The notes under the pieces are model-generated. The model had not been told where the DNA came from, ran no database searches, and saw nothing but the letters and a program-made list of their open reading frames with translations. Source: a virus (Duplodnaviria; Caudoviricetes). Taken from it: 30,808 bases of DNA. The DNA lies in IMG/VR virus record IMGVR_UViG_3300021517_000016, positions 1 to 30,808 of that record; one strand, given 5' to 3'. Of the stretch, positions 1-30,808 are shown in pieces; the stretch's first letter is position 1, and each line of letters begins with the position of its first letter. The position numbers were made by a program, and so were the translations under genes.

Positions 1-618
1 CCCGGCGGCGGGGGCGGCCCCGGCGTCCAAGGCAGCCCAAGCATCCCGGGCGTACCAGATGGCCCCGGCAGTCCAGGCGTTCCAGGCGTTCCAGTCCCGG
101 GCGTCCCGGACGGCCCCGGCGGTCGGATAGTGTCGGAGCGCCCAATTGTCGAGGCCCCGGTGCTTGAGAGCGGTGCGCAGGGAATACTCCACGCGCTCGT
201 TGTCCTGTTCGGGCCGGGAGAGGGCGTAACGCCAGTGCATCTGTGACGTAGCCATCCGAACGGCGTGCTTCCCGAACGGCTCCGACATACGCCCCACTGC
301 CCTCTCGACCTCCCCTTCATCTAGTACCCCGAGGATCGTCAGTCGTGAGCACCGCAGCTTGACACCGCGTTCCACGGTGTCGCGGGATCCCCGCACGTGC
401 AGCAGCACAGACGGCCGCCCGCTAGGCCACAGTCCGCCGATGCGCAACGCATCCTCCGGCTTTGCGCAGAAGTGCCAACCGGGGGCGCACGAATTCGGGC
501 CGGTGTCCAGGGTCACCTTGTCGAGCGTCTTGCGCTTCCCGTCCCATACGGGCGGGCCGCCCTGGATCGGCGGGCGATAGTCGTGGGTTAGGACTTTGTA
601 GCCTTCTCTCGTGATCAC
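1..618 (-). CDS. Phage hypothetical protein, DUF7666-like N-terminus plus Ala/Trp-rich repeats; runs off the window
   Basis: Not in the ORF track because it has no stop in the window. Translated by hand from GTG at 618, which overlaps the preceding TGA (GTGA): MITREGYKVLTHDYRPP...SCAPGWHFCAKPEDAL...ARDWNAWNAWTAGAIWYARDAWAA. The YK...CxxGxHxC pattern followed by AW repeats is common in phage early genes. Confidence 0.7.
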   Translation of the reverse strand, partial: MITREGYKVLTHDYRPPIQGGPPVWDGKRKTLDKVTLDTGPNSCAPGWHFCAKPEDALRIGGLWPSGRPSVLLHVRGSRDTVERGVKLRCSRLTILGVLDEGEVERAVGRMSEPFGKHAVRMATSQMHWRYALSRPEQDNERVEYSLRTALKHRGLDNWALRHYPTAGAVRDARDWNAWNAWTAGAIWYARDAWAALDAGAAPAAG

Positions 619-977
619 GCCTCTGGCCCAGGCCCGATAGGAGTCAGGGGCCGACCCTCGATTTCGCCTTCATAGGAAGCTCCATCTCCCTCCCATACCG
701 GTTCGGACACGGTACGAACACGACACTCGGTGACGATCACGTCGCCAGGGAGAGGAATCCCGTCGCCTCCGGAGCGGGCCGTTGCCTCGTTCCCTCGTAG
801 CTCGCAGTCTGCCGCGTACCCATTGAAGGGGTCGATGATCTGGCTACTGTACTCAAGCTGGTAGGGCATGTAAGGGGGTGTAGGCTTAGGATCCCCCGAG
901 ACGGTAAGCACTACAGCGACGACTAGGACGACACCTAGACCGCCGGCGAGGGCGTATGCAGCGTAGATGAGTTTCAC
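615..977 (-). CDS. Membrane-anchored hypothetical protein
   Basis: N-terminal hydrophobic segment (LIYAAYALAGGLGVVLVVAVVLTV); 4-nt start/stop overlaps with both neighbours. Confidence 0.7.
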   Translation of the reverse strand: MKLIYAAYALAGGLGVVLVVAVVLTVSGDPKPTPPYMPYQLEYSSQIIDPFNGYAADCELRGNEATARSGGDGIPLPGDVIVTECRVRTVSEPVWEGDGASYEGEIEGRPLTPIGPGPEA

Positions 978-1435
978 CAGCCGTCTCCGTCGTCATCCGC
1001 AATTGGGTAGATGGCTGCTGATGCGGCTCGTGCGGCCTTTGACTTGGGCACCCCCCGGCTCTTCTTGGTAGCTGCCTCAGCGTCGTCGTCCTCATCGGCC
1101 ACCAGGCCGAGAGCAGCCATCAAGGCATAGCGACGTGCGTACGTAATCGCGCTCCCCTGGCCCTGTGGGTCATCCTTCGCCAGCACCAGGAGCATGGTGT
1201 CCTCGATGGATTCCCCGGTTTCCTCGTGCACGATCGACGTGCGCAGGGCAGGCTCACCACCTACGGTGGTGGGAAGCTGCAGAAGGAGCAACCCGTTCGA
1301 GTTCAGCACCGGGAGGATCTGCTCCATCAGGGAGTCGAGACTGATGTATCGGTTCTTGAAGTGTGGATTGATGCTGTTCTTTTGTAGACTAGGTGCGCTC
1401 TGCTGGACTGCTAGGAGCGCTGAGTAGAGGCTCAA
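974..1435 (-). CDS. erf: ERF-family single-strand annealing protein
   Basis: NPHFKNRYISLDS and the ERF signature QGQGSAITYARRYALMAALGLVADEDDD. Start placed at TTG 1435 behind AAGGA, rather than at 1486. Confidence 0.92.
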   Translation of the reverse strand: MSLYSALLAVQQSAPSLQKNSINPHFKNRYISLDSLMEQILPVLNSNGLLLLQLPTTVGGEPALRTSIVHEETGESIEDTMLLVLAKDDPQGQGSAITYARRYALMAALGLVADEDDDAEAATKKSRGVPKSKAARAASAAIYPIADDDGDGW

Positions 1436-2270
1436 TGTGTTCGTATCCTTTCCGTGGTACGTAGATCCCCTCCACGTACTCTCCAATCTTGGTCGTACCC
1501 TGCTTATTGCAGTCGCAGAGAGAGTCGTCGTAGGGGCAGAACTGACATGACCAGTGCGGTACGAGCTTTAGCTCGTATTTGTCACCATTGCGATAGAGCT
1601 TCTGGACACGAGCCATAGGCTCGGCCAGGGCTGCCGTCACGAACTTCCCACTATCGGGAAGGGAGCTTAGGTATTCCTTAGTGAGCTCCCACCGGGCTTC
1701 CATCTCCCCCCATACCTGATCCCGGGGAAGGGGCATCGTCTCTACGATGGTGGGCGTCGGAGGCTCTCCGGCCCTCATGTCGTCATTCAACGGCAGGTAC
1801 ATCACGAACACTCGCTTACGCAGAGGAAACTTCCCTGCCGCTAGCGCCCAATAGTACGCGGATAGCTGCCAGAGATGCTCCTCTTTCGGGCCTTCACGTA
1901 CATAGGGCAGGCCCTCGCCCTTGATGGTCTTTAGGTCGCCTAGGATAAAGGCTCGGTCAGTGGGGCTATAGAACACCCAGTCGGCCGTCCCGGCCCACCC
2001 ATCAGGTAACCATGGCTCGCAGTTGACCTCGGTAATGGTCAACCCCTTCTTGACTAGAAGTTCTTGGTAGTACTTGTGCCAGAGAGTGCCGGTCATGAGG
2101 CGGATCCTCGATACGAGGGGTTCCTCATTCCGGGGTGCTCCGGCTACTCGAAGTTGGGAGTGTCGCAGGGGGCCGATCAGGTCACCACTAGGGTGCAGCA
2201 ACCCATCGTTAGGCCGATCATCAGCCACCAGCCCCGCCTGTAGGATCCCAACGAGGTCAAACGGAAGCAT
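1389..2270 (-). CDS. PD-(D/E)XK (Cas4/RecB-like) exonuclease
   Basis: Motifs HPS, GTLWH, E...GTAD...GDLKT, QLSAY and C-terminal CxxC...CxC; adjacent to ERF. Start placed at ATG 2270 behind GGAGG. Confidence 0.85.
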   Translation of the reverse strand: MLPFDLVGILQAGLVADDRPNDGLLHPSGDLIGPLRHSQLRVAGAPRNEEPLVSRIRLMTGTLWHKYYQELLVKKGLTITEVNCEPWLPDGWAGTADWVFYSPTDRAFILGDLKTIKGEGLPYVREGPKEEHLWQLSAYYWALAAGKFPLRKRVFVMYLPLNDDMRAGEPPTPTIVETMPLPRDQVWGEMEARWELTKEYLSSLPDSGKFVTAALAEPMARVQKLYRNGDKYELKLVPHWSCQFCPYDDSLCDCNKQGTTKIGEYVEGIYVPRKGYEHIEPLLSAPSSPAERT

Positions 2271-2406
2271 AGACCTCCATAGGGAGTTATTTATATCCCG
2301 GAATCTGTGCTCTTCAAGGCAGTCCACAGAGGGTAGTCCGCCCGTTGTATCCTCGGGCTGGTGCCCCTCAGGGGAGAGGTTTCCCTCTCTGCCATCCGGT
2401 AGGGCT

Positions 2407-2415
2407 ACTGTAGCA
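2407..2415 (-). promoter_or_regulatory. Possible extended -10 promoter (TGcTACAGT)
   Basis: TGnTANNNT on the minus strand in the gap upstream of the exonuclease; no clear -35. Confidence 0.3.
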
Positions 2416-2422
2416 CATATTC

Positions 2423-2659
2423 CTACGGGTTCTCAGAACTTAATCCCCCCATAATGGAGGGGAGAATGTCCTGTACCCACTGTGTGTCGCTCTCTAGCGT
2501 GTTATACAAGGTGTCAAGTGCCGACCCGGGCGTCTTCCCGCTGAGTGCCGCCACCGCAAAGAGACAGGCTACCAAGTTCCGTGTAGCAAGCTCGATATCG
2601 GCAAGGTCAATCAGCACACGTGCCAGATCGAATGTGTAGTCAACGTCCTCATTCGGCAT
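2423..2659 (-). CDS. Hypothetical protein (78 aa)
   Basis: ATG-initiated ORF with helical protein-like composition; first gene downstream of the GTAC array. No SD is visible, so it may be leaderless. Confidence 0.6.
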   Translation of the reverse strand: MPNEDVDYTFDLARVLIDLADIELATRNLVACLFAVAALSGKTPGSALDTLYNTLESDTQWVQDILPSIMGGLSSENP

Positions 2660-2660
2660 A

Positions 2661-2892
2661 TAGTGTACTTCGCTGTACTTAGTGCCAGTACGATTCAGTA
2701 CTTCACTATTCTGTACAGTACTCTACTTTTAGTATACTAGGCCCCTTAAGGGGCCTTAGTACTATTCAGTGCCAGTACGATTCAGTACGATTCGTAGTGT
2801 ACTGTTTCGTACAGTACCGTACAGTACTATTCAGTACTGTACTGTATAGTACTATACTGTACTATATAGTATACTATACAATAAAGTACTTA
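2661..2892. repeat. AT-rich GTAC/AGTACT repeat array with an 18-bp perfect palindrome (candidate origin or operator array)
   Basis: About 19 GTAC tetramers counted by eye in about 230 nt; 10-bp units CAGTACGATT/CAGTACTATT; palindrome AGGCCCCTTAAGGGGCCT at 2739-2756. Confidence 0.8.
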
Positions 2893-2929
2893 AAGATCAT
2901 TAGAGAGCCCTCTTGATCGTCTCGATCCA

Positions 2930-3050
2930 TCGCAAAGCGATTCTAAGCGATTCTAAGAGCTTCTCAACCTCGGGGGTAGGTGGAAGTACCATCGCGGCCT
3001 TCTCGGCCCTTAGGAGGGCTGTGAGAGCCTTCTGGAGGGTCTTCTGAGGG
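2930..3050. promoter_or_regulatory. Element with 10-bp periodicity (TTCTAAG arms around a GGGGGTAG core)
   Basis: AAGCGATTCT-AAGCGATTCT-AAGAGCTTCT, then GGGGGTAG, then CTTAG and phased GAGGG/GAGAG units. Similar elements lie at 11330-11515. Confidence 0.4.
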
Positions 3051-3053
3051 GTA

Positions 3054-3866
3054 CTAGCCATCGTATCCGCTTCCCCTGCTCTGAAGGGAGTCCAAATAGC
3101 GGTAGTTTACGTCCAGTTCGAGCTCCTCGGCAATAGCCTCGGCGTACGCTTTGAGGGTGAGGGGAGACATCGCTGGGGCTGAGTTCACTTCCAGGATCTT
3201 ATGCTCCCCTTCGGCTGTCACGATTAGATCCACTGCACCATAGACCAAACCGACGCTATGGACAGCCCGGATAGCATCCTCAACCCGGTTAGGGCGTAGC
3301 TGTAGCCTCGGGGTTCGGAACCTATAGCCTTGTGCGTGGTTCTTGATGTAGGGATTGGTGTTCTGCTCAGGGTAGTCTAGATACTTCCCCTGGATGCGAA
3401 TAGCGCGATCCCGGTAGACGTGGACTCGGTACTCCCTGGTATTCGGTACATACTCTGTATAGAGTTCGTGTGTGGGCGGGATGTAGTCCAGACCATAGCG
3501 ATACACACTAATGTTACGACCACGGGATCCCTGGCGGGATCTCCCCAGGATTAGCGAGTCGGAAATAAGGCTCCGCCCTGTAATAGTATCCACCAGGGAG
3601 GGTAGTGAGGCACCAAAACACGGGGTCGGGATGCCCGCATTCGACAAGGCGTAGAAGGTTGAAAGCTTGTCGCTGGAGGCGCGGATGGCGTCGGCTGAAC
3701 TCAGCAACTCCCGGGCCGAAGATTCGGATTGTCCCGTTACGGGATGGCTCGTGCCAAACCTTATAATATACCGGCATCCCGGAATAGATGATTGGGTCGC
3801 ATAGGGGACGCCCAAGCTCCTCGCTAGTCTCCGGCCCGTCGGCGCCGTCTCCCGACAGGTAACCAA
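3054..3866 (-). CDS. RimK-like ATP-grasp ligase (phiEco32 type)
   Basis: IIRFG, ASSDKL..F..L...GIPTP, GSRGRNI, EYVPNTREYRVHV, KNHAQGYRF, GLVYGAVDLI, LEVNSAP. TTG start 7 nt after GGGAG. Confidence 0.9.
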   Translation of the reverse strand: MVTCRETAPTGRRLARSLGVPYATQSSIPGCRYIIRFGTSHPVTGQSESSARELLSSADAIRASSDKLSTFYALSNAGIPTPCFGASLPSLVDTITGRSLISDSLILGRSRQGSRGRNISVYRYGLDYIPPTHELYTEYVPNTREYRVHVYRDRAIRIQGKYLDYPEQNTNPYIKNHAQGYRFRTPRLQLRPNRVEDAIRAVHSVGLVYGAVDLIVTAEGEHKILEVNSAPAMSPLTLKAYAEAIAEELELDVNYRYLDSLQSRGSGYDG

Positions 3867-4089
3867 GCATAATCTCCCTACAGGCAGGACAGTCTCCTCG
3901 TATTAGTGATGTGATTGAGTCAAAGTCAAAGTGAGCTTCGTTTGTGAAGGAATCTATCCCGCACAGGCTTGTAGGTCTTTCAGAACCGACGTTACTTAGG
4001 TAGTGTAAGGCCACCCCGTCATCGACTGTTGTTATCCATCCGGAACTATATCGCCTTGGGTTCAGAAATTCAGGCGAAATAATTAGCAT
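3514..4089 (-). CDS. Hypothetical protein with a possible Zn site (H...LCG...CPAC); 3' half overlaps the ATP-grasp gene
   Basis: Strong SD (GGGAGG, 7 nt before ATG). The N-terminal half fills the gap between genes; there is a 353-nt out-of-frame overlap with the ATP-grasp gene. Confidence 0.55.
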   Translation of the reverse strand: MLIISPEFLNPRRYSSGWITTVDDGVALHYLSNVGSERPTSLCGIDSFTNEAHFDFDSITSLIRGDCPACREIMLGYLSGDGADGPETSEELGRPLCDPIIYSGMPVYYKVWHEPSRNGTIRIFGPGVAEFSRRHPRLQRQAFNLLRLVECGHPDPVFWCLTTLPGGYYYRAEPYFRLANPGEIPPGIPWS

Positions 4090-4101
4090 TAGCTTGCCTC
4101 C

Positions 4102-4347
4102 CTATGCGCTCGGTCGGTTCATGATTTCTTTCAGGGCAACCCGACACCCAGAGCACATAGAGCCGGCTCTAATAGACATACCCTGTGGTTTGTACTCGCT
4201 AAGGCGAGTCCGGTTAAACGCCCCAAGGGGGCGACCACAAAGCCCTTGGTTATTTTGTCCGATGATACACCGCTCCGAACTGAATTCGCCGCTGAAAAAG
4301 CTACGATACCGCGTTTGTATAGTTACCGCAGGCCCCTGACGCCTCAT
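4102..4347 (-). CDS. Small Cys-containing hypothetical protein (LCG...CSGC)
   Basis: ATGA overlap with the amidotransferase stop; zinc-finger-like Cys spacing. Confidence 0.6.
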   Translation of the reverse strand: MRRQGPAVTIQTRYRSFFSGEFSSERCIIGQNNQGLCGRPLGAFNRTRLSEYKPQGMSIRAGSMCSGCRVALKEIMNRPSA

Positions 4348-5693
4348 GCCGGCGCCTCCGCAGCCATTTCACTCGACCACTCTGCCCATACCTCGTTCTC
4401 TACGTCACTGTAGAGTACATCGAGGTCATTGTAGAGTTCAGTGTGCTTCTCGCTTGTCACGTTCGCGTGAAAGAGCATGTACTGGATGAGCTGTTCGGGG
4501 ATGCCGGATGACGCAGCCATGCGGCTGATTGTCCGCTTATGGACGAAGGTGTCTAGGTCTGCGAGGTCAAGTAGGGACTCCCATTCGTTTTGCGAGAATT
4601 TATAGTAGTCCGCCGGACTGTTTGAGACACCAGCCGTCTCCTTCTCCTGGGTGCTCAGCATGCTGCGGCAGTCCAAGCACATATCGCCGTAGTCCAGCAC
4701 AAAGGCCATGTGAATCTCTGCGACGACGCCCTTACAGTGTCGGCATGTGTGCCACTTACCGTTATGCTCATTCCAGAACTCCGGGTCGGCATCCACCCTT
4801 TCCTCCCAACGGATAGCCAAACCCTGATTGGCAGCCCGAATCAGGCCTACTGCCTTCTCAAAGTCAGCAGTCTGCACGACCCCGTTCGGGGTCTGACGCT
4901 CCCAGCCGGTCTTACAGGCCGGGGCTTTGAAGTCTCCGTCCCACGACTTTGTGCTCACATACTTCTTTGTCTCGAAGTCGTCGAGACGCCTAATACCATC
5001 CTTGGTCACCGACAGTGCCACGCCGGAGATTAGGTAGTCCGTGAACATGTCCTTGTGGGGGACTTGGTTAGTGATAGCCTTCCAGGCTCGCTGGATCGCT
5101 ACCTGGGTCGAAGCCCAGACAACAATGTTCTCGGTTTCGATGGTGACGAGGGGACTAGTTGGCCCCTTGAGCAGCAATACCCGGTTCCGGTCATCGGTGT
5201 TCACCGCCGCGACAGCGAAAGATCCCGACAGCATCTTGGTAGCTTCCTGATAGTTGTCGAGTCCGTGGTGGTCAAGAGCTGCGGCGACTGCCTGGCTGTC
5301 TACCTCGGCCGATCGCTGAATACCAAGCTCCCGGAACACTTCGTCGTCGTTCGTGATGTGGCCGTTGTGGGTTAGAAATGTTGAGCCAAGCATCACCGGA
5401 TGGTTATTGGCCCACACACTCTCGTGTCCCTTGGTGACATAGCGGGTATGTGCCAGAGCGGCATGGCAGGTGTCGAGCAGCCGGCGACGAGCCTTGATGA
5501 AGGTAGAAGCGCTGAGCGCTTTCTTCTCGATGCTGATCTTGTTTGCTCCAACAGACAGGACGCCGGTAGCGTCTTTGCCTCGCGGCTCAATACCAAGTAG
5601 TAGTTCGTCAAGGAAGCGCTCCAAAAGGCCACGCTGCCCGCTTTCGTGCAACACGTCTGGGTTCTTTAGAAAGAACCCGGCAATACCACAAAT
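4344..5693 (-). CDS. Class II (Ntn) glutamine amidotransferase with a C-terminal CxxC..CxxC extension; ATT start codon
   Basis: In-frame upstream extension reads ATT-TGT-GGT-ATT-GCC-GGG = (M)CGIAG, 6 nt after AGGAG. Motifs RGKDATG, HTRYVT, NNHP, THNGHI, VDSQ, GSFA. Confidence 0.92.
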   Translation of the reverse strand: MCGIAGFFLKNPDVLHESGQRGLLERFLDELLLGIEPRGKDATGVLSVGANKISIEKKALSASTFIKARRRLLDTCHAALAHTRYVTKGHESVWANNHPVMLGSTFLTHNGHITNDDEVFRELGIQRSAEVDSQAVAAALDHHGLDNYQEATKMLSGSFAVAAVNTDDRNRVLLLKGPTSPLVTIETENIVVWASTQVAIQRAWKAITNQVPHKDMFTDYLISGVALSVTKDGIRRLDDFETKKYVSTKSWDGDFKAPACKTGWERQTPNGVVQTADFEKAVGLIRAANQGLAIRWEERVDADPEFWNEHNGKWHTCRHCKGVVAEIHMAFVLDYGDMCLDCRSMLSTQEKETAGVSNSPADYYKFSQNEWESLLDLADLDTFVHKRTISRMAASSGIPEQLIQYMLFHANVTSEKHTELYNDLDVLYSDVENEVWAEWSSEMAAEAPA

Positions 5694-5702
5694 AGTGTTC
5701 TC

Positions 5703-7589
5703 CTACTCGTCGTCATCTTCGATATCATCAGCAGGGAAATACTCAAGCCGGTCTTCGTCCTCGAACCCGTCGTACTCGATGTCCTCAAGTGGGACACTAG
5801 GATCCCGAGCCAGCGCAAGCTCCACGCCTCGTCGGGAGGCGGGATTTCGTGGGGCCTTCTTAGAGAACCCCTCTGCTTGTGGAAGATCTAGCAAGGAATC
5901 CAGATAGACCGGCCCGAGATTTACAAGCTGGCTCTGCTTACAGGCATAGACCAAGGAGTCCCGCTCCGCCGCCGTTAATGGCAGGTTGATGTGCATCCAC
6001 TCAAGTCGCGCTTTGATTCCCCTTTTCTCAGTGATCCTAAGCCCATTCCAGTTCTGTTCCCTCCAGGGAAGAAATACGAAGTCTTCTGGAACGAAGTCCT
6101 CCCGAGCGTGTGCCCAGGCTGTCAAGGCCTGTTGTACGGCCAGCCATGCGTGCAAAATCCGAGGCGTAATCTCGGCATTCCATAGCCGCCACTCAGCGGT
6201 AGCCTTACCAAGGTTGCACTGGCAAAGGTCAAACATCCCGGCCCTGTATGCCCCACATTCACAGTTGCGAATAGCGGACATGTAGTTTGAAAGATTTAGC
6301 CCATGGCGACTCGGTCTATATTCACGAGCAAATTCCAGCACCGAGGAATATGGGCCGTAATCATCCGGCCGAGAATAAGAAGAGCCCTGAATGGATCGGT
6401 GAGACTCAGAGCCGGAACCCGCCAAAAAGTATAGTGGGGCTTCGAGATACCGAAACATATGGTGATAGACCCACAAATCCCGCATGTTGAAGTCGTGAAG
6501 GTCGATGTGGATATGTCCTCCGGCACGGTGCGAGAACACGATATCTCCGATTTCACGCAGCCCACGCAGTACCTCGGTTACGCGAAGCAATGCTGCCGCA
6601 TGATTCTCGCTGTCCAAGTCCAGGAGGTAGGAGACAAGCTCCCCCCCTGAGACAGAGCTGTCTCTCTTGAGAACACACGGGGTACGTGACGTACTGTCTC
6701 CGTCTGCCGTGTAGCGGGCCAGTTGCCCGTGACCCACTAGACCGGCGCTATTTAGCACTTGGAGTGCAGTCGGGCCGGATCCGTCAAATTCCGTCTCAAT
6801 CGAGACGGTGCGAATCGGACGTGCGTCGGAGCTCGGCAGCAACATAGAGCCAGATGAGGGAAGTTCTTCGGGACTCCACCGCTCAAACTCGGCACGAAGC
6901 TCCGTCCGCTTGGCGACCTCGCATATAGGGCAACACCGGCCAACGAAGCTCCTAAGGACGACATGCCGTGTATGGGGGTGATACAACTCACAAACTGGAC
7001 ATATGCGGCCTATACAGGTGGTGCAATAGCGCCCCCCGCCTTCTGAAGATTCCTGGAGCTCGTCTTCCAAAAACTCCTGGGCACATCCCGAACAGCGCTC
7101 CCGTGGAGCGCAGCTCTCACACAGGGTGAACCGACTCCCTACGGCGAGAAGAGTATTACAGCCCTCTACTTCGCAGGCACGAAAGCAGTTGGCACAATAA
7201 CCGTCCTCTGACAAGGCCAGACCAAAGACGTGGCAATTCTCACATGCTGTTACCCTGAGACACCCTGGACATGCCCCGAGCGGGGCTGGCACCTCGCAAC
7301 TGAGACACTGCGGCTCGACCTCGGAGAACCAACGATCGTTGTTCGGGCTATCAGACGGCTCGAACGCCCACGTACTCCATACCAAGAAGGTCAGGTACGA
7401 TGTGGGGGAGAGATTCCCGATAGCGGTAGGCCTAAGTGCAAGGCCGTTCGCGTTCGCCCAATCGCGCAGTTCGAGGTACCGCCGACGCAACTCAACAGCG
7501 GAGATATTCAGCTCTCGCAGGCTTGCGGTGCTCTCGTCGATAGCCTGGAAGCTGTCGGGAAGCCTACTAATGGACGTAAGAGTCGGCAT
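5703..7589 (-). CDS. Putative amidoligase (COOH-NH2 ligase, Amidoligase_2-like) with a long Cys-rich N-terminal region
   Basis: C-terminal motifs SIETEF, KRDSSV..GELVS, GGHIHI, LNL, TAEWR; about ten CxxC-type pairs in the N-terminal third; directly upstream of a class II amidotransferase. Confidence 0.85.
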   Translation of the reverse strand: MPTLTSISRLPDSFQAIDESTASLRELNISAVELRRRYLELRDWANANGLALRPTAIGNLSPTSYLTFLVWSTWAFEPSDSPNNDRWFSEVEPQCLSCEVPAPLGACPGCLRVTACENCHVFGLALSEDGYCANCFRACEVEGCNTLLAVGSRFTLCESCAPRERCSGCAQEFLEDELQESSEGGGRYCTTCIGRICPVCELYHPHTRHVVLRSFVGRCCPICEVAKRTELRAEFERWSPEELPSSGSMLLPSSDARPIRTVSIETEFDGSGPTALQVLNSAGLVGHGQLARYTADGDSTSRTPCVLKRDSSVSGGELVSYLLDLDSENHAAALLRVTEVLRGLREIGDIVFSHRAGGHIHIDLHDFNMRDLWVYHHMFRYLEAPLYFLAGSGSESHRSIQGSSYSRPDDYGPYSSVLEFAREYRPSRHGLNLSNYMSAIRNCECGAYRAGMFDLCQCNLGKATAEWRLWNAEITPRILHAWLAVQQALTAWAHAREDFVPEDFVFLPWREQNWNGLRITEKRGIKARLEWMHINLPLTAAERDSLVYACKQSQLVNLGPVYLDSLLDLPQAEGFSKKAPRNPASRRGVELALARDPSVPLEDIEYDGFEDEDRLEYFPADDIEDDDE

Positions 7590-7705
7590 CAGTTCAGGCT
7601 GAAGTACGCTACGTAGGGTACTGGCTCTCCGCTTTCCAACTCAGGGAGCCAAACCAGGTAACGATAGAAGGTAGAAAGACGACGAGGGAAGTATCGGCTA
7701 TACAT
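7589..7705 (-). CDS. Small ORF (38 aa) MYSRYFPRRLSTFYRYLVWLPELESGEPVPYVAYFSLN
   Basis: Below the ORF-track cut-off. AGGAG upstream; its TGA overlaps the amidoligase ATG (TGATG). Confidence 0.5.
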   Translation of the reverse strand: MYSRYFPRRLSTFYRYLVWLPELESGEPVPYVAYFSLN

Positions 7706-7787
7706 CTTCTCCTGCATCCTCCGGATGTCTAAGCGCCTTGATCCGCTTCCTCATAGGCGAGTCATCTTTGCTGTCTCTCTTAGTCAT
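7698..7787 (-). CDS. Small ORF (29 aa) MTKRDSKDDSPMRKRIKALRHPEDAGEDV
   Basis: ATGA overlap with the upstream gene's stop; its end overlaps the start of the 38-aa ORF. Confidence 0.4.
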   Translation of the reverse strand: MTKRDSKDDSPMRKRIKALRHPEDAGEDV

Positions 7788-8305
7788 TTTCTAAACAGCT
7801 CCACGCAGGCAGCGTGGTATGAGGTACCGCCCTGGATCTTCGCAATAAGCTCCGAAGCCTTGCCCCTGGTCACCGGCACAACACAGCGATCCTCATGCAG
7901 ATCCCTGGCACGATTCATCAAGAACACCACCTGCCCATGGGTCGGGAGTCCATCCTCCTCTACCTTGACTGGCGGGGTCTTAGGAGGCTCAGGCGCTACC
8001 TGGTCGTCAGCCAGGGCGAGAAACGCAGCCTTTTCTTGCAACTGATCTATTACCTCCGAGATGCGCTGGATATGATCGACCCGCTTGTCCTGCACCACAA
8101 GGGCCGTAGTCATGGTGGCCTTGTCTTCGAGCTTGAGCTGCCGCTGACGCGCCTCCCACGACTTCCCGAACCTAGATACGAACTGCTTTAGGCTCGGCTT
8201 GCGCTTGCCCCACTTCTTCTGCACCGGGGGCTTGTTCCAGTGCTTGTTCAGGTACTCACTGTGCGCGGCTTCAATAGTGCCGGCATTGAGGAAACCGTGT
8301 GTCAT
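7784..8305 (-). CDS. Hypothetical protein (173 aa)
   Basis: GGAGG SD and coupled neighbours; small C-terminal helical motif PTxxQ...TRGKASELI often seen in phage proteins. Confidence 0.75.
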   Translation of the reverse strand: MTHGFLNAGTIEAAHSEYLNKHWNKPPVQKKWGKRKPSLKQFVSRFGKSWEARQRQLKLEDKATMTTALVVQDKRVDHIQRISEVIDQLQEKAAFLALADDQVAPEPPKTPPVKVEEDGLPTHGQVVFLMNRARDLHEDRCVVPVTRGKASELIAKIQGGTSYHAACVELFRK

Positions 8306-8532
8306 GGTGTTTCCTCCGCGACCTGCTTGGCCAGAAGGTAGTTATTCTCTAGGATGTACTCCTGGCCACGCTCATTTAGGTCTTTATCTGCTGCTTGTGC
8401 GCTGAACCACTTCGCCCAGCGCACCTCTTCGTTTGGGAAGTCATCCTTCACGAAGATCGTCCCGAACACGAAGTCCGGATGCTCCCGGACACGCTGGAAT
8501 AGGTCGTGAATACTCTCGGCTTCCTGATTCAT
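8302..8532 (-). CDS. Hypothetical protein (76 aa)
   Basis: GGAGG SD; ATGA overlaps at both ends. Confidence 0.75.
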   Translation of the reverse strand: MNQEAESIHDLFQRVREHPDFVFGTIFVKDDFPNEEVRWAKWFSAQAADKDLNERGQEYILENNYLLAKQVAEETP

Positions 8533-8723
8533 GCCTCCCGCCCCCGATACCTCTGTGTCCGCATCTCGCGGAGGGATTCCAGCTCGTGCCTCGTATGCGC
8601 GACATCGGAACGAACCAAGGCCCGCTGATTCAGGGAGTCGCTGATGGTGCGGTGGAACGGGCGATGCCCGGGGCGATGAATGGCGTTCTGACCACGGGTA
8701 TGAATGAGGCGTGTAGGCATCAC
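8529..8723 (-). CDS. Basic His/Arg-rich hypothetical protein (about 64 aa)
   Basis: AAGGAG followed by GTG ATG overlapping the upstream stop; the 3' part of track ORF 8529..8897. Confidence 0.6.
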   Translation of the reverse strand: MMPTRLIHTRGQNAIHRPGHRPFHRTISDSLNQRALVRSDVAHTRHELESLREMRTQRYRGREA

Positions 8724-9079
8724 TTGTACTCCTTTTCGAGGTAGTCTGCTATACCACTGAAGGAGAGTCCGCCTTCTCCAAAGGTGTCGTTCTTCATTGA
8801 TAGGTACTTTTCGTCGCGAGCCGATAGGCCACCGACCCACTCCACGACGAGACCCGGCAGGCCCCCCCGAACCGGCCGGCTGGCATCGGTAGCACAAAAG
8901 GCCATGGGCACGCCGTCACCGGGAGTAACCCAGCCCCCCTGCTTACTTTCTTTCCGATATACGTCGCACAAAACCCCCAGACAACAAAACTTATCTTTGC
9001 TGGGTCGGAGTGCTCCGCATCCCTGCTTATACTCCCCGCTGCGCAGGGCTTTGATCCACTTGCGCATGTTCTTGTTCAT
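8720..9079 (-). CDS. Conserved phage hypothetical protein (WxxALRSGxYxQ...CCLGV family), paralog 2
   Basis: KWIKALRSGEYKQGCGALRP...FCCLGVLCD...ND...SFSGIADYLE; paralogous to 9457..9834. Confidence 0.85.
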   Translation of the reverse strand: MNKNMRKWIKALRSGEYKQGCGALRPSKDKFCCLGVLCDVYRKESKQGGWVTPGDGVPMAFCATDASRPVRGGLPGLVVEWVGGLSARDEKYLSMKNDTFGEGGLSFSGIADYLEKEYK

Positions 9080-9456
9080 GCGCAGCTACATCCGCTACAG
9101 CACCGGGAGTACTCGTCGCGTGCTGGGATATCCTCTGTCGGGACATAGACCTCGGGATTGGAGTTGGCGTGGGTTCCCCATACGCCCAAAGAACTCACCA
9201 CGCCGTCATCTCCCTTACGGAAGCTCTGAACGACCCGGATTTCCAACAACGTTCCCTCGTCACCGGGCCGGTAGCTACCCCCGGTATCCATCCAGCTCAT
9301 TGCTTCCTTGACGGCACGTAGGTACCGCCCATAGTCCGGCCCTTCGTAGGCCACTACATAGGCTTCCTCAGAGTCCGGGACGCCGCTAAAGGGCTGCCCA
9401 TTTGGCTCTGCCTGGCGCATGTCCTTGAGTAGTACGTACAACGTGTTTGGATCCAA
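9076..9456 (-). CDS. Hypothetical protein (126 aa)
   Basis: TTG start directly after the upstream TAA with AAGGA; tiles the operon. Confidence 0.65.
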   Translation of the reverse strand: MDPNTLYVLLKDMRQAEPNGQPFSGVPDSEEAYVVAYEGPDYGRYLRAVKEAMSWMDTGGSYRPGDEGTLLEIRVVQSFRKGDDGVVSSLGVWGTHANSNPEVYVPTEDIPARDEYSRCCSGCSCA

Positions 9457-9834
9457 TTACAGATTCCTTTCGATGTGGTCGGCAATAGTGTTGAAGTCAT
9501 ACGAATCGCAAGGGGAGCACCCCTCGTCGTTCATGTCCGGAAGCACCTTCTCGAAGATTTCAAGCTCGCCGCGAGTAACTCCAGCCCACCTAAGAATCCT
9601 CTTTGGCAGTAGGCCACAACCCAGGTCTTCCTCACGATTACCCAACTTCAGGTTCCACCGACCCCCTTCCACACAGTACAAAACCCATTCCCCCGGCTGC
9701 TCTTCCAGGTAAAGGTCGGACAGAACTCCTAGGCAGCAGTAGGTGTCTTCCGAGGGGCGAAGATAGCCCTGCCCCCGCTTGTACTTCCCACTGCGAAGTG
9801 CAGCAACCCACAGGTCGCGAATACGCTTCTTCAT
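9457..9834 (-). CDS. Conserved phage hypothetical protein (WxxALRSGxY...CCLGV family), paralog 1
   Basis: AAGGAG SD; LWVAALRSGKYKRGQGYLRP...YCCLGVLSD...MND...DFNTIADHIE. Confidence 0.85.
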   Translation of the reverse strand: MKKRIRDLWVAALRSGKYKRGQGYLRPSEDTYCCLGVLSDLYLEEQPGEWVLYCVEGGRWNLKLGNREEDLGCGLLPKRILRWAGVTRGELEIFEKVLPDMNDEGCSPCDSYDFNTIADHIERNL

Positions 9835-9858
9835 GTTCTCTCCTTGTGAGGGCTGCCA

Positions 9859-10359
9859 TCAGCAGCCGTAGGCTCGATACTCGGGCGGATTGGTGGCAGA
9901 CATAGCTGCCGCTTCGCGCTCCAACTTGCGCCACGCCTTCGTGAAGAACCGAATACCGTAGTACCGACGAGCTAGGTCAGCTACCCAGGCCCGTCCCCAG
10001 CAGTTAGCCCACGCTTCGTCAGATACTCCACGGGCATGGGCAGCTTCGTGAGCGAGGATCATCAGAGCCCCGCCGTTCGGGATACCTAGCATGAGGTACT
10101 GGCAGACCTTAGGGCCTAGCCAGATTTCCTCACTAGGCGAGAAGGCGAACCCGTATAACTGGTCGCCGTAGGTGAAGTTGTACTCCGCCTGCACTGTGGC
10201 CCACTCTGTTGAGTCGGTGTAGCACCGAGCATCAACGGGCTTGCCAGCTACCAAGGAAGCCATCTGGTCAATCTTGTCCTCCGGCGGCAGCTGTTGGATG
10301 TTCTTCCCAGCCGTCCCAAGGCTCATGAAGCTAACTAGGACAGCGAGAATGGCGTGCAT
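9859..10359 (-). CDS. Exported zincin-like metallopeptidase
   Basis: Signal-peptide-like N-terminus; LAHEAAHARG followed by DExxA; GGAGGT SD. Confidence 0.75.
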   Translation of the reverse strand: MHAILAVLVSFMSLGTAGKNIQQLPPEDKIDQMASLVAGKPVDARCYTDSTEWATVQAEYNFTYGDQLYGFAFSPSEEIWLGPKVCQYLMLGIPNGGALMILAHEAAHARGVSDEAWANCWGRAWVADLARRYYGIRFFTKAWRKLEREAAAMSATNPPEYRAYGC

Positions 10360-10415
10360 GGCTTACCTCCTATGTGCTCGACCATGCCCACGGGATTGCG
10401 GGCATGGAGCAGCAC

Positions 10416-10475
10416 AAAAAAGCGAGCCCAGGGGAGCGAGGATTGCAGTCTGGATACCTGCGCTCCCCCGAGCTC
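10416..10475 (-). terminator. Intrinsic terminator-like hairpin plus U6
   Basis: GGGGAGCG (10431-10438) pairs with CGCTCCCC (10461-10468), extended by GAGC/GCTC; A6 at 10416-10421 reads as U6 on the minus strand. Confidence 0.6.
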
Positions 10476-11003
10476 TAAATAAAGCTACGGTTTAGGTGCA
10501 TCGGTGCGGTAATGCCAGCGTTAGGCTTAGTATCTCTTAGGCCCTTCCGGCTAGGCTCGTACGCTGTAGCCACCATGGTGGTGGGATCACTGAGCCTCTG
10601 AGCGCCCTAGGCAGATACCAGGCTTCCCCCTACGGGGAAGCCGCTTTGATCCAAAGGATCAAACCAGGGTCGCGCTGACCACCGATGCAGCACCTTACAA
10701 GCGCCATAAGCGCGTAGAGCACCGCACAGCGAGGTGCACGCTGTACGGATCCGGAGCTAGTTACCTAGCGGGGCGACCCTCATTCGAGGTACTCGTACAC
10801 TTTCCACCGGAGCATAATCTCCGTTACCTACAACACCTTGGACGGTGATAGGTGGCCTAGTAGAGTCTGCTGTCGCCGCCGGGTCATTATGGCCTCTAAG
10901 AGCCATCCCGGCCCTATATCCTCAATCGGTAGCTCGACTACCGAAGGGGCGCTGTCCCTCGTCGCCGCCCTTGCTATCAAGGGATCCGGCCGGGGATGTG
11001 CGC
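10416..11003 (-). ncRNA. Candidate large structured non-coding RNA or leader (about 590 nt), family not recognised
   Basis: More than 12 helices found by eye, including a nested multibranch domain closed by a 10-bp pairing (10497-10506 with 10680-10689), a GUAA tetraloop hairpin (10756-10769) and a candidate pseudoknot (10666-10673 with 10773-10780). Bounded by promoter-like and terminator-like signals. Confidence 0.6.
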
Positions 11004-11009
11004 CGTCAA

Positions 11010-11037
11010 AGTGTACCCGAATTTTCGGGGCCGACAA
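11010..11037 (-). promoter_or_regulatory. Sigma70/HrdB-type promoter candidate TTGTCG-N16-TACACT
   Basis: -35 at 11037-11032 and -10 at 11015-11010; predicted start near 11003, where the hairpin-dense region begins. Confidence 0.5.
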
Positions 11038-11200
11038 ACTCGTTAACGCAATCGCAATAATCCCCGCAAATCGCGGGTTTTTGTGCCGGATTTGGTGTCG
11101 CAATCGTTGCCGTAATGCGAAACGTTGCAAGCCCCGCGTGTAGGCTAGCGCACGCGCACGATAGGGTGCGTATACCTCGCTTACGCCGTGACTCGAAGGC

Positions 11201-11209
11201 AGGATAGCA
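11201..11209 (-). promoter_or_regulatory. Possible extended -10 promoter (TGcTATCCT)
   Basis: TGnTANNNT in non-coding DNA, pointing into the early arm. Confidence 0.3.
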
Positions 11210-11329
11210 GAATTCGCACACGCGGTGTCTTGGAGACGATAAATGCGCACCCCCATAGTAGTAGGGAATGGAACGGGGGCAGCACCCTATTCGACTAGTC
11301 GCATAAGCGCGTACCCGAGCGACCAGGGG

Positions 11330-11515
11330 CGGCTCTAAGGCCCTCTGCCGTTCTGACCCTATCCCGGTAGGGGTTCAAGCTTGCAGGCGCTTAGGAGCGC
11401 TTACAGGGACGCACAGGGGCATCGGCGCTCTAAGCCGTTCTAAGGCCCCGGTAGCTGGGGGGTAGTCCAGGGTAGGGCTGGGGGCTCGGAGGCTCTTAGC
11501 GTGGCTCTCAGGCTC
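11330..11515. promoter_or_regulatory. Two tandem 10-bp-periodic CTAAG...GGTAG...CTTAG elements
   Basis: GCTCTAAGGCC...GGTAGGGG...CGCTTAGGAGCGCTTACAGG and GCTCTAAGCCGTTCTAAGGCC...GGGGGTAG...CTCTTAGCGTGGCTCTCAGG; same layout as 2930-3050. Confidence 0.4.
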
Positions 11516-11583
11516 GTCCCAAAGGGACGACCAGGGTGGTGCAACCTGGCGAGACTCTTCAACCGTGCAGCCGATGCGAGGGC

Positions 11584-11611
11584 AAAAAAGAAGGCCCGCC
11601 GAAGCGGGCCT
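11584..11611 (-). terminator. Rho-independent terminator
   Basis: Minus strand AGGCCCGC-TTCG-GCGGGCCT-TCTTTTTT, just after the stop of 11638..11967. Confidence 0.9.
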
Positions 11612-11637
11612 CCTAGGGTGAAGCGGTGACGCTGGTG

Positions 11638-11967
11638 CTACTTGACGCGCTCGGCCAGGATCGAGCCGTTCGCGTTCGACTCGATGACCTGCCACGTGGA
11701 GCGACCGCGCTTCCCCTGGTAGACGAACGTCTCGCCGACGCGGTGAGGCAGTCCTAGCCGGGAGACGGCCCCGGCGGAGAAGGGAGACTGCCGACCGATG
11801 TGCTTTGCGGCCGCAGCGCGCTTCGCAGGGACGGTCTTCGCCTGGCGCTTCGGTGCAGGAGTGTCCCCACCGGTCGCAAGCTTCTCCAGCATGCTCGCCA
11901 CCTTGTCCAGCGTGGCGTCCGTCTGCTCGATCCTCTCCGCGAGGGATGCGAGGGTCATGCGTGCCAT
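11638..11967 (-). CDS. Monocistronic small basic protein (coiled coil, Lys/Ala/Pro linker, beta domain); possibly DNA-binding
   Basis: AGGA SD, GC-biased codons, its own terminator; N-terminal heptads and a KRGR motif. Confidence 0.8.
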   Translation of the reverse strand: MARMTLASLAERIEQTDATLDKVASMLEKLATGGDTPAPKRQAKTVPAKRAAAAKHIGRQSPFSAGAVSRLGLPHRVGETFVYQGKRGRSTWQVIESNANGSILAERVK

Positions 11968-12571
11968 CTTGTCCTACCTTCCCGGGCGGGTCTCGCCCTG
12001 TGTGTGGGGAGGGGCAGGGTGCCCGTCCCTCGGCCCAAAGTGTGGGGACTCTGTTTTATGTTGCGCATAGTTCTGTTTACTCTAGTGGTGATAACAGTAG
12101 GCTATTGAATGGCTGCATGATGCATGAATGCTGGAGTGGTGTGATGCGAACTCTAGATCTTCAACCCATCCTCCTCTGCTTCCCTATATATACGAGGCCC
12201 CATGCCCCCCTTTCAGGTAGTACTGTGCGAATAAATTAATCACTCTCAGACACCAACCCAACACAACCATTCGGGCTTATTTTCGGCTTATATAAAGGGA
12301 TTGTCTCTCCCCCGTAGGGGGAACCTTGTCGCCACTTACGCTTACAAAACCCCCGTACGGCCAATGTACGGTACTAGTGCGGCATCGTGCCCCTGGCTGT
12401 ACGGGTGGACACCCGACCGTACAGCCCAACCCAGCCTCTAACTGGGGGGGGCCTGTTGTCTAGTCCGCACGTTTTTCTAAGAAAGTCCGCATTAGCGGAC
12501 AAATCCAAGGTTTACAAAACCGCACTTTCAAACGTTATATACTATAGAGAGTATATTTTTTACTCCTAAGG

Positions 12572-12782
12572 CTATATAGTACTATTCAGTACTGTCCTGG
12601 CTGTCCGAAGGCTTCTCCCGACAGGGAGAACCGTAAAGGCCCGAAGGGCCTGTAGGACAAGCCGGTACCGCATACTTCTCTTTAGGTGTCTTCAGAAGGG
12701 GGCTGTTTTGGGACAGCCCCTCTAAACTTTCCTGTCAGTACGATTCAGTACTGCACTATTCAGTACTATTCAGTACTGTAAG
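12572..12782. repeat. Second GTAC repeat array enclosing a multibranch hairpin
   Basis: AGTACTATTCAGTACTGT at 12578 and 12762; 12736-12766 matches 2686-2716 at 29/31; hairpins TTCTCCC-GACA-GGGAGAA, AGGCCC-GAA-GGGCCT and GGGGCTGT...ACAGCCCC. Confidence 0.75.
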
Positions 12783-12793
12783 GGGGTGTTCCT

Positions 12794-12994
12794 TTGATGT
12801 ACCAGGGCTACCCAAGCTCTCCGAGCCCGCGAGGGACTCGCTGCTCCATTTGCGACTCCACTGCCGTCTTCATCGGGGACACCTGCTCCTCCTGCAACAT
12901 GTCAATTCGACGCGACCTAAACCTCGGCTTCCCAAAACTGGAGGCCTACCTCACCAAGTGGGCCGCATTTAGGGAGTGGGAAGGTGGGACCTAA
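12794..12994 (+). CDS. Small zinc-ribbon-like protein (CxxC...CxxC)
   Basis: CSIC...CSSC; G-rich SD; first ORF of the rightward arm. Confidence 0.6.
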   Translation: MMYQGYPSSPSPRGTRCSICDSTAVFIGDTCSSCNMSIRRDLNLGFPKLEAYLTKWAAFREWEGGT

Positions 12995-13178
12995 GTCCAC
13001 CACGACGCCTGAGTGCGTTCCTGACCGCTTCAATCGCTGTCTAGACGGCGCAGAGACCGTCATTCTCACCTGGGCGCACAATCCCGCAGCCGTAATCGGC
13101 TGCCTTATCTGCATTTTCCTACTTTTCGCGTGGGTTGCAGCTCGTCCGAGCTCCCCCGCAGACGACTCTAAGGAGTAG
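12984..13178 (+). CDS. Small membrane protein
   Basis: One hydrophobic segment (AAVIGCLICIFLLFAWVAA); overlaps the previous gene's end. Confidence 0.5.
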   Translation: MGPKSTTTPECVPDRFNRCLDGAETVILTWAHNPAAVIGCLICIFLLFAWVAARPSSPADDSKE

Positions 13179-13183
13179 CCAGC

Positions 13184-13396
13184 TTGTTCAACCCCTTCCG
13201 GCGCAACAAGCGCCGCGTTCTCATGCTCGTTTCTGTCGGAGAGCACCCGGCCGGCACCGTAACCTTCCTCCCCACCGCCATTGCCGACCGTTTCGTCGCT
13301 CGGGGCTACGCCGCAGGGGAGCTAAGCCGCCCATTTAACGAGCAGGAGCTCAACGAGCTCCGTTCTAACCCCCCTAGCCAGACCGTGAGCGTCTAG
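13184..13396 (+). CDS. Small hypothetical protein (possibly virion-associated)
   Basis: AAGGAG SD with TTG start; G.V..L....A..FV..GYA pattern common next to head genes; TAGATG coupling to the next gene. Confidence 0.7.
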   Translation: MFNPFRRNKRRVLMLVSVGEHPAGTVTFLPTAIADRFVARGYAAGELSRPFNEQELNELRSNPPSQTVSV

Positions 13397-13804
13397 ATGG
13401 CCTCTGCGCACTACGACCTAACGCTCAAGCGGTTTCTCGATGCCGATGACGACATGCTGGTGGACACCATTAAGGTCCGGCTGGTCCGAGTCTCCGCCTA
13501 TACCTTCTCCCAGAGCCACGACTTTCTCAATGACCTGCCTGCAGCCATCGTCACGGACGTCACTCTGGGCTCCAAGACCACTGATGGGGCCGGTTCGCAC
13601 CCTGGCTGCTTCAACGCCGCTGATGCCGTCTTTACCGCAGTCCCTTCCGGGGCAGCTATCGACGCCTTGGTGATCTACAAAGACACTGGTACCGCCTCCA
13701 CGTCCCCCTTGATCGCCTATATCGACGGCTTCTCCGTCACCCCGAACGGCGGCGACATCACCGTCCAGTGGTCCAACTCTAGCCCGTTCATTTTCAAGAT
13801 CTAA
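13397..13804 (+). CDS. Virion structural protein (fibre/spike-associated beta protein)
   Basis: DTIKVRLV...HDFLND...FNAADAVF...ALVIYKDTG...SPLIAYID...PNGGDITVQW, a widespread phage structural pattern. Confidence 0.75.
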   Translation: MASAHYDLTLKRFLDADDDMLVDTIKVRLVRVSAYTFSQSHDFLNDLPAAIVTDVTLGSKTTDGAGSHPGCFNAADAVFTAVPSGAAIDALVIYKDTGTASTSPLIAYIDGFSVTPNGGDITVQWSNSSPFIFKI

Positions 13805-13805
13805 T

Positions 13806-14645
13806 ATGGCCGAGATTGCAGACCTCTCCGCCCTCGTTAACCGTCTGACGGGGGGCAACTCCGGCACCCCGGAGCACCTGTTCTTCCACAAGCAGGAGCG
13901 CGTCAACGGAGCGCTTGCTGCCGCTACCGTCGCCGGACGCTGGACATCCCTCTGGCGCTACGAAGGGCAGCCGGCCCACGGAGCAGTGCAGGGCGCTACC
14001 GGAGCCGCTTTCGACAACACCACCAACGGCGGGCTCAAGCAGGCCGACCCCGGCGGGGGTCGCCAGAAGTGGCTAGTCGGCGCCAACCTTCACTCCAACG
14101 TCGCCGGCACCATCGTCCTCTACGACCGCCTGGCGGCGGACGGAACATTCTCCGGCACCACCACGACAGCCCAAACCGTCTCTTTTACCCCGCCGTCACG
14201 GTACTCCAGCGGCGTCGGCAACCAGGTCTGGATCGAAATTCAGACTGCCATCGGCTCTACAGCCACTACGGCCACCGTCAACTACACCGATCAGGACGGC
14301 AACACCGGCGTTATTTCTCCGACGTTCTCTATCGGCGGCGCGGGACTCCAGGAGGCCGAAAGGATCATTCCTGTCTCCCTGGCTACCGGCGACACCGGTG
14401 TCCGCAATGTGGCAGACGTAGACCTTGTCGCCTCTACCGGCACAGCCGGCGACTTCGCCGTGATCCTGGCACACCCGCTGGTCACCATCCCCGTCTACGG
14501 AGGCGGCGGTACCTCTCGCGACCTGATTTTCGGTGACCCCGGGGTTATCGAAATTCCCACGGACGCCTGTCTCGCAATGGCCTGGATCGCCAACGGCACT
14601 ACTCGCCCGCAGATTTTCGGCTCGCTTCACATGTTGGAGGCGTAA
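13806..14645 (+). CDS. Putative virion spike/fibre protein, paralog A
   Basis: Thr/Gly/Ala-rich; LYDRL, YTDQDGNTG, LATGDTGVRNV, TAGDF.V.LAHPL, DACL. Confidence 0.7.
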   Translation: MAEIADLSALVNRLTGGNSGTPEHLFFHKQERVNGALAAATVAGRWTSLWRYEGQPAHGAVQGATGAAFDNTTNGGLKQADPGGGRQKWLVGANLHSNVAGTIVLYDRLAADGTFSGTTTTAQTVSFTPPSRYSSGVGNQVWIEIQTAIGSTATTATVNYTDQDGNTGVISPTFSIGGAGLQEAERIIPVSLATGDTGVRNVADVDLVASTGTAGDFAVILAHPLVTIPVYGGGGTSRDLIFGDPGVIEIPTDACLAMAWIANGTTRPQIFGSLHMLEA

Positions 14646-15475
14646 TGCCCGTCGCAGACCTCGACACCTTCCGCTCTAAGACCGACAACCCGTGGCAGCC
14701 TGTCCCGATCACCAAGTCCGGCCCTACCTCGGTCGCCGCCGCGCGCGCGATCCGAAGCATGTGGACGGTAGCCCCATTCGCTGGCACCACCCCGGCCGGC
14801 GCTGTCGCCCCGTCAATGGCTACGACCGGGGCTATGGAAATCAACTTCCGCCAAAACCCCGGCGGTGGTAACGACCTCTGGTTGGCTGCAGTCGATGTCA
14901 TAAGCTCTGTGCCGGCAAACGTCGGTATGCATCTGATGCTCATCGACCGGCTTTCGCATATGGGCGGGCTTAGCGCGACGACAACTACCGCCCAGAACGT
15001 CAATACGGCGGCTTTGACGCGATATACCCTCGGCGCCGGCGTCATGATGGGGGTCGAGATCTACACACAGATCGGCACCACGGCGACCACCCTCACCGCG
15101 AGCTACACCGACCAGGACAACAACTCCGGCATCACCAGCCCCGTGATTACATTCGGCGGAACCAGCTACCGGGAAGTCAACACCCTGCTGGTGCTGCCGC
15201 TGGCAGAAGGCGACACCGGGGTGCGGTCGGTACAGACCGTGACCGTGGCGGCGACCACCGGCACCGCCGGCAACTTCGGTGTCACGCTGTTCAAGCCGCT
15301 GGCCTTGATCCCCCTCGTCTGCGGCATGCCGACCTCTTGGAACGCCTTGATGGGCGGCTGCGGGCAGTTGGCAGAGATTGCTGACGACGCCTGCCTTGGC
15401 TGGATGGTGGTTTGTTTCGCCGGGCAGACAACCTCCGCGACGATCCACGGCCAAGTCCGCTTCATCGAAGCCTAG
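14645..15475 (+). CDS. Putative virion spike/fibre protein, paralog B
   Basis: LIDRL, YTDQDNNSG, LAEGDTGVRSV, TAGNFGVTLFKPL, DACL; tandem paralog of 13806..14645. Confidence 0.7.
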   Translation: MPVADLDTFRSKTDNPWQPVPITKSGPTSVAAARAIRSMWTVAPFAGTTPAGAVAPSMATTGAMEINFRQNPGGGNDLWLAAVDVISSVPANVGMHLMLIDRLSHMGGLSATTTTAQNVNTAALTRYTLGAGVMMGVEIYTQIGTTATTLTASYTDQDNNSGITSPVITFGGTSYREVNTLLVLPLAEGDTGVRSVQTVTVAATTGTAGNFGVTLFKPLALIPLVCGMPTSWNALMGGCGQLAEIADDACLGWMVVCFAGQTTSATIHGQVRFIEA

Positions 15476-15478
15476 AAC

Positions 15479-16072
15479 ATGGCCTACATCTACCGGCGCG
15501 GCCAGCGGCGCGTCTTTGTCGTCCCCAACGCCGGCATGGCGGACAACCTGCGCGTTCTTCCCCTGGAGGCGGCAGCAAGCGCCCAGACGGTCACTCCGGC
15601 CGGCCTTGCATCGGCCAGTTCTTTCGGTACCGTCACCATTGTCCCGGGCAACGTCACTGTCGCCGTCTCCGGGCTGGCCTCAGCCAGCGCTTTCGGCGCC
15701 CCGACAGTCACCGTCGCAGGGCAAACGGTTACTCCCGCAGGGCTCGCATCCGCCAGTTCCTTCGGGACCGTCACCATCATCCCCGGCGGCGTTATCGTGC
15801 CGGTATCGGGACTGGCGTCAGCCAGCTCCTTTGGCGCAGTTACCATTATCCCCGGGGGAGTTATCGTCTCTCCCGCCGGACTCGCTAGCGCCTCCTCATT
15901 CAGCGCTGTCACGATCCTCACAGGCGGCGTCACCGTCACTGTTTCTGGGCTCGGCTCTGCCTCTCAGATCGGCAACCCCAACGTCTTTGGGGACTTCGTC
16001 CCGGACGGCTCAACCTTCATGCGCATCCTATCCCGCGTTCACTTCGGCAACAGGAGACACCTGAACCTCTAA
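15479..16072 (+). CDS. Repeat protein (six 23-aa repeats), probable fibre shaft
   Basis: The unit GLASASSFGxVTIxxGxVxVxxx is repeated six times with a 23-residue period. Confidence 0.75.
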   Translation: MAYIYRRGQRRVFVVPNAGMADNLRVLPLEAAASAQTVTPAGLASASSFGTVTIVPGNVTVAVSGLASASAFGAPTVTVAGQTVTPAGLASASSFGTVTIIPGGVIVPVSGLASASSFGAVTIIPGGVIVSPAGLASASSFSAVTILTGGVTVTVSGLGSASQIGNPNVFGDFVPDGSTFMRILSRVHFGNRRHLNL

Positions 16073-16341
16073 TGTCCATCCAGATGGGCTGGTACGGCGG
16101 TCCCGGCGGGCTTGACTCCCCGGCTACTGCTGCATTCAGCGTCACCCCCAACGATTCCACAGACTTTGCCTTCTATACCCGCGGCTTGTGGATCGGTGGT
16201 GCAGGCAACCTCTCGGTACAGATGATGAACGACACCATTCTGACGTTCTCCGGTGTCCCTGCCGGTACCCTCCTGCCCCTCGCCGTCCGAAAAGTTCGTG
16301 CAACCGGCACGACCGCTACGAACATCGTCGGTGTCTATTAG
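16072..16341 (+). CDS. Head-spike base protein, RcGTA Rcc01079-like
   Basis: DSPA..AF.VTPND.TD....TRGLWIGGAGNL.V.M......TF..VPAGTLLPL.V..V.ATGTTAT.IV matches the family as I recall it. Confidence 0.8.
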   Translation: MSIQMGWYGGPGGLDSPATAAFSVTPNDSTDFAFYTRGLWIGGAGNLSVQMMNDTILTFSGVPAGTLLPLAVRKVRATGTTATNIVGVY

Positions 16342-16366
16342 CCCCCTCTAAGGAGTAAGCAATCGT

Positions 16367-17020
16367 ATGCGCGCCACTCGGGATGACCTCCTGCTGGCAA
16401 AGATTGCCCTGCTCGAATCCGAGCGGGAGCGCAATCTAAGGATCGCAGAGAAGAACGACGTCGAAACCAAGATGCTCAACCGCCGCCTTCGGGATGAGAA
16501 TGCTTCGTCCAACGAGGCCCAGGTTTACTACTTCCACGGCCCCGTAAGCCCTATCACGTCTGCCGACTGCGTGGAGCTGTTGGCTATGTGGGCGCGTAAG
16601 AACCCTGGTTCCGACATGACTGTGGTCTTCAATAGCCCCGGGGGCTCCGTCTTCGAGGGCCTGGCGCTCTACGACTCCATCCAGGACATTCGTGCCCGTG
16701 GACATCACGTGACTACGAAGTCCATCGGCATGGCAGCCTCAATGGGAGGCGTGCTTCTTCAGGCCGGAGACGAGCGGGTGATGGGCCAAAACGGCTTTAT
16801 GCTCATCCACGAGGTTTCCGGCGGAAACATGGGCAAAGCCTCGGAGCTGGAGGACGTCCTCAAGTTCATGGGGCGTCTCCAAGACAAGTGCTGCGGCATC
16901 CTGGCAAGCCGATCCACCTTGTCGGTGGCGCAAATCAAGCGCAGGTGGAAGAAGACCGACTGGTGGCTCGACTCTGAGGAAGCCCTACGATACGGCTTCA
17001 TCGATCGGATTGAGGAGTAG
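16367..17020 (+). CDS. ClpP-like serine protease (possible prohead protease)
   Basis: FNSPGGSVFEGLALYD, GMAASMG (catalytic Ser), MLIHEV (His), DWWLDSEEALRYGFID. Confidence 0.92.
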   Translation: MRATRDDLLLAKIALLESERERNLRIAEKNDVETKMLNRRLRDENASSNEAQVYYFHGPVSPITSADCVELLAMWARKNPGSDMTVVFNSPGGSVFEGLALYDSIQDIRARGHHVTTKSIGMAASMGGVLLQAGDERVMGQNGFMLIHEVSGGNMGKASELEDVLKFMGRLQDKCCGILASRSTLSVAQIKRRWKKTDWWLDSEEALRYGFIDRIEE

Positions 17021-18535
17021 CTGCCTTCCTATCATGCGAGGGTAACTACCCCGTCAGTCAAAGATCTAGGTGAGCGGGTCCTAGCGTATCCCGACAAGTT
17101 CCAGTGGTTCTTGTCCAAGGGATACCAACCGCATCCGTTCCAGACAATCTTCCATACCCTCGAAAATGGTCCCAAGCTCTGTCGATTCCGGCACCTTGTG
17201 GCAGGTCGTCGTGGTGGTAAAACGCTGTCAGCGGCGTGGGAGCTTCTCTATTATCTGCTCCACCCCGAGCGTCACCACCGGGACGCCCACCAGCAGGACT
17301 CTGATCGTCCCCTCGTCGCCTGGGTTCTGACCAAGGACTACCCCTCGGGCCTACCGGCCCTCCTGACCTTCAGACAGGTTCTACAGGAGGCGGGGCTCCA
17401 GCACGGCGTCGAGTACAAGGAGAACAAAGGCAATCGGTGGTTCGAGTTCGAGAATGGCTCCTGGCTCTTCTTCAAGACGGCTGACGACCCGAACTCCCTC
17501 CGTGGTGCCGGTCTCGACTTCCTCTGGATGGACGAGGCCTCCTTCATCCCCAACGAAGACGCCTGGATGGTTGTGCGCCCGGCCCTGGCCGACCGACTTG
17601 GTTCAGTCCTCGCTACGACGACGCCGGACTACAAGAACTGGTTTTACGACGAGTTCTGGGGCGAGAAGGCCCTTACCGACGATCGCATCGGACGGGTGGA
17701 GTACTGGTCGATCGACAATCCGTACTTTAACGAGGAAGAGTGGCAGTACGTCAAGGAGAACACCCACCCGCTGATCTTCCGACGCGAGTACTGCGCTGAC
17801 TGGAACGCTATGGCGGGCCGCGAGCTCGCCGGCGAGTGGCTCAAGTATTGGGGCTACAAGGCCGACCCGGCCGCAGACATCATCACCCTCCCCCGGGATA
17901 GCGATGGGAAGCTGAAGCCGCTGCGGTTCTACATCGGCGTTGACCCCGCTATCTCACTCAACGACAAGGCCGACCACTTCGCTATGGCTTGTGTGGCCGT
18001 AACCGAGGACCACAGTCAGGCCTTCCTGTACGACACCTACCGTGACCACATTCCGTTCCCGGAGCAGTTGGACAAGATCGCAGAGTGGCACGCTAAGTAC
18101 CACCCGCAGTACATCGGAGTCGAGGCTGTCGCCTATCAGGCAGCCCTGGCTCAGCAGGCGCTTCGTCTCCCCGGACTCCCGAACGTCATCAACATGTTCG
18201 CGAAGGGGAAGAAGTTTGAGCGCATCCTGGCGATGGCTCCTCTCTTCAAGACCGGACGCATCCGGATTAAGAAGGAGCACTCTGACTTCATCGACGAGTG
18301 GTTGGACTACGACTCGGAGCTTAGGAATCCGAAGGACGACCTCCTCGACGCGGTAGAGATCGCACTGCGCACCGCTGGTGCGCTCCTTCCGGGAATGCCC
18401 TCCAGCACTCCCGACCTCCCTTGGACGGAGGACGATATGCCGGCCGGTTCTCTAGAGATGCTCGCCCTGCGCGACCGTCCCGGACACCGGCGACGTAATG
18501 CCCCCTGGGATGAACACCTAGGAACAAACTTCTAA
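17021..18535 (+). CDS. terL: Terminase large subunit (probable CTG start)
   Basis: Walker A AGRRGGKT, Walker B LWMDEA, coupling motif TTP, nuclease IGVDPA and DDLLDA. The frame is open back to CTG 17021, directly after GAGGAG-TAG. Confidence 0.95.
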   Translation: MPSYHARVTTPSVKDLGERVLAYPDKFQWFLSKGYQPHPFQTIFHTLENGPKLCRFRHLVAGRRGGKTLSAAWELLYYLLHPERHHRDAHQQDSDRPLVAWVLTKDYPSGLPALLTFRQVLQEAGLQHGVEYKENKGNRWFEFENGSWLFFKTADDPNSLRGAGLDFLWMDEASFIPNEDAWMVVRPALADRLGSVLATTTPDYKNWFYDEFWGEKALTDDRIGRVEYWSIDNPYFNEEEWQYVKENTHPLIFRREYCADWNAMAGRELAGEWLKYWGYKADPAADIITLPRDSDGKLKPLRFYIGVDPAISLNDKADHFAMACVAVTEDHSQAFLYDTYRDHIPFPEQLDKIAEWHAKYHPQYIGVEAVAYQAALAQQALRLPGLPNVINMFAKGKKFERILAMAPLFKTGRIRIKKEHSDFIDEWLDYDSELRNPKDDLLDAVEIALRTAGALLPGMPSSTPDLPWTEDDMPAGSLEMLALRDRPGHRRRNAPWDEHLGTNF

Positions 18536-18544
18536 GGAGTTATT

Positions 18545-18877
18545 TTGGCTCTTGGTACTGTTACCGAGGTTAAGTCTGGCGTCTTCGGGGACCTGCGCTA
18601 CGCGGTCCTTGACGTCAACGTGACCTCCGGCGCAAACTACACTACGACCGGCGAGCTCTTCTCGCACGTCAACATTCCCGGCTTTAAGGTGAGCCTTCTG
18701 GCTGTCTCCGGCTCGCCCGGTGGGTCCGCCGGCTTTGTCGTCGTCTATGACGCTATCAACGGCAAGTTGATGGCTTTCCGACAGAACGCCACCACCGGTG
18801 CGCTCAACGAGGTTCCGGCGAACACGGATCTTTCCTCGGCAGCGAACCGCGTCCGTCTCATCGCCTTCGGGAAGTAA
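18545..18877 (+). CDS. Probable virion structural/decoration protein
   Basis: AAGGAG with TTG start; YTTTGE...YD..NGKL.AF...EVPANTDLS....R..AFG pattern typical of small phage structural proteins. Confidence 0.7.
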   Translation: MALGTVTEVKSGVFGDLRYAVLDVNVTSGANYTTTGELFSHVNIPGFKVSLLAVSGSPGGSAGFVVVYDAINGKLMAFRQNATTGALNEVPANTDLSSAANRVRLIAFGK

Positions 18878-18878
18878 G

Positions 18879-19172
18879 ATGTTCTCTCGCGAGGGCGCGC
18901 CCCCCTTTGATCCGGGCGTCTGTTTCATCTGTGAGCTTGCGCCTACAGATGGCTTCGTCGATACACTTCGGGAGTTTGATGCCGGGTACTTCAACCCGCT
19001 CAACGGCCGGAAGGTTGTCTGTCTGTCTTGTGTGACTGGTCTCGCTGACGCGATCGGCTGGTCCGAGAACAAGAGCGCGCAGGGGAAGCTCAAGGCCTCC
19101 CAGGCAAAGCTGGCAGAGGCAGGCAATCGTATCGACGCCGCGCTCAAGGCCCTCTCCGAGCCTTCGGCTTAA
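18879..19172 (+). CDS. Hypothetical protein, CxxC...CxxC plus coiled coil
   Basis: ATG 1 nt after the upstream stop; PGVCFIC...VCLSC. Confidence 0.7.
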   Translation: MFSREGAPPFDPGVCFICELAPTDGFVDTLREFDAGYFNPLNGRKVVCLSCVTGLADAIGWSENKSAQGKLKASQAKLAEAGNRIDAALKALSEPSA

Positions 19173-19447
19173 TGGACGAGGGCCTTGTTGCCCAACTCCT
19201 TGAGATCAACAAGCAACTAACGGAGCAGATTGTCGAGCTCTCTCGGGAGCTTGCACAGACTAAGGCGCCTGTTTGGGCGCCTACCGCTCCTATCAAAACC
19301 CGCTCGTTCCCGCTGCATGTGTCGGAGAACGAGGAGGACGCGCAATACCTCCTCTCTACCGGGCAGATCAGTAAGGACGAGTACGAAGACGTACTCAAGG
19401 AGATCGGGTTCATGAACGCTGAAATCACAGTCCCGGTCGGTTTGTAG
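19172..19447 (+). CDS. Hypothetical protein (91 aa)
   Basis: TAATG coupling; N-terminal coiled coil; immediately before the portal gene. Confidence 0.75.
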   Translation: MDEGLVAQLLEINKQLTEQIVELSRELAQTKAPVWAPTAPIKTRSFPLHVSENEEDAQYLLSTGQISKDEYEDVLKEIGFMNAEITVPVGL

Positions 19448-19461
19448 AGAGGAGGTGAGCC

Positions 19462-21933
19462 GTGGCAGACACAAGCGGTTCAACGCGCACTAAGCCCCTC
19501 TCACAACTCAAGACCGTAGAGGATCTGTGCCAAAAGCTAGAGGCCCTAAGAACACATAGGACACCGTTGGAGCGCCAGTGGCGGCTCAACCTGGCGTTCT
19601 ACAAGGGCCGGCAGTACACGTATTACGCTCCCCGCTCTGACCGGCTGGAGACACTCGGGGTGGACGAGGGCACCAAGCCTCGCCATCGCGTCCGGGTGGT
19701 CTCTAACCAGATCATGCCGGGAGCACACACGCTGCTCGCGCAGCTCACCAAGACCAAGCCGCGACTCTTTGCCACCCCCGGCTCTGGGGCCGAGAATGAA
19801 GTCCGTGCTACCCAGATGGCTCAGTCGCTTCTTGAGTATTGGTGGACGGATATCGGACTCGACGAGAAGCTGGACGAGGCTCTCCTCTGGAGCATTGTCG
19901 CCTCGGCCGGTTACTGGAAGATCACCTGGGACCCGTTCGCTGCCAAACAGATGCGCTTCACATTGGGGCCAGATGGGCAGCCGATCGTTGACGAGGCCCT
20001 GAAGGCCGAGTTTAAGCGCAACCTAGAGCAGTACGGTATCGAGCCGGAAGAGAAGATCGTCTACATGGGCGATGTGAAGGTGGATGTCATGTCCCCCTTC
20101 GATGTCTTCCTCGACCCCACCGCCAAGACTTTCGAGGAATCGAAGTACGTCATCTGTCGCCATTCGATGGATCCCGATGACATCAAGGCGCAGTGGGGTA
20201 AGGATCTTCTTCCCGACGCAGCCCCAGCCTCTCCGGACGCCACGATCCCGTACGCCAACGCTGCCGGAGCCCCCGAGCTTTCGGTGCGCAACATCTACAT
20301 CGCTTACTTCAAGCCTGGCGCCTCGATGCCGGACGGCCGCTACGTCGTCTTCACCGAGGGTCAGGAGAAGCAGATTCTCGCAGACGAGAAGTGGCCTTTC
20401 CCCCACAACCAGCTCCCGCTGGTCAAGTTTGCCGGCATGCGCGTCCCTGGGTCGGTCTACGACGATTCCGTTGTTACCCACGCCGTCCCGATCCAGAAAG
20501 AGCTTAATCGCACCCTTTCGCAGATCATCGAGTACAAGAACCTCACGGTTAACCCTCGTATGATCGCTCCCCGTGGCTCGCTTAGCACGAGGCCCACCAC
20601 GGAGCCCGGGCAGGCAATTGAGTTCGACCTCCTTCCCGCCGGCACTGGTTATGCCAAGCCGGAGTGGGAGCAGGTGCCGGCCCTTCCGCCCTACATCCTG
20701 GAAGTACTGAACAACGTTCAGCAGCGCCTCTCCGACATCTTTCTCTCGGCTGAGGTTCTCCAGGGCAAGGTGCCGCCGAACGTCGAAGCCGGCGTAGCAA
20801 TCGACCTCCTGCAGGAGATGGCGACCGACAAGTTGGCGCCGATCATCAAGCTCCTGGAGACGTCGCTAGCCCGCGCAGGTCAGCAGATGCTCGGTCTCGC
20901 CCAGACCCACTACGTCGAGCCGAGGCTCCTGAAGATCAGGGGATCCGGCGGGGGCGTTCAGGTAAAGCAGTTTATCAACTCAGATATCACCGGGAACATC
21001 TCCGTGCACGCGGAGACAGGCTCGGGCCTTCCGCGCACTCGCGCAGGCAGGCAAGCAAGGATTGAGCGGCTGATCGAGATGGGTGTGGTTCCTGTGCATC
21101 AGGCCCACAAGTACCTCGACTTGGCCGATCTCTCCGGGCTGGAAGCTCAGATGGCGGCAGACGAGAACCTCGCTTACCGCAACATCGACAAGATCCTCGA
21201 AGGAAAGCCGATCAACCCCGAAGCCGCGCAGCAGGCCATGATGGCCGTTAACCAAGGCCTCGACCCACAGACCGGCGAGCCCCTAGAGTCCCCAGAGCAC
21301 GCGCAGCAGGTCCTCATTCAGGCCGCGCTGTCACCCCAGCCCGGAATCGACTTCGCAACGCATCTTGCGGTCACGTCGATGTTCATGAAGGGGATCGAGT
21401 TCGAGGGCCTAGGTACGGATACCCGACAGGGTTTCTTCACGTACTTCGCTGCACTGCAGCAGGCCGCTCAGGACAACGCCCCGCAGGCAGAGCCGCAGGC
21501 TCCGAGGGTCAACCTCCAGATCAAGAGCACTGCTGGTCCGGCCACTCAGACCAAGATCCTCCAGAAGGCCGGCGTGCCGGTTGAGGAGGAAGACGCGCTT
21601 GAGCCTCCGCTGCTCACGTGGGTTTCGGACGATGTGGACGAGCCTGATACGGACGCTACCGGCCCCGGTCAGGAAGGTAACAACCTAACCGAAGCCGCGC
21701 TGGCGGTTCTCGAAGCCAAGACAGCGGACGCTGAAGTGAAACGTGCCGCGTTGCGAGATGACGAGGCTAAGGAGCTCGACTCGGTAACGAAGTCTAATGC
21801 AGACCTCCGTGCCGAAGAACTCCACGGGCAGGCCGTACGGAAGGCGTCAGCAGACGCCGACCTGGCTGAGAAGAAGGCTAAGGAGTCTAACTTCAAGCCT
21901 AAACCAGCCCCAGCCAAGCCGAAAGGTAAGTAA
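19462..21933 (+). CDS. Portal protein (large podoviral type)
   Basis: 823 aa after terL; W..NLAFY.GRQY, NQI, V.VMSPFD...DP, QKELNR..SQIIE, helical Q/A-rich C-terminus; GGAGGTG SD. Confidence 0.9.
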   Translation: MADTSGSTRTKPLSQLKTVEDLCQKLEALRTHRTPLERQWRLNLAFYKGRQYTYYAPRSDRLETLGVDEGTKPRHRVRVVSNQIMPGAHTLLAQLTKTKPRLFATPGSGAENEVRATQMAQSLLEYWWTDIGLDEKLDEALLWSIVASAGYWKITWDPFAAKQMRFTLGPDGQPIVDEALKAEFKRNLEQYGIEPEEKIVYMGDVKVDVMSPFDVFLDPTAKTFEESKYVICRHSMDPDDIKAQWGKDLLPDAAPASPDATIPYANAAGAPELSVRNIYIAYFKPGASMPDGRYVVFTEGQEKQILADEKWPFPHNQLPLVKFAGMRVPGSVYDDSVVTHAVPIQKELNRTLSQIIEYKNLTVNPRMIAPRGSLSTRPTTEPGQAIEFDLLPAGTGYAKPEWEQVPALPPYILEVLNNVQQRLSDIFLSAEVLQGKVPPNVEAGVAIDLLQEMATDKLAPIIKLLETSLARAGQQMLGLAQTHYVEPRLLKIRGSGGGVQVKQFINSDITGNISVHAETGSGLPRTRAGRQARIERLIEMGVVPVHQAHKYLDLADLSGLEAQMAADENLAYRNIDKILEGKPINPEAAQQAMMAVNQGLDPQTGEPLESPEHAQQVLIQAALSPQPGIDFATHLAVTSMFMKGIEFEGLGTDTRQGFFTYFAALQQAAQDNAPQAEPQAPRVNLQIKSTAGPATQTKILQKAGVPVEEEDALEPPLLTWVSDDVDEPDTDATGPGQEGNNLTEAALAVLEAKTADAEVKRAALRDDEAKELDSVTKSNADLRAEELHGQAVRKASADADLAEKKAKESNFKPKPAPAKPKGK

Positions 21934-22445
21934 TGGCGAGAAGGATCTACACCGAAGATGAGCAAGCGCAGGTGGCACTCATTTTGCAGGTGAACCGGGG
22001 AGCCCTCCGAACTACGGCTCGGGAGACAGGCATCCCGGTAGGGACCCTCCGCGACTGGAAGATGAAGTGGGAAAAGGAAGGTTACCCCGATGTGAGTGAC
22101 CTTCCCGACCTCCCCGACTTCGTCGTTGTTGCCACCGAGGTACGCGACCTGATGCTCGTGAAGCTACGCGAGAAGGTCGAAGCTGGGCAGGCAACCGCCC
22201 GCGAGCTCGTGACAGGGATCGGTGTCCTTGAGGACAAGATCCGTGTAGCTAAGGGTCTGGCGACCAACCGGACCGAAACCGTAGCGGTGCAGTCGATCGA
22301 CGCTAAGGAGCTGGCTAAAGAGCTGGCACAGTTTGTCGATTCCAGCGCTGCCGCCATTCAGCAGAGAGCAGACGTAATCGACGCTGAGTGGTCCGAAGTC
22401 AAGGAGAGCAAGCCTAGAGCACTCGCCTTGGCACAAGGAGACTAA
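21933..22445 (+). CDS. Helix-turn-helix protein, possibly the small terminase
   Basis: RRIYTEDE...LRTTARETGIPVGTLRDWK HTH followed by helices and G.AT.RTE. Confidence 0.7.
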   Translation: MARRIYTEDEQAQVALILQVNRGALRTTARETGIPVGTLRDWKMKWEKEGYPDVSDLPDLPDFVVVATEVRDLMLVKLREKVEAGQATARELVTGIGVLEDKIRVAKGLATNRTETVAVQSIDAKELAKELAQFVDSSAAAIQQRADVIDAEWSEVKESKPRALALAQGD

Positions 22446-23315
22446 TTGAGTAGTTACGACACCGAAGCGGCCAGGGCCGCACTCGAAGCCGCCATTGACC
22501 CCCCGGTCGAGCCGGTCGAGCAAGCACAGCCCGAATCCACTGAAGTGCCTTCAGGGGTTGACGCAGAGAGCAACTCGGCAGAGAAGCCGGGACTCTTTCA
22601 TGGCGTGGACCCAAATGCCCTTACGCCTGAGATGCGTGAGATGTTCGACTCCATGCAGCGTGACTACACGCAGAAGGCACAGGAGCTTGCAGCTCAGCGT
22701 AAGGAGGTCGAGTCGCTTGGCGACTTCGATCAGGTCCGGAATGCCGTGGAGTTTGCCCAGGCGCTCCGGGACCCCCAGAATCTAGTCCAGCTTCATACTG
22801 AGCTTACGGATTATCTCCAGGAGCTCGGGCTGAGTAAGGCAGAGGCCGAGCAGGTCGCCGCCACTCAGACGGGTCTTGAGACCGAGGACGGTACGGAGAC
22901 GGACTGGAACTATACCGACCCCGATGCGGAGAGCGTCAGGCGCGAGCTTGATGATCTTCGACAGTGGAAGGAGCAGCTAGAGGCAGAGCGGACCCAGAGC
23001 CAGATCGAAGCGGTCTTGGCTCAGCAGGAAACCGCTATCCGCCAGACTAACCCCACGTACAAGGAAGAGGATATCCAGGCGATCTACGAGCTCTCGTACG
23101 CCTACGGCGCCGATCTTGTGTCGGCCCAGAAGGCCTATGAGTCTCATCGCCAGCGGATCCTTTCTTCGTATGTGGACACCAAGACGGCGGTGCCGGCAGC
23201 ACTAACCTCCCCCACTGCTACGGGTGGGTCTCAGATCCCTGAGTCCTTCCCCTCTCTCAAGGAAGCCCATGAGTATGCCAAGCGGCGTGCCATGGTGGAG
23301 CTTGAGGGCCTCTAA
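22446..23315 (+). CDS. Capsid scaffolding protein
   Basis: Acidic and helical, with MQRDYTQKAQELA; lies between portal and capsid genes. Confidence 0.85.
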   Translation: MSSYDTEAARAALEAAIDPPVEPVEQAQPESTEVPSGVDAESNSAEKPGLFHGVDPNALTPEMREMFDSMQRDYTQKAQELAAQRKEVESLGDFDQVRNAVEFAQALRDPQNLVQLHTELTDYLQELGLSKAEAEQVAATQTGLETEDGTETDWNYTDPDAESVRRELDDLRQWKEQLEAERTQSQIEAVLAQQETAIRQTNPTYKEEDIQAIYELSYAYGADLVSAQKAYESHRQRILSSYVDTKTAVPAALTSPTATGGSQIPESFPSLKEAHEYAKRRAMVELEGL

Positions 23316-23372
23316 GTAGAAAGGGTCGGCTATCCCGTAATAGACGACCTCTGAAGGAGATAGCACTAGGTA

Positions 23373-24608
23373 ATGCCTGGCGCAATTATCCAAACTGTCT
23401 CATCACTCCTTAAGGATGTCTACCTCCCCCCGGTGGTAGAGCAGCTCAATAACGAAGTTGAGCTCCTTTCTCGCCTAGAGAAGGTTAAGGACTTCCAGAT
23501 GGTAGGTAACCAGGTTGTCGTCCCGCTGCACACGAACCGCTCAGGCGGTATCGGCTCTCGTACGGAGTCGGGTGGTAACCCGCCTAGGCTCCCGGATGCT
23601 GGTAACCAGACTTGGGCGCGTGCCGTCTACGATCTGACCTACCACTACGGTCGGATCCAGGTCTCCGGTGCAGCGATGGCGAAGACCAAGGCTCAGGTGG
23701 GCTCGTTCCTTGATGTTCTGAAGTCCGAGATGGACTTCCTCAAGAACGACCTGCGCAAGGACCTCGCTCGTCAGGTCTGGGGTCCGTCGGATGGTAACAC
23801 GACCGGCGGTAACGGTCGTATTGTCACCTGCGGTTCGACCTCGTCCTCGTCCACGGTGGTCCTTAACTCCGCTGAGCCGCTTAGGAAGGGACACCTCTAC
23901 GTCGGTATGCGCGTGGACATCGGTACGGCCGGTTCTCCGACCTCGCTGATTAACGGCGAGGCCATTACGGCCGTCAACGTTGCCACGCCGTCCATTACCG
24001 TCACGACTGCGATTACGACTACTACGTCGAACTTCGTGTGTCGGGCCGGTAACGCCGGCAACGAGATCAACAACCTGCAGACTGTCATCGCTGATGCAGC
24101 CAACACGTTTGGTGGCATCAACGCGGCGTCGGCCGGTAACGAGTATTGGGACAACAACCGCGACCTCACGGCGACGACCCTCTCGCTCGACCGGCTGCAG
24201 CAGATGTGGAACACGATTCGTGTGAAGGGTAATAAGACCCCGAGCATTCTTCTGACCACGCCGGCAGGCCAGCGGATCTACTACAACCTCCTGCAGTCGC
24301 AGGTGCGTTACACGGAGCCGCTGAAGATCAAGTCCGGGTACGACAAGGAGGCGCTCGCCTTCAACAACTCGGTCCTCATTGATGATGTTGATGCACGGTT
24401 CGGTCGCGTCTACTTTGTGGACACGGACCACATCAAGAACTTCAGCAACGAAGACTGGCACTGGCTTGCTGAGGACGGCGACGTCCTCAAGTGGGTTACC
24501 AACTACGACGCCTGGGAGGCTGGAATTGCGACCTACTTCCAGCTTGGCGTTGACCGCCGGAACACGATGGGCGTCCTCACCTTCACGGGTGACACGACTG
24601 GCGTGTAA
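23373..24608 (+). CDS. Major capsid protein with an inserted beta domain
   Basis: 411 aa after the scaffold; LKDVY, strong codon bias, Thr-rich insertion at about residues 145-230; followed by a strong hairpin. Confidence 0.9.
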   Translation: MPGAIIQTVSSLLKDVYLPPVVEQLNNEVELLSRLEKVKDFQMVGNQVVVPLHTNRSGGIGSRTESGGNPPRLPDAGNQTWARAVYDLTYHYGRIQVSGAAMAKTKAQVGSFLDVLKSEMDFLKNDLRKDLARQVWGPSDGNTTGGNGRIVTCGSTSSSSTVVLNSAEPLRKGHLYVGMRVDIGTAGSPTSLINGEAITAVNVATPSITVTTAITTTTSNFVCRAGNAGNEINNLQTVIADAANTFGGINAASAGNEYWDNNRDLTATTLSLDRLQQMWNTIRVKGNKTPSILLTTPAGQRIYYNLLQSQVRYTEPLKIKSGYDKEALAFNNSVLIDDVDARFGRVYFVDTDHIKNFSNEDWHWLAEDGDVLKWVTNYDAWEAGIATYFQLGVDRRNTMGVLTFTGDTTGV

Positions 24609-24630
24609 GGCCTTGTAAGGCCTATTGGTT

Positions 24631-24652
24631 GGGGGCTCCTTCGGGAGCCCCC
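24631..24652 (+). terminator. Terminator/stabiliser hairpin after the capsid gene
   Basis: GGGGGCTCC-TTCG-GGAGCCCCC; perfect 9-bp stem, no U-tract. Confidence 0.75.
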
Positions 24653-24677
24653 CGCCTTCCCCTAACTAGGAGACTCT

Positions 24678-25088
24678 ATGGGATTTGTCACCTTCGTCCA
24701 AGGACGGGGGATGGTTGATTCCGACATTCTCGTGGTCGATAAGGCCGTGTCGGAATACGACGAGCGCCTCTATTTCGACCGCAACCTGGATACAGGGCAG
24801 TGGTGCATTTACCTCAAGACGCCCCCCTCGGAGGCTGACCTCCCGATCTTGGGGTTCGATGAAGTCCCTAATCCCGAGGCTGCTGTAAAGCGCCTCTGGC
24901 AGGCCGACACCCTTCGGCACGGGGAAAAGATTTTGAACGATATGTGGAAGCGGAATGAGAAACGACTCCAGCCGCTTCGAGACAAAGCTGATGACGCATC
25001 CGGCCAGGCTGCAGAAGTCCTTGAGTGGTCACACCGCAAGATGGGCACGCATCCGACCCCCCGCGTCTTTGTACCTAGGGAGGTTTAG
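24678..25088 (+). CDS. Hypothetical protein (136 aa)
   Basis: AGGAG SD; lies in the structural operon. Confidence 0.8.
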   Translation: MGFVTFVQGRGMVDSDILVVDKAVSEYDERLYFDRNLDTGQWCIYLKTPPSEADLPILGFDEVPNPEAAVKRLWQADTLRHGEKILNDMWKRNEKRLQPLRDKADDASGQAAEVLEWSHRKMGTHPTPRVFVPREV

Positions 25089-25687
25089 TGAGACAGCCCG
25101 GGCTCGACCCGCGCACCCCACAGTTTCGCCGCAAGGAGCTTGCAAACATGCTTGCTCAGAAGGCCGGCAGGCGGATCCAGTCCAAGGAGCGCCTCAAGTC
25201 CGCCTTTCGGGGCGGCGGTTACGGCTTCCGGCCGGGACGTGGTGGGGGACAGAAGAACCAGTTTGTGAATCGCCAGGGCTTCCCGTTCGGCCCCGATATC
25301 GGTGAGGCCGAGTACATGGAGCAGACTCCGTGGGCTTACTCCTCGCCTTTCGAGCAGTTGGCGTTTGACGTAACGCAGCCTAACGCGCCGACCAATATCT
25401 TCTCTAACTCGCAGCTTAACGCGCCTAACGCGCCCCTCTACGACCAGGGTCTCGACGGTCTCGCGCAGATGCCAAGGCCGAGCCTTAGTACGGACCCAGA
25501 GCAGTTCGGGTCTGAGCTAGACGGCGGCCCGTTCAACGTCGGCACCGAGTACCAGGGAACGTCGGCCATGGGTGGCGGCGCATTCCTGCCGTGGTTCCTC
25601 AACGGACTCGGAGGTCTGATTAACCAGCCGATTATCAACACCCGTTACGGCGGTGGCGGTGGTGGCGGGCCGATGCGCACGATGTAA
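25088..25687 (+). CDS. Low-complexity Gly/Arg/Pro-rich hypothetical protein
   Basis: GGAGG SD with TAGTG coupling; basic N-terminus, disordered remainder. Confidence 0.7.
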   Translation: MRQPGLDPRTPQFRRKELANMLAQKAGRRIQSKERLKSAFRGGGYGFRPGRGGGQKNQFVNRQGFPFGPDIGEAEYMEQTPWAYSSPFEQLAFDVTQPNAPTNIFSNSQLNAPNAPLYDQGLDGLAQMPRPSLSTDPEQFGSELDGGPFNVGTEYQGTSAMGGGAFLPWFLNGLGGLINQPIINTRYGGGGGGGPMRTM

Positions 25688-26329
25688 ATGACAGCAGCCG
25701 AGATTATCACTTTCATTGAAGGTCACGGTTTCACGGATACCCCGTCTGCCGACAAGCTCGCGGCCATCAATGCCGCGTACACAGACATCTGCCGACTTGA
25801 GCCCTGGCCCTTCTTGGAAGCGTCTGACGGCGTAGCGTTCGACGGCACTTCCGCTGTACCTACCGACTTTCCGACGGACTTTCGGGCCGCTACCGGAGTC
25901 ATCGACACCCGACTCGGAGGCGTGCGCCGACTAGTTCCAATTCGTCACGAAGAACTTCTAGCCAAGACGGATCCAGCAGAGCCTCCCGGCCCGCCCCTCT
26001 ATTACTACTTCATCAACAAGACAATGCACTTTTGGCCGATGCCTACCGCCGGCTACGACACCGTGATTATCAACTACATCAGGCGTGTCACCAAGCTAAC
26101 GGCGGTTAGCACAGAAGCGAATATTCTCGTCCCTTGGGAGCACCACATGGCGATTGTCTATGGGGCACTCAAGTACCTGTATTACCAGGACGACGACCCC
26201 GAGCTCTCTGTCGGAGCCAAGCAATTGTTTGATGAAGAGGTCGTGAAGATGCGCACCCAGGAGTGGGCACGGCAGTATGACCGCCCTGATTCGATTGAGG
26301 TTCTTGATTCGTTTGATCTTTACGACTAA
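25688..26329 (+). CDS. Head-tail adaptor (podoviral tail tubular protein A-like)
   Basis: IN.AY..IC....WPFL, P.DF, GPP.YY, FWP.P, P.EHH.AIVYGA. Confidence 0.8.
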   Translation: MTAAEIITFIEGHGFTDTPSADKLAAINAAYTDICRLEPWPFLEASDGVAFDGTSAVPTDFPTDFRAATGVIDTRLGGVRRLVPIRHEELLAKTDPAEPPGPPLYYYFINKTMHFWPMPTAGYDTVIINYIRRVTKLTAVSTEANILVPWEHHMAIVYGALKYLYYQDDDPELSVGAKQLFDEEVVKMRTQEWARQYDRPDSIEVLDSFDLYD

Positions 26330-26339
26330 GGAGTAACCA

Positions 26340-28700
26340 TTGGCCCTCGATACCGAGACTTTTGAGGGCTCGGCAGGTGGCGCCAATCTGGCACTCCCGG
26401 CGCAGAGCCTTGACGACTCTGAGGCCCGCTACATCCAAGATGGATTGACTGACCGGCCCGGAATCCTTCGCCGGAGAGGGCCGGTCACACCCGTTCCGAA
26501 CGTTGTCGCGCATACCCACAAGGGATGCGGGCTGTTTGGCGCTATTGACCCCAAGGGTGACTTCATCCTTGCTGCGCCCACTGGCGACGCTTCCAACGGA
26601 TTCATCTCCCTGTACTCGGCAGACCGCACCACCAAGGTGGACGTGGCCTGGCCGTTCGCGCTTCCGGTTGATCCCCCTACGACCCCGGCTCGCATTGTCG
26701 ATGCCAAGCCGCTTCTCAACGGCGGGGCCGCTATCGGTATCTCCAGCGCGTATGACGCCGACTCCCCTTCGCAGGGACTCGCAATCTGGCGTGGCGGTAA
26801 TCGCGCAAACTACACCACAGGCACGATCACCTTCAACCGTGGCTCGACGTCTATCTCGGGCTCCGGCACCCTGTTCGTCGGCAACGTCTCGCCGGGGATG
26901 TTCCTCTTCGCTGAGACATCGGAGCCGTACTACAGCGTCCTGATTGGTGTCGTCCAAGTCGTCACCAACAACACCACGCTAGTGCTGGAGAAGCCGGCCC
27001 CGTTTTCCGGATCCGCGAAGCCGTACACGCTCCAGTCCATCCGGGGCCTTGCCCCGAAGGTCGTCAAGGGACGGGTCACATTCGACGTCAACTCGACCAC
27101 CGTTGTCGGGGCAAACACGAAGTTCCTCTCGCAGCAGCTCGGAGCCACTATCCAGCGCTCCGGCACCACGACTAACGGCAACGCCGTTATTACCGGGCTC
27201 TCGCAGACTTCGGATCTCCGCGTAAACATGATCGTGACCGGCACAGGCGTCGGTACCGGGGCAGTTATTCGCTCTATCGACTCTGCTTCGCAGATCACTT
27301 TGTCAGTCAACTCGGTTGCCTCCGGCACCGTAACGATTACGTTCGCCCAGAACTGGCACATGTATCGCGCCAGCGACAACGCCTATATCGGGCGCATCAA
27401 TAGCGTGGCGACGGACATCTCGGTCGCGCTTGCTGCCAACCCCTCTATCTCTGGCAGCAACGAGCGTTATATCGCGCTGCGCGTTGATTCGGACTACACA
27501 ATCCTGACGACGACGCAGGCCGACAAGGTGGGCTTCCTCAACGCCTCCTATGCCGAGCGGCAGTGGTACGCCAATCAGGGATCGTCCGTAGACAAGACGG
27601 AGCGGATCTGGTTCAGCGACCCCGCTGACCCCGAGGGACTAGACCTTTCTCCCTTTGACGGTGACTTCCTTCCGGTGGCCTCCACCAAGGGTACGAACGA
27701 CCCGATCGTCGCGATCCTCGCCTGCGCTAGCTCTGTGCTAGTGCTCAAGGAGAAGGAGGTCTTCGGGATCTTCGGTAACTCTCCGACGACGTTCCAGGTG
27801 CGTAAGATTTGGGACGACGGTGCACTATCGGGCATGAGCGTCGTGCCGTACGGCTCCGGCGCGATCTGGGCAGGCCGGGACGGCATCCACTACTTCGACG
27901 GCATCCAGGTTCGGAACCTTGTCGAAGACAAGCTCGGAGACTACTGGAAGACTGCGCTCCGAAACTTCAATCCGATGCAGTATCGCATGTGGGGTGCGGT
28001 CTACCGAGACCATTACCTACTCTACGTAGAGAACCAGCTCCCGACGACAGGGATCACCAAGGCCTTCACGACGACGACCCCTACTCGGCACACCTACTGC
28101 CTCAACCTGGTAACCCGAGCTCCGGTGTTCCTCAAGAACATCGACTTCCTCGGCTTCGAGCAGCTCCCGGCTGACCAGGGCAACACCCCAATCCTACAGG
28201 TGAATGATGCCACAATCGCCCGACTCATTGACGCCAGCTCCCTATTCGAGTCAACCGGACTTGACGCCTTTGCCTGTGCCGGCAATACCGCCGGTCCTGA
28301 CTTTTATTTCGAGTCCAAAAAGTTCAATGCAGGCGACTCTCTTCGGAGGAAGAACTATAAATTCCTCGCGCTGTACTACCTAGCCGCAGGCGGGGACATG
28401 AAGCTGGACACCATCGTCGGCCTCAACAACGTCGGCGCTACGGCTCTGTCGGAGTACGAGTCCAGCGGCTACACCTGGACGACCCTCGGAAATGCGTTCC
28501 CAACGTGGAGCAACCTAGGCAGTACGTTCTCAACGTGGTCGTCGATCAACAACGAGTTCTTCCGTCCCAAGAAGATCAAGTTCCAGAAGCGCTCGCAGTT
28601 CCTAGGCTTCCGCCTCTACCAGGAAGACGCCAACATGACTCAGTTCACGATGGGTCCGTATCAGCTCGGCTTCAAGTACCAGCGGGCAGGCAAGGTCTAG
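26340..28700 (+). CDS. Tail nozzle/stabilisation protein (beta-propeller) with inserted beta modules
   Basis: GG.NL...N-terminus, LRRRG, RIWFS...DPE, LVLKE, GAL...SVV, GIHYFDG; follows the adaptor gene. Confidence 0.8.
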   Translation: MALDTETFEGSAGGANLALPAQSLDDSEARYIQDGLTDRPGILRRRGPVTPVPNVVAHTHKGCGLFGAIDPKGDFILAAPTGDASNGFISLYSADRTTKVDVAWPFALPVDPPTTPARIVDAKPLLNGGAAIGISSAYDADSPSQGLAIWRGGNRANYTTGTITFNRGSTSISGSGTLFVGNVSPGMFLFAETSEPYYSVLIGVVQVVTNNTTLVLEKPAPFSGSAKPYTLQSIRGLAPKVVKGRVTFDVNSTTVVGANTKFLSQQLGATIQRSGTTTNGNAVITGLSQTSDLRVNMIVTGTGVGTGAVIRSIDSASQITLSVNSVASGTVTITFAQNWHMYRASDNAYIGRINSVATDISVALAANPSISGSNERYIALRVDSDYTILTTTQADKVGFLNASYAERQWYANQGSSVDKTERIWFSDPADPEGLDLSPFDGDFLPVASTKGTNDPIVAILACASSVLVLKEKEVFGIFGNSPTTFQVRKIWDDGALSGMSVVPYGSGAIWAGRDGIHYFDGIQVRNLVEDKLGDYWKTALRNFNPMQYRMWGAVYRDHYLLYVENQLPTTGITKAFTTTTPTRHTYCLNLVTRAPVFLKNIDFLGFEQLPADQGNTPILQVNDATIARLIDASSLFESTGLDAFACAGNTAGPDFYFESKKFNAGDSLRRKNYKFLALYYLAAGGDMKLDTIVGLNNVGATALSEYESSGYTWTTLGNAFPTWSNLGSTFSTWSSINNEFFRPKKIKFQKRSQFLGFRLYQEDANMTQFTMGPYQLGFKYQRAGKV

Positions 28701-29198
28701 ATGGCGCTCGACATTGGCGACAGCATTGGTAATTGGGACTCCACCCGGCTGACACGATTCATCAAGGAGTTCTTCGAGAAGGACCCCCCGGCCGCTATCG
28801 GCCAGACCGCCATCGACAACCTGACGATTCAGGAGTTGCTGACGGTCAGGGATCAGATCAGCTTCGCCCGGGATCCCAACTACCACCGGGTTGGGCTGGT
28901 TGGCGAGCCGACCTTTCAGAACTCTTGGACGAATACCGGATCTCCCTGGGGCGCCGCTGCATTTTGGAAGGACCCTTTGGGGTTTGTCCACCTTCGGGGG
29001 AACCTATCCTCGGGAACCCTAGGTGCGACGTCCTTCACCCTGCCGGCGGGCTCCAGGCCCGACGTACAGCAAATCTTCGTCATTGACGCCAACGGCGCCT
29101 TCGGGCGAGTAACGGTGCAGATGGACGGGCAAGTCGTAATGACCACCGCCTCGGCTACGCGCACTAGCATTGACGGCATTCACTTCAAAGCAGCATAG
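28701..29198 (+). CDS. Tail-associated protein with a small C-terminal beta-sandwich
   Basis: FQNSW.N......F.KD..G.VHLRG......FTLPAG.RP...G.V.V..DG.V motif of phage tail-fibre C-termini. Confidence 0.75.
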   Translation: MALDIGDSIGNWDSTRLTRFIKEFFEKDPPAAIGQTAIDNLTIQELLTVRDQISFARDPNYHRVGLVGEPTFQNSWTNTGSPWGAAAFWKDPLGFVHLRGNLSSGTLGATSFTLPAGSRPDVQQIFVIDANGAFGRVTVQMDGQVVMTTASATRTSIDGIHFKAA

Positions 29199-29207
29199 GA
29201 GTAAGAC

Positions 29208-30041
29208 ATAGCAACCGACGCTACCGGGCCTGTTACTACCCCGGACTCTATTGCAACATATGACGTGAACGCAGATCGGCCGACTGGTGTTGGGCTTAAC
29301 AACATCGTCGCCTCAATCCAGACTGCTTTCAACAACCACGCGGACAAGCCCGCAGGCATTGTCTCAGGCGAGGTTCCGGTGTGGAATGGTTCGGCCTGGG
29401 TGCGTTCGTCCGTCACGAACATCGGCCCGACCTCGCTCGGTTCTGGTACCCCCGATAACACTAAGTTCCTTCGAGGCGACGGGTCTTGGCAAGTTGTTAG
29501 TGGACCTACCTACACTTACGCAACTACTCCTCCCGGCTCTCCGGTATCCGGCGATATTTGGTACCTCGTAGACTCAACTACAGCGCCTACCTATCAGTGG
29601 ACATTCAGGTATAACAGCGGCTCTTCACACGGCGATAAGTGGGAGTTCGTCGGCGGTGCTCCCGCGAGAGTCGATGTGGCTGCAGCGGAAACTACAGCCT
29701 CAACGTCGTATGTTGCACTGACTACGGCAGGCCCCTCCTTTACTGTGCCTCGTGGCGGCGTCTACCAGATACAAATTGGGATGTCGTGTCGTCGGTCGGG
29801 CGGGGCCGTCTCAATGTACGGCATCATGTCCTACGACATCGGTGGAACAGGTGCCGTTGACGGCGATGCATGTTTTGGTATTGGGCACGACAACAACAAC
29901 ACACAGGTTTCCTCTCCCATGGGGAATGAGCAGAAAACACTAACCGCCTCTACTGCGCTGGTATCTAAGTACAAGGTGTCGGCGCAGACCATTCAGTTTG
30001 ATAACAGGTGGATGTCTGTTACTCCTCTTCGGGTGAGTTAG
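29208..30041 (+). CDS. Tail fibre/minor tail protein (probable ATA start)
   Basis: LGSGT.DNTKFLRGDGSW fibre motif, PPGSPVSGDIWY, C-terminal beta-sandwich; in-frame ATA at 29208 lies 6 nt after AGGAG. Confidence 0.75.
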   Translation: MATDATGPVTTPDSIATYDVNADRPTGVGLNNIVASIQTAFNNHADKPAGIVSGEVPVWNGSAWVRSSVTNIGPTSLGSGTPDNTKFLRGDGSWQVVSGPTYTYATTPPGSPVSGDIWYLVDSTTAPTYQWTFRYNSGSSHGDKWEFVGGAPARVDVAAAETTASTSYVALTTAGPSFTVPRGGVYQIQIGMSCRRSGGAVSMYGIMSYDIGGTGAVDGDACFGIGHDNNNTQVSSPMGNEQKTLTASTALVSKYKVSAQTIQFDNRWMSVTPLRVS

Positions 30042-30686
30042 ATGGCGTTTATCCCACCCCACATTTCCTACTCCGGGGTCTACCGGGATCGCCAGCTTCA
30101 GGCACAAAAGGCGTTCCAGGACGCCCAAGCGTCCATCGGTACGCAGCGTCAGCAGCTTCGCAATCAGTTTGGATTGCGCTCTAAGACAGGCGGTGGCTTC
30201 GAGGCAGACCCCTACTCGCAATATGGGGCCGTTCAGCAGCTCAAGCAGCGTCAGGGTTCCGACCTTAGCGCTGCTTGGGATGACGCTAGTGCCAGGGGCG
30301 TCGGCCATGTCGGCCTAGGCGCACAGCGAGAGCATGGTCTCCGGTACGCTCATGGGGCTCAGTCCCAGGAGCTCGGTAACCAGTTCACTCAGGGCCTCAG
30401 CGACCTCGATAGCGCAGCCCTCCGGGCTGAGGGGGACTACCGCAACACGATGATGGGGATTGACGCCGACTCGATTCGGGACGCAATCGCCAATCGTATG
30501 TTCAATACTCCCGACTACTCAGGGCTCGATCCGGAGCCGTCCCCCTACGCACAGCAGATGGCAAAGACCATCCCTATTCAGAACAGGAAGACAACTATCA
30601 AGCAGCGTAAGCAGGCCGCTAAGGCCGCTCCTCTCCGTAAGTACGGGTGGGGCGCTGCCGCCACATACGCGAAGAGGGGTAGGTAA
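30042..30686 (+). CDS. Probable internal virion/ejection protein
   Basis: Gln/Ala/Gly-rich and helical; follows the tail genes as in podoviruses. Confidence 0.6.
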   Translation: MAFIPPHISYSGVYRDRQLQAQKAFQDAQASIGTQRQQLRNQFGLRSKTGGGFEADPYSQYGAVQQLKQRQGSDLSAAWDDASARGVGHVGLGAQREHGLRYAHGAQSQELGNQFTQGLSDLDSAALRAEGDYRNTMMGIDADSIRDAIANRMFNTPDYSGLDPEPSPYAQQMAKTIPIQNRKTTIKQRKQAAKAAPLRKYGWGAAATYAKRGR

Positions 30687-30808
30687 ATGCCTCCGTTTGA
30701 AGTCCCCAAAAACACCCCGGCAGGGCGCCGTAATCGGGGCATGGGTCCGCGTAAGCCCCCTACGAAAAGAGGCATGGGGCCTCGTAAGCCTCCCACCAAG
30801 AAGGGTAC
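30687..30808 (+). CDS. Partial CDS with a tandem 11-aa repeat (RGMGPRKPPTK twice)
   Basis: TAAATG coupling; MPPFEVPKNTPAGRRNRGMGPRKPPTKRGMGPRKPPTKKG runs off the window. Confidence 0.65.
   Translation, partial: MPPFEVPKNTPAGRRNRGMGPRKPPTKRGMGPRKPPTKKG

Follow-up and report, generated by a model that had tools for sequence, protein, structure and literature searches.

The window analyzed here, a 30,808-nt stretch of DNA from a podovirus-like phage, carries on its minus strand a candidate large structured RNA of ~590 nt (10416-11003). We put the probability that this is a real structured RNA under selection at roughly 85%. The segment is non-coding, has an exceptional predicted fold, comes first in the early arm, preceded by a terminator, and matches no Rfam family; at the same slot in related phages, there is an RNA whose helices covary. 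Like the large ornate phage RNAs, it is several hundred nucleotides long, non-coding, and multibranched in its predicted fold, and the best reading of its kind is a GOLLD/ROOL-like RNA that is a member of neither family.

From 13397 onward, the plus strand of the window encodes a Clp-type protease, the terminase, a P22/SU10-like portal, and capsid and tail genes, and the minus strand below 11967 encodes small genes, a 628-aa protein (p628), a glutamine amidotransferase, an ATP-grasp protein, a PD-(D/E)XK nuclease, and ERF. Across the stretches they have in common, the window is identical to a record of 49.9 kb that has terminal repeats (L001/L002, G053). The closest named phages are Arthrobacter Jasminevirus and Microbacterium phage Shocker, with a capsid identity of ~30%. 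This kinship, together with the Atlas neighbors of the protein encoded downstream of the segment, suggests an actinobacterial host; WhiB, sought as a host marker, was found in none of 4 records. The downstream gene itself has no Pfam or PHROG family. In run X1, contig depth over ~12.15-13.43 kb (about 12147-13434) was 61, versus 40 and 31 on the flanks, which hints weakly at a direct terminal repeat of ~1.3 kb like that of Jasmine. With a terminal repeat at this position, ~1 kb would separate the RNA segment from the early end.

Elsewhere in the window, a 24-nt AGTACT-rich repeat occurs in four copies (12572-12595 and 12731-12779), and ~31 nt of it is common to other contigs in runs X1 and X2; it is possibly an origin or terminal-repeat signal. 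The cluster at 3054-7589 comprises p628, which is cysteine-rich and has no family, the glutamine amidotransferase, and the ATP-grasp protein. There are 23 relatives of p628, one with an amidoligase Pfam domain. The cluster possibly ligates peptides or forms amides. Two adjacent paralogous genes with no known family (13806-14645 and 14645-15475) are 43% identical over 208 aa.

The preliminary description found no credible gene in the segment, and codon statistics bear this out. ORF 10828-11256 (142 codons) has a codon log-odds of -0.25, compared with +0.22 to +0.38 for six neighboring genes; it lacks an RBS, has no PHROG or Pfam family, and reached a best Atlas score of 0.77. Together with two plus-strand ORFs, it falls in the non-coding range of -0.18 to -0.27. 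The genome around the segment had been called otherwise tightly tiled, which does not hold, as 11004-11637 and ~11968-13396 are likewise without credible genes.

Table 1. Features of the RNA locus in the window and members of the slot-mate family in related phages
Feature	Position	Strand	Remarks
Candidate ~590-nt structured non-coding RNA	10416-11003	-	Ends placed by the predicted promoter and the U-run
5' stem: GCCG/CGGC helix capped by CCCTTG-ATAG-CAAGGG hairpin (10968-10983)	10949-11003	-	Pair probability 0.85-1.0
8-bp hairpin	10926-10944	-	Pair probability 0.96
Nested stem GCCGGG/CCCGGC, inner ATGGCT/GGCCAT	10878-10912	-	Pair probability 0.98, 0.94
Central multibranch domain, closing helix GGCGAC/GTCGCC, hairpin 10808-10823 inside	10772-10877	-	Closing helix 0.99
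GCUAG-GUAA-CUAGC GNRA hairpin	10756-10769	-	Pair probability 0.98
10-bp hairpin, absent from the preliminary description	10722-10748	-	Pair probability 0.98
3' multibranch domain	10497-10689	-	Pair probability 0.87-1.0
15-bp 3' hairpin + U6	10416-10475	-	Pair probability 1.0
Stable hairpin, directly 5' of the next gene's GGAGG RBS	10366-10416	-	-29.8 kcal/mol
Downstream 166-aa gene, HExxH motif	9859-10359	-	Atlas look-alikes in actinobacterial and phage clusters
Predicted housekeeping-sigma promoter TTGTCG-16-TACACT	11010-11037	-	Predicted from sequence
Unstructured upstream tract	11040-11588	-	z -1.1
Canonical intrinsic terminator of the upstream 109-aa gene	11583-11614	-	Only local call on the minus strand (11614-11589)
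Upstream 109-aa gene	11638-11967	-	
Slot-mate family	L196:10068-10690; L171:3955-4580; L177:855-1650		

Both ends of the putative transcript had been assigned by eye. A strict consensus scan of 9500-12000 returned no promoter, whereas a looser pattern, drawn up once the site at 11037 was known, has this site as its single match in 30.8 kb. The 15-bp hairpin and U6 at the 3' end are firmly predicted, but they are non-canonical and were not called by the terminator scan; the element is a possible terminator and likely a leaky one. The upstream 109-aa gene ends in a canonical terminator, which would insulate the promoter of the RNA. The strong hairpin that follows the U-run (10366-10416) is a possible processing or stabilizing element. 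The unstructured tract between the upstream terminator and the promoter contains CCCTACCC (11477) and G(G/C)CTTAGA (11446, 11436, and 11341). With a hand-made pattern, motifs resembling CCCTACCC and CTTAGA were located after the first early terminator in six of six sequences (the window, G004, L170, L171, L177, and L196). The tract is likely a DNA-level element outside the RNA, and its motifs at 11341-11477 are possibly a packaging, replication, or regulator site.

All of the segments named in the preliminary description lie at the coordinates it gave, and the predicted folding is well beyond the level of shuffled controls. The minus strand of 10416-11003 has a minimum free energy (MFE) of -268.2 kcal/mol, compared with -228.5 ± 6.5 kcal/mol for 100 dinucleotide shuffles (z -6.1), and none of the 100 folds as well. 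With the 3' hairpin removed, z was -6.4 for the sense strand and -4.2 for the antisense strand (12 shuffles each); for the 3' domain alone, the antisense strand folds equally well (z -5.4 versus -4.0). Among 17 equal-length segments of the window, 10416-11003 ranks best (z -4.6; runner-up, -2.9; 10 shuffles each), and in 150-nt windows the folding signal is centered on 10300-10950. The segment is indeed packed with helices, with 25 short-loop hairpin seeds versus 7.4 ± 3.5 and a maximum of 21 in 500 shuffles. That the segment is a spacer, GC-rich and neutral, or a decayed element whose hairpins arose by chance is very improbable when 0/100 shuffles fold as well, 0/500 match the hairpin-seed count, and a conserved RNA fills the slot in relatives, even though no homolog was found and the individual long-range features, described below, are at chance level.

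Most of the helices drawn by eye are found in the predicted ensemble: nine internal ones and the 3' hairpin have pair probabilities of 0.89-1.0. An exception is the TGTACG/CGTACA helix (~0), which the ensemble disfavors; it favors the pairing of GGCGAC (10877-72) with GTCGCC (10777-72) at 0.99 and the hairpin 10748-10722 at 0.98. The loop of this hairpin could pair with AGGTGC (10690-10695). The 3' domain is closed by a 10-bp helix (10497-10506 with 10680-10689; 0.92) followed by CAGCG/CGCTG (0.87), and holds a 7-bp inner helix, the hairpins 10645-10663 and 10621-10642, and a long nested arm that ends in the palindrome CCACCATGGTGG (10570-10581). Palindromes of 12 nt occur in 103/500 shuffles, a chance frequency. 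As a separate observation, the RNA hairpin at 10619-10640 and a hairpin of the divergent region at 12307-12328 are 86% complementary over 22 nt, which may be chance between two GC hairpins.

Two long-range features to which the preliminary description gave weight fared less well. The proposed 8-bp pseudoknot (10666-10673 with 10773-10780) is of a kind to be expected by chance, since perfect long-range complements of at least 8 bp occur in 460/500 shuffles (at least 10 bp in 79/500), and a repeated 9-mer, as in the doubled GGCGGCGAC, occurs in 263/500. At these frequencies, neither feature has weight alone. In addition, the strand 10773-10780 sits in the 3' strand of the central closing helix, and the two pairings are mutually exclusive; the other strand, 10666-10673, is unpaired in the predicted fold. 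Imposing the scaffold drawn by eye with the pseudoknot strands free costs 18.4 kcal/mol, and the bare pseudoknot duplex is worth -14.5 kcal/mol. Freeing both strands alone costs 10.6 kcal/mol, which, set against the -14.5 kcal/mol of the duplex before loop penalties, leaves the pseudoknot possible but unsupported. The central-helix and pseudoknot forms may thus be close in energy in the model, with nothing selecting either, and the pseudoknot itself is speculative.

A strong z-score at such a locus does not by itself establish an RNA, as the Jasminevirus phages Adat and Jasmine illustrate. They resemble the window phage in the major capsid protein (~30% identical), in the divergent layout, with the early genes of Adat at the genome end, and in having a gap of ~690 nt beyond the first early genes. 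The unannotated gap of Adat (L214:43565-44253, 690 nt) has a z of -7.1, yet the Adat/Jasmine/Casserole alignment gives a covariation term of +0.91, with 7 of 177 pairs compensatory. The long terminal repeat of Jasmine is described as 1,330 bp, and the gap spans its inner edge (PMC5513430). Long inverted repeats and GGATA repeats lie at the terminal-repeat edge in the Adat gap, and the gap is kept in 8 Jasminevirus records. It has no similarity to 10416-11003. There, the promoter is at the gap's end, which leaves no room for a long RNA ahead of the gene; the window segment, in contrast, is downstream of its promoter and branched.

The Jasminevirus gap is one argument for reading 10416-11003 as a DNA-level element near the genome end, serving packaging, terminal-repeat duplication, or an origin, whose inverted repeats inflate the fold score. 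The helices are also mostly pure Watson-Crick, with 4 G-U among 137 confident pairs. However, besides its position downstream of a promoter, the segment has a predicted fold that branches and does not consist of long palindromic repeats; overall, folding is better on the sense strand, where there is a GNRA loop. The DNA-like motifs that are conserved occur upstream of it, at 11341-11477, and the weak terminal-repeat hint at ~12.15-13.43 kb is likewise outside the segment. We therefore regard a DNA element as unlikely.

No Rfam family reached the cutoff anywhere in the window. At E values up to 10, 10300-11700 gave 11 matches, 9 on the upstream terminator and 2 chance ones on 3' hairpins, and none within the body of the segment. 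The covariance model of the conserved GOLLD 3' domain (RF02032) had no match in all-family scans or in a targeted search. The ROOL model (RF03087) had none in all-family scans, and the targeted search, in which no control genome was positive, was blank too. RNase P RNA (RF00010, P4 core) was absent from the locus in a search that was positive in 11 of 14 controls, and raiA (RF03072) was absent from the locus in targeted and all-family searches. For twister-sister (RF02681), a model that a permuted form would escape, nothing was found at the locus and the sole match was at 15565-15635 (12 bits). All-family Rfam scans, whose scope is the unpermuted forms, found no OLE (RF01071) and no group I or II intron. 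ARAGORN and Rfam found no tRNA or tmRNA in the window and no tRNA in L001, L002, or L049. A permuted or degenerate catalytic RNA, whether RNase P-like, intron-derived, or self-cleaving, is therefore highly improbable. What would favor it are short motif resemblances that no search result backs: the T-loop-like GUGGAAAG, the GNRA hairpin, and the twister-sister-like GGGCGCUCA.

Homologs of 10416-11003 were sought widely. No credible match was found by blastn against 50,697 phage records or by nhmmer and blastn over 46 loci. DNA searches of 44 terminase-related and 9 nuclease-related records yielded only chance matches (2 of 14-24 nt and 6 of 14-36 nt, respectively). An exact 15-mer scan of viral contigs gave 93 loci, with extension only in the identical record, and a three-block pattern scan gave 34 loci, again with the identical record only. 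Single-sequence covariance models had no credible match (R1 over 17 + 35 sources, R3 over 35 sources); on G004 without filters, R1 and R3 reached at best 6.8 bits, and a genome-collection scan gave 3 weak unrelated loci only. Four DNA runs from two studies carry the 10416-11003 sequence with no differing letters; no RNA run turned up as a source of it, which carries no information on expression. The nearest terminase relatives (68%) end 1.8-2.1 kb upstream of the terminase gene, and the region is outside their records. With no homolog found, there is no covariation on the pairs of 10416-11003; the earlier proposal of a large structured RNA outside Rfam is the best reading, backed by fold and synteny, but the suggestion of a new class cannot be shown.

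Several candidates were rejected along the way. L247 looks similar but is within a coding stretch. The slot segment of G004, which shares GCGGCGAC/GGTCGCCCC with the window, was matched by 1/100 shuffles in one scheme and 34/100 in another. A tblastn match of the 109-aa gene in L177 falls on the terminator hairpin. Five 7-mers are common to 4/6 slot segments, versus 0.8 ± 1.0 expected, and 6-mers are without excess; this sharing is suggestive only.

Independent support comes from synteny, as relatives keep a promoter and a long RNA, in one family a covarying one, at the same slot. Relatives were found through p628 and nuclease searches and were counted when they were distinct, shared p628, and had enough upstream sequence; five qualified (G004, G045, G046, G047, and L177), and two fragments that were too short and two matches that were too weak were left out. 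All five have the slot order of the window, i.e., a small early gene with its terminator, a CCCTACCC/CTTAGA-like tract, a sigma-70-type promoter (TTGACA/G or TAGACA, 16-18 nt, TAnnnT), 550-800 nt of ORF-poor sequence, and an RBS. In none of the five is a hairpin-plus-U terminator visible by eye, and the RNA reaches the next RBS; only that of the window ends in a hairpin and U6. The gene downstream of the slot differs between the window phage and the relatives. The amidotransferase and ATP-grasp genes accompany p628 in four of the five slot-bearing relatives, and the fifth record (G046) ends inside p628.

The slot-mate family (Table 1), made up of three of the relatives' slot stretches, was assembled from the match of L177 to L196 (E = 5.6e-4) and of an L177 + L196 profile to L171 (E = 1.6e-43). 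L196 and L171 share 136 consensus pairs, 23 of them with changes on both sides, and the covariation term is -15.75 kcal/mol; this covariation is between two sequences only, and the core helices common to all three never vary. The family has no match in Rfam or among named phages. Its invariant core is GTGAGAGGGC.AGGTGG ... CGTCCACCCTTCC.AC..GTAAG, also given as GTGAGAGGG...CCACCCTTCC...GTAAG, and in the viral collection a pattern drawn from it found L196 and L171 only. On this evidence, the slot-mate family is better supported than the window's own RNA.

The window RNA resembles the slot-mates in slot, promoter class, upstream motifs, size class, and a few short words such as CACCG and CCGTAGCTT. 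It lacks their invariant core, and the family's profile and covariance models miss it. Its pairwise score against L196, one of 21 comparisons, was reached by 8/2000 shuffles, whereas that against the close homolog L171 was reached by 1621/2000. The slot thus appears conserved and its occupant not, though the occupants may share a remote ancestor. L170:1100-1810, whose score against L177 was reached by 5/2000 shuffles, is a possible distant member.

Other observations concern the slot-mates and their surroundings. The slot-mate strand GGAAGGGTG competes with another strand for the same CCACCCTTCC partner, which may be a switch in the predicted fold. L184:430-1000 contains fragments of slot-mate motifs, and its profile match is not significant. 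By eye, genes flanking the slot-mates (L170:1816-2445, L171:4590-5102, L177:1659-2144, L196:10701-11186, and upstream genes) share a C-terminal motif, F.PK..D.PA.N.QLY.LN..G.L, which is absent from the flanking genes of the window phage; judged by this motif, their product is a possible partner protein. Segments in the relatives' early arm that look tRNA-like by eye (L059:1370-1468, L059:2220-2255, and L170:5965-6040) were not called by ARAGORN or Rfam. L170:5640-6060 is a second ORF-free stretch and is mildly structured (z -2.5).

If the RNA is real, it may act in trans or in cis. We tentatively favor, at slightly short of even odds and by analogy with GOLLD and ROOL, a stand-alone early non-coding RNA acting in trans as a decoy or scaffold. 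The foremost alternative, credible but doubtful, is that the segment forms a structured 5' leader acting in cis on the early operon, operating by put-like antitermination, by attenuation at 10475-10416, or by stabilizing the mRNA or gating its translation. The put RNA of phage HK022 is ~70 nt, and occupants of 590-800 nt are far above this size; no RNA strand is seen that would compete with the 3' hairpin (pair probability, 1.0). The downstream gene differs between the window phage and its relatives, and Jasminevirus, with the same early arm, does without a leader of this sort, its gene following immediately on the promoter. On the other hand, the segment has the sole promoter-like site on one side and, on the other, the start of a series of early genes on the same strand, the relatives' RNAs end directly at the RBS without a terminator, and a strong hairpin adjoins the RBS in the window. 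The mutually exclusive pairings of similar energy, central helix versus pseudoknot, would also suit a leader. As a precedent, put, which is also structured and also opens an early phage transcript, is described as an antiterminator of early genes that acts as nascent RNA (PMC9378689). With a non-canonical terminator, and with the RNAs of the relatives continuing as far as the RBS of the following gene, a discrete transcript is not assured. As we infer from the relatives, the occupation of one slot by unrelated RNAs suits an exchangeable cargo gene more than it does a fixed control element.

GOLLD and ROOL are typically, though not obligatorily, near tRNA genes; the candidate here has no tRNA island, and the phage that carries it, which is podovirus-like and probably infects an actinobacterium, has it at the start of its early arm. 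GOLLD and ROOL are described as abundant phage-encoded RNAs of 600-800 nt that form protein-free assemblies or RNA-only cages (PMC12286853; 10.1101/2024.12.08.627333). The candidate is like them in being phage-encoded, ~600-800 nt in size class, non-coding, and multi-domain, with no function assigned (PMC12286853). In the candidate, pseudoknots and oligomers are hypothetical. OLE and raiA are also large structured bacterial RNAs, and OLE equals 10416-11003 in length, but their context is chromosomal, unlike the early-phage context here. A published survey of viral candidate RNAs covers 29-151 nt and required homologs (PMC10690425). The literature searched, which included few subscription papers, held no description of the 10416-11003 RNA or its slot.

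For the trans-acting RNA that we favor, the following course can be proposed. From the promoter at 11037-11010, which the upstream terminator would insulate, host polymerase would begin transcription near 11003, and the transcript would fold into the 5' stems, the central domain, and the 3' multibranch domain. The 15-bp hairpin and U6 would then release an RNA of ~590 nt, with some read-through into the early genes. The RNA would act in trans, probably early in infection, compactly folded and engaging host proteins as a decoy or scaffold in host takeover. Self-assembly as in GOLLD and ROOL, like the identity of any partner, is speculative.

GOLLD and ROOL have solved structures and no known job. 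The slot-mate family is uncatalogued and already covarying, and the window RNA is an orphan from an uncultured phage. In a bolder and rather doubtful extension, this group of phages would keep an exchangeable early large-RNA gene, with at least two unrelated, uncatalogued classes of 550-800 nt serving as RNA-only anti-defense or host-takeover devices in the first minutes, that of the window switching between its central helix and the pseudoknot. A large RNA placed first in the early arm of a small lytic-type genome, where relatives have a different conserved RNA, suggests a function as infection begins, which narrows the tests to be made.
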